A DNA stretch of 61,716 bases, the filler included, from Vannella sp. (Eukaryota), in assembly GCA_023345925.1 (NCBI GenBank). It is 6 parts of 6 records of this genome, joined end to end, with 100 filler letters (N's around TTAATTAATTAA, not from the genome) between each part and the next. Parts side by side here need not be neighbours in the genome. Positions count along the whole stretch, not along the records: positions 31,472 to 44,161 come from JAJQQN010000976.1; 5 more parts are not named here. The stretch is one strand, 5' to 3'. A program made the translations under genes and the position numbers. This document shows, piece after piece, positions 1 to 61,716 of this stretch. The notes under the pieces were generated by a model. That model was not told the origin of the DNA, searched no databases, and worked only from the letters and a program-made list of their open reading frames with translations. Numbering within the stretch: position 1 is the first letter of the stretch; every line of letters begins with the position of its first letter.

Positions 1-200
1 TTCTACTTTAGGTAACTGAAGTATCCCTCTATGGTAGGCTCACTAGACTATTTTGGATTTTTGGCGAGATACGCGAGATTTTTTGTACGATAACTGGTTT
101 TGGCAATTCAGAATTACCCAAAATGAAATATAGAACAGACCCGCATCTATTCTTTTCATCTCAATGAGGAGTTGCGAAAATCATTCTTTCCCTGGTTCTG

Positions 201-1607
201 ATGGAGCACGACAAGTTCCTCGTCATGGACTCGGGTGGCTTCATTCGAGGGTTTCATCAACTCGATCAGTTCTACACAGAGGTAATGGGGGTCCTTTGAT
301 GCTCGGAGTGTTCTGACGGGGGCAGTATGAGCTCATCTCAACGCCTGAAGTAATGCAGGAGATCCGCGACCACAAGACCCGCAAGAAGCTGGAATCGAGT
401 GTTCTTGAAGTGCAGCTGCGCACTCCCCATCCTGATGCGATGAAGAGAACATTGGACTTTTGCAAAGCGACGGGAGACTACGCAGCACTGTCGGCTGTGG
501 ATATCAAAGTGATCGCCCTCGCTGTCTCCACGGAGATGGAGAAGAACGGCGCCAAGTTCTTGAAGGACATTCCTTCTGCTCCTCAGTACCAACGCGCTCG
601 CCCTCTTACGAAGGATCAGGAGAGGCAGTGCGGTCTCCGCTTCCCAATCTTCCCCTCCGTGTCCAAGGAGAAAGGCGAGGAAGGAGAGGGCGAAGACAGG
701 ATACAAGAGCAAGAGAATGAAGAACAGGATGAGGACCATCTGGAGATTCAAGAGGAACAAGAGAGGGAGAGCGAGGATCCACAGAACGCTCCCGAACAAC
801 CACTTGCCGAAGAGGATGGAGAAGAAGAGGAAGGGGAAGACGAAGGAGATACTGAAAATGAAGACGACACAGACGAGGGTTGGATCACACCAGACAACTT
901 CAACTCCATCCTATTCCACGCTGATAAGCCGGATGAGGACGAGGATCGGGTCTTTGTGGCGTGTTGCACCACGGACTTCGCGATTCAAGTAAGCTTGCCT
1001 TGTGAATCGGTTTCTTTGTATCTTACAGCAACTTAGAACGTGCTCCTGCAGATGGGTGTCAAGTTGATCAGCATTGACGGACTTCAGATCAGGAATGTCC
1101 GCAACTGGACGTTACGATGCTTTGCGTGTCACAGGTAGGTATCTCACACCCTCTCCTGGTGGAAGCGGCTCATTTGGTCCCTTCTCAAGTGACTAATCAG
1201 AGGAATGGGGGCGATTCAGGGTGACTGCGGAGCGAACAAGGGTGTTCTGCCAGTACTGCGGGAACCAAACGATGAAGAAGATATCTATCTTCATTGATGA
1301 GTCCGGAGAGATCAAGTACGTCGAGCCCCGCCGTAAAATCACCACAAGAGGGACAATGTTCTCCCTTCCAAAGCCTAAGATTGGCCGTGCCAACCATCCT
1401 CATAGCCAAGTCATTGTCACAGAGCACCAGTACAACAAGAGCGGTCTAGCTGGTCAGAAGAAGAAGGATTTGGACCTGATGATGGACAGTGAGTTCTCTT
1501 TCGCCCGTCGGAAACCAGATTCTCGCGTTGGCGGGCTCATTCGAGGGAACCCCAACCAAGTAAAGCGGACTACCAACAAGAACAAGCGCAATCGCCGCCG
1601 CAAGTAA
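201..1607 (+). CDS. NOB1: NOB1 20S pre-rRNA D-site endonuclease (PIN domain + zinc ribbon), 4 exons
   Basis: Spliced model MEHDKFLVMDSGGFI...TPEVMQEIRD...TGDYAALSAVDIKVIALA...GWITPDN...TTDFAIQNVLLQMG...RCFACH...FCQYCGN; GT-AG introns 282-325, 989-1036, 1135-1219. Confidence 0.95.
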
Positions 1608-1716
1608 CCAGGCGCTCCTCTTGAACTCCCGTGCGAAGGTCAAATGCTTGAGGTGCCGGCTCAGAGATGTTCCAGTCCTTGTTGTAAGAACTTCCCATAA
1701 ACCCCATTTTTTGATC

Positions 1717-2174
1717 ATGCTAAGGAGGTCGTTGCCTGCCCTTTGTCGTTTCTCTGCTTCGGAGGTGGCGTGCTCCTGGACAGCACCTCAAACGCGCATG
1801 TATGCGGGAGTCTTTGATTCAATCATGGATGTGGTGAACAAATCAGGAGGTCCCGCCAAGATCAAGGAGATGATGAACCAGACTTATGAGGGCGAGTCGA
1901 AGAACGGATTGGTTCAGATCAGTCTCAAAGGTGATGATACTATTCACAAAGTGACTGTCAAGCCTCAACTTCTTGAGAGGAGCGTCTCCGTAGTCGAAAA
2001 CTCCATCGAGGAGGCTTTCTCCTCCGCCGTGCGACAAGTAAGCCCCTGCCCTAGCAACCCAACCCCTTCTCCATTAACATACCTCCTTAGAAACAAACAA
2101 CCATGATCCAGGACTGGATGAAGAATGGAGGAGAGGTCCCCAAAGGCTTCGGCAACATGCCCGTTCCTCGCTAA
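1717..2174 (+). CDS. YbaB/EbfC-family nucleoid-associated protein with mitochondrial-type presequence
   Basis: YEGESKNGLVQISLKGDDTIHKVTVKPQLL...VENSIEEAFSSA matches the YbaB pattern; N-terminus MLRRSLPALCRFS; intron 2038-2090. Confidence 0.75.
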
Positions 2175-2289
2175 CCTCATAAACGCACCTCTTCCATCGT
2201 ATGATCACACTCAAAGGTCTGGAAATGGTCAGGGCGAGGAGAAGCGAGCATTTCCCTTCGTCTTGGGACCCTCCGCATCACTCGACTCA

Positions 2290-3867
2290 ATGGACGAGTT
2301 CAGTGAGGTGTTGGATGGTAGGAATGCGCTTACAAGAGCGCCTTCATCCGAATGGTGACTCGTGCTCTATGAGAGGGCGTGTCTAACCTCGCTGTAGAGC
2401 CAGTCGAACGGTCTCGCACGGACAAGCGTGGGAAGTCAGAGCATGTGCAAATCGCTTCTCCAGCGCAGGATAGAGACACTTCGCCATGTCTTTCACCTTC
2501 TTCCGAACGGTTTGACTTGGACGCGGCCTTTGCCAAGCAAGTCACCGCCCAGAAAGGTCTCTTCAGTGGCAGCCTCTTCCAATCCACCAAGGGGCGACTC
2601 TATAACATGGTCAAAGCATGTAAGGGATCTCTTTGAAGGATAGAGGCTGTCCGTGACAACCATTGCGTGGGAAAACAGATCGTTTCTCTCCTTCTTACTC
2701 TCCACACATTCCCATCTTCATGATGGGCCACTTCTACGACATAGGATCAACAGGACAAGATATGGACGCAGAAGTGACGCTTACTAGCTTACTAGAAGTA
2801 TCAGCAGAGGCTCGACGGTTCCGTAAGGACTTCGAATCCCTCTTCTGGTTCACCTATCGAAGGAACTTTCCTCCCTTTGCCAGTTCTAGCCTATCGACAG
2901 ACATGGGTTGGGGCTGTATGATCCGTTCTGGACAGATGCTTCTCTGTAATGCACTTCTCACGTTCTTGACAACCCATTGCGAGCTGTCCGAAGACATGAA
3001 AGACCAAAAATCGTTGGGCCGCTGCGTTTTAGAGTGGTTTCTGGACTATCCTGGTCCCTCTTATCCGTTTTCCATTCACAATATCATTGCTGCAGGAAAC
3101 TACTTCCAAGTTAAGCCAGGAGATTGGCTTGGACCCTCCACTATATGCCATATACTTAAGTATGTTCCTTTCGCCCTCCCCTTTGTGACCCTGACCGGCC
3201 TTTTGAAGGCTCCTCGTGAGGAAACATCGACCGTTTGGGTTAAATATGTACGTAGCAAAGGATACTACGGTGTGCAAAGCAGCTGTGTCGAGTCTGTGTA
3301 CGCCTCTTCGAGTTTCAGAGCATTCTTCAGAAGAAGTGGAATCCGAAGCTATCTCACTATTCAAACCCATTCTCATCGCCATTCCTTGTCGGCCGGGAAT
3401 GGACACTATTGAGGAGTGTTACATACCCACTTTGAAGTCTCTGATGAGCTCTCCGATAAGTATGGGCATGATTGGAGGAAAGCCCAATTCTTCTTTGTAT
3501 TTTATCGGGTTCCAAGGTGAGTTGGCCTCCCGTAGTACTCTAACTCGGTACTTATAGAACGCTAGATAGTGATTTCATCCTCCTGGATCCCCACCAAGTC
3601 CAAGTCACTCCTCCCAAGGGGGATGTGGATTCCTGTGCCGACACTTTCCATTGCAAGATGCCTCACAAGCTCCCTGTCAATCAAATAGACCCCTCCATGG
3701 CACTTGCCTTCCTCTGCAAGAACGCAGACGATCTGACCTCCTTCTACGAGCTCGCCCAGTCCCTCCAAGAGCACGGCAATCCGCTCTTCGAAGTCATCGA
3801 CAACCTCCCGCCCGACCAAGTAGTGCGCTCCAAGGATATCAAATTCGCCCTTTCTTCGTCTGATTAA
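2290..3867 (+). CDS. ATG4: ATG4 autophagy cysteine protease (multi-exon; start approximate)
   Basis: WFTYRRNF, TDMGWGCMIRSGQMLL, FSIHNI, GMIGGKPNSSLYFIGFQ, LDPH, TFHC, IDPSMALAFLC. Confidence 0.93.
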
Positions 3868-3965
3868 AGGATATCAAATTCGTATTGAATGACACGTGGG
3901 CCCACTCGATGGGGGAAGAGCTTTCTCCTTCCTCTTTCTCGCATTTCCTCCCCATCCTTTGTAGC

Positions 3966-4790
3966 ATGCCAGAGGAGGTGCAATTGAAGCTTCTGTTGAT
4001 TGGGAACAGTGGGGTGGGCAAGTCTTGTAAGATATCAGCTTGGGGTTGGCGTGGTAGAACTGACGCGGGCTCTTCCCTTGGTGTCAGGTGTTCTTGTTCG
4101 CTTTGTTGATGATGAATTTGATGAAGATACTCCCTGTACCATTGGTACGTTCTCACGAGTGCTTATCGTCATGCCCTCGCCTTATAACTGGGTGGGAACA
4201 GGAGTGGACTACAAGAACACAGTCTTGGAGGACTTTCATGGCAAGAAGGTGAACTTGAGCATTTGGGACACAGCAGGGCAAGGTACACCTCCCCTCTACC
4301 CTCATGGAAGCTTACGTTGCATTCTAATGTTCGCTGAAGAGAAGTTCCGCTCCCTGACGAGCTCCTACTATCGAGGGACCCACGGTATTGTAGTTGTCTT
4401 TGATGTTGGAGATCAAAGCAGCTTTGACAACGTCGACACATGGCTGAACGAAGCACAGCTGTACGCAGTCAAGTGCGATCCCGTGATCCTCTTGATTGGC
4501 AACAAGGTAGATAAGCCTGTAAGCTCTTGAATACCTACAAAGTCGCTGTGTTCACCATGAATCGACAGGGTCGTGTCGTTTCCAAGAAGGATGCAACGGA
4601 CTATGCACGGCAGAAGGGAATGGTCTACATTGAGACCAGTGCTAAGACCAAGGTTGGCATCCAACAGACCTTTGAAGAGCTCGTTCAGAAGATCCTCGAC
4701 AAAGGCAACTACGCTCCTGACTCTCGTCCCGCTGCTGTAAAGCCCGGTTACGAGACAAACGAACAACCTGGCGATTGGGGATGTTGTTAA
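3966..4790 (+). CDS. RAB18: Rab18-like small GTPase (multi-exon)
   Basis: GNSGVGKS, TIGVDYK, WDTAGQEKFRSLTSSYYRG, GNKVD, ETSAK, C-terminal CC prenylation signal. Confidence 0.85.
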
Positions 4791-4962
4791 ACAATTCGTT
4801 CTTCATTTAATTGATGTCTATAAATACATTCCCTCCCTGTTCACACCATCGGCGATGGAATTACAGGAACAATCATTTTCTTAGAACGATCGGTTCCTTT
4901 CCACAACGTTCTTCCTTTTTAGGGCCTGTCGTAATGGTTCTTTTCTTGGTCTCCAGACGCGG

Positions 4963-6475
4963 ATGGTGTTCTTCATCGACGAGGAGTATGAAGAAGCAGC
5001 TTTCCACCCCCTGCATTTGATAGCGCAGCAGATCGTACGGCGCTTTGATAACAGTCAGGTGCGACGGCTTTCGACCCTCCTTGTCCTTTGTTCTAATAAT
5101 GGAGCAGATCGAGAACAAGATGCTTGACGATATCAAGCACCACCAAGCACTGCGCTTGAATGTTGTTCTCTGCTGTCCTCTTCACGTGAAGAACGGTCGT
5201 ACCTTTTCTCGGGACCATGTTCTGTTAGAAAAGTGGAACGTAGAGCCCAGGTAGGCCCATTGAACACCAACCATGCCCATTGTTTCTAATGATGCGTGTT
5301 CAGTGGTGCCAATAGCAGCTGGAACGTCCAAGAAGAACTTTGTTGGGAAGATGATGGAGTTGAGTCTGTTCTCCTTGGCCTTCCACTTCAAAGCGAGAGC
5401 TTCTCTCCTGCGACAATGCTCTATGGTAACTCTGGTGCTACACCAGAGGTCCCAGAGAACACTTTAACGAGGAATGCGCGAATTTCGCATAGCACTTGGG
5501 ATGACTCTTACATCATCACCGTTGAGTTCTCTCAGCCTCCTGATCTTGTGAGTATACCCTCTGTATCTACTTCTGAATCGGTTCTAATGAGCCTTGAAGA
5601 AGTGGAAGGGCTCCAACTGCCAACTTCTTCTGGAGGTGGAAGAAAGCAACCTCTCAGCTTCCTGTGTACACAGCGATTGTGGCTACATAGACGACGAGAA
5701 CATCTACTCTCCACAAGAATCACTCAAATCAGACTCTCCTCCCTCTCACAAGCCCACAAGCAAGCCTACAAGCAAGCCCATCAGCATTCCATCTCCCAAA
5801 CTGACGTGCTTGGGCCTTGCTGAGGGATCTCCACGCTTTCCAGATCGTCCAGCTAGGAGAGTGCGATCAAACACCACGGGATCAACCACAAAGCGCTCCC
5901 GCCTGAGCTCGGGTACCAACAGCAACGACTTGGTAGGGTTTGCGGGCTCCCTTCAAGAGTCCTTGCTCAGCGGACATATGTCTACCACAAAGAGTAGCAT
6001 CTTCAGCGGCTTTACTGCCAAAGTATCCGGAACGTCTCCTCGCCCCAACACACCAACGCCCCACTTGAAGATCCCTTTCGATGCTCACTACTACCACCTT
6101 GAAGACTACAACAAGACACCGTACGCTGGCACTGTGTTCTTACCGAACGAGAGGTTCCGCATTGCGCCAGCTGGACAACTACAAGTAACCGTCTTTAACC
6201 CTTGCAACACCCCAGTGAAGGTGTTCGTAGTGGAGTACGACCTCTCCACCATGCCAGCATGCAGCAAGACCTTTGTGCGTCAAGTCATCCGCACATCTGC
6301 AGCACCACACATCCTCCACTACGCCGTCCAGTTCACGATCATCCGTAGCAAGCATGGTCGGTTTTATATGTACAACAACATCCGAATTGTCTTCCCCCAC
6401 CGGAAACCTGACGAGAGGGACGACCTTGAAGTCCTTTACCAGTCCCCCAGCCATCCCCAACCATTCCGTGCTTGA
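4963..6475 (+). CDS. FAM214/Atos-family protein (DUF4210 + chromosome-segregation domain)
   Basis: GSLQESLLSGHM...FDAHYY...TPYAGTV...GQLQVTVFNPCNTPVKVFVVEYDLSTMP...KTFVRQ...LHYAVQF...NIRIVF; 5' exons inferred from splice sites. Confidence 0.85.
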
Positions 6476-6629
6476 GCAGCAACTGTATTATAATCACATC
6501 TGTCTATCACTCACCCTATCCATCCCTCTTCGCCCTTCCCCTCTCCCCTTCCTGTCCTGACCGATCAAGTTCTGTCTGAATCAGGTCAAATACATCTTAT
6601 TCGCTTACTATCTTCATCCACAGTGAGAT

Positions 6630-8411
6630 TCAGACCCGTTCGATCACATCATTGACAAGGACAAACGGATAAGTGGGATGCGAAAGGAACTTGATGGGAG
6701 TGGACCGCAAGTGGGCACTGTTGTCCCACGTGTGATCAGGAACATGAGTAGCGTGAGGTATTTCAACTTTGTACCGAGTCTCTTGCGCCATTCGGTGGGC
6801 CCATTGGTAAACTGTCTCTCGAACTTCACTTTTGGGAAAAGTCCGGATTCCCACTCGGTGGAGAGCTTCTTGGAGTCCGCTTATCAAGTCAAGGGAGAGT
6901 ATGAATCCTCCTTTCGTTACCTCTACTTCTTGTGTCCCACGGAGCACTCCAGGAGATTGTCCCTCAGCGTGGAATAACAATTGAACCAGAACGGCACTGG
7001 AAGAGATCATCATTAGTGCCTGACAGGAAGTATCTATCACATGGCGACTGAGATGAGGATAATAAGTTTCTATCAGACGGTACAAAAGACGATCTACATC
7101 CAAAGGAACCACCGAACGCACGTGGACGGACGAAGAAGCGGGATTACTGGACTCAGTCGAGTGCCGTGGGTCCATAAAGTATTTGAATGTCAAATGGTCA
7201 TCATGAAGCATCTCCTCTCCATCACATTCAGGGACGAATACATCCAACGGACAGTAAGAGACTAGAATCCGATAAATGGAATGTTTGAGAGTCAGAAGAA
7301 TCCAAACGCTTTTCTCTTCTTCATTGAAGACAGCTAACCTGGGACTAAACGGTGTAGTAAATGGAGAAGCCGGGAATGTTATGCAAAGGGACGCTCCCCT
7401 TTCCTCTTCTTCAAGAGGGGAGGGCACAAAACAAAGATATCCACTCCCTTCTTCTTCTCCCTCTCTGTAGTCGACTAGCCTTGAAGGTAAAGACCTCGCA
7501 TCCAGTTCATCTTGGTAGTGAGACCAATCTGCTAGACGAGTGCGGGCTTCTAAGGTGGCCTCCTTTCCAGCTCCAATTGTCACAACAGGTGGTCCAATGT
7601 TTCGAGCTGCGAGGGAGTTGGGGAGCGCATTCCGCTGTACCCTCCGACTATCAGCAGTAGCCACTGGTTTAGGAGTAGCTCTCCTCTCTTTGGCACCGCT
7701 ATAGAGAAGAAAGAGAGCTCGATCGGCCGTTTGGTGGATGCAAAGGGAGTGAACATCCAAAGGGATTGCGCAGCATCGTATTCGCTCTTCCATACGTGCC
7801 AAGGCTATTGACTTGGTTGCAATGAGAGGCCGATTGGACTTACTACTAGCCGGTTGAACTGGGAGTGGCACAGAATAAGAGATGGATTGGAAGGTGATTC
7901 TCATCCAGTAGAGTTCGATGGACTTTTGCCAGCCCTCTCCACTCCATTGTACTTCTTCGTTCTCATCGTGCTCACACACGCGGTAGCCAAGCATAGAGAG
8001 GCTGTTAGAGCCTGGCTTCCTCTGAGGAAAGCCGAGAAGGACCAGATCGCCATTGTAGAGATCGTGCTCGATGCGCTTGTCTACTTTAGTGAGTACGCTA
8101 AGGCGAGAGAGGCATGGGCCGCTCAGTTTCTTGTCGTACAGAGAGAGCAGAGAGTCAACAGGAGAAGAGCTCTGCGGCTGGCGCGCCCAAGAGGCTGTCC
8201 CACGACCAGTAAGCTCCCGCAACAAGAGCTGTTGGGTTATAGGAACGTTCTTCTGCACAAGAGCTTCGCGTATCCGAGTGGCACGAAGAGCACGATCCGC
8301 CGCCAGCTTCTCTTCCTCAGCAGCTTCCAGCTTCTTCTGCACTTGCATCCGTTCCTGCTTGCTCCTCCGTCGATAGGTTTGCGTTGGCATCTTACGGAAC
8401 ACAGTGGACAT
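6630..8411 (-). CDS. 593-aa hypothetical protein, possibly DCAF15-like
   Basis: Long intronless ORF; VLLGF...LGY near the N-terminus and C-terminal NSAHLRSTPIKFLSHPTYPFVL recall DCAF15 (weak, by eye). Confidence 0.6.
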   Translation of the reverse strand: MSTVFRKMPTQTYRRRSKQERMQVQKKLEAAEEEKLAADRALRATRIREALVQKNVPITQQLLLRELTGRGTASWARQPQSSSPVDSLLSLYDKKLSGPCLSRLSVLTKVDKRIEHDLYNGDLVLLGFPQRKPGSNSLSMLGYRVCEHDENEEVQWSGEGWQKSIELYWMRITFQSISYSVPLPVQPASSKSNRPLIATKSIALARMEERIRCCAIPLDVHSLCIHQTADRALFLLYSGAKERRATPKPVATADSRRVQRNALPNSLAARNIGPPVVTIGAGKEATLEARTRLADWSHYQDELDARSLPSRLVDYREGEEEGSGYLCFVPSPLEEEERGASLCITFPASPFTTPFSPRLAVFNEEEKSVWILLTLKHSIYRILVSYCPLDVFVPECDGEEMLHDDHLTFKYFMDPRHSTESSNPASSSVHVRSVVPLDVDRLLYRLIETYYPHLSRHVIDTSCQALMMISSSAVLVQLLFHAEGQSPGVLRGTQEVEVTKGGFILSLDLISGLQEALHRVGIRTFPKSEVRETVYQWAHRMAQETRYKVEIPHATHVPDHTWDNSAHLRSTPIKFLSHPTYPFVLVNDVIERV

Positions 8412-8937
8412 CTCCTCGCCGCTCTCTCTTTCCGTTCAGAGCACTGACCCGCCCCGTTACGCATTCCCTCTTCCCGCTCAAATGAACCAATTTAATGACC
8501 TTCAACGCCTTTATTCTTATCAACTCCAGTTATCCTTTTGAGCCCTGACCCTCGGTTGGGGCTGAACCCCCTTGCTGAGCCCTGCTACGGAGGCTTCCGC
8601 TTGCAGGGAGACTCTGGACTCTTGCATGTACAAATGAAAGTGTCCAAGGTGATAAGGAGTCAGGATCCCATCACTAACAAGGGAAGCACGCTCCCAAATC
8701 CTTTACCTGAGCGATTACAGCTGACAGATCACGAGCCTTCTCAGCAGACCAGTTCTCCGCTCCCACCAACCTTGCACGGAGGATATCCATTTCTTCAGTC
8801 GAGCTAAGCTCTTCTGGTCCGTTCAATGTTCGGTTTCAAGCCACGGCGACCAGATGGTGATCTCAGAAGACGGGGCTCCTTGGAAAGGTGAGCATCTTGT
8901 GGATCATACCAACTCCAGGAGGCTTACAGACCCACAG

Positions 8938-9035
8938 AGCGCACGAAGGACATAGCCTTCAACGTGGGGCGATCGTTTCACAGATGCACCGTGCACGGCT
9001 GATCCATGGGGACCTCACAACATCCAACATGATGG
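8938..9035 (+). pseudogene. Bud32/TP53RK kinase gene fragment (frameshifted)
   Basis: IAFNVG / IVSQMHRARLIHGDLTTSNMM with a 1-nt shift at the G-run 8966-8969; flanked by splice sites; no downstream DFG or 'VDLYVLE' exon seen. Confidence 0.6.
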
Positions 9036-9087
9036 GTCAGAGAGAGGGACGTAGAGAGTAGGCGGTAGGCAGCTGCAGCAGCACCCA

Positions 9088-9256
9088 GTCAGCAGTAGGA
9101 GACATGAAAGGGAGTGTGAGAAGTCTCCTACTGCTGACCCGAATCTGAGAGCTTCGGAGCATGAGTGCCTTTTTCGGACCTACTTCATCGTTGCTCAAGC
9201 ACGTTATCAAGAGAACTCTCAGTGTGAGAAGTCTCCACTCTTGCTCCGAAGCTCTC
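9088..9256. repeat. Two adjacent inverted repeats sharing a 16-nt direct repeat
   Basis: gtcagcagtaggagac (9088-9103) / gtctcctactgctgac (9123-9138); gagagcttcggagca (9147-9161) / tgctccgaagctctc (9242-9256); agtgtgagaagtctcc at 9113 and 9221. Confidence 0.85.
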
Positions 9257-9380
9257 GACCAGACCCCTCGAATTAGGAGCCAACGAAATGACGAAAGTTT
9301 TCTTTTTTAAAGGTCCAAAGTGTGTTTATGAATCAATTACTTTTCCCGAAGTTAGTAAGTTTGTCCTGAAAGGTGCGGAA

Positions 9381-9999
9381 TCACTTACTGACCACAACCT
9401 TCATGTGAAGGCGTTGATGGGCTTTCCATCGGACATAGATTTCGACGAGAACAACGGAAACACATACCACAAGGAGAGCCACAACGCCAAATCCGACCGA
9501 CAGCCAAAACAAAGTCCCTAAAGTGGTCGATTCGCAACGGGATGGCTGCGAGTTATCATTTCCAGAGAGAAAGAGAGCGAAGTTTGTCAGGTGATCTGTT
9601 TCACCGCAAAGGAGACGGGCGCCAGTCCTGTTGGTAGGCCTCGTGAGGCACCTGTCTTGGCACACCCACTTGGCCCTCCTTTCATCGAAGTAGCCAAGGC
9701 AAACCTCGTTGATCTTTGTGCCGTTGGGGCGGCTGAAGCAAATGGTCAACGGAGACTCCAGTTGGGTGATTTCATTGCCAGCACCATCAACCAGAGAGAC
9801 ATTGATGATGGGGCTGGCAAGATTCCCCGTTGGTAGTTGATTTGTACCAGGCACAGCGTTGCAGGAGGTGAAGACAGTCAGGATCGTGTTGTCTTGATTC
9901 GATAGATCTGGCGGAATGAACAAGGCTGCCACTCCTTCACTTGGAGAGCCAGGCAGCTCCACATATTCACTCCTTTGGATACCGGAGGCGACCGTCTTG
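9381..9999 (-). CDS. GAIN/GPS-domain single-pass membrane protein, 3' part (5' truncated by contig end)
   Basis: CLGYFDE..KWVC...LCGETDHLTNFALFL GPS autoproteolysis motif followed by one TM helix. Confidence 0.8.
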
Positions 10000-10099
10000 N
10001 NNNNNNNNNNNNNNNNNNNNNNNNNNNNNNNNNNNNNNNNNNNTTAATTAATTAANNNNNNNNNNNNNNNNNNNNNNNNNNNNNNNNNNNNNNNNNNNN
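10000..10099. other. Artificial contig-joining spacer
   Basis: N44-TTAATTAATTAA-N44 (stop codons in all six frames). Confidence 0.97.
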
Positions 10100-10684
10100 G
10101 ACGTGTTGGGGTGAGGAAGGGGAAACTGCAACCAAAGGAGGCAGATGCAGTAACAGAGACTACTCCACTTGGCTTAGAGGAGCAACAGGAAGAGCAAAGG
10201 GCACCTGGAGGAGGCAAGGGAGAAGCGGGCGTAGCAGAGGCTGCAGGTACATCCAACAAGTCACGGTGAGCTAAGTAGTGCCACTACGGTGCCACCAAAG
10301 GTGTGTGGGCCAAAGGAACAGTGGAAATCACCGGGAAAGTTCAAGTTCGAAGCAGGGAGTCAAGTTGGAGGGGAAGAACGCTAACACTCAAGAGTTACTC
10401 AAGGTTGGGTTCGAAGTAACAAAGGAGAGGGGTTACTGAACACTTGGAATGGCTGAGATGGCCTGCGTAATTGATTGAAAAAATGTGACAAAGTACTCAC
10501 GCCGAAACACGTTTAAAAACGCCAGCCAATCTTTCGTGCGTTCGGATTTTGCCGATTTGGGACTATTCAACGCTTAATGCACAAGTGGCGATACTGATCT
10601 TTGCGATTGATATGAGAAACGTCTCTCGTTGTGGTGATCATTGCCAGTGCCATTGGAAACGCTGCCACGAAGATCTTCAAATGT

Positions 10685-11540
10685 TTATGGGTTTCTGATG
10701 TCGAACACAAGCGGTGGCTGGAGTGGCTTGTAGTTAAAGGTGCACGTAGAGGCGTTGATGTAGGTTGTGGTTCCATCAGAAGAGGCGCCAGGATCCTCGT
10801 GGATGTGACCGAAGATGTGATAACGCGGCTTGATTCGGGTTTGGATTTCTTGGAGAAGATAGTGGCAGCCCACACGATTCCCTCGTTTACAAAGATCCCC
10901 TCGACCCAGAGGCGGCCCGTGAGTGATCAGAATGTCAACGTTATCCGGAATCATCTTCCATTTGTCGAGGAGACTTTCATCTCGAGGAAGGTTGAAGGCC
11001 CATCCAAAGAACTCTGGCTGCCAAGGGCTTCCATACACTGAGAAGCCCAGCACATCTACTAGCTGATCTTCAAGATAGATGCAGTTGGTGAGCAAGCCCT
11101 TCATCTGAAGAGGATCGTAAGGCGTCTTCATCCGTGAGGAGTGAAATTCGCGGTAGAGGCTCTAACAACTGTTTGGTGAGGGTTTGGAGAATCACGCCTG
11201 AGTGGTCACGTACGGGAAGGTAGTTCTCTGCATCGAAAGGGATGTCATGGTTCCCGGCAATCACAACTTTGTGAGCGTGGGGCAGCTCTCCCAACCATCT
11301 GTTGAAGCTAATCACATCTTTCTCTAACCCAACGTTTGAGAAGTCGCCAGCATGCACCAAAACATCGCCCTCCGGAACAAAGGGGATAGAAGCATGGCTC
11401 GCGTGAGTGTCTGAAAGGCAAACAAAGCGGGTAGTACCCTCTTCCTTCGGCTTGGTGGGATCTGCCAAGTTCACTTCAACAAACCTCTGCGTCTGCCGAG
11501 CTCTCGCCCACTCCCTATCTGGATCTATCGGCGCCAACAT
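10685..11540 (-). CDS. Metallophosphoesterase MPPED1/2-like
   Basis: CLSDTH, HAGDFS, IAGNHD, YGSPWQP, LITHGPP, HIFGHIHE, INAS. Confidence 0.9.
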
Positions 11541-11649
11541 AACAATGAGGAACTCTCTTGTCTCATTCCTGCTCTCTTCTCGTTTCCAAGAATTCACAAA
11601 TGGCGTTACTCATCATTATGGGAACCGACACAGCTTCTACGATTGCTAT

Positions 11650-22594: not shown

Positions 22595-24322
22595 TCATTT
22601 CGGAGGTGTGGAAGGGATGCCGCGCATGTACGCAGGAACACTGCTCTCAGCTATGGGAGTCGGTGGAGAAGCGAAACTGGCGTATGAGTGAGCTGAAGGA
22701 GCAGGGTTTGCACCTCCACTTTGCACCAAGACGGAAGTGTAGGACGCACTGCTGGGTCCGGATGGGTAAGAAGTGTTGCCAGAGTGGGTTGCATAAGGTG
22801 AGTCTGACGTTGCTGGATACAAGCCTGAGGGTGTTGAGCTTGGTCTTGACGCGTAAGGTGCCACAGAGACCCCCTTGATCGTAGCGTACGAGGGAAGGTT
22901 GGATTGAGACTGCGATTGTCCAAGCATGAGGGAACCTCCGGGAGCCGGTTCGTGTTGGTAACTTGTGTACGAACTCGTGGAGTAAGCTGGCGCACTAGTA
23001 GTGGGCATAGTTGCGCTGGTAGGGGTCAAAGAGGCCGATAACTGACAGTTCTCTACCAACGCATCGATCCAGTAGAGGGCCTCCTTCATTGTAGGGCGCT
23101 CTCCAGGGTTGGCACTCCAGCATGATGTTATGATCTTTGAAATAGCTTCCTTGTGAGGATGACGATGAGCGCAGATGTTGATCTGTGGGCGTTCACCTTG
23201 ATCCACGCGATCGTGGATTTCGTGGTTCCAAACCGTTTCAAGGTGGCTCCAAGGTCTCTCTTCAGAGAACACTTCGTTCATGACTACACCAAAGCTGTAG
23301 ACGTCTACCTTCGTCGTGTAGTCGTGCTTGAAGACTTCTGGTGCCATGTATGTTGGCGTTCCCATTCCCACAGTCAGGGATTCGTCAGAACGGCCCATCT
23401 GAGGGGCAATCTTCGACAAGCCAAAGTCAGCAACCACAGCGAACTGATGGGCATCCTCTCGTATCGAGTGGACGAGGCAGTTGTCCGATTTGAGGTCGCG
23501 GTGGACAATGTTGTTCTCGTGGAGGAACGTGACACCGCGTGCCACATCCCGTATGATTTTCAGCTTGACCAGCTCAGTCAGGCGTCCTTTGTTCTGCCTG
23601 AGAATGTGTGTGAGGTCCCCTGAGTCGACAAACTCGGTGACGATGTACAGTTTGGGATCGCCGCTTGCCTTGCGGAAGATGCCAAGTAAGCGAACGCAGT
23701 AAGAGTTCCGTATCTTGCCTAACAGAAGGACTTCACGCTCGATCTCGTCCTTATTCTCCATCGAAAGGGCTTCTTTGATGGCGACCGGGGAACCAGCCAT
23801 TGTACCCTTCCACACTTTGCCAAAGGCTCCAGAACCTATCACTTGGTCCATTTGAATCAGAGCAGGGTCGATCAGCCACTGATTCAGCTCCCTGTTCCTC
23901 TGATGTGAGAGAAATGATGAGTTTGGGTGTGTTCCTCTCTTACTTGGCAATTTGACATCGTTTGAAAGCTTCAAGCCAGTGCAGAGCTGTATCTTTCTCT
24001 TTGAAGCCGAGCTCCAGGAACCCTCCTTCCCGGAGATGGATTTGAATGATTTGTATGCCTTTCGATCCCTCTCGGCTCTCTGCACCAGTGATGTTGTCAC
24101 ATGGTACGAAGTGACTTCCCATTGGGTCCTTGAGAAGCATCAGTTAGCTCCAGCCAACACCAAAGGGAAACGGGAACGCGAACGTACACTCTCCCTCTTA
24201 TACAAGGTAAGCGAGTCCGCCGTGAGCGTGGCAAACTCAACGACCTTCTTCGGATGTCTCTTCAGCAGCCCCTGCGCTGACTTCCAAATATAAACGGGTT
24301 GCCTGTGGTTCAGACCCGCCAT
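22595..24322 (-). CDS. PH-domain + tyrosine-kinase-like (TKL) protein kinase
   Basis: IGSGAFGKV, VAIK, HRDLKSDN, DFG, GTPTYMAPE; N-terminal exons LTLYK and FKEKDTALHWLEAF are PH-like. Confidence 0.9.
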
Positions 24323-24461
24323 GGAGAGAGGGCGACCAACTTATGAAAGAATCCACCAATCACATCCCGCCATCAAAAAAAGGATTTTTTGGTCCTCTCA
24401 GTGATTTTTTGGTCCTCTCATAATGTATTTTGTATCTGGGCACCTGTCATTATTTGCTGGG

Positions 24462-25384
24462 ATGGATTTGAAGCTGGTGTTGAACCAATCTGCTTTGGTG
24501 AAGGGAGAGAAGGAAAAGGAGGAAGAAGAGGGAACATCGAGCTCAGAAAGCGAGGGAAGTATGGACGATGATAGTGACCAGGACTTCTCTTCAGTACAGC
24601 GCTCGACGAGGAACCCTACTGGCGCAAGGCGAATGACGCGAGGGTTGATGAAGGAGATCAGCGGGGATGCACCTTCTTCACCCATGGCTCATCAAGGGGC
24701 TACCAAAACGATCAAGAAGACCAGAAAGAAGCGGCAGCATGTGCAGATCTCGCGAATGGGGAACAGCCCAACCGCTCTCTCTCCTTGTTTTGACGATTCC
24801 TCGCAAGGAGTCACTCAAATTAAGGTACCATGGCTATCAAAACTTGACAGCACAGCGTCTAATCACTCTAGCTAGACCAGACATGCTGCTGCTTCGTGCT
24901 ATCCAGTCCATAAGATCCCCAAACTCCTCCAAAAGACACTTCAGAGCTTTCCTGAAGAAAAGCGGGTCAGACCAGTCATTGGACAATCGTTTCGTGTCTC
25001 TCATATGAACCCCAGAGCAAGATTGATTACTACGAGCTCCAGAACTTGACAATCGAAATGGTTTTGGATGTGAATCGCTTTGGGTTGAAAGGTGCGCTTC
25101 TCTCTTGGCCGCAGTCGATACAAAACGTCTCATTCGTGACAGCCTCATCCAAAACTCTGGTAGAGGCAATGGTAGAACGGATAATGGAGGACCGAAAGGA
25201 ATTGACATCAGACAATAAGGCTCTGATACGAAAATCCAAGTCCGTAACGTATTGGCACGACCAAAAATACGTTGCTACAGTGATTGAAAGGTACCGGGAG
25301 CAAATGGCCACGGAGGAGATGGAACAGAAAAGGAGTTATCTCAATACCAAGTTTGCGTGGACTGAAAGAGACGTTCAAAAGTGA
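24462..25384 (+). CDS. Hypothetical protein (acidic/basic N-terminus, probably nuclear)
   Basis: Three consecutive ORFs linkable by GT-AG introns. Confidence 0.55.
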
Positions 25385-25391
25385 GAGGACT

Positions 25392-25820
25392 TCAATGTAA
25401 CACCCAAAAGGCTGATACAGGGGCAGATTCAAAGAGGCCTACGAACGATTTGGAGACGGTCCCAACGCAAACAAGCTGATTGCCACTCATATCGGGAATG
25501 GTGAGATGAGATCTGAACCTCCGTACTCTTTCCTCACCTTCTGAAATAGGAGTCCACCCAAACCACGTGAGCCACTTTAAGAAAAAGTGGAAACGGACTC
25601 TCAAAGGGGGCGAAATGGAAATGTCTCTTGAAGAGGACGACCAAGAAACCCAAGAGACCCAATAGTCCACCAGTCCTTCATTCCCAAAGAGGAGAGGAAG
25701 GTAGATAGAGTAGATAAACAAAGCGTATGAAGCAATCCTCACTTCTATGAACTCAGGTAGAGAGGAAGAGGAAGAGGACCCAAACGTCGTCCGCCCATTG
25801 ATTAGAATCGTAGTGGCCAT
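25392..25820 (-). CDS. Small hypothetical membrane protein (intron-containing; 3' end uncertain)
   Basis: ATG at 25820, hydrophobic exons and splice-like sites. Confidence 0.35.
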   Translation of the reverse strand: MATTILINGRTTFGSSSSSSLPEFIEVRIASYALFIYSIYLPLLFGNEGLVDYWVSWVSWSSSSRDISISPPLRVRFHFFLKWLTWFGWTPISEGEERVRRFRSHLTIPDMSGNQLVCVGTVSKSFVGLFESAPVSAFWVLH

Positions 25821-25896
25821 CTATTCAGTGCCATGAAGTTTCAGAGGCGAGTAAGAGGGCTTTGTATTGATTTGAAGTGATTCTGGAGCATTTCTC

Positions 25897-26473
25897 ATGC
25901 AACCCGATGGCAGTGCTGCATCCGAACAGGAACCTGAAATAGTGGTTGTAGCGAGTGTGGTTGATCTCAGCACTGTGTGGTATGCTTGTAAGAAGTGTAG
26001 GACCAAGGTATTCCGAGGGAGTGACATCGATCCGCACTCTCCAGGCCTGGGACAGTCTTCTTTCTCGTGGAACAAACGAGTTAGCACTGATCCGTACGGC
26101 TCCTTACTCGTACGCTCTTGTGTTGATCTCATTGATGTTATAGAGATATAGAGTGCTCATCTCACTTTATCAGCCAAGCCATGGAGTGGATGGGCAGCAT
26201 GGAAGAAGCAGAAGGAAAGTTGGAATGTCCTCGATGCCAATGTCGCATCGGTTCTTACACTTGGCATGGAGCTCAATGCTCATGCGGGTACGCATCTTAC
26301 CCACTCTTTACTTCGATCTACTCTTACCATCCTCTGATAGCCACTGGATGACGCCAGCTCTTCAAGTTCTCCAAAAGAGAGTCGACAGCGTCAAACCCGC
26401 TCTCAATGTCCGCATGCCTCGCGGTCTCAAGCCTCGCTTGGATACTGTAGTCACAACTACCAATGAACCATAA
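25897..26473 (+). CDS. Stand-alone YVH1/DUSP12-type zinc-binding domain protein
   Basis: YACKKCR..F...H, CSSHFI..MEWM, GKLECPRC..RIGSY.W.GAQCSCG.WMTPALQ. Confidence 0.85.
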
Positions 26474-26633
26474 ACAGCTCCAGTTCCCCAACGACCAAAC
26501 GTGGACGAAGCAGGAATCGGACGAGAACGAAAATTGTCGGAACTGGCCGACGTGGAGGAGACGACGTGGCAAGGGAAGAGTGTCCTCTTGACTTGTTCCC
26601 ATCCATTGGTCATTCCTAGTTGTCCCTTCCTCG

Positions 26634-27236
26634 ATGACAGCCTCTCCACTCCTCGTTCTGGTGACCTTGGCGCTTGTTTTGAGCGAGATCCGGGCCCAGC
26701 CCCAGCAGTTCTCATTCACAGTGTTTGAAGAGTGTTTCCTTGAGCCAGCTTCGTCTCTAGTGACCGTGGAAGCGGCTTCCTTGCGAGTGGTTCAGTCTCC
26801 CAACCATCGGCTGGGCTTCCAAGTGAGCGTGAACCTCACAGTTCACGCGGATTCAGCATGGAATGATCCTCTAGTGACCAACTTGAGAGTGTGGAATGCT
26901 GAGTCAGGCGATCGGTACAAGTATGGCGACCAGGATGCTTGTTGCAGCTTCTTCCTCCATGACCAAGGACAGTGTAGAGAAGAGGGCTCTCCCACGCATT
27001 GTCCTCTTTCAGAAGGAAGGAAGAGTGGAATGATTGAACGGCTCTTCGCTGAAGAGCGCGCAGGATCATTCGAAGCGCAACTACAGCTTCTTCAAGTCTT
27101 CTCTGATAACCGTGAAGAGCTTGTTTGTATCGCCATCCCGTTCACCATCTCTGAGGAGTTCCTGACTCAGTTCCAACAAGAAAGGAGAGAGAAACGAGGT
27201 CCCCAACCCCATTCCCAGCCCATCCTTCTTCTCTAA
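26634..27236 (+). CDS. Secreted ML-domain-like (MD-2/NPC2) lipid-binding protein
   Basis: Signal peptide; Cys spacing DAC...CPL..G...LVCI. Confidence 0.55.
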   Translation: MTASPLLVLVTLALVLSEIRAQPQQFSFTVFEECFLEPASSLVTVEAASLRVVQSPNHRLGFQVSVNLTVHADSAWNDPLVTNLRVWNAESGDRYKYGDQDACCSFFLHDQGQCREEGSPTHCPLSEGRKSGMIERLFAEERAGSFEAQLQLLQVFSDNREELVCIAIPFTISEEFLTQFQQERREKRGPQPHSQPILLL

Positions 27237-27473
27237 CCCTCTAGTAATGAATACAAACCACTCCTTCCTCTTCCTGGTAGCTTATCAGTCCCAAAGGCTC
27301 GACCAAAGCGGCCGAATTGAGCCTCACGAGACAATCACACAAACCGGCCTTTTCACGGGTCCTTAGGCAACAACTCAATGGATTCTAGGCACCCAAGCTC
27401 GAGGAGGAAATGATGTAAAAGTGTTGGAAATGAAAGGAGAGTGGGAAGGACCTCGAATCTGAGCCACTTTGTC

Positions 27474-29879
27474 CTAAGTGCTGTACTTACGCAGGATTCG
27501 TTGGATCACTTGGCGGGTAACTTGATTGTAGCATGAAAGTTCAGAGAGGCACCCGTAAACGATACCGTTTGGGTTGCGAATGCCCAAGCCAGTCCACAAG
27601 GCTCGGACGACAGTCTCCTTTGCTGGTTTGGAGGATTTGCACGCGAGGAAGTGTGATCTCCATTCCTTGGCCACAGAAAGGGGCATACCACTGCAATGGT
27701 GATCGATGATTCTCTCCAGCTGCTCCGGGGAAAGGTAAGAGATCAGTTCTGAGATATCCTTGACCTCCGACACATCGTGAGGAAACTGTTCTCTCAAGTA
27801 GGCATTGAACTCCTCCAATGTATGAACCGGTTCCAAGTAGCTGGAATGGGGACGGTCAAAGAGATCAGAGCCAGATGATTCATTCAGATCAATTTCGAGA
27901 TAATGAAACTCTTTCAAAGGGAAATCACTTCCCCATTTCCCCTTCAGCGCCGCTGGAGAAATGGCCCACTCCTTGTTCTTCATTTCTTTTGGTCTGACCA
28001 TCACAAACAGGCAGCCAGCGAATACCTTTGGACCGCTCCAATACAGAGGAATTAAGAAATCAGCGAATTCAGCTTCCTTGTTCATGAGGATCGCTGCACA
28101 ACGGTGGAGAGCGCAATGAACATCAGCAGCTCGAAGAGGGTTGCTAGAAAAGTCCCAGAAGTGATTGAAGAACAAGCAAAGCTGACCTTTGCTGATACCA
28201 AGTCCTGTTCCAAGAGAAGTTGTCCGATTGCGAAAGGAGCCAAGGAAGTTGTAAAGAGAAACGTCGTTAGCGGAATATCTCTCTGGAGATAAGAAATGCT
28301 CTCTGACTGGAGAGAAAGCAAGAACGCAAGAGTCAAACATGTGGAGCAACATCAACTGGGACACGGTGATTCCAATCTGAATCCATGCAAGTTGCTTCCG
28401 GCGAAGAGCCTTTCCGAAATGGCGGTAGTGCTCGGCAAATGTAGTTTCACTGCAAGCTGCAGCCTCAGCTACCACTGGCTCCGAAAGGAACTGACACACC
28501 TCAAGGGTGGTTCCAGCAAAGTTGCCGTCAGAAAAGGTGGCCAAAGAGAACTGCACCAACTCGGAAGCTAAGTTCCAGTCCACCACTCTGAGGTTCACTC
28601 GAGAAGCAATCAAGGCAAGATTCTTCTTTTGCTCATCAAGAGTTGAGGTGAGTGCTGATTGGACACAAGACATGGCTTCTTCTTTGCCAGAAGCTCTCAG
28701 TACATGGTTCCAAAGAGGCCGACCAAATAGAGACAGATAAGCCCAGTCTAGGTGGATAGGAAGGTATGAACAATCGTCTGGGAAACCGAAGTCGCAGAAG
28801 ATACTGGAGAACATCGGAATTGGGGCGACATACAGCATTCTGACTCTTTTGTTCTCTTTTCCACCTGATATTGCTCTGCAATTGGAGGAGTCAAGAGTGC
28901 GATCTGCAAGGAGAACAGCAATCCTCGTAGATGCGGTCCTCTGCTGGAGTCCAATCATCAGAAGGTCCAAAGCATTCTCAACAGGACCTGCAGATTCTCC
29001 TCTCTGCTCTATACTCGTTTGTAGGTCGGAGAGCCACTGAGCTTGGTCGATACAAATCAATCTAATATCATTATCGGAATCTCCAAAGCAGGAATCGCTG
29101 ATGACATCGAGCAATGAGATAATCTCTGCCACAGCTTTCTCATAGTCTCTCAGAGAACAGGCCAGCAGAAGCTTCTCTTTGATTGATATATCCTCCTCCT
29201 CCGAACCTCTTCGATGGAGATTCTCGAGGTGTTCTTCTGGTTCTAGTTGTATGAAGGTGGAGGAGAATTGCCGGCAAATCATGTGCATCAGAGTTGTCTT
29301 CCCTGAAGCAACGCTCTGCACCATCGATACACAAGGAACTGCAGGCACTCCAGTACTGTAAAAGCCCTCAGAGACTTGTTTGATGAAGTCGGAAAGCCGT
29401 CCAACGAGATTGCAGGGGTCAAGGTTGAGAGGGGAGACTTCTCCCAAAAGTAGGGGCTCAATGGAGGTCCGCTCAACATAGAGGTCAATGTTCCAGTGAC
29501 CCCGTAATGCGTCACTCCACAGCAGTGGGTCCTCCCCAGAGATGAGGCAAGCGAGCCTGAATGCAGTTTCTGAGTGGCACTTATACAGTACGTTGGCTTG
29601 TAATAGCATCTGAAAGGTGAGGAGGCCTTCTTGTGGAGGGACTGAAGCAGGTGCAATAGCAGTGTGAGGTTGAGAAGGGACAGAGATTGAGCTCTCTTCA
29701 GAGCTTGGAGAAGGGTGATCCTGGGAAGGGCTTCTTTTCTGACTTTTCCTACGACGAGTTGGTCTCTTTGCAGCAGATCTTCGAGGCATCTTGACTGGCA
29801 CGAGCTTGAGACGAGCGAAACTGGCACTGATGAAAGTATCTGACAAATATCTTGCCTCTGACTCTAAAGTCTCCTCCAT
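27474..29879 (-). CDS. Crinkler (CRN)-related P-loop NTPase with degenerate restriction-endonuclease-like domain
   Basis: Intronless ~800 aa; SMVQSVASGKT Walker A, LICIDQA Walker B, FGRPLW, SEPVVAEAA, FNHF, DFLIP. Confidence 0.65.
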   Translation of the reverse strand: MEETLESEARYLSDTFISASFARLKLVPVKMPRRSAAKRPTRRRKSQKRSPSQDHPSPSSEESSISVPSQPHTAIAPASVPPQEGLLTFQMLLQANVLYKCHSETAFRLACLISGEDPLLWSDALRGHWNIDLYVERTSIEPLLLGEVSPLNLDPCNLVGRLSDFIKQVSEGFYSTGVPAVPCVSMVQSVASGKTTLMHMICRQFSSTFIQLEPEEHLENLHRRGSEEEDISIKEKLLLACSLRDYEKAVAEIISLLDVISDSCFGDSDNDIRLICIDQAQWLSDLQTSIEQRGESAGPVENALDLLMIGLQQRTASTRIAVLLADRTLDSSNCRAISGGKENKRVRMLYVAPIPMFSSIFCDFGFPDDCSYLPIHLDWAYLSLFGRPLWNHVLRASGKEEAMSCVQSALTSTLDEQKKNLALIASRVNLRVVDWNLASELVQFSLATFSDGNFAGTTLEVCQFLSEPVVAEAAACSETTFAEHYRHFGKALRRKQLAWIQIGITVSQLMLLHMFDSCVLAFSPVREHFLSPERYSANDVSLYNFLGSFRNRTTSLGTGLGISKGQLCLFFNHFWDFSSNPLRAADVHCALHRCAAILMNKEAEFADFLIPLYWSGPKVFAGCLFVMVRPKEMKNKEWAISPAALKGKWGSDFPLKEFHYLEIDLNESSGSDLFDRPHSSYLEPVHTLEEFNAYLREQFPHDVSEVKDISELISYLSPEQLERIIDHHCSGMPLSVAKEWRSHFLACKSSKPAKETVVRALWTGLGIRNPNGIVYGCLSELSCYNQVTRQVIQRILRKYST

Positions 29880-30224
29880 CAATCACTAACATTCAAGAAT
29901 AGATTTTTGTTGTCTATTCTTATCTAAAGCAGCTTTAAACATGATATGGGACAACAATCATTTATTCCCGCTCTGTTCTCTTGTTTCGCTTCAGACGGTC
30001 TGCAACGTGGCAGACCAGTATCTAAGGTATCATACGACATTCCATCAGCCTGTAGAGTAACATCGTTGTTGGATGTGGCTTTGAACGTTCCCGCATCGAA
30101 AAATAGGAAGCCTGAAGGTCACGAACCGTGTTGTGCACATCTCTGGAGCGTTTGGCCACTTCTGGGCACGCCGAAGCACCTTTTAGACAATAAACCGATC
30201 ATTATCACGTTCCCCCACTCCTCC

Positions 30225-31188
30225 ATGAGAGGGAGGACCACGTTCAGGCGACTGGCGCTGCTTCTGGTGTTCTTCTTGACTGCTTTGGTGTATCTAAATG
30301 TGGGTAGTCATAATACCTCTCTTCCAGAGATCACAGGCCCTGCAACGTTCCATGTTGTCCACACAAACGCCTCGTGGAGGCGAACGATCATTGTTGGAGA
30401 TGTCCACGGTTGCTATCAGGAGTTGAGAGAGCTTTTAACCTCTCTGAACTTTGATAGGAAACAAGATCGCTTAGTATTCACGGGAGACTTAGTCGGAAAG
30501 GGGCCTGAAACACAGAAAGTCGTTCAGTTCGCTTTGGAAGTTGGCGCTCTGAGCGTCCGTGGCAATCACGAGGAGGTCTTTGTGCGTTACTATCGTGCTG
30601 TAGTCTCTAGAGACAAGCAGATTCCCCTCCCTCGCATGCTAGATAGCTACCTGAAGATCGCAAAGAGTTTCACCCCCGATCAATGGCGCTACATCCTCGA
30701 GATGCCGCTCTTTCTGGAGCTTCCTGACATGAATTCCATCGTTGTTCATGCGGGACTGGTTCCTGGAACACCCCTCGTGGATCAGGTGAGCTTTGTTCCT
30801 CCCTCTCCGCCTCACTGACTGGGGATGAAAGGATCCGTTCCTCCTGATGAACATGCGCAATGTCAGGTTCGATGGGCAAGGTACAAAGAGAGCGGACACC
30901 GGTCAACCCTGGATTGAGGCTTGGGACGGTCCAGAAACCGTTTTCTTTGGTCATGACGCCATGCGCGGTCTTCAATTCCGCAAAGATCGAGCCACTCGTC
31001 GCTTCCTGGCTATTGGACTGGACACGGGTGCTTGTTATGGTAACTTACTTACCGCTTTCGTCCATCCAGACTGCACCTTCGTGCAGAAGAGTGCACACAA
31101 AGTGTATTCTCCACCGGACAAACCGCTTCAAAAGTTCCTGCCATTGAAAGAGCAGCCATGCGAATCACACATTGAAGGATTCAACTAA
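30225..31188 (+). CDS. Type II membrane metallophosphoesterase (ApaH-like / yeast Ppn2-like)
   Basis: N-terminal TM; GDVHGC, GDLVGKGP, RGNHE, VHAG, FGHDA, GLDTGACYG. Confidence 0.85.
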
Positions 31189-31371
31189 AGCATGTTCCAA
31201 CACCATCAGAAACGCCAAAAGGGACATCATCCGGGAGAATGAGCCGGAACTCAGTCAGAAGGCATCTTTGACTCGTTTGGCTTCTTTCAAATGACCAGGC
31301 AGAAAGCCCCGTTCTAACGGTCAGACCCTGAAAGAGTCCATTTTGAAGTGCATTCCGGATGGTTCAAGGTC

Positions 31372-31471
31372 NNNNNNNNNNNNNNNNNNNNNNNNNNNNN
31401 NNNNNNNNNNNNNNNTTAATTAATTAANNNNNNNNNNNNNNNNNNNNNNNNNNNNNNNNNNNNNNNNNNNN
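31372..31471. other. Artificial contig-joining spacer
   Basis: N44-TTAATTAATTAA-N44. Confidence 0.97.
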
Positions 31472-31890
31472 GGACTGACCACGACGTTTCCATCACCGGA
31501 TTCATCCCCTTCGATGAGGAGTTCTAGTTTGACTGTGCAGTTCTTACACTCGCCTATAGGGTAGTGTGCAACTTAGAATGGGGACAGAAGGGAAGAGAGG
31601 GGAGTAGTCTCTGGCGTACCATCGCAGTCGCAGTCGCGAGTGTACTGAAAACTGTCGATTGCGTCTGAAGTCAGCGGAATGAGGCCGAGGCGATGAGCAA
31701 TGAACTCATCATTGAGACAGCTTTCATTCCTGTGGATCTCCACAATATCAATGCACATGGTAGGCACTTCACAGATCATCACCCTCCGCAGAGAGTTTGC
31801 CATGCTCAAGTCCGTCCCTGACAGCGTAAAAGTTGCCACAAGTTTGTCAACATTCATGTTCGACACGGTCGCAGGTCGCACCAAAGCCAT
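31472..31890 (-). CDS. POLR2C: RNA polymerase II subunit RPB3 (3' truncated)
   Basis: [39 protein letters not shown]. Confidence 0.93.
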
Positions 31891-32018
31891 CTCCCAACAC
31901 GCCCTCGAACGGCTCCCAACAAAAAATGAACTCTCCGACCACTCCCTGTCTGTTCTATCTGATTTTATTTGTTTTTTAATCGGATGAATGGAAAAGGGTC
32001 ATTCTGCAGTGGCCTAGG

Positions 32019-33387
32019 ATGGATGGAAACGGGCGCTTTTATGCTTCTGGAGCGAGTGGTTATCATCAGTGTGAGTGTGTAGAGATGAGGGTGATCGGTT
32101 CTGAAGTGTGGGGGTAGCTATGCACCCCACTACGATGCATAATGGAGGGAGGCCGCCCTTCTCAGGGACTGTGGCCCCGGGAGGAAGTGGTATGTACGGC
32201 GTGTATACAGGTGCCCCTTCAAGTGGGTATCTGCAACAAAACATGGGTTCGACGGCCCCAACGCGTCCCACCTCGCAACACATCGCTCCTTCAGACCCTC
32301 GCGCAGCTTCTTCCATGATGGCGAGCTCCTCAGCGGCCCCTCGCATGATGCCGAGTTCTATGGGTAATGTACCATCAAGGTATCCATCAATGGCAGCGCC
32401 AACTGGTCGCAGTGGCTACAATCCAGCTCAGATGCCAACGTACCAACCTACACCTTCCTCTTGTTCGTTACTCGCTCCTCTCTCTGGATCCTCCACTGGC
32501 TCACACATACATGGGGTATAGATGGACAGCACATGAACTTTATGCCTTCATCTCAGCGTGTAAACACCTTTGAATCCGAGTTCCCCGCTTTAGGGTCCTC
32601 TCAAGGTGACTACTTGCCTCTCCTTTGAGTTGCTTGCCACAGGGAACCTCACAATACTCATAGGAGGAGTCTCAAAGTCACCACCACGAGAGTTTAGCTT
32701 GAACCAAGAAGAGTTCCCAGCACTCGGCGCTCCTCCGACCGCGAAGACGGGAAGATCGCCGCACCAGAGCTTCGAAGGCCAACCTGGAGCACCCCGCGAC
32801 TATCTGGAGTCCCCCATGTACTTCAACCCTCCCGAAACAACCGTACGAGCGCTCCCGCACCTCGAAAACACCGTTTCTGATCGAGGTTGGGCCCGGGACA
32901 GAAGGCAGACATGAAGTACGGCATGCAAGCTCTTCGACAGAACATGGCACACCCTACGGTACGTGACCTAGCTCGAGGAGTGGATGTTGCCAAGTTAGGA
33001 CTGGAAATCACGTCCCCCAACACCTTGTACGACTCCTTCTCATCGATCCTGATGGATCCCAGTGAAAGAGTCGTTACTGCGTCGTACAAGCTCCCAGAGA
33101 TTGGCCCTGTCCACGAAAAGGCCAACTTTGACGACGGGAGCCTCTTCTTCATGTTCTACGCAGCTCCTCGCGATCAGATGCAGTTAACAGCAAGCAGCAT
33201 GTTGTACCAACGAGGCTGGCGCTTCTACAAAAGGGACGGCCGTTGGTACCGGCCCACTGGATGGGGGACAGAAAGTGTGTCAGCCAAACGCACTAGTTTC
33301 GACTATTTCGAGCCCATGGAGTGGAAGATCCTGGTGGTAGAGAACTCTGCTCTGGACTTCCAAGACTTTGAAGTCCTCTCGTCATGA
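32019..33387 (+). CDS. CNOT2: CCR4-NOT subunit NOT2
   Basis: EFPAL motifs, YGMQAL, LARGVDVAKLGL, LFFMFY..PRDQMQL.A...LYQRGWRF NOT-box. Confidence 0.85.
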
Positions 33388-33467
33388 GACTTGGTCTAAT
33401 CCGTCCCAATGAATGATTCAACTCAGCTTCTGGCTCTCCTCTGACGCGCTGTGAGGTTTGTTTATAG

Positions 33468-36400
33468 TTAAGCAGGTTGTGACACAGACCAGTTCTGTAA
33501 CAAAGTGTCTTGCACAGGTTCAGATAGCTGCCCAATGGCAAAGGACTTGTTGGCACTGCGAACAGTCCCATCAAGTGACTTCATCACTTCTCTGATGATG
33601 TCCTTGGCTCCTTCTTCTGCACAAAGAACGTTGGTTCCTTGTACTAGAACATGAGAGTGGGAAGGATCCCGCTTAACGCACAGGTGCAAGACACCTTTGA
33701 GTTGATTCATGTCCCCGCTCTTTTTGGCTTTTCCTGTCCCCAGAAGAGTCTGCGCAGCCGACTGATCAAGAGATTGGACAAAGTTCTCCAAAGATTCGTT
33801 CACCAAGTGAAGCCGGACAGACTTGGAGAGCGACGGGAAAGGGGACGAGAAAGTGCGAAGGGACTGGAAGAGAAGTTGTTCGCGAATTTTGAGGTTTTGG
33901 GACTCCAGGACCTTCTTCTTGAGAGTCAGTTGCTGGGTTAGTAGCTTAATATCGCTAACAGGCACCCCCAGAACTTCAGCAGTGGACTGAGCATAGCCGA
34001 GATGCTGGTCAAGATACTTTTCTGCGGCATCTCCGCTCAACGCTTCAATCCTGCGGATGCCTGCTGCCACAGAACTCTCCGAAACAATGATAAAGGGAGA
34101 GATAGCACCCGTCTGCCTCACGTGAGTGCCTCCACACAGCTCACGGGAGCAGAAATCAAGCTCGCTTTGGGGGTCAAAGACATCCACAACCCGAACAGTA
34201 TCAGAATACTTGTCACAGGAGTCCAGTGAGATAGCACCACTACCGATAGCATCATCATAAGACTGCTGCTTGGTTTCAACAGACAAGTTCCGACGAATGT
34301 TGTTTCGAACAATGTCTTGGACTTGCTTCAATTCAGAAGCTGTCAGAGGCTGGGGGTGGGAAAAGTCAAAGCGAAGACGGTCTGGACCAACATAGCTTCC
34401 GGCTTGGTGGACACTGTTCTCCCCAAGGACTTTCCGTAAAGCCGCATTCAAAAGGTGGGTGGCAGTGTGGTTGCGACTGCAGCGGTCGCGATTCGTTTCA
34501 TCGACAACAGCTCGAAGGAAGTTTGGTTCTCCAAAGTTTTTGTGCTCAAGAAGGCGCTGCCAAGTGGCTTCCGAATACTCTGCCACGAGAATGTTGTTTG
34601 CGTTGCTCATTGTAACGCAATTGGTGACTTCAATGCGTTCCCCAGTGGGAAATTGAAGATACCCACAGTCTCCTTTCTGGCCACCTCCTTCTGCGTAGAA
34701 CGGAGAGGGGTCAATACAGATGAAGATGCTCTTGTCGGTTCGGCCCTCTTCCAAGGCAAATCCGACTAGTTTGGAGGTTTCCTCGGTTTTCTGATAGCCT
34801 GTGAATACAACTGGATCTACCCGATTGGAAAGGAGCTGGAGAAGGTCGTTCTTGAGGAAGCTAAGACTGAAAAGACTCTTCCAAGTGCCTTTGCTCCGCT
34901 CTCGCTGCTCTTCTAAGAGCATATTGACAGCTGTAAAGTCGATTTCGTAGCCCACCTTCTTAGCATAGATGCTTGTGAGGTCCAAGGGGAAGCCCATCGA
35001 GTCATACAATGAAAATACGAGTTTTGGGGGGAGCACTGGACGGGACTCTGGCCTCAATAAGCTGTCCCCTGGTGTTGCTCTTCCACAGGAGGTATCAAAA
35101 TAATCATCAAGCACCTTCAGGCCTTGATGAATGACCTTGTGGAAGAGCTGCTCCTCTTGAGTGAGGAATTGACATATCATAGACTGTCTTTCAATGAGCT
35201 CTGGATAGGCCCCTCCCAAGGTTTGCAAGACAGAAGGATAGAGAAGCTCGAGACAGGGTTCACGGGCTCCCAACAGGTGAGTCTGGAGGATGAGCCGGCG
35301 GAGGATGCGGCGAAGGACATATCCTCGTCCTGTGGCAGCGGGGGTGATTCCATCAGCTATCATAATAGATGCAGATCGCATGTGATCGATGATGATGCGA
35401 AGAGAAACGCTGGCCTCCATCACAGCAGGAATTCTGTGCGCCTCTTCAGAGAAGTCGGCATAAGGAATGTCCTTCTGAGTGATGGAGGACAGAGTAGCTC
35501 TGGCGTGCTGAATCATCGTTCGAAGAGAGTCTATTTGGAAGCAAGAATTGGACGTGCCCTGAACCACAGAGGCCAAGCGCTCTAATCCCATTCCAGTGTC
35601 CACGCAATGTCCGCCCCGTAGAGGTTCCCAGTCCTCTGGGACCCACTGGTAAGAGTTTCTAGGCCTTCCATTGTGTTGATATTGCATGAAGACAAGGTTC
35701 CAGACCTCCAGGCAATTGGGATCGTCCGTTGGAGGAAGTTCTCGGGAGAAGCTTGGATTCTCCGAAAAGTCAAAGTAGATCTCCGTACACGGACCACAAG
35801 GAAGCCCAGGGTCACCGCCCATGCTCCAGAAGTTGTCTTTCATGCTACAATCCCACGCAATCTTGCCATGGTCGCGCGCCCAGATCTCCCTCGCCTCGTG
35901 GTCGCTCTCATGGACTGTCACTTTGAGTCTTCGATGATCCAAGCCAACCCTGCTCTCATACAACATCATGTGTAAGTAACAAACGCAAGAGACTGGCTTG
36001 GAACGCACTCTTTGGTGAGGAACTGCATCGCGAGGTAGATTGCGTCGCGTTTGTAGTTGCCTGAAGCAGGAGGGAGCTGGAATGACCCGCACATCTCAAA
36101 GAAGCTGAAGTGACGACGACTAACACCCACATTCTCCAAGTCGCAGTCCTTCCCACCCGCTCGCACACACTTTTGCACTGTGGTGAGGTTTCTCTCCTGC
36201 TCTGTGCTATCCCGGCGACTTAGAGACAGGCCAAATGAAAGAAGGAAGCACTACAAAGGTAGTACGCCATACCTGTGGTCGGGATTGAGGATGCGGTCCT
36301 TGAAAGGGACCATCCCCGCAGACGTGAACAACAAAGAAGGGTCCTGGCGCGGTACAACCGAAGCAGAAGGAAGAGCACGGTACCCATTCCTCACATAGAA

Positions 36401-36487
36401 GTCTGTGAACTTCTCTCGGATGCTGTTGGTGCTTATCCAGCGCTTCCCAGCCGAAAGAGGAGTTCGGGGGTTGGCTACCCGCCACAT
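33468..36487 (-). CDS. AARS2: Alanyl-tRNA synthetase (mitochondrial-type)
   Basis: [58 protein letters not shown]. Confidence 0.93.
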
Positions 36488-36567
36488 CTCCTCGTCCTGG
36501 GGCAAATGACCACTCGTGGACACTCCTAAGTGTGATACAACCATTCCTTATCGTCGTCCTGGTGCAG

Positions 36568-37499
36568 ATGGAGTCCCTGGTGGCTGGAGCAGTCCAAGTT
36601 CTGATGACGGCGGACACTACAGCGAAGGCTGAGCTCACTGAAGTGGTTGCGGGCGCCTGGCAGAGAGGAGAGATCCCAAATGTGATGCTGGGCGACTCTG
36701 AGCGCGAGACTCCGCCTCGCGAGCCAGCTCGCCCTTCCGATATCCTTTTGGTTGAGCCCAGGCTCGCTCCTAAGCGTGGGAAGGGTGGTATGGAGCTCCT
36801 CTGACTCCCATTGTACCTCCTTATCGTATGAAAGGGACCGCTAAGAGCCGGATGGCTATGATCCACTCCCTCGTCCACATCGAGTCTGTCGCGATTGATT
36901 TATCGTGGGATATCATCGCTCGCTTCCAGTCAGACGACTTACCGAGAGAGTTCTATGATGACTTTGTCCGGATAGCTCAAGACGAGGCCAAGGTAGCTCT
37001 GGGAAGGTGCAAGGGAGAGTTTCAGCACTAACCGAAGGTGTAGCACTACACCATGTTGAAGCAACGGCTTGAGGAGCTGGGAGGGCATTACGGAGACTTT
37101 GAGGTACACTCTGGTCTTTGGCAGAGTGCTCTACAGACAGCTGATCACTTGATCGACCGTTTGGTGATCGAGCATATGGTTCATGAAGGGCGTGGACTGG
37201 ATGTAACTCCTCTGACTATCGACAGACTGAGGAAGAACGGAGATGGTGTATCTGCCACACTGCTGGAAGAGATCCTGGAGGACGAACTCACCCATGTCTC
37301 GGCTGGTCTCAAGTGGTTCACCTTCCTGCACCGCCGAGAGCAGCCCAACGCCTCACAGGAGCAAGTCATCGCTCACTTTCACCAAGTGGTACGCAGGAAC
37401 TTCCGTGGCAACCTCAAACCTCCCTTCAACGATGCGATGCGCACTCGCGCCGGAATGACCCCCGAATGGTACATTCCTTTGACCCATGATGAGCTGTGA
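36568..37499 (+). CDS. DUF455 (HI0077-like) ferritin-like protein
   Basis: PARP, IHSLVHIESVAIDLSWD, DEAKH, HSGLW, HEGRGLDV, DELTHV, LKPPFN. Confidence 0.88.
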
Positions 37500-37812
37500 T
37501 ACCCTACACCCCCTCCTTATACAATGAAGAGCCACACTCTAGCACAGAATAGCTCAGCAGCCTGAACCGTCTTCTTCCTCCGCATTCCTGCCATCCACAC
37601 CCTGCATGACGCTCCCGAACAGCTCCTGAAGAGCTCCCTACAAGAGTACAGTCTCTTACGAGGTGCAGCACCTACCCAGGACTCCTCCCGTACTTTCAGT
37701 GAGCCAGTGGAGAAGGAAGAGGGAAGAAGACTCTTCCAAAGCGTCCTCTGGCAAGGTAGTTGGGATGCTCAGAAGTGAGGGACGAGCATACAACGGAGGG
37801 AAGCATCTTTTG

Positions 37813-39019
37813 ATGGCCGAGTTGACGGAGTTGGCGACGGAGTCCAACAAATGGACGTTTTCCTCGTCGGGTGGCCGTTTGTTGAGGTGGGTGGAGTTAT
37901 GAGGGTTGTAATGGAGTCACAGAGTGACAAGTTATCAGGTGGGAGAGCTACGATCCTCGGACGAAGGTCTGGCGCTTGTTATGCGACGGAGACGCTCGTC
38001 TTCCTCCCACGGAGGACTGTTTCAAGGGCAGCTTGCTCTTTCCATGGTGCAATCGCATTGCAGGCGTATCCTACCTCACAGAGGATGAGAAGGGTGAACT
38101 GAGCGTCCCTGTGCCCGTCAAACAAGAGAAGAATGGCCATCTTCATGGAGGAGAGGTTGCGGATGCTTCTTGGACGCTTGTGAGCGTTAAGCCAGCAAGT
38201 GAGGTTGTCTACAAGCTAACCATTGATCCCTCAAAGTCAGAGTACTACCCACATGGGCTCCAGTGCACTGTACGGTACCAAGTGGTGGGTTTGGGTCCTT
38301 CTCGTGAGGAAGACTCGGGAGAGGTCCAGCAGGACGCAGAGGAAGCCTCTGTCCTTGCGACCATCAACAGCGAAGCCAAGATACCTTCCTTCTTTACTGT
38401 GGATGAGTGCTTACAAGCCAAGGACCCGGAGGAAGAAGCTTTGGTGGAAGGCTTGCGCGTGGAGATTGAAGTAGAGAGCGTGGAGCAGAAGAAGGACGCT
38501 TGGGTTGGTTTAGGTGCTCACTTGTACTTCAGAAACCCCTTTGGAGGACCCATCAACGAGCTGAGCATGGCGCTTCGAGTGAAAGGAGAAGTTGTTGTGG
38601 ACGAGGCTCTGATTCCTCTTCATCCGGTCCAGATAGTCGATCCTCCTCTTGACCATGACTTTGACAGCCTTCTCCCTCGCCCTCTGGGCGCCATAGAGCT
38701 CGATAACTGCTTCCAATTGGACTTGGAGGTCGCAGAGGAAGAAGAGGGTGCTGCGCTTGCTGTCTTGCAGAAGGATCACTTCTTGTTAGAAGTGATACCA
38801 GAGAGAACAGAAAGCCGTGCCAGAGGGCATGAAGGGAAGCCAGCCGTCCAATTCCTGCAGGTTTATACAATTCCGGACCGAAGTTGCATTGCCCTTGAGC
38901 CGCAAACTTCACTCGCCAATCACTTCTCCTATCCGTATGATCCTTCTTATGCCAACAATATTCTGAAGCCTTCTCAGTCCCTTCTGTTCTCCACCCTCTA
39001 TTTGGTGACTTGGTCCTAA
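37813..39019 (+). CDS. Aldose 1-epimerase / galactose-mutarotase-like protein
   Basis: GGRLL, LFPWCNRI, HLHG, YP, GAHLYF, DNCF, QVYT, IALEPQT. Confidence 0.8.
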
Positions 39020-39951
39020 CTGACTTCGAAGTGGGATTCTCTCGTGCCAGCTCCTCCAATTATGGCATCATCTCTTAAGCCATCCCACTTCTAAGTAAAG
39101 GAACTTTGGTTTGGCTCTTCCACTCTGCAATCATGTCATTGAGTGACAAAGGACATTTTCCCACTCGGATAACACTGACTTGGAGTTGAGACCATGTCGT
39201 AATGCGGCCCGGATGTATCAATCGAGCCTTGTTAGGACCTTCTAGTTTCCTAGGCCGGAGGGGGAACTCCTTGGAAAGGGTAAACAAGTCGACAGAGTGA
39301 GGGGAATGGAGGTTGGGGCGCTGTGCAATAGGTAGAGGCCCAACATACATATCAAGATAGTTGTCCATGTATCCTTCATTGAAAAGGATGCGCTACAGCC
39401 CTGGCGAAGGTCTCGGGCCGTGCAAAGAGAGGCTTGAGTAGGTCGCCAACTTGTATCAAAAGTCCGCCACTTCCACTAACTTGACCAAAGCTGCTCCATC
39501 TGCAATTCATTGGAAGACTGAGAGTTGACTGCCCACTAAACCATGTCCTTTGGTTGTATCTCATCGGTTGTGGCCTTGTTTAGGCGTTGCCTACCTCGTG
39601 CTTTTAACTGGAGAGGACCACTGAGTGCATTTCTTGAGTAATCTCATGTCCACAAAGTACAACTGAATACAACCGGCTCTCCTTCGAAGTCCTTGAAAGC
39701 GCTCATGGACCGAGACATGGAGAAGGGTCCAGGCCATTGAGGGTGATTCCCCTTCTCTTGGCGGGCCAAACCCTTGGAAAAGTCTCGACCAATCCACACC
39801 GACCGATCGATCGCTCCGGAGAGATTCGCCGGATCGATCGATCGCTCCGGAGATTCACCAATTAGACGTGTCCTTGTGGCTGCACACGCGTTGGGCATGT
39901 TTTAAAGTTCTGTTCCAGTCCTCCGTTCACTTTTGTTTGGACCGCGGCTGA

Positions 39952-42900
39952 ATGCGCCTCTGCAGATCTCTTCTTCTTTTGGTGTTCGTCTCGAACTCCT
40001 TTTGCATCTTGCCCGCCTCTGAGATGGTCTCTCTGGACGAGCTCTTCGTTGCCACCATTCAATCTGGATTGCCGAACTGGAACTCAGAACCCGACTATTG
40101 CCAACGAGTTGGCGTGATGTGTGACTCTGGAGGTTCAACAGTTTTGGAGCTCCATTTTGCCGACTTGAACTTGGCAGGGTCGTTTCCCTCTTTATCCAAT
40201 CTGACCAACCTCGCTCGACTGTATGACCCGTCAATTCTTCGTGTGTTCACCTGTTTCTCACAGCTCTTAGGAACTTTAGTGGAAACCTGATCTCAGGACC
40301 CCTCCCGGTTTGGAATCTGACCTCTCTGGCGTACAATGTAAGGAACGGCCTGCTGTTTGCATTTGGTGCTTTCCTGATCATGGACATCAAGGGACTTGCG
40401 TTCCAATAAGATCAATGGACCCCTTCCCAATTGGAACTTGGCGAACCTGGTGTACATGTAAGAAGGGGCCTTCTCTTTGCATTTGGTGCTTTCCTAATCA
40501 TGAACATCAAGGGACTTGCGTTCCAACGAGATTAATGGAACCCTTCCGAATTGGATCCTTCCCAACCTGTTGGCTATGTAAGGAAGAGCCTTCAGTTCAT
40601 GTAAGGAAGGGTCTTCTCTTTGCACATGGTGCATTGCTGATCGTGAACACCAAAGGGTCTTGCTATCCAACCAGATCAATGGACCCCTTCCGAATTGGAA
40701 CTTGCCGAACCTTCAGTACATGTAAGGAAGGGCCTTCTGTTTGCATTTGGTGCTTTCCTGATCACGAACATTAAGGATCTTGCAATCCAACCAGATCAAA
40801 GGACCCCTTCCGAATTGGAGCTTGCCCAAGCTCATTTACATGTAAGGAAGGGCCTTCTCTTTGCATTTGGTGCATTGCTGATCATGAACATCAAAGGGGC
40901 TTGTCTGGCAACAAGATCGATGGAGCCCTTCCCAATTGGATCCTTCCCAAACTACAAGACATGTAAGGAAGGGCCTTTTCTTTGCATTTGGTGCTTTTCT
41001 GATCATGAACATCAAGGCAGCTACATTCCAATCAGATCTCAGGACCCCTTCCCAATTGGGACTTGCCGAACCTGGTGTACATGTAAGGAAGGGTCTTCTC
41101 TTTGCATTTGACGCGTTCCTGATCTTAGATATCAAGGCAGTTGTTTAACAACAAGATCAATGGGCCTCTCCCCAATTGGATCCTTCCCAGACTACTAGAC
41201 ATGTGAGGAAGTCTTTGCATTTGGTGCTTTCCTGATCATGAACATCAAGGCAGTTGTATTCCAACCAGATCTCGGGAGCCCTTCCCAATTGGGACTTGCC
41301 GAATCTTCAGTACATGTAAGGAAGGGCTTCTGTTTGCTTTTGGCACATTGCTGATCATCATTTGCAGGGACTTGTCTTCCAATCAGATCTCGGGACCCCT
41401 TCCCAATTGGAACTTTGAACTACGCACTCTGTGAGCCCCTCTCCCAACTTGGCATTCTGAATTTGACAAACGGCCATCAAAAGATACTTGTCAGCCAACC
41501 AAATCACCGGAACGCTCCCATCTTGGAATTACACGAAGTTGGAGAAGTTGTGAGGTCCCATTCTGTTGATCCATTTCGTGTCTAACGAATGCCTTTCAAA
41601 CAGGAGACTCAACAGCAACCTGATTCAAGGAGAAGTACCGTCTTGGCCAAATCTACCACTTTATGCAGGCCCTCCAATGTAAGTTCACTCCCCAAGGACC
41701 TTCCTCTTCTTTCTTATTATCTTTCAGACTGCTGGATGACAACTTCTTGTGTGGACCTCTCCCTTCAGTCTTAGGCTCTCCACCTCCCCTGGGAGTCCCA
41801 AATGCCACACTCCAAGCGAATGGATCATCAAACTTTGAGTGTCCTGTTCCTCCTTATTGCACAAACTGTAACTGCTCCCAATCCTTCCTTTGCCCTACCC
41901 TGTCGGCGACGCCATCCTTCTCCCCAACTCCTTCTTCCTCGGTAACTCCATCCTCCTCAGAAACGCCATCCTCTTCGGTAACGCCATCCTCTTCGGTAAC
42001 GCCATCCTCCTCGGAAACCTCCTCGGAGACACCATCCTCCTCGGCAACGCCATCGGAAACGCCATCCTCTTCGGCAACGGAATCAGAAACGCCATCCTCT
42101 TCGGCAACGCCATCAGAAACGCCATCCTCCTCGGTAACGCCATCGATAACGTCATCGGAAAGTCCATCCTCTTCGACAACTCCATCGGAAAGTCCATCCT
42201 CTTCGGCAACGCCATCCTCTTCAGCAACGCAATCGGAAACGGCTTCCTACTCTGCGTCTCCATCCGAAACGGCATCCCCCTCGACAACGGCATCAACTTC
42301 GGTAACAGTATCCTCCTCGGTATCTCCATCGGAAACGCTTTCCTCATCGGCAACGGAATCCTCCTCGACCACGCCATCAATTTCTCCGTCCTCTTCGGTA
42401 ACAGCATCCTCCTCAGTTTCTCCGTCGGTAACGGCATCCCCCTCGGCATCTCCGTCGGAAACGCTATCCCCTTCGGTAACAGCATCCTCCTCGGTAGAGC
42501 CATCCTCTTCGGTAACACAATCCTCTTCGGAAACGCTATCCACTTCGGTAACAGCATCCTCCTCGACCACGCCATCGATAACGCCATCCTCTTCGGTCAC
42601 ACCATCCTCCTCGGCATCTCCGTCGGAAACGCTATCCCCTTCGGTAACAGCATCCTCCTCGACAACGCCATCGATAACGCCATCCTCTTCGGTATCGCCG
42701 TCCTCCTCGGTAACGGCATCGGCATCGGCAACGGGATCATCTTCGATAACATCCTCCTCGACGACGCCATCCTCTTCGGTAACGCCATCCTCTTCTATAA
42801 CGCCATCCTCTTCGGAAACGCCATCGAAAACTCCACCCTCTTCGGCATCTCCATCTGAAACACCATCCTCCTCGGTAACGGCATCCTCTTCGATAACTCC

Positions 42901-43855
42901 ATCCTCTTCGGCAACTCATTCGGAAATGGCATTCTCTTTGAAAACACCATCGCCCTTAGTCACGCCATCTACTTCGGGAACGGAATCTTCCTCGGTGATG
43001 CCTATTTCTTCGATAATGGCATTTTCCTCAGAGACACCTTCTTTTTCGATGGCACCCCCTTCGAAGACAGTGGCCTCCTTGAGAACGGCGTCTTCCTTGG
43101 CAACGGCAACCTCCTTGAGAATAGAATCCTCCTCAGCGACTCTATCAGAAACACCGGTAACATCCTCCCCATCCGCAAGCCCTCTTGTTGCAGCAAGTGG
43201 CACGCTTCCTCCGTTCCAGCGCTGGGAGCTGGAAGGGGTAATTGTGACGATTGCGAGAGACTCATTTCCAGTGGGCGGGAGTGTCACAGTGCTTCCCTCT
43301 CTGACGGTAGAAGAGCCTGCTTCCATCACACTTCAATCAACCCGGATGGAGATCGTCGTCCAAGACGACGATGGTACAAGCAGTTCCCTTTCAAGCGCTG
43401 GCGAGGCTTGCTTCGCTCTATTCCCACCCCAACGCAGCCTCGACGAGTACTGCGTGGTTGCCCTTGAGAGAGGAAACATCCAGTGCGTCAGCGCAGGTCT
43501 GTACAAGAGCAGTCCAGACGGAACGGACAAAGCTTGTGGGGATGTCCGATTCTCTTCCGGCCGATTTAGCGTCGGGTTTCGTTCTGATGTCGACCAAGCG
43601 CGTTCTCTGTCTGCCACTCCTCTTCCGTCTGCATCTGCTCATCTTCTTCCCACGGTAGTGGAGGTCCCCATTCCGGTCCCGTTCCCCGTTCCTGTTCCCG
43701 TTCCCCAACCAATCCCTGGTCCTGTCCCTAATCCTGCTCCCCAACCAATCCCGGTTCCTGTTCCCAACCCTGTTACTGTCCCGTTCCTTGATAGTTCTCC
43801 TGCAACGGCCTTGATTGGATGGATGGCTATCACCGGGTTTGTGATGGCTGTTTAA
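39952..43855 (+). CDS. Cell-surface LRR receptor-like protein (SP-LRRNT-LRRs-Cys cap-S/T/P stalk-GAIN-like-VP repeats-GPI-type tail), 14 exons
   Basis: Exon 1 39952-40220; single-LRR exons at 40271, 40392, 40512, 40656, 40776, 40897, 41017, 41137, 41250, 41368, 41484, 41604; last exon 41728-43855. Confidence 0.85.
40338..41430 (+). repeat. Tandem ~120-bp intron+exon array (9 units)
   Basis: Intron consensus gtaaggaagggccttctctttgcatttggtgctttcctgatcatgaacatcaag followed by a 66-nt LRR exon (last one 63 nt). Confidence 0.95.
41900..42920 (+). repeat. Degenerate coding minisatellite (TPSSSV/E/A-type stalk repeats)
   Basis: Repeated ccatcctcttcggtaacg-like 18-mers. Confidence 0.9.
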
Positions 43856-44161
43856 GATGCCAAAGCCCTTCCTCTTCTTAACCTTCGTTTTGCCAAGTTC
43901 CATAAACTATCTTCTGATAACCAACCAAGGGACCCTTAGAGTCTCTGTCCCCACTTGTTTGCCATCTATCTCACGTATCCGTTCACTTGCAAGTACGAAG
44001 AGAGGTGCGACCATTCACTGGCACGTCGGTGCGACGAAAAAGCAAACAACATCAACGCGATCGCCGCCACCATCACTCAAGTCCACCACCAATGAACCAT
44101 CTAAGATTGGGGTGTTTACTTTGGTTCCTGGACCAATTGGGACGAGTGGTCCAAGATCAAG

Positions 44162-44261
44162 NNNNNNNNNNNNNNNNNNNNNNNNNNNNNNNNNNNNNNN
44201 NNNNNTTAATTAATTAANNNNNNNNNNNNNNNNNNNNNNNNNNNNNNNNNNNNNNNNNNNN
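44162..44261. other. Artificial contig-joining spacer
   Basis: N44-TTAATTAATTAA-N44. Confidence 0.97.
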
Positions 44262-44262
44262 G

Positions 44263-44466
44263 TTCGGAGTTCCTGTCCAGGTTCCAGTTCCAGTTCCAGT
44301 TCCAGTCCCGGTTGAAGTGCCCGTACCAGTTCCAGTACCTGTGCCGGTATCAAGTCCTGCTCCCGTTCCTATTCCCGTTCCTGATGGTCCAAAAGACAGC
44401 GGGGTAGCTTCCAGTGTGCCACTTCTCTTCTTCCCGGCTTTTATTCTTGCAGCTTTGCTTTTCTAG
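44263..44466 (+). CDS. 3' end of a VP-repeat, GPI-type surface protein (partial)
   Basis: FGVPVQVPVPVPVPVPVEVPVP...DSGVASSVPLLFFPAFILAALLF*. Confidence 0.7.
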   Translation, partial: FGVPVQVPVPVPVPVPVEVPVPVPVPVPVSSPAPVPIPVPDGPKDSGVASSVPLLFFPAFILAALLF

Positions 44467-45258
44467 AAGAGTAATCAATAAACGCATCCATCTCATAACT
44501 GAATTGGATTCTAGTCAAGGCGAGGGAAAAGGTTCCGATTGAGCAAGGTTCTTGGATAGGGTTTAGTTCAACTACAACCCTGTGCTGTCAAGGAAAAAGG
44601 CTCTTTCTACCAAGTTTCGCCACGAGGCCCCTGTGTCCTCTACCTGTAAGCAACATCTCCCTTAGACTGATTTTTACTGTTTTTTAGGTCCTATTGCGAG
44701 CTTGTGGACACACTTGGAGCTGCATGGCCTTGAAACCACTCCTAGTGACTGCCTTGTGACGATACCTTGCAAAAGGTGTCCGGCGGTGGCCACCTCTGTT
44801 CTTGGGAGAGTTCTCTTTGCTCAGCTGAAGCATTGCGGGAACACCTTCAAGTGCCACACACATGCGAGGTGAGGCTCCATCAAACTACCAGTAGTACCCC
44901 AACACAACATGGAATGAGGAGTACACAGTCATCACACCACAGCGATCTCCAAATTTCAGGTTGAAACACCGTTACAGATCCTTGGGTTGTGGTGAAACAG
45001 GAGCCGCTCCCTTGATGTTTGGCTTTTTGCGGGGGTTTTTGTCTCCAGACTCAAAACACTTTTGCCGCAATAAACACGTTTTATAATTGCGTAATAATTG
45101 GCTACACGAATGGATCACCAATTCAATTTGAATCAAACATAGGGGCTAATAGAATCTAAGTTTTGGAACCTTGGGCAATATTTGTGGTGCACTTAAGTGG
45201 AAATGATGACGTGCACAGGTCATTTTCTTTCCGTTCCTCAGCTCGAGGAACCCCAACC

Positions 45259-46140
45259 ATGGCCGATGATGAATCTACTCACACACCAATGCATATGCTG
45301 CAAAACAAGTGGACGATGTGGTATGATCAAGGCTGCCGATCCAATCAGAAGTGGGGTGACCACCTCCAACCTGTGTTTACTTTCGGCACTGTAGAGAACT
45401 TCTGGAGGTAAGTCCCCTTCTCTTCTTCTTTCGTACCTTCGAATCAAGAAGGTGTTCCTTTTTCCCCCATCGTATCCCTCTCCTCTTGATTGTCCTTCAA
45501 AAGGATGGCGTCGGTGTTTGAGCATCACCAACGAGGAGCGTGGATCTCGTTGTTGATACATGGGCCACCCATCTGGAGGTCCCTATTCTTGCTTCCCCCT
45601 TGCTCCCTCTCTCGTCTCTATGCAGCAAGCATTTTGTTCCTTTTTGACTCTCTTCTCGTGGGCTGTACTTACCAGGAGTGTTTCATAGACTGTACAATAA
45701 CATGGCGAACCCTACGGAACTCAAACAGGGCTGCACCTACCACCTTTTCAAAGACGGGGTCCGTCCTGAGTGGGAAGACGCCGCTAATAAGCGGGGTGGG
45801 AAGTGGGTGATTATCCCCGACGAACAAAGGATCGACGAAAACTGGCTATCTCTTCTCTTGGCGACCATTGGTGAAGTCCTCTGCGACGATGATGACGAGA
45901 TCTGCGGCATCGTTGTGAGTATCCGCAAGAAGCAGAACAAGATCACGGTCTGGACGAAGGGGCTTGAAGAACCCAAGATCACCGCGATTGGGTACGTACT
46001 CCCTGCTCCAACTGTTGCAAGGCTAACACTCTTCTAGCCAACAGTTGAAGAGCCATCTGGAGCTTCGCCGCAAGATTGAGTTCCAATCCCACGATGAAGC
46101 TGCTATCTCCAAGAAGCCCTTGAACATGTACGTCCTCTAA
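45259..46140 (+). CDS. EIF4E: Translation initiation factor eIF4E
   Basis: HMLQNKWTMWYD, TVENFWRLYNN, YHLFKDGVRPEWED..N..GGKW, ICGIVVSIR; first intron 45408-45688, second near 45992-46037. Confidence 0.96.
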
Positions 46141-46318
46141 TCCGAAAGGATTTGAGCACTGGTCCTACAGCTCGTTGCGCTCGATCGTGGGTGCTAAGGC
46201 TGGTTTATTCTCCTTAATAACATCAACATCGGATCATACATTGGACTAACGACGGCTCTTCTTCTTCACCCTCGCGACCTCTGCCAAAGGCCCTTCGTTA
46301 GTCATCATTCCCGTTCCC

Positions 46319-48603
46319 TCATCGCGCCAAGCACCTACCAAAGTTCGCTTCCAACCGGCGGCGATGCAGGTAGATCCACACCTTCTGATCACCGTCGAAG
46401 CGGACGCAAGGGTCCTCCTGGGCATGGAGGCGGTCGAGAGCCCCCGAAACGACGTTGTTGAGTTTGCCTTCGGGGACGTCTTGGTTGACGTACTGGGAGT
46501 CTAGTAGGAGAGCTACTACATCGGGTCGGTTCCCAAGACCCCCAGGAAGGCGAGCAGCGGCATCACGAACCAGACAGAGCAAACTGATGTGAGGAGGGCG
46601 GTCCTTTCGGAGGAGGAAGTGATCACGGGCTTTCTGGGACTGATTACCTAGTCCTCTCTTCATAGGAGCAACCACACACTCACTATTACGGAAGTGGAAG
46701 GTGTAAGGAGCCTCAGGAGCGAGGTATCGCTCGTTCTCTTGCCGACGGAACTCGGCGATCTCTTCCTCTGTGCTCACTCTGATCGTCAATGAGCACTTCA
46801 GTTGCTTAGGAGATACAAAGCGGATAGCTGTTCGATCTTCGTTCACTTGCCCACGCGTCAGAGCGAAGACAAAGAGGACTTCAAGAAGGTCCAGCTCCTC
46901 GTGCAGTGTTTGTCCCTCCGTTGGGCCAGTCCACCGCCAGGTTGCGCCACTTTGAGTCACGTAGGAGCAACCAGGATGATTTTCTACCTTTTCCAGAGAG
47001 TCCCCTTCGCTGTCCTCCTTAGTTGGGCCCGATGAAGCGCCTGGGGAGCCAATGGAGGTCGCTTCTGTCTGGTTGGGGTTACGAGCTGCCCTTAGCTGTG
47101 TTGTACTCGGAGGAGAATGCAAGAAAGAGAGCCCTAGGTGCAAGAACTCCTCCGCTTTGTACGTGGGAGGGACATCGCGGGCCGAGTCGTGTTGACTAAA
47201 GTCCTCCACGAGCTGAGGGAAGTGGATTGTGAGGTTCTGCGCCATGAAGGTATCAAAGAGGAATCCAAAGAAGGTCCAAACAGGTCCAGAAGGGACCACC
47301 TCTGCGGGAAACTCTTCCTCATCGAAAAGGAAGTGTTTCAGAGACGAAGAGGAAGGCCTGGTGTCTGCCAGCGTCTCTCCGTCAACATCTTCACGGTGAC
47401 GCTTGCCAAGAAGTACGCCTCCTTCTTCTCCCAGTGGCCCTCTCCGTTGTACGGCGGCATCGAGGTTCTGAATGAGGTCTTTCTGTGAGTCAGCTTCCAG
47501 GGTCTGGTCCTCTCCTGCAGACTCTGGGTCGGTGTCTGAGTCATCTACTTCATCCACCAGGTGGACTGCGCTGAACTGCTGCTCAGGAGTCGGGTAGAGT
47601 AAGAAGTCGTGGCGGTCGGACACTTCAAGTTGCTCTTTCATGTCAAACACTCTCCGTATCAGCTTGTAGTTCCGTTCTTTCAGTGCTCGTACGTGTGCAT
47701 GTTGTTGAAGTATCTTCTGACGCTGAATGGAGCCCTGCTCTTCAGGTTGGAAGGACTTCTGAGCAAGTTTCGCCATAAAGTCGCGGATTGGGCTTCCAAA
47801 GTGGAAGTTCTCGCCCTGGAATAGTCGTTCCAGCGTTACTTTCACCTCTGTAGAGCAGTGGTAAGGGGCCTGTCCTTCTTAAGGAGACTCACCCTCTGAG
47901 GAAGCGACAGCGTCTCCAAGAGCCGAAAAGTTGGGTAAAAGAGCCTTTTCCCGACCAGTTAGCTTCTGGCAAAGGGACTGAAGCCGTATACGTACGGTAA
48001 GTCTCCTTTGTACATGGTCTGGGAGGCCTGTCCATGTCTTATGGGAGAAGATCCGAGAGGAAGCCGCTTCCCCATCTTGGAGAGAGAGCTGCGTGAAGGC
48101 AGTAGGCAGTATAACCCGCTCTACTATTGTAGAAGAAACACACCAACTCCCTTGCCCACAAGGAACCGCGAGAGCCTCCACACCAGGAGAAATAGAGCCG
48201 CCTTTGTTCTCTCCCTTAAGAAGGTGTGAGTGGAGCCAAAGAGAAGGTGGAGAAGCGTACCAATCCCAAAGCTGAGAACGAGAAGGCACTGGAAGGGATA
48301 TCCAGTGAGCCAGGGAGGCCCAGGAAATGGGAAGAGCCACCTTGGCAGGCAGAGACGGAACGAAGCGCCTGCTCAATCTTGGCCTTCCTGGCGTAGTACT
48401 TCTGTGATCGAGGCTTCAAGAGCTTCCTCCTCTTCACCAGTCCTCCACTCGTCTTCTCCGTAGGCTCCATTCTCCCCCAAAGAGCCAACAAAAAGAGGGT
48501 TTCGACCAGCTTCCTCGTCCCTTCCTCGATCAAGCAAGGAGGAAGCCTTCACTCCATAAGGTTGGTTGCTTAGTTTGTTGATGTTCAATTTCTCCCGAAT
48601 CAT
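46319..48603 (-). CDS. NFRKB: NFRKB (INO80 subunit G)-like protein; start approximate
   Basis: FRRQENERY..P, KARDHFLL..DRPPH..LL.LVRDAAARLP, VVSGALDRLH..DPCV.FD..WIYLHR. Confidence 0.88.
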
Positions 48604-49046
48604 CTGAAAGCATCATTTTTCTTCGCTTCTAGACTGGAGGGCATTTCCCCTTGTTTGGGTTTTCAAACATCCAAAAAGTGAAAAAATGAAATCAGTCCAA
48701 AAGCTTATCTTGAAGAGATGGAGGTCATCAGGGCAAGCTACGCAAACATGAGTTCTGCCCCCCTCTTCCCCTTCACTCGTGGATGTTCTCAAACAACTTA
48801 GAACTTGTTTTGTCAATGAGAAAGCTGATTACCATGATCAAGTCGTCCCTAGTCTGCAGTTAGAGCAGTCTCCAGTGGATCAAAGAGAGTTCTTGGTGGG
48901 AAAGTGATTTATGATCTTCCCCGTCCAATGCTCTTTGATGGCTTGGCTCTTCCACCTCTACTAAGGTTCAAGAAAGCGTTTATGGTGGGAAGTGAGCGGC
49001 CTATCCATAGTACGGGGAGCTTTGGAAGGAAAAAGGAAAAAGTGTC

Positions 49047-51168
49047 TTATTGACTTGAGTGACCGCCGCCGCCTTCATGGCGATTTTGAACGCGCTGGAG
49101 AAGGGTTGTGATGGTTGTTACTTTCTGTTCAACTTGCGCCTGGTACTGCCGAGTGAGGTTATTGAGTTGAAGTGCCATGTCGAGATTCAATCGGATAAAG
49201 TTAGACACTTCCGAGACCAGCTTGCGGTCGTCATCCAGGGCCAGGGAAAGTGGCGACGCTTTGTGCATTTCCAAGACTTTCTTGAGTTCCTGAACAATAG
49301 ACGCTTCGCTGTCTTCTGTTTTAGTCCTCTTGGTGGGATAATCTCGGTCAGCGGATGGAGAACGGCTTCGCTTTCTGAGCGGTGCTTCTCGAGGGTCCTT
49401 TCTTGTATCTGTTTCTGCCCAGCGGTTCGGAGCTGGAGAGTAAGACCCAGAGAAGCTGTCGTCTTTCTGACGCCAATCGTCTCTTCGAGAAGCTGGGGAA
49501 TGAGGCTCTGGGTAAGAAGATTCTGCCACCCGGCGGGTCTGGTCAAATGGTGGCCTGTGAGAAGATGCACCAGGGGTTGGTCCACTCCTTCCTGAATCAC
49601 TCGAATGACTCGGAGTAGACGGACAAAACACGGGATTGGATTGGCGTCGTACTCGAAGTGCCTTAATAGCACTCAAAGCCTCCGGCTCCTTATGAAGATT
49701 CCCTTTCACCATCTCCTCCAAGTCAGCAACACCAATGGGAGCATCGGCAGGAAACACAAATTGTTCGTTCTCTGTCCGGGCAAGACTCAAAAAGGCACAT
49801 TTGATCATTTCCTGCTGTTCCAAGCTAAACAGATCCGCGAAAGTCTCTTTCAAAGCTCCCTACAAGGAAAACAGAAGTTAGGAGGGTTCGTAGAAAGTGA
49901 CTTGGACTTACTCGGAAGATGCGAAGTGCTTTGCTGTACTTTAAATGATTCGTTTTGGCACTCTGATAGATGGAAAGGAGGTTCTTGTAGAGAGTCTCCA
50001 AGTCTCCCTCTCCTAAGGAGCGACTGAGTGAGTCCAGTGTCCGTGAGAAGAAGAATCCCATCTCATCAGCGCCAGTCTGATGGCGAGGGGACTGGTTATC
50101 GGAGAGGTCTTGTCGTGTGGTGGCTAGGAACGAGTCTAATTCATCGTTTGTCATCTTCTTGATGTGGCGGAACGTTGCTTCGGGGTAGCTCTCCACCACA
50201 AGCTCCTGTTGGCCTGCGGACTTCCGGATGATTCCACCTGGCGCTTGGCCCTTCGTGGGCATAGCACCTACTGGGTCGGTCGTGTAAGAGGAGGTCTTTG
50301 CGCTTGAGCTACTGTCTGTGGTGGTCCACCCACTGGCAGAGGGGGATGGCTTCGTCTGCCAGCTGGAAACCTCAGAAGTCGTGTTCCATCCACTGGCAGA
50401 GGCGGCCTTCGCCTGAGAACTACTGTCTGTGGTGATCCAACCACTAGAAGAGGCGACCTTCGCCTGAGAGCTACTGTCTGTGGTGGTCCACCCACTGGCA
50501 GAGGGAGAAGGCTTCACCTGCCAGCTGGAGACCTCAGGAGTCGTGTTCCATCCAGTAGTAGAGGTAGAAGGGGATGTAGAAGTGTTGGTTGTTGCCCAGC
50601 TGGAAGAGGGAGAGGCTGTGTTCCATCCAGACGAGCCAGAGGAGGAAGTTGTGCCCCATCCAGCCTGTGCTGCGCTCTTCGGTGCTTGTTCCTTGATAAC
50701 GATGTTCTTGATAACACTCTGCACCACAGAGTCACGAGAGAAGTCCAGGGTAACCGGTACTGGCGGAGGAGGAGCTCTTCGTGGTCTCTCATCTCTGTCT
50801 AGCCGTTTTCCTCTAGCAGGAGGCTCTGAAGAGCGCGCATGAGCTCTTTCTACCACCTGGGGAGGTACTTCTACGACTTTGTGCTCCTCTTCGCCCTCCT
50901 CCCTCTCAGCTTCCTCTTCTTGTCCTTTCTCTTCCGTCTCCTCCTCTTCTGTGTCTCCAGGTTCTTCTTCATTCAATTCTTCAGGTGGGGTGACATCATT
51001 CACTTCATCTTGAGGGAGGGGAGAGTCCTGCAGCTGCCCATCAACGGAGAGTTCCATCACCTCGTCCTCGTCCTCTTCGCTCGAGATCGCCAGGATCTCC
51101 CGTGCTTGTTCCTCCTCACAATGATGCGTCTGGGACTCCATCAACGCATCCAAGCCCAGCGGTGCCAT
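49047..51168 (-). CDS. Hypothetical low-complexity protein with acidic N-terminus and S/T-rich GW repeats
   Basis: Two long ORFs joinable by an intron near 49860-49910; seven GW dipeptides. Confidence 0.7.
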
Positions 51169-51584
51169 CAACCCGAGGCCCGGAAGAAATGACCTGTCAC
51201 TTTCGGCTCGTTTCCCTCCTCCTTTGAAGTGACACTTCAAGGGAGGCCACAAGAAGGAGAGCACAGTGTTCGCTCCCTCCACTCTCAATACGGAGTTTCC
51301 TCGCTCTCAACCGAAGGATGAAGCAGCCTTCTTTCAGAGCGCCATTCACACCCTTCTGACCAGACAAGTACTGGTAGATTAGGAACGACTGATAGAAGAA
51401 GGCTGCACCCTTCCCGGCAGAATCAAGAAACAGGAGGAGCTTCCCGCCAAGTGAGTTCGAGAACCGTTCAAATGCGAACGGAAGAGGAAGAGGAAGAGAG
51501 GAGTTGCCAAAGCGTTTCTCTGTGAAGATAGGTCTCCGTAACTCCTTCAGGCCACCTTCAAACCACCTTCAGACGAAAGCTTCA

Positions 51585-52805
51585 TTAAAAGGACATTATC
51601 TTCTTCACAGCAGCGAGGTTCTTGAACTCGTTAGGCATGTAGAACTTCTCGAAGATGAGAGGGAAAGGAGTATCGTAGCCGCAGATCCGTTGGATGGGCG
51701 CTTCGAGGTGGAGGAAGCACTCTTCTTGGATGGTGGCGGCGATTTCACTGGCAAAGCCGCAGATCTTGGGGGCTTCGTGGCTGACAATCAGTCGTCCAGT
51801 CTTCTTTACAGACTCGATGACTGTGTCCTTGTCCCAGGGCGCCAGAGTACGGAGATCGATCAACTCGCAGGAGACGCCTTGCTCTTGAGAGGCCTTTTCG
51901 CACGCATCAGCGAGAACGTGCAGTTGTGCACCATACCCAACGACAGTGATGTCGGTTCCTTCACGAATGACACGCGCCTTGCCAAGGGGGATCTCGTAAT
52001 CGCCCAAAGGCACTTCCTCCACTGCTGATCGGTACAGCCACTTGGGCTCAAGGAAGATCACGGGATTGGGATCACGGATAGAGGCTAGAAGAAGGCCTTT
52101 GGCTTCGATTGGGTTGCTTGGAACCACGACCTGTCCCCTTTTGAGTCTTCCAGCCCTTGTGTTCGCCCCACAGGCACGCGTACCTTAAGTCCTGGTGTAT
52201 GGCAGAAGTATGCTTCAGGAGACTGAGAATGGTAGAGTCCTCCATGCCCCACAGCACCGTACGGAGTACGGAAGGTCAAGCTACCAACATTCCACTCGTT
52301 TCCACTGCGGAAGCGGTACTTGGCGGCTTCGTTGACGATCTGGTCGAAGGCAGGGAAGATGTAGTCGGCGAACTGCATCTCTGCGATGGCGGTAACCCCC
52401 ATACTGGCCATGCCGATGGCAAAGCCGGCGATCCCTTGCTCGCAGAGGGGAGTGTTGAACACGCGCTTCTCTCCAAACTTCTCTCGGAGGCCTGTGGTGC
52501 AGCGGAAGACTCCACCGAAGGCGACATCCTCACCGAACGTGCAAGAAGTGGGGTCGCTCTCCATGGCTACCGACATGCCGTTGTTGATAGCCGTAAAGAG
52601 ATTCATCTTCTCACGCTCCTGGTCGGCTGCGATGGACGGATCTCCATAGACGGAGGTTTTGTTCGACCCAAGGACCGACGAAGACGTCTTCAGGCCTCTT
52701 GCGGTGGCCTACATCATCCATCCTCCTTCATCAGTCACCAGAGCCCTCCTCCCACTTGCTACTCACTCTCCCAATCCACATGGACGCCACAGAGCGAGAC
52801 ATCAT
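51585..52805 (-). CDS. BCKDHB: Branched-chain 2-oxoacid dehydrogenase E1 beta
   Basis: [60 protein letters not shown]. Confidence 0.96.
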
Positions 52806-53725
52806 CCCCGTTCCGCTTTGAAAATAAATGGATCTGGCATGGCAGAAAAGATCCTCTCATCAAACTGTAGATCGATGAGATATCCGCAAAATGGGCAAGT
52901 TATGAAGAAGAGTTTCCCATTTTAGGCAATCGCATTTCACCACGGGTGGTCGACCCAAAGGCATTCCAAGGAATAGAGGAAATGAGGAGAAAGGGTTCCC
53001 TCGAAAGTACCGAATCTAGACACGGTCAATCAAATCCCAATCAACACACAATGTTGGGAAGCCTCAAAGGAAGCATCACGGCCTCTGAGGACACCTCAAA
53101 GAGCAGGTAACAGTCAGTAAATGCACAACGCCAACGAGTAGAAGAGCAGATGGGCGAGTTTAGTCAAGTTCTCAAACGGTCCATTGCGAGGACGTTGCCT
53201 GTCTCAACAATGCCACCGTTCTCATCGATTCAGAAGGAGTCGCCTGGAAAGCAGAATATAAGGTCCCGACTCACTCCCATTATGGCAGCTCTCCCTCGCC
53301 AAGCTTTCTGCAGAGCGCAGAAGAGTGCCAGATTCTGACTTTCAAGCATCTTCAGTGCGCGCCATTCACCTTCTTGAAGCATTCGGTTCCCCTCTGGACC
53401 TCCGTTCCTCTGATGGAATGAGAAGGAGCTCTATTTTCCACAGTCAAACGGGGCAAAGACCACATTAGGAACCTTTCTGAGGGTGGCTTGACCAAGTTTA
53501 CCTCGATCGACCGTTTCCACCGCTCCGTCAACTCTGCAGTCCTCTAATTTTTTATTATTTTTTTATTAGAGGGAAAATGTGCCGCTGGAAAGTCAGATCG
53601 AGGCCCTTTAGAGTGCAGAAAGCAGAGAATGACGAACCCGAAGTCAAACGCATCCTTGATTCTTTAGAAATGGCGCAGTGCCATGGATGAAGGCAACAAT
53701 TGACTGGGATGAAAAAGGTGATGAT

Positions 53726-53924
53726 TTAGTCCTCATCGTAATACGTATAATACAGTATGATGAAGGTGACGCAGAGATAAGGGAGGAAACAAAGGATGGC
53801 CAGCACGACCAGGCTCACGACAACGATCACGACAACGACACAACCAATGAAAGTGACAATGATGAGGATGATGGTATCCAGCACGAAAGCAACGAAGGCA
53901 ATCAGTAGCCAGAGAGGAAAGAGA
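53726..53924 (-). CDS. 3' end of a highly hydrophobic membrane protein (partial)
   Basis: Open frame FPLWLLIAFVAFVLDTIILIIV...LYYTYYDED* running from the contig end. Confidence 0.5.
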
Positions 53925-54024
53925 NNNNNNNNNNNNNNNNNNNNNNNNNNNNNNNNNNNNNNNNNNNNTTAATTAATTAANNNNNNNNNNNNNNNNNNNN
54001 NNNNNNNNNNNNNNNNNNNNNNNN
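53925..54024. other. Artificial contig-joining spacer
   Basis: N44-TTAATTAATTAA-N44. Confidence 0.97.
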
Positions 54025-54786
54025 GAGCTTTGCCTTTCGAGGTAGCGCCTCTCCTTCCGCATTCCCCTCCCTTTGTCTCTTCCCCAACTACAAAGAGGTC
54101 AGCCAAGCCATATCCTTCTGCCACGCAATTCGGGCTCACCGACATGACACCTGTTGGCGAGGCGAAGAAAAATGGTTCAGTGTCGGACCAAATGACCAAC
54201 TCTTTACTCACTCATCACTGAGGAGGGATTCGAAGAGAAAGATGACCTGCAAGGGAAAGACTAAGGACGCCCACAGGCACACCACGTCAAGGCAGGATCG
54301 GAACCGTGGATCGAAAACCGACCAAGGTGGTCGTAGGGCTTCTGGGAGCGTGTTTGAGGACGACCCACGGTTCTTAGATGCCTTACACGAATGGCTCACT
54401 CGATACGTGAAGCAAGACCTGGTCCAGCTCCCCAAGCAATCCGACACACGCATCAGCACCTTTTCCTGCTCGCTCTTCTTCAATCTGAGCGCATTACCCT
54501 CCTTTATTGTTAAAGCCAACACTCAGATCATTCAAAAGCGGCTCATACTTCTCGAAGAGATCCAGGATAGACACTCATGAGCTGCCCACTCCTGTCTGAG
54601 GAAGGCACTGCTTGCCATGAGTACAGCACTAGTACCACGAAACGTCTTCGTGTCGAGCATAAACTTGAAGTACCGACAGCAGCCAAACTTGCGGAGCTTG
54701 GGCATCAGCCCACACAGGATGCTTCCCTGACTGAAAGAGCTACCACAAAAGATGCGGCACCAACCACGATCAGTGTACCAACGTAG
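54025..54786 (+). CDS. Partial hypothetical protein
   Basis: Short ORFs with splice-like sites; no motif recognised. Confidence 0.3.
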
Positions 54787-55207
54787 CGCTAGCCATGGTA
54801 TCATGTGTTGTTGCGGTTTGTCATCAACGGGGTCTCATTCGGAAGGCATCCACTGAGCCACTCAATTGTGAAGGTACTAAAGAGAAGCTGACGATGTGAG
54901 GGTTGAGAGCAAGGCGCGATAGGAGGTTGAAATGGAGTTTCTTCGAGTCACTGGCATGGAAAGAGTGAGTAGGCAGAGAAAGAGAGGGAGAACGAGGGCA
55001 GGTCAGCGAGAAGATTATTGTCGGTCAATAGCCTGCTCCGAGAAGCGCTTCCGTTCAATTGATACATTGGCTTTCATCATCCTCGCCCTCGTTCTCGTTC
55101 TCCGGCTGGAGGCACTTACACTTGCACCTGAGGGAGAGAAAATGGGTCTTTGAAGTTGGTTAGTTATTTTTTCTTTTTACCTTCATTTATTTGGTGTTGG
55201 GACGGGG

Positions 55208-55675
55208 ATGGCGTTCAACCAGTATGTGCGGACGAGTGTCAGCAAGAACATGGCCGAGGCACGCCACAGAGTGATTGATTTGTATCGCAAATGCTTGCGC
55301 TCTATTCCCTCTCTGATTGTGCAGTACGAGTTGGACCTGGACCCTGGAATCATGGCCAGACGGATCCGTACCGACTTTGAGCAGTACAAGGATGTTACCG
55401 ACCTCCGCATTGTGGATAAGCTCCTCTTCATGGGTGTTGTAGACCTTGAGGAGGCCCGCCTCCTTTGGAAACAGACCAGCCACGTAGAGTACTACTTCGA
55501 AAAGGAGAACCAGTTCCTCATGAACAGCGAAAACCAGTTCATTAACGATGCAACGGACTTCCCAGACTTTAACACAGCATCCCAAAGCTTCAGGGATGAT
55601 GAGCCTTTGCAAAACCTTGAAGGAGGTCGCATGCAGAAGGAGTTCTACGAGAACGTTCAGTATCGCGAGGTTTAA
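55208..55675 (+). CDS. NDUFA6: Complex I subunit NDUFA6 (B14, LYRM6)
   Basis: EARHRVIDLYRKCLRSIP...RIRTDFE...VTDLRIVDKLLFMG...WKQTSHV. Confidence 0.9.
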   Translation: MAFNQYVRTSVSKNMAEARHRVIDLYRKCLRSIPSLIVQYELDLDPGIMARRIRTDFEQYKDVTDLRIVDKLLFMGVVDLEEARLLWKQTSHVEYYFEKENQFLMNSENQFINDATDFPDFNTASQSFRDDEPLQNLEGGRMQKEFYENVQYREV

Positions 55676-55752
55676 CCTGCTTACTTCCACTCCCTTCTTC
55701 GATCCTCAACCCAACCATCCACAGCGCCTCGATAAAAGGCAACACTGATCGT

Positions 55753-56777
55753 TTAGTGGCCCACCTGATGAGGGAACAGGATTGGCCTTAACTCGGCTAA
55801 TGAAGGGATGTCATAGTCAGCAATACCACGGGAGTTCTCTTCTGTGTGGCATACAAGTACAGTGCACCATCCAACGCTCTTTGCCCCGATGATATCCGTG
55901 TCTGTCTCGTTGCCGATCATAAGGATCCTCCTGGGGTCAGGAACACTCAGAGAGAGGCCAGCCTTGTCAAGGCAGTACTTGAATATCCTTTCACCTGGCT
56001 TCTTGCATCCAACTTCGCCAGAAGTGACCTGCGAAGGAGTGAATCGAAGCTCCTCCTTCGAACTATGGAGCGCTTACCACGTAGGAGAAGAACTGGTCGA
56101 TATCAAGCATCTTCAAGGTGTTCTCCATTGATACTTTGGAGAGATTGGAGTTCCTGATCATCACTACACACCCACATGAGAAAGGGGGCCAGAGAGGGAG
56201 AGGAGGGCGCACTCATCGGGATGTTGTGTGCTTGAATGAGTTCTAGAATAGGGCGAGCCTCCTCTGAGCAATGGTTAGTGTAGTTCTAATACCAGCTGAA
56301 GGGTCAGGTGGGAGAACTTACGATAGAGTGGTGGCGGCACCTCGTCGAGGAAGTGTTCGTAGTGGTTTGTCAGGCTAGGCAGCTGGAACTGACTGGTAAG
56401 TCGATCTAGGACTTCTGACCACGAGTAACATTCGTCTTTGCGACCATCGAGGACACCTTTGATCTCTAAAAAGGCTTGGAAGAATATGTCGAAGTGCGGT
56501 AGGGGATACGAGGGGTCAATCCTTCTGACAGCATCGTAGAAGTGTTGTGTACGGCTCCGAAGCTTCTCTTGCTTCATCTGCTGGCGAAGTAGCTCGTCGC
56601 CTTTGTTCTTTTTCCTCTTCTGCTGAAGAGTGCCTACAAAGACCATATCAGAGTGCTCCCTCAAGCTCCTTCCCCACCTTTGAAGTCAAACACTACCAGA
56701 TCAAAGCGCTGTGTGATGATCTCCCCCTCCCTCTGCCCTTCCCCCGCTCCACAAGCCCGTTCAGCTGAGCGGTCCAT
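55753..56777 (-). CDS. HAD-superfamily hydrolase (subfamily IA-like), multi-exon
   Basis: Spliced VVFDFKGTL ... VTSGEVGCKKPGERIF ... LMIGNETDTDIIGAKSVGWCTVLV. Confidence 0.75.
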
Positions 56778-56853
56778 AAAATGCTGAAACCGCACTCTTG
56801 AACTAATCAGAAGGTGCGTCTGATGTACGTCATTTGCTGGGGGACCTCTCTTC

Positions 56854-58458
56854 ATGCTGGCGAGGGTGGGGCGGTCGGTGCTTCGACCTTTTGGGCAATA
56901 TGGGGGTTTGCGGAGTGCTTGCGGGGTTCCGCAGAGTCCTTGGTGGAAGAAGGAGAGTACAGAGTTGCTCTCAAAGTTATCAGAGCTGCCAAAGGCCATG
57001 CCTGAGACGATCACTTCTCTTGAGGAGTTGAAAAAGCAGGTTCAACAGATTGGGGCGGTCTCTATCCCCAATTGGTACACAGAGCAGCAGAGGCACTTCT
57101 TATCTGAGTGGGATAACCTCATTCGAAGCATCACTTGGAGAGAAGAAGACTTCCTTGCGAAGGATCTCGTCACCACTCACCCGATGCTCATCTTAGCCAA
57201 GTCTTTGGTCGAGTTTGGCAATCTCACTAAGATCACAAAGACTACTTCACACCTCCTGCCTGTAACAGTGGGCCTATTCACGTTAATGAGAAGGCAGAAT
57301 GCTGTTGTCGACCTCTGTCTTCCAGCCACTGGACTGATTGAGGATGCTAGACATAGCTATTGGCTCTATCATCATGCCCATTTGGCTGAGGCACCGTATA
57401 GGAGCAAATCGAGGGATTATCTTCTTCAGAATACCCTCCTCCGACCAGAATCCATCCTCATTTGCCAACCAAGCGAACTCTGGCGCCCAGGATTCATACT
57501 TGCACGGAACGATGTTACCAAGGAGATCATAGTGACCTTCTGTGGGACAGATAGCATTGGGGACTTCCTCCTCGATCTCACTTGTACCGACACAAAGTTC
57601 CTTGCTGGCCATACTCATCGCGGTGCGTTGGTTGCAACAAGGTGGTGCCTCAGTCAGCTAGAGGGTCCTTTGGAGCACGAGTTCCAAAGCCACCCTGAGT
57701 ATTCTCTAAAACTTGTGGGACATTCCTTGGGTGGTGCCGTCGCCACTCTATTTACGGCAATCCTTCAGGACCGATATCCCATTCAAACGGTTACGTTCGG
57801 TGCGCCTCCTGTTTGCTCTTTAGATCTTGCTCAAAGCATTCATCAGCCAATCACAAACGTCTTTCTGGGGAATGACTTGGTCACACAACTCTCTCTGAAG
57901 AGCTATTGCTCTCTGGAGGACCAACTCATTGAATCAGATTGGCGCCAAGGACTCCGTGATGAGATAAGGCTCATTGAAGACAGCAAGTTTCGAGAAATTG
58001 TGCTTTCGGTTGCAGACCGTTTTGTCTCTGTAAAAGAGGGACCAGAGGCTCTGAAAGCTTGTAATACCGATGTATTACAAAATATCTCAGCCCAAACGAT
58101 AAGTATGTTGTCTTCTGAGGTCTCAACACACGGGGAGGAGACAAAACAGCTCCTGATGGAGGACGTCAACGCTCGAAAGCAAAGGGAAGGTCTCCATTTG
58201 GACATGTACCACGCAGGCAACCTACTCCAGATTCGGCCAGAGTCACCCAACCAGTCTTATCATGACCACAAGTTCTCTTTAGTTGAGATCGACGCCAAAT
58301 CATTTGCCGAGAAGCCAATCACCCTCTCGGACAACATGATCACCGACCACCTTCTCAAAAATTACCTCAGCGCTCTTTGGTCCTCCACCAAATGCTGTCC
58401 AAATTCGGATTTTCTTTTGGCAAAATCCCCAATCAACACCAAGTGTTTTACGGAATAG
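56854..58458 (+). CDS. Class 3 lipase (DAG-lipase-like)
   Basis: FCGTDS..D.LLD, HRG, VGHSLGGAVA, FGAPP, DLV, MITDH. Confidence 0.85.
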   Translation: MLARVGRSVLRPFGQYGGLRSACGVPQSPWWKKESTELLSKLSELPKAMPETITSLEELKKQVQQIGAVSIPNWYTEQQRHFLSEWDNLIRSITWREEDFLAKDLVTTHPMLILAKSLVEFGNLTKITKTTSHLLPVTVGLFTLMRRQNAVVDLCLPATGLIEDARHSYWLYHHAHLAEAPYRSKSRDYLLQNTLLRPESILICQPSELWRPGFILARNDVTKEIIVTFCGTDSIGDFLLDLTCTDTKFLAGHTHRGALVATRWCLSQLEGPLEHEFQSHPEYSLKLVGHSLGGAVATLFTAILQDRYPIQTVTFGAPPVCSLDLAQSIHQPITNVFLGNDLVTQLSLKSYCSLEDQLIESDWRQGLRDEIRLIEDSKFREIVLSVADRFVSVKEGPEALKACNTDVLQNISAQTISMLSSEVSTHGEETKQLLMEDVNARKQREGLHLDMYHAGNLLQIRPESPNQSYHDHKFSLVEIDAKSFAEKPITLSDNMITDHLLKNYLSALWSSTKCCPNSDFLLAKSPINTKCFTE

Positions 58459-58657
58459 GAAATTTCCCAATTCACCTTACCTAATGTAGAGTTGTGTCTA
58501 ATTTTGCTTCAACCCAGCGAGGCTCTGTGTGGTCCTCCTTTGCCAGTCATTTGGTTCTTGGTCGGGAAGCTTGGTGGTTTCTTCTTATGTCTCAGTCACC
58601 TCGTGCACGGTTCACAGTGCGTAGAGGGAGGTGATCGGGTGGCGGGGTGGCTAACAG

Positions 58658-61600
58658 ATGATTCAGAAGCCGTTGAAGTCTCCCAGCTTGGCAGTCAGCG
58701 AGAGCATTCGCAGCAGGACCAACTCTCTCGTCAATCTGAGCTCATTGAAAGGAGCTACCATCAAGTCAGCCTTTGTGGGAAAGTTTGGAGTGGGAAAACG
58801 ATCTCTCCTTGAACGCCATAAAACGGGCAACTTTATGGTATGCTGCGCCTCCCTCTTGACTTCAGAGGCTCTCAAGAGTTTAAGGAAGCTTTCTTCTCTC
58901 AATCTGACTCCTCCAACAGGACAATGAGCCAAGGAAGAGATCAGGAACGTTTGGCTTCAAAGGAAACAAGCCGAAGACTCAAAGCTCCATGGAGGAGGAG
59001 ACTCCCCCTAAAATGGAGGTACCAACTCTAGTGGTTACTTCACAAGAGGCTTCTACTCTATCCCACGCGCAGAGGAAGAAGCAACGACCGATACAGGACT
59101 CCCCACGGCAGCAGCGGCCCTTGTCCGTGTCTTCACCGTCTGCTATGGGGCTCTTTGACCTCCAGGAAGAAGAAGGCTGGGCAAAGATTACTGCAGCCCC
59201 TAGCCCTGATCCTCTTCCACGAGCAAAGGTGAAGCAGGTTCCCGAACCGGAGCCCCCAGCCTTCGGCTTCCTAGGGTTGATGGACTCAAGGGAGGCGCGA
59301 AAGCTAGCCGATCTAGAGAAGAACATCAAGGTCAAGCCTATCACAGTCGAGATGACGGCAGAGCTTCAGGACCGCGTCCACTCGTGGAACATCAAGTCCT
59401 GCTGCGCTCTCTCAGACATAGCTCGCTTGCAAGACTACGCTGCTGTAGTGTTCTGCTTCTCCCCTTCTGATCGTTCCTCCTTTGAGCTGACTCAATCACA
59501 ACTGGAAGAGTACTCCGCCATGCCCGCTTCAGTCCGCCGCGCTGCGCTGTTGGTTGGCACTAAGACCGACAACGACCGCGAAGTGTCTTCAAGGGAGGTG
59601 CTCCTACTCTCTCGGAAACACACCATTCGTTATGTGGAGACCAGCTCGAAGATGAACAGTGGAATCGACTCAGTCTTTAAGACACTTGCGGAGATTCTCC
59701 AGTTCCAAGTGATTGATATTCCTCGGTGGAACAGTATTCGTGGGGCTCTCAAGGACAAGGCTTCTGCTGCTCTGATGGTGCGTAACACAGGACGAGTCAA
59801 GCAGCTGTTGTCAGTGGACCCGGGATTGCCTATGAAGCTCACCAAGCACGGCTTAGCCTACATTCACATTGCAGCATGGGAGGGGTTCTTTGAGTTTGTC
59901 TATTTATTCCTTCAGAGCGCTCCCGAATGTGTCAATTGCAAAGATTGCTTTGGCTGGACACCTTTGATGATTGCCAGTCGCATGGGCCACCAATATCTGG
60001 TCGACTTTCTTCTTGATTGTGGGGCAGATATTGACATTGAGGATGCTAGCGGCCTCACTGCCCTCAGCACCCAACATGGAAGCGTTCGTGATACTCTCCT
60101 ACATCAACTAGAAGCGCGGAAGAGGAACCGAGCGATTACATCTTTGAGTCACGTTCAAGACATTGTCAGGAGTCTCGGCTTCCTCCTCGAACTAGATTTG
60201 AGCCATGCAAAGCTTTGTTCGATTCCTGAGTGCGTTCTGAAGTGTTCACAATTGACATTCCTCTCACTCTCTGGTAACCAAATCAAGAATATTGACGTCA
60301 ATTGGAGTACGCTTTCTATTCTGAAAAAGCTTCAAATGACCAACAACTTGATTCAATCAATACCTGAATCTTTTGCTGCTCTACAATCGTTAGAAGTATT
60401 AGATCTTCGCCATAACAAGCTCGCAGGAATCACTCCTCGGATTGGTGAGATGCTAAGTCTCAGGAAGCTTCATTTATCACATAACCTCCTTACCTATTTG
60501 CCCAGTCAGCTGGCAAACCTTGACAAAGCTTTGGAAGTCCTGGATGTCTACAACAACCCCTTGAGTACTCTACCAATTGAAGTAGTTCCACGTCTCGGTG
60601 ATGTCCATCCAGGTGTAATGGCCCCGCTCATGTCCTATCTTCGTAACATCAACAGTGGAGGAAAAGAGGAGTACAACAGAGTCAAAGTCATGTTTGTTGG
60701 TGATGGGAACGTTGGAAAGACTTCCTTGATGAACTGCTTTTCTGAGAGAGACAAATCTCGGAGGAAGAGTCATAAGCTAGAATCTGACTGCGATCCAACA
60801 GACACCATTGCCACTGATGGCATTGACATCAATAGTATCCATGTCCCTTTGCCAGGTGGAAAGTCAATGAGATGGGACTGCTGGGACTATGCAGGACAGG
60901 AGATTTATTACGCTACTCACCAATTCTTCCTTTCGCCCAACTCTGTGTATCTCATTTGCTTTAACCTACTGGACCGAGATCTTTCCAAAGTGGAATATTG
61001 GATTAATTCGGTGCATTCTCGAGCTCGAGGAAGCCCCATTTTCTTAATTGGTACCCATGTGGACGATCGGGCATGTACAGATGACTATGTGGACCAATTC
61101 ATCAATCGAATCATACGAAATATCAAACCCGATCGATTCCGCAACAAACTGGGAGTCCCTTCTATCAAAGGTATCCATGCGCTCAGTTGCAAGAAGCGGA
61201 CAGGAGTGCGTGAGTTAGTACAAGACATCTCCGAAATTGTCCAGAGAATGCGTTTTGTGGGCCAGTTGTATCCTTCATCTTGGATCAAACTGGAGAAGAC
61301 TCTTGAAACTATGAGTGGCCAAGCGGCTCCATTCCTCAATTGGCAGGATTTCAAACGCATTGCTGAAGGTTGCCACATCGATCAAGAGTCAGCTTTACAG
61401 GCTGCCAACTTTCTTCACACAACGGGTGCAATTTGCTACTTTGATGACGTTCGCACAGGTCTTAATGATTTAGTCATTTTGGATCCTCAGTTCTTGACAA
61501 ATGTAATGTCTGCTATCGTCACTCTGAAGCATCGCTACGGATCGGAAGGCATTCTTTTACAGAAGGACATGGTCCACGTGTGGAAGCAGTTCCCTACGGA

Positions 61601-61716
61601 ACTTCACAGGACTTTGATGAACCTTTTAGAGAAATTTGAGATTGCTCACTACCTTCCAGGTGTTGGTGGGAAGAAGTATATTGTACCGTGTCTCTTACCC
61701 ATGCAAATGCCGGACC
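58658..61716 (+). CDS. Roco protein: N-terminal Ras-like domain, ankyrin repeats, LRRs, ROC-COR (3' truncated)
   Basis: Intron 58838-58919 then open to window end; GWTPLMIA ankyrin, LRRs, VGDGNVGKTS, ATDGIDI, WDYAGQEIYYATHQFFL, IGTHVD, VILDPQFL. Confidence 0.9.

Follow-up and report, generated by a model that had tools for sequence, protein, structure and literature searches.

Repeat-encoding cassettes are a recurrent gene design, already published for ciliates, brown algae and fungi. In Tetrahymena, thousands of genes carry tandem exons of exact length (90 bp, 30 aa), each encoding one LRR, and ectopic recombination or conversion was proposed for them in 2019 (PMC6564038). The ROCO and NB-ARC genes of Ectocarpus and other brown algae are described as containing phase-2 one-LRR exons of 72 nt, with exon shuffling, variation at the concave face and frequent pseudogenes (PMC3341825, 2012; PMC11378527); according to the 2024 paper, somatic recombinants are not reported (PMC11378527). 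The WD40 repeats of the Podospora HNWD genes (het-d/het-e) show concerted evolution within and between loci, repeat-number polymorphism and inactive natural alleles (Paoletti et al. 2007, PMC1805685). Lamprey VLRs, as described in PMC12264053, are assembled somatically, with donor cassettes entering an incomplete gene by conversion linked to AID/APOBEC deaminases, and have four-Cys caps. Recognition candidates listed for Acanthamoeba are lectins, one NB-ARC-TPR protein and one LRR-ROCO protein (PMC4053784), and a brief literature search returned no report of cassette arrays in amoebozoan LRR genes or in named amoebae. The novelty of the locus described here lies in its combined features: the host is probably an amoebozoan, the stalked protein carries plant-type repeats of 22 residues and a predicted GPI tail, and turnover of cassettes can be seen between samples from the environment.

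The window, i.e., the whole stretch of DNA that was analysed (61.7 kb), consists of six contigs separated by fixed N linkers. The LRR gene lies on the part at 31472-44161, where its neighbours are intron-bearing housekeeping genes. Provided that the contigs come from one organism, the host is probably an amoebozoan, because a housekeeping protein encoded on the next contig, and thus not on that of the LRR gene, groups with Balamuthia and Arcella. The best named matches of this dehydrogenase subunit are to Balamuthia (71%) and Arcella (69%). In a tree that combined the query with hits P0001-P0045 and the nine other named hits among 120 (55 rows in all), it falls within a 27-row clade in which these two genera are the sole named rows (support 93/89, bootstrap not settled).

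Splice-site enumeration gave a gene of 14 exons, the splicing being inferred from sequence (Table 1). A signal peptide, Cys caps, a Ser/Thr/Pro stalk and a hydrophobic tail had been listed in the original prediction, and the translation has all of them, the first as a signal-peptide-like start; that listing had overlooked the extra base in exon 2, the 23-nt scar, the plant-type N-cap and the ~140-aa domain before the tail. The N-cap is best classed as plant LRRNT_2 type rather than VLR type: its PDB matches (best E 8.5e-05) are to plant LRR receptors or PGIP in 23 of 23 cases, the mature cap holds two Cys, and the Pfam LRRNT_2 score is 16.7 bits, under the cut-off of 20.7. The C-cap had no Pfam match at E 10. 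Exons 12 and 13 are LRR exons of older origin whose introns occupy the position seen in the array. The stalk is composed of 42% S, 17% T and 13% P. No Pfam match was found in the last exon, and ROC-COR or NB-ARC domains are absent from the gene, which ends in the stalk and hydrophobic tail. The terminal hydrophobic stretch is the top hydropathy window of the last exon, and the C-terminal end is predicted to be a GPI signal. An Rfam search returned a single chance-level match, upstream.

Table 1. Features of the LRR gene, with positions counted along the window
Feature	Position	Strand	Basis
Exon 1: first LRR, preceded by predicted signal peptide and plant-type LRR N-cap with two Cys (CxxxGVxC)	39952..40220	+	translation, Pfam, PDB matches
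Intron 1, unique, phase 2	40221..40270	+	intron-family scoring
Exon 2, one LRR, 67 nt, one base over frame at ~40335	40271..40337	+	translation, run contigs
Cassette array: introns 2-10 alternating with one-LRR exons (66 nt in eight, 63 nt in the last)	40338..41430	+	splice sites, translation, pattern search
Introns 2-5	40338-40391, 40458-40511, 40578-40655, 40722-40775	+	
Introns 6-10	40842-40896, 40963-41016, 41083-41136, 41203-41249, 41316-41367	+	
23-nt scar opening intron 4: intron start fused to exon end at common CCTTC	40578..40600	+	sequence comparison, run contigs
Introns 11-13 (unique), exon 12 (41484-41549, 66 nt), exon 13 (41604-41678, 75 nt)	41431..41727	+	
Exon 14 start: last LRR, Cys-rich C-cap	41728..41899	+	translation
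Ser/Thr/Pro stalk, ~433 aa, on 18-nt minisatellite	41900..43198	+	
~140-aa globular, probably beta-rich domain with four Cys	43187..43615	+	
Pro/Val-rich linker, small-residue site, terminal hydrophobic stretch (43802-43852), no cytoplasmic tail	43660..43855	+	sequence, hydropathy

The nine intron-plus-exon units that had been proposed at 40338-41430 hold in both coordinates and frame: exons 3-10 have 66 nt and exon 11 has 63 nt, all introns are GT..AG and phase 2, and the array reads in one frame. Each exon encodes one 22-residue LRR, M-x-L-x-x-N-x-I-x-G-x-L-P-N-W-x-L-P-x-L-x-x. The intron interrupts the predicted beta-strand LxxLxLxxN, and reading into any array intron meets an immediate stop. 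Most array introns have 54 nt (range 47-78); intron 9 is 7 nt shorter, and intron 4 reaches 78 nt because of the scar. An exon-plus-donor pattern gave eight matches, all in the array, and none in 100 shuffles.

The array introns had been called near-identical, which overstates their likeness: introns 2-9 are mutually 78-96% identical, intron 10 reaches 63-73% in the same alignment, and exact matches between cassettes do not exceed 28 nt. The array also has a 241-nt double period. Scoring against the intron family gave 29-46 for its members and -3 to 4, near shuffled values, for the flanking introns at 40221, 41431, 41550 and 41679, in line with the claim that these are unique. These introns (1, 11, 12 and 13) interrupt the same codon position as introns 2-10 and are unrelated to them in sequence. 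A pattern search found no orphan cassette in the window, the gene's own contig measuring 12.7 kb, and matches to the array introns elsewhere in the window were only 11-13 nt long, where introner-type mobile introns would occur as copies in unrelated genes. A cassette pattern search of JGI metagenome contigs returned 0 stretches. An intron hairpin as a constraint on the sequence was not supported, as no stable fold was found in any of the nine introns (z -1.07 to 0.83).

The locus resembles the Tetrahymena genes in its one-LRR exons in tandem (here eight consecutive exons of 66 nt), its phase-2 introns and its exon-plus-intron units that are alike in DNA (PMC6564038). It differs in exon size (66 nt and 22 aa with 54-nt introns, against 90 nt and 30 aa) and in the possession of a plant-type cap, a stalk and a predicted GPI tail. 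The Tetrahymena arrays lie next to REP retrotransposons, whereas no transposon family, and no retrotransposon link, was found here among the 45 of the window's 93 long ORFs that were scanned; exon number varies and order is scrambled among copies in Tetrahymena, and here three neighbours before intron 4 were seen in low-depth contigs, with no full-length second copy. With the brown-algal genes the locus shares one plant-type LRR per phase-2 exon, exon shuffling, non-coding LRR remnants in introns and concave-face variation (PMC3341825, PMC11378527), and the shuffling of single-LRR exons in Ectocarpus ROCO genes, mentioned in the original prediction, agrees with PMC3341825. The brown-algal exons have 72 nt and belong to intracellular ROC-COR or NB-ARC proteins, whereas the protein described here is predicted to be extracellular and lacks a signalling domain. 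As in HNWD, few surface codons vary per repeat and inactive alleles occur in nature (PMC1805685); HNWD repeats, however, are WD40 repeats in NACHT proteins with tested function and demonstrated positive selection (PMC1805685), introns are not the point there, and the selection intervals of the present gene overlap. Under the concerted evolution of HNWD, repeats cluster by species instead of by orthologue; no related species for such a comparison was found in the JGI collection.

The likeness to plant LRR ectodomains (HSL1, ERL1/2, TMK, PGIP) lies in the LRRNT_2-type cap and the LxLxxNxIxGxLP repeat. Plant LRR repeats have 24 aa; in contrast, the repeat here has 22 aa, there is no kinase or transmembrane-plus-tail, and the introns are probably homogenised. 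As for the lamprey VLRs, the proposed parallel reduces to a shared outline (signal peptide, stalk and anchor, by sequence and hydropathy) and a variable concave face (PMC12264053). The lamprey germline gene is incomplete and holds a non-coding intervening sequence, whereas a full 14-exon gene with a full LRR array is present here; the lamprey LRRNT has four Cys (PMC12264053), whereas the plant-type mature cap has two. Lamprey VLRs have flanking donor cassettes, and none lies in the window, in which the gene's contig spans 12.7 kb. With two defining VLR features missing, the gene is likely not a lamprey-like immune system.

Next, divergence was compared between introns and exons. The intron p-distance is 0.145 (95% bootstrap 0.09-0.20; introns 2-9, splice ends removed), or 0.15-0.17 when intron 10, omitted from this main estimate, is included; the synonymous distance of exons 3-10 is 0.425 (0.30-0.54), from ~15 sites per pair. 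When the branch-point-like motif is also removed, the 38 free intron columns, 18 of them variable, have p 0.151, against 0.369 at the third position of nine invariant codons (permutation p 0.004, Fisher p 0.03; small samples). Divergence is ~2.5 to 3-fold lower in the introns than at synonymous sites, whereas plain duplication would leave the two equal.

Amino-acid change is clustered at predicted concave-face positions. At five exposed positions per repeat (two before and three after each intron), picked on the basis of the general LRR pattern once the alignment had been viewed, the non-synonymous p-distance is 0.555 (0.44-0.66), far above that of the introns, with an interval that overlaps the all-site synonymous one. 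Given this overlap, positive selection at the exposed positions, a feature of the concave-face sites of the brown-algal genes, is likely rather than demonstrated. The corresponding value for framework codons, 0.023, is circular, these codons having been chosen as invariant. Clustering of incompatibilities, computed with a PHI-like script of our own on eight intron-plus-exon units (29 informative sites), gave p 0.007, and p 0.059 for exons alone. Distances of the intron, the 5' exon half and the 3' exon half are uncorrelated (rho -0.28 to 0.15, none significant, low power).

Five public runs contain part of the stretch: three (X1-X3) come from one biofilm study, which may include the window's own source, and two with small shares come from two freshwater studies, X5 thus belonging to another study than X1-X3. 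The statements below concern the contig pieces listed, none of which spans the whole array; each cassette variant is one contig per run at depth 2-4, hence a possible error, and allele and paralogue are not firmly separable. Across low-depth contigs of four runs, the block from intron 4 onwards has three different upstream neighbours. X3 has the 23-nt scar at the start of intron 4, as in the window. In X1, intron 4 is preceded by part of an intron-5-like intron and a whole 66-nt in-frame exon that ends in the scar's exon end. The X2 contig shares this joint; on its short side it extends for 37 letters, which cover the 3' part of the exon only, and on the other for 111 window-identical letters. 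Through the joint (40826->40589, with three identical intervening letters in both runs), a 66-nt in-frame exon is restored ahead of intron 4. X5 carries exon 4 followed by an intron of normal length, without the scar. The breakpoint of the scar itself joins intron to exon at a 5-nt match (CCTTC), not intron to intron.

A gene family exists: contig joints reveal relatives with other caps and shorter stalks, contigs ~85% alike hold two cassettes with a related intron, other contigs have the exon type with unrelated introns, and intron differences are seen between near-identical contigs. Summed depth of 30-56 at 41250-41302 against ~5 elsewhere, which is not a copy number, hints at several more copies. 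Variation in cassette arrangement had been anticipated, and the order ahead of intron 4 does differ between runs, while diverged cassettes with related introns occur; neither an invariant order nor a lack of intron-sharing paralogs was found in the run contigs. For much of the array there are contigs that differ from the window at 0-4 positions, and no single run matches the window throughout. A 520-letter contig of X2 matches exactly at 41212-41392, its remaining 325 downstream letters being unplaced among the pieces listed. The RNA run X4 contains 0.06 of the stretch's words, in three contigs that lie on the cap (a relative, apparently unspliced) and on C-terminal parts, none of them on the array.

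At 67 nt, exon 2 shifts the frame, so that the assembled gene meets a stop at codon 118. The extra base is present in X1 (a 517-letter contig without differences) and in the X2 contig, and missing from the X3 contig. Being found in two of the three covering runs, it is therefore a natural variant rather than an error of the window, and the window carries an allele with a frameshift, which skipping of exon 2 would remove. The open-frame allele would encode 1064 aa, and skipping of exon 2 yields a frame of 1042 aa. Given the frameshift in two of three runs, the locus may be decaying.

We consider it probable that the gene encodes a predicted GPI-anchored, stalked LRR protein whose nine cassettes have been copied, lost and exchanged by ordinary inherited recombination, the introns being kept alike and selection likely keeping differing residues on the predicted binding face. 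A recent origin of whole cassettes by tandem duplication, with later divergence and without continuing homogenisation, would fit the single intron family common to all units and absent from the flanking introns, as well as the double period, and the synonymous estimates, drawn from few sites, can be inflated by multi-base codon changes. The unequal distances of introns and synonymous sites, and the uncorrelated distances of introns and exon halves, make it an unlikely account nonetheless. We give no better chance to purifying selection on the introns as a splicing element, e.g., for symmetric exon skipping that would produce a mixture of LRR isoforms. The precedent is the LRR exon skipping documented for human NLRP3 (PMC6642158), all exons are frame-symmetric, and skipping of exon 2 repairs the frameshift; however, none of the nine introns has a stable fold, almost half of the free intron columns vary, intron 9 lacks 7 nt, near-identical contigs differ in their introns, and relatives carry the same exon with unrelated introns.

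Less credible still is that the array is a haplotype or paralogue chimera of a low-depth metagenome assembly, or a dead gene with unselected variation. The frameshift in the window, X1 and X2, the lack of a run that matches throughout and the unplaced downstream letters of the 520-letter contig that matches 41212-41392 point that way. The cassettes, however, are identical over at most 28 nt and would therefore not collapse at 31-letter words; contigs with few differences follow much of the array, and all splice sites, the nine array exons and the frame of X3 are intact or open. A programmed, VLR-like system, in which cassettes from a donor pool are enzymatically assembled or converted during the life of a cell, is highly improbable. 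The outline of a VLR (signal peptide, caps, LRRs, stalk, anchor) and the several arrangements across environmental samples would suit it, but the gene is complete, unlike the lamprey germline gene with its non-coding gap (PMC12264053), the 61.7 kb hold no orphan cassette, the two-Cys N-cap is of plant type, and variation in a population requires no programme.

Under the preferred reading of inherited cassette turnover, unequal crossing-over and gene conversion among cassettes would be the cause. Phase-2 ends on both sides would let in-register events preserve the frame, and an out-of-register event, such as the scar, would be absorbed within an intron. With the intron cutting the beta-strand, a crossover there would combine exposed residues of two cassettes, two from the one and three from the other. 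Variants at selection-free sites would spread and become uniform, and those at exposed codons, with linked silent sites, would persist. Homogenised introns had been cast as handles for swapping cassettes: their uniformity relative to synonymous sites and the recombination signal (p 0.007) are consistent with exchange, but a dedicated handle is not separable from passive homogenisation. A protein that lacks a cytoplasmic portion would not signal alone; it would instead bind a variable ligand, such as a prey or parasite surface, by capture or adhesion.

As a tentative and rather doubtful extension, free-living amoebae may keep a family of stalked, GPI-anchored LRR proteins in which the mid-strand intron handle remixes half-strands within and between genes at a pace that would maintain a standing repertoire in natural biofilm populations. 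Such a family would be an inherited amoebozoan counterpart of VLRs for the recognition of prey or parasites. The recognition system of the original prediction stands by inference only, and the window copy is frameshifted. How free-living amoebae discriminate prey, symbionts and parasites is poorly known, and a stalked LRR family under rapid remixing would offer one concrete class of candidates. At this locus, cassette turnover is also displayed as natural variation, in the form of a whole exon, a scar and a clean junction.

The C-terminal domain is, as judged from protein searches, lineage-restricted. It had four matches in 1.84 billion representatives, of which two are true relatives (98% and 74%, the latter being the paralogue P0122) and two are unrelated repeat proteins. 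A search for proteins with this domain found none among 2344 candidates of 389-1239 aa and two among 416 of shorter lengths, and alignment against the JGI collection confirmed none of 180 stretches found by pattern. GAIN/GPS domains are beta-sandwiches with a Cys-rich GPS end and an HL/T cleavage site. By eye only, the domain appears GAIN/GPS-like: its four Cys are in register with those of a GPS-like ORF at 9384-9998 (E 0.75; BLASTP not significant), and an H-x-T at the place matching GPS cleavage is absent. Models of the domain reached pLDDT 38 and 41; ESM Atlas matches stayed below 0.9 and Foldseek gave none at E 0.001, with low-confidence models that are uninformative on the fold. The best VIA score, Z 5.0 to generic beta-sandwiches, came from the pLDDT-41 model.

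Elsewhere in the window, an LRR ORF near 60100-60550 encodes several repeats without introns, and the cassette layout is therefore not general to the LRR genes of this genome.

The stalk of the array gene, the LRR gene with nine one-LRR exon cassettes, was found to be an 18-nt minisatellite (41900-43198), in which higher periods are present as well. Approximately 1.2 kb of this stalk is skipped by joints, i.e., contigs linking distant window positions, in both X2 and X3, two public environmental sequencing runs from the same biofilm study, which suggests that relatives with much shorter stalks exist. About 100 nt 5' of the start codon, a short direct repeat (39820-39860) contains runs of GATC that are self-complementary. 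It is possibly a promoter element; Rfam gave a match at chance level only.

The next contig starts with the tail of a protein resembling the array-gene product (44262-44469, plus strand), which combines Val-Pro repeats and small residues with a hydrophobic end. It is likely a paralogue or a related GPI-type surface protein. The parts are separate contigs joined by fixed linkers, in each of which two runs of 44 N enclose a 12-nt word with stops in all frames; sequences on two sides of a linker need not be linked in the genome.

Further features of the window
Feature	Position	Strand	Remarks
Fixed linkers, 100 nt each	10000-10099, 19855-19954, 31372-31471, 44162-44261, 53925-54024		Between separate contigs
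ORF cut by contig end	9381-9998	-	GAIN/GPS-like Cys pattern, HLT at its end, then single transmembrane stretch
ORF, 214 aa, secreted-looking	26592-27236	+	Weak ML domain (MD-2-like lipid recognition) match, E 0.014, under cut-off
ORF, 802 aa	27474-29882	-	P-loop-like motif

Pfam scans returned no match for either the GAIN/GPS-like or the 802-aa ORF. For the former, an ESM Atlas row (score 0.86; GPS in 69% of the row's members) provides a lead only to a putative GPS identity. The latter appears to resemble large genes of the ATPase type that amoebae and fungi have. Another LRR ORF, unrelated to the array gene, carries several repeats and is intron-free across 60100-60550 (plus strand).

What the first reader, a model, noticed from the sequence alone, without database searches (positions are those of the whole stretch)
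40392..41430. Hypervariability concentrated at the LRR concave-face codons
Seen: the cassette starts read DLRSNK, DLRSNE, VLLSNQ, ILQSNQ, GLSGNK, QLHSNQ, QLFNNK, QLYSNQ, DLSSNQ. The ends read VY, LA, QY, IY, QD, VY, LD, QY. The GPLPNW scaffold and the introns barely change. Knowledge: the x positions of LxxLxLxxN form the ligand-binding concave surface. Inference: diversifying selection or targeted diversification. The beta-strand is split by the intron, so recombination inside an intron re-pairs the two variable halves.
Basis: partly seen in the sequence, partly recalled or inferred. Interest (0 to 1): 0.78.

Follow-up and report, generated by a model that had tools for sequence, protein, structure and literature searches.

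The report
Protist surface protein with variable repeats
A gene from an unnamed microbial eukaryote builds a likely cell-surface protein from one-repeat-per-exon leucine-rich modules whose predicted binding-face residues differ most between modules and whose module number differs between copies, a known design with only weak signs of selection and none of a special shuffling mechanism.

Summary
The listed residues are real. Eight 66-nt exons and one 63-nt exon each encode one LRR (22 residues; 21 for the short exon). Phase-2 introns cut the central strand codon, the known plant LRR-kinase intron position. The gene encodes a signal peptide, LRRs, an S/T/P stalk and a hydrophobic tail (likely GPI-anchored).

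Strand-face codons evolve fastest: omega 1.4-2.0, against 0.54-0.64 at other exposed sites and at most 0.03 in the scaffold. Omega above 1 is only weakly supported: p<0.05 in 1 of 8 fixed-site and 2 of 8 M2a/M1a variants. Four off-face positions vary nearly as much, and introns differ at 13-21% of sites.

Intronless bacterial arrays of nearly the same repeat show the same pattern (omega 1.58 in one of two tested), so introns are not needed. Re-pairing across introns could not be told from re-pairing within exons.

Added here: one intron holds the scar of a deleted cassette that appears intact in two related runs, and an exon-2 frameshift is polymorphic. The array is still changing. Brown-algal ROCO genes are the precedent, and this scan has noted similar arrays on other DNA.

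The parts
39952..40220 (+). Exon 1: predicted signal peptide, N-terminal LRR cap and start of first LRR
   Evidence: hydrophobic windows at residues 3-9; cap homologs
40271..40337 (+). Exon 2: LRR cassette of 67 nt; one extra base near 40335 shifts the frame (stop at codon 118)
   Evidence: base present in contigs of runs X1 and X2, absent in X3 (tables 4 and 8)
40392..41315 (+). Exons 3-10: eight 66-nt phase-2 exons, one 22-aa LRR each (40392-40457, 40512-40577, 40656-40721, 40776-40841, 40897-40962, 41017-41082, 41137-41202, 41250-41315), with 47-78-nt look-alike introns
40589..40600 (+). Scar of a deleted cassette inside intron 40578-40655: the last 12 nt of an exon followed by a second GT donor
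   Evidence: joint 40826->40589 with 3 letters between in X1 and X2 gives 51+3+12 = 66 nt (table 5)
41368..41430 (+). Exon 11: 63-nt (21-aa) LRR cassette
41484..41678 (+). Exons 12 (41484-41549) and 13 (41604-41678): divergent terminal LRRs
41728..43855 (+). Exon 14: last LRR, Cys-rich cap, about 350-aa Ser/Thr/Pro stalk, about 160-aa domain of no Pfam family, Pro-Val linker, hydrophobic C-terminal tail (likely GPI signal)

Best explanation
This gene encodes a plant-type LRR protein, likely displayed on the cell surface on a Ser/Thr-rich stalk with a predicted GPI anchor, built from one-repeat exons whose strand-face residues likely change under relaxed-to-mildly-positive selection for recognition while ordinary duplication, deletion and likely conversion change and mix the cassettes. 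Shown: the exon and intron anatomy, the ranking of omega (scaffold at most 0.03, other exposed 0.54-0.64, strand face 1.4-2.0), a cassette-deletion scar whose intact form lies in related runs, a frameshift polymorphism, and close paralogs. Inferred: symmetric phase-2 exons let cassettes be gained, lost or skipped in frame; exchange homogenises introns and exon cores more than the variable codons; the ligand is external (prey, parasite or kin) and variable.
For: Anatomy. Omega classes; strand face vs other exposed sites p=0.002. M2a vs M1a on 9 cassettes: LRT 8.62, p=0.013, picking x2 and x7; 1 of 32 neutral mosaic simulations reached 8.62. Strand register: (bacterial stand-in P0242, folds like plant LRR ectodomains). 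Cassette gain/loss, and paralog cassettes with new strand residues around a conserved core and intron end: tables 5, 7, 8; P0122, P0123, P0129. Precedents: PMC3341825, PMC11378527, PMC3050792 (passages).
Against: Omega above 1 is significant in only 1 of 8 fixed-site variants and 2 of 8 M2a/M1a variants, and M2a/M1a is not significant in any of the 4 variants where the exon halves get separate trees. One of two bacterial arrays tested gave omega 0.72. A PHI-like test found no distance decay (p=0.67), so conversion is inferred, not located. The window's copy is frameshifted in exon 2 and may be a decaying pseudogene. Expression and splicing are unshown: the RNA run X4 laid one contig, partly, outside the array. 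The GPI anchor rests on hydropathy only. The contig evidence comes from one study, mostly at depth under 6.
Confidence: 0.62

Rival explanations
1. Relaxed constraint only: exposed x positions drift near neutrally while the buried scaffold is fixed and the short introns are constrained or homogenised, which makes the strand look hypervariable.
For: Fixed-site tests cannot reject omega=1 in 7 of 8 variants. All x positions pooled give omega 0.99. Off-face positions 12, 14, 19, 22 also vary. The copy carries a frameshift.
Against: Strand-face omega exceeds that of other exposed sites (p=0.002). x2 and x7 are picked as positive in most variants. The neutral simulation rarely reaches the observed LRT (1 of 32).
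Confidence: 0.25
2. Intron-directed combinatorial shuffling: conserved introns act as the preferred crossover sites and re-pair the two halves of each strand.
For: Introns are more alike than synonymous sites (0.13-0.21 vs 0.43). The longest identical tract between units (28 nt) is intronic, and site incompatibility is 27 of 30 across the intron vs 15 of 30 across the core.
Against: The across-core count does not differ from random pairing (p=0.21), and the across-intron count drops to 16 of 24 against a null mean of 15.0 without the scar junction. Exons 3 and 4 share 5' ends but have different 3' types, a within-exon break. The one deletion that can be mapped joins an intron start to an exon end, not intron to intron. 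Intronless bacterial arrays show the same concentration. The intron position is the conserved plant one.
Confidence: 0.09
3. Programmed or enzyme-targeted diversification (VLR-like cassette assembly or hypermutation) within a clone.
For: Several array forms occur within one study's runs. The domain order resembles lamprey VLR.
Against: The gene is complete in the genome, not an incomplete germline gene. No flanking donor cassettes were found: the 11 motif matches in six frames of the window all lie in the gene. Synonymous change is not raised at the variable codons and adenine-rich Asn codons are stable.
Confidence: 0.04

Closest known systems
Type I LRR exons of brown-algal ROCO genes (Ectocarpus, PMC3341825; Saccharina, PMC11378527; passages read)
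   Same: One LRR per exon, phase 2, cassette number varying between copies, inactivated cassettes in introns, pseudogenes, fastest sites on the concave face.
   Different: Here 66-nt/22-aa rather than 72-nt/24-aa; the intron cuts the main strand; an extracellular stalked protein with no ROC-COR domain; positive selection only weakly supported.
Intron-rich plant LRR receptor kinases (ERECTA, SERK; rice group 5; PMC3050792, passages read)
   Same: [quoted passage not shown]
   Different: 22-aa repeat, recent tandem copies with look-alike introns, no kinase or cytoplasmic part.
Bacterial secreted proteins with 22-aa LxxLxLxxNQLSGxIPNFNLPN arrays (P0239-P0250; loci L001, L002)
   Same: Nearly the same repeat, and the same or sharper concentration of variation at x2, x3, x5, x7, x8.
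   Different: No introns; other C-terminal domains.
Lamprey variable lymphocyte receptors (PMC3308329, passages read)
   Same: Signal peptide, N-cap, variable LRRs, C-cap, Thr/Pro-rich stalk; GPI anchor of VLRB (recalled).
   Different: VLRs are assembled somatically from intronless flanking cassettes; nothing of the kind was seen here; different LRR class.
Tetrahymena 90-bp-exon LRR genes (PMC6564038, passages read)
   Same: Tandem one-repeat exons with phase-2 introns in a protist, proposed to evolve by unequal crossing over.
   Different: Different repeat length and class; no associated retrotransposon was looked for here.

Membership tests
One-LRR-per-exon shuffled arrays (ROCO-type design) | Each repeat on one symmetric phase-2 exon | tested here: met
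One-LRR-per-exon shuffled arrays (ROCO-type design) | Cassette gain or loss between copies | tested here: met
   scar and joint, (low-depth contigs, one study)
One-LRR-per-exon shuffled arrays (ROCO-type design) | Positive selection on concave-face sites | tested here: inconclusive
Brown-algal ROCO proteins | ROC-COR GTPase domain, 72-nt exons | tested here: not met
   no Pfam hit in the last exon; exons are 66 nt
Plant-type LRR solenoid | LxxLxLxxNxLxGxIP consensus with two strands per repeat | tested here: met
   fold of bacterial relative P0242 only; the window's spliced protein was not folded
Plant LRR receptor kinases | Transmembrane helix followed by a kinase | tested here: not met
   the protein ends in the hydrophobic tail
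Agnathan VLR | Incomplete germline gene plus flanking donor cassettes | tested here: not met
   complete gene; no cassette matches outside it in the window; rest of genome not held
Agnathan VLR | Somatic or clonal assembly | not testable with these tools
   needs clonal long reads
GPI-anchored surface proteins | Signal peptide plus C-terminal omega site and hydrophobic tail | tested here: inconclusive
   hydropathy only; no predictor was run

The most novel reading that the evidence does not exclude
A free-living protist keeps a VLR-like repertoire of stalked, GPI-anchored LRR receptors that it diversifies within populations or clones, by exchanging, deleting and splice-skipping 66-nt cassettes among paralogs. 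That would be a convergent variable-recognition or antigenic-variation system in a single cell.
Probability: 0.1. Interest if true: 0.72.

Novelty: new member of a known kind. Interest (0 to 1): 0.33.

Why it matters
It adds an unnamed protist lineage to the organisms (brown algae, ciliates, plants) that build fast-changing LRR surfaces from one-repeat exons, here on a VLR-like stalked surface protein, and it catches a cassette deletion with both forms still present. The intronless bacterial arrays are a ready control showing that strand-face variability needs no intron-based mechanism. It would matter much more if clonal diversification were shown.

Tried and rejected
No whole genome is held. 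The exon-1 word search among longer proteins gave 0 of 222 candidates at E<=0.001. The metagenome scan matched 6 stretches, 3 confirmed, and returned 0 loci, so paralog DNA could not be codon-aligned and a per-site profile over paralog contigs is missing. The cassette-profile search returned 64 proteins; by source names and Pfam content none was recognisable as a spliced paralog. Lineage: the neighbouring alanyl-tRNA synthetase has only unnamed close relatives (54-60%), so the organism stays unplaced. The post-stalk domain has no Pfam hit and an Atlas best score of 0.82 (G8 domain, a weak lead only). Mantel tests found no correlation between any halves of the unit (r -0.10 to 0.15; low power, n 7-9). 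The RNA run X4 does not cover the array, which proves nothing. Paper searches for a GPI-anchored or 66-bp-exon protist LRR family found 0 papers; this is no proof of absence. No look-alike of this DNA among earlier scan findings. Adenine-directed mutagenesis was rejected because the AAT codon of position 17 is invariant in 8 of 8 cassettes.

Full report
Setting. The window is a string of contigs joined by N spacers; the gene lies on the piece 31472-44161. Short GT-AG introns and eukaryotic neighbours (an ATG4-type peptidase, NFRKB, a kinase) mark a eukaryote. No genome is held, and the closest relatives of a neighbouring alanyl-tRNA synthetase are unnamed (54-60%). The stretch is held by three biofilm metagenome runs of one study, one of which may be its source.

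Gene anatomy. Fourteen exons run from 39952 to 43855. Exon 1 gives a hydrophobic N-terminus and an LRR N-cap. Exons 3-10 are 66 nt each, exon 11 is 63 nt, and the introns are phase 2 except after the 67-nt exon 2. The last exon gives a Cys-rich cap, about 350 residues of 68-82% Ser/Thr/Pro, a domain without Pfam match, a Pro-Val linker and a hydrophobic tail with nothing after it. A GPI anchor is inferred from hydropathy only. The repeat is LxxMxLxxNxIxGxLPNWxLPx. The split codon is position 4, so x2 and x3 end one exon and x5, x7, x8, x10 start the next.

Observation. The listed residues are exact. On 8 cassettes, amino-acid diversity at the six strand-side x positions is 0.73 vs 0.20 elsewhere (p=0.0016), but 0.73 vs 0.51 against the other six x positions (p=0.092). 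Positions 12, 14, 19 and 22 reach 0.61-0.82. Introns differ at 0.13-0.16 of sites, 0.17-0.21 in their interiors, well below synonymous sites (0.43). The longest identical tract between any two units is 28 nt, so the array has not been homogenised wholesale recently.

Structure. The spliced protein was not folded. A bacterial relative with the same 22-aa repeat (P0242; 65% identical over half of the 44-aa query) folded at mean pLDDT 84 with a strand at repeat positions 3-5 and a second at 10-13, and matched plant LRR ectodomains. So x3 and x5 lie on the main sheet, with x2, x7 and x8 flanking it. That this sheet is the concave, ligand-binding face is established knowledge, also stated in PMC3341825.

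Selection. I wrote GY94 codon models in a script. With sites fixed in advance, omega is at most 0.03 for the scaffold, 0.54-0.64 for other x and 1.4-2.0 for the strand face, over 8 variants (8 or 9 cassettes, two codon frequencies, one tree or one per exon half). The test against omega=1 gave p 0.042-0.35, under 0.05 in 1 of 8. Strand face vs other x gave p=0.002 in both sets tested. M2a vs M1a gave p=0.013, 0.036, 0.055 and 0.16 on one tree and 0.12-0.81 on split trees; x7 was picked in 8 of 8 and x2 in 7 of 8. One of 32 neutral mosaic simulations reached the best LRT. Corrected nonsynonymous distance at the strand face (0.82) is 1.3 times the synonymous distance (0.63) but 3.4-5.7 times the intron distance (0.14-0.24); introns are probably a constrained or homogenised yardstick. 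Exons 2, 12 and 13 were left out as divergent. Verdict: fastest on the strand face, and weakly above neutral.

Control without introns. The cassette profile's best hits (64 listed) are intronless proteins with nearly the same repeat. Two loci are bacterial by record (L001, L002); the other top hits are taken as bacterial from their domain content (inference). One weak hit is a Diphylleia protein. In the 10 of 64 that I profiled, chosen for 22-aa periodicity, diversity at x3, x5, x7 and x8 is 0.64-0.97; in the nine non-Diphylleia arrays the scaffold positions are far less variable. At DNA level, strand-face omega was 1.58 in L001 (13 repeats, p=0.12) and 0.72 in L002 (23 repeats, far more diverged); L003 and L004 had too few repeats. 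The pattern is therefore a property of this repeat type and needs no intron.

Shuffling. Pairing of 3' and 5' halves was compared with random pairing: 15 of 30 site pairs were incompatible within exons (null mean 18.6, p=0.21) and 27 of 30 across introns (null 20.4, upper p=0.046), falling to 16 of 24 (null 15.0) without the scar junction. Both are near random. Exons 3 and 4 share their first 14 nt yet have different 3' types, which needs a break inside an exon. Intron 40578-40655 is 23 nt longer than its neighbours and contains an exon end and a second donor, joined to the intron start at a shared CCTTC. Contigs in X1 (depth 2.2) and X2 (3.6) join an exon-6-like cassette at 40826 to 40589 with 3 letters between, which makes exactly 66 nt: the lost cassette, ending L-Q-F, appears intact there; the 3 letters themselves were not shown. 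The extra base in exon 2 is in X1 and X2 and absent in X3. These are alleles or very recent copies, from low-depth contigs of one study. Skipping exon 2 would leave an open 1042-residue frame; whether that happens is untested.

Paralogs. Exon 1 found 109 proteins at E<=0.001. The closest are P0121 (98%), P0129 (84% over 38 residues, running into the array out of frame), P0122 (60%), P0123 (53%) and P0131 (43%), mostly read-throughs of unspliced DNA on short contigs. P0123 ends in a cassette with E, R, D at x5, x7, x8. Loose ends, translated by hand (4 of the 19 shown; 48 more were not shown), give F-L-Y-D and Y-L-Y-N starts and Q-H and V-S ends around the conserved core, in one case beside a nearly unchanged intron end. 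This extends the pattern beyond the window but was not counted statistically.

Comparison. Brown-algal ROCO genes have one LRR per 72-nt exon, intronic inactivated cassettes and positively selected concave sites (PMC3341825, PMC11378527; passages). Rice LRR-kinase introns split the first Leu of xxLxLxx in phase 2, the position seen here (PMC3050792; passages). Tetrahymena has 90-bp phase-2 LRR exon arrays (PMC6564038; passages). VLRs share the domain order but are assembled somatically (PMC3308329; passages). No supplements were read. Three searches for a protist GPI-anchored or 66-bp-exon LRR family returned 0 papers. Earlier scan notes describe similar arrays in fungi, octopus and another protist (unchecked).

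Verdict. Real, a new member of a known kind. The deletion caught in both states and the VLR-like layout in a protist are the points of interest. Strong diversifying selection and intron-directed re-pairing are not established. Interest 0.33.

Noticed in passing
window 44263-44466 (+), start of the next contig: A C-terminal fragment with a Pro-Val linker, small residues and a hydrophobic tail like that of the LRR gene; probably another GPI-type surface protein.
   Followed up: no
window 43181-43660 (+): A Cys-containing domain of about 160 aa between stalk and linker has no Pfam match; Atlas gives only a weak G8-domain lead (0.82).
   Followed up: partly
P0239-P0250, L001:2501-4309, L002:2501-4837: Bacterial secreted-type proteins carry intronless 22-aa LRR arrays with a nearly fixed scaffold and hypervariable strand positions; the protist repeat resembles them more than plant repeats, which raises an untested question of shared origin.
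   Followed up: partly
window 40776-41315: Cassettes alternate between two 3' types and TRF finds a 241-nt period: a two-cassette duplication unit.
   Followed up: partly
window 39923-40059 and 40868 (run X2, record 8; P0129): A close paralog (15 differences in 137 nt) jumps from exon 1 into the array, probably an internally deleted pseudogene.
   Followed up: partly
window 33468-36095 (-): Long alanyl-tRNA synthetase ORF whose named relatives are bacterial (about 37%), with five unnamed closer hits (37-60%); probably the organellar enzyme.
   Followed up: no
window 50286-50629 (-), in ORF 49825-51306: Ser/Thr/Gly/Trp-rich 17-aa repeats (about six GW motifs) in a protein with no Pfam match.
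   Followed up: no
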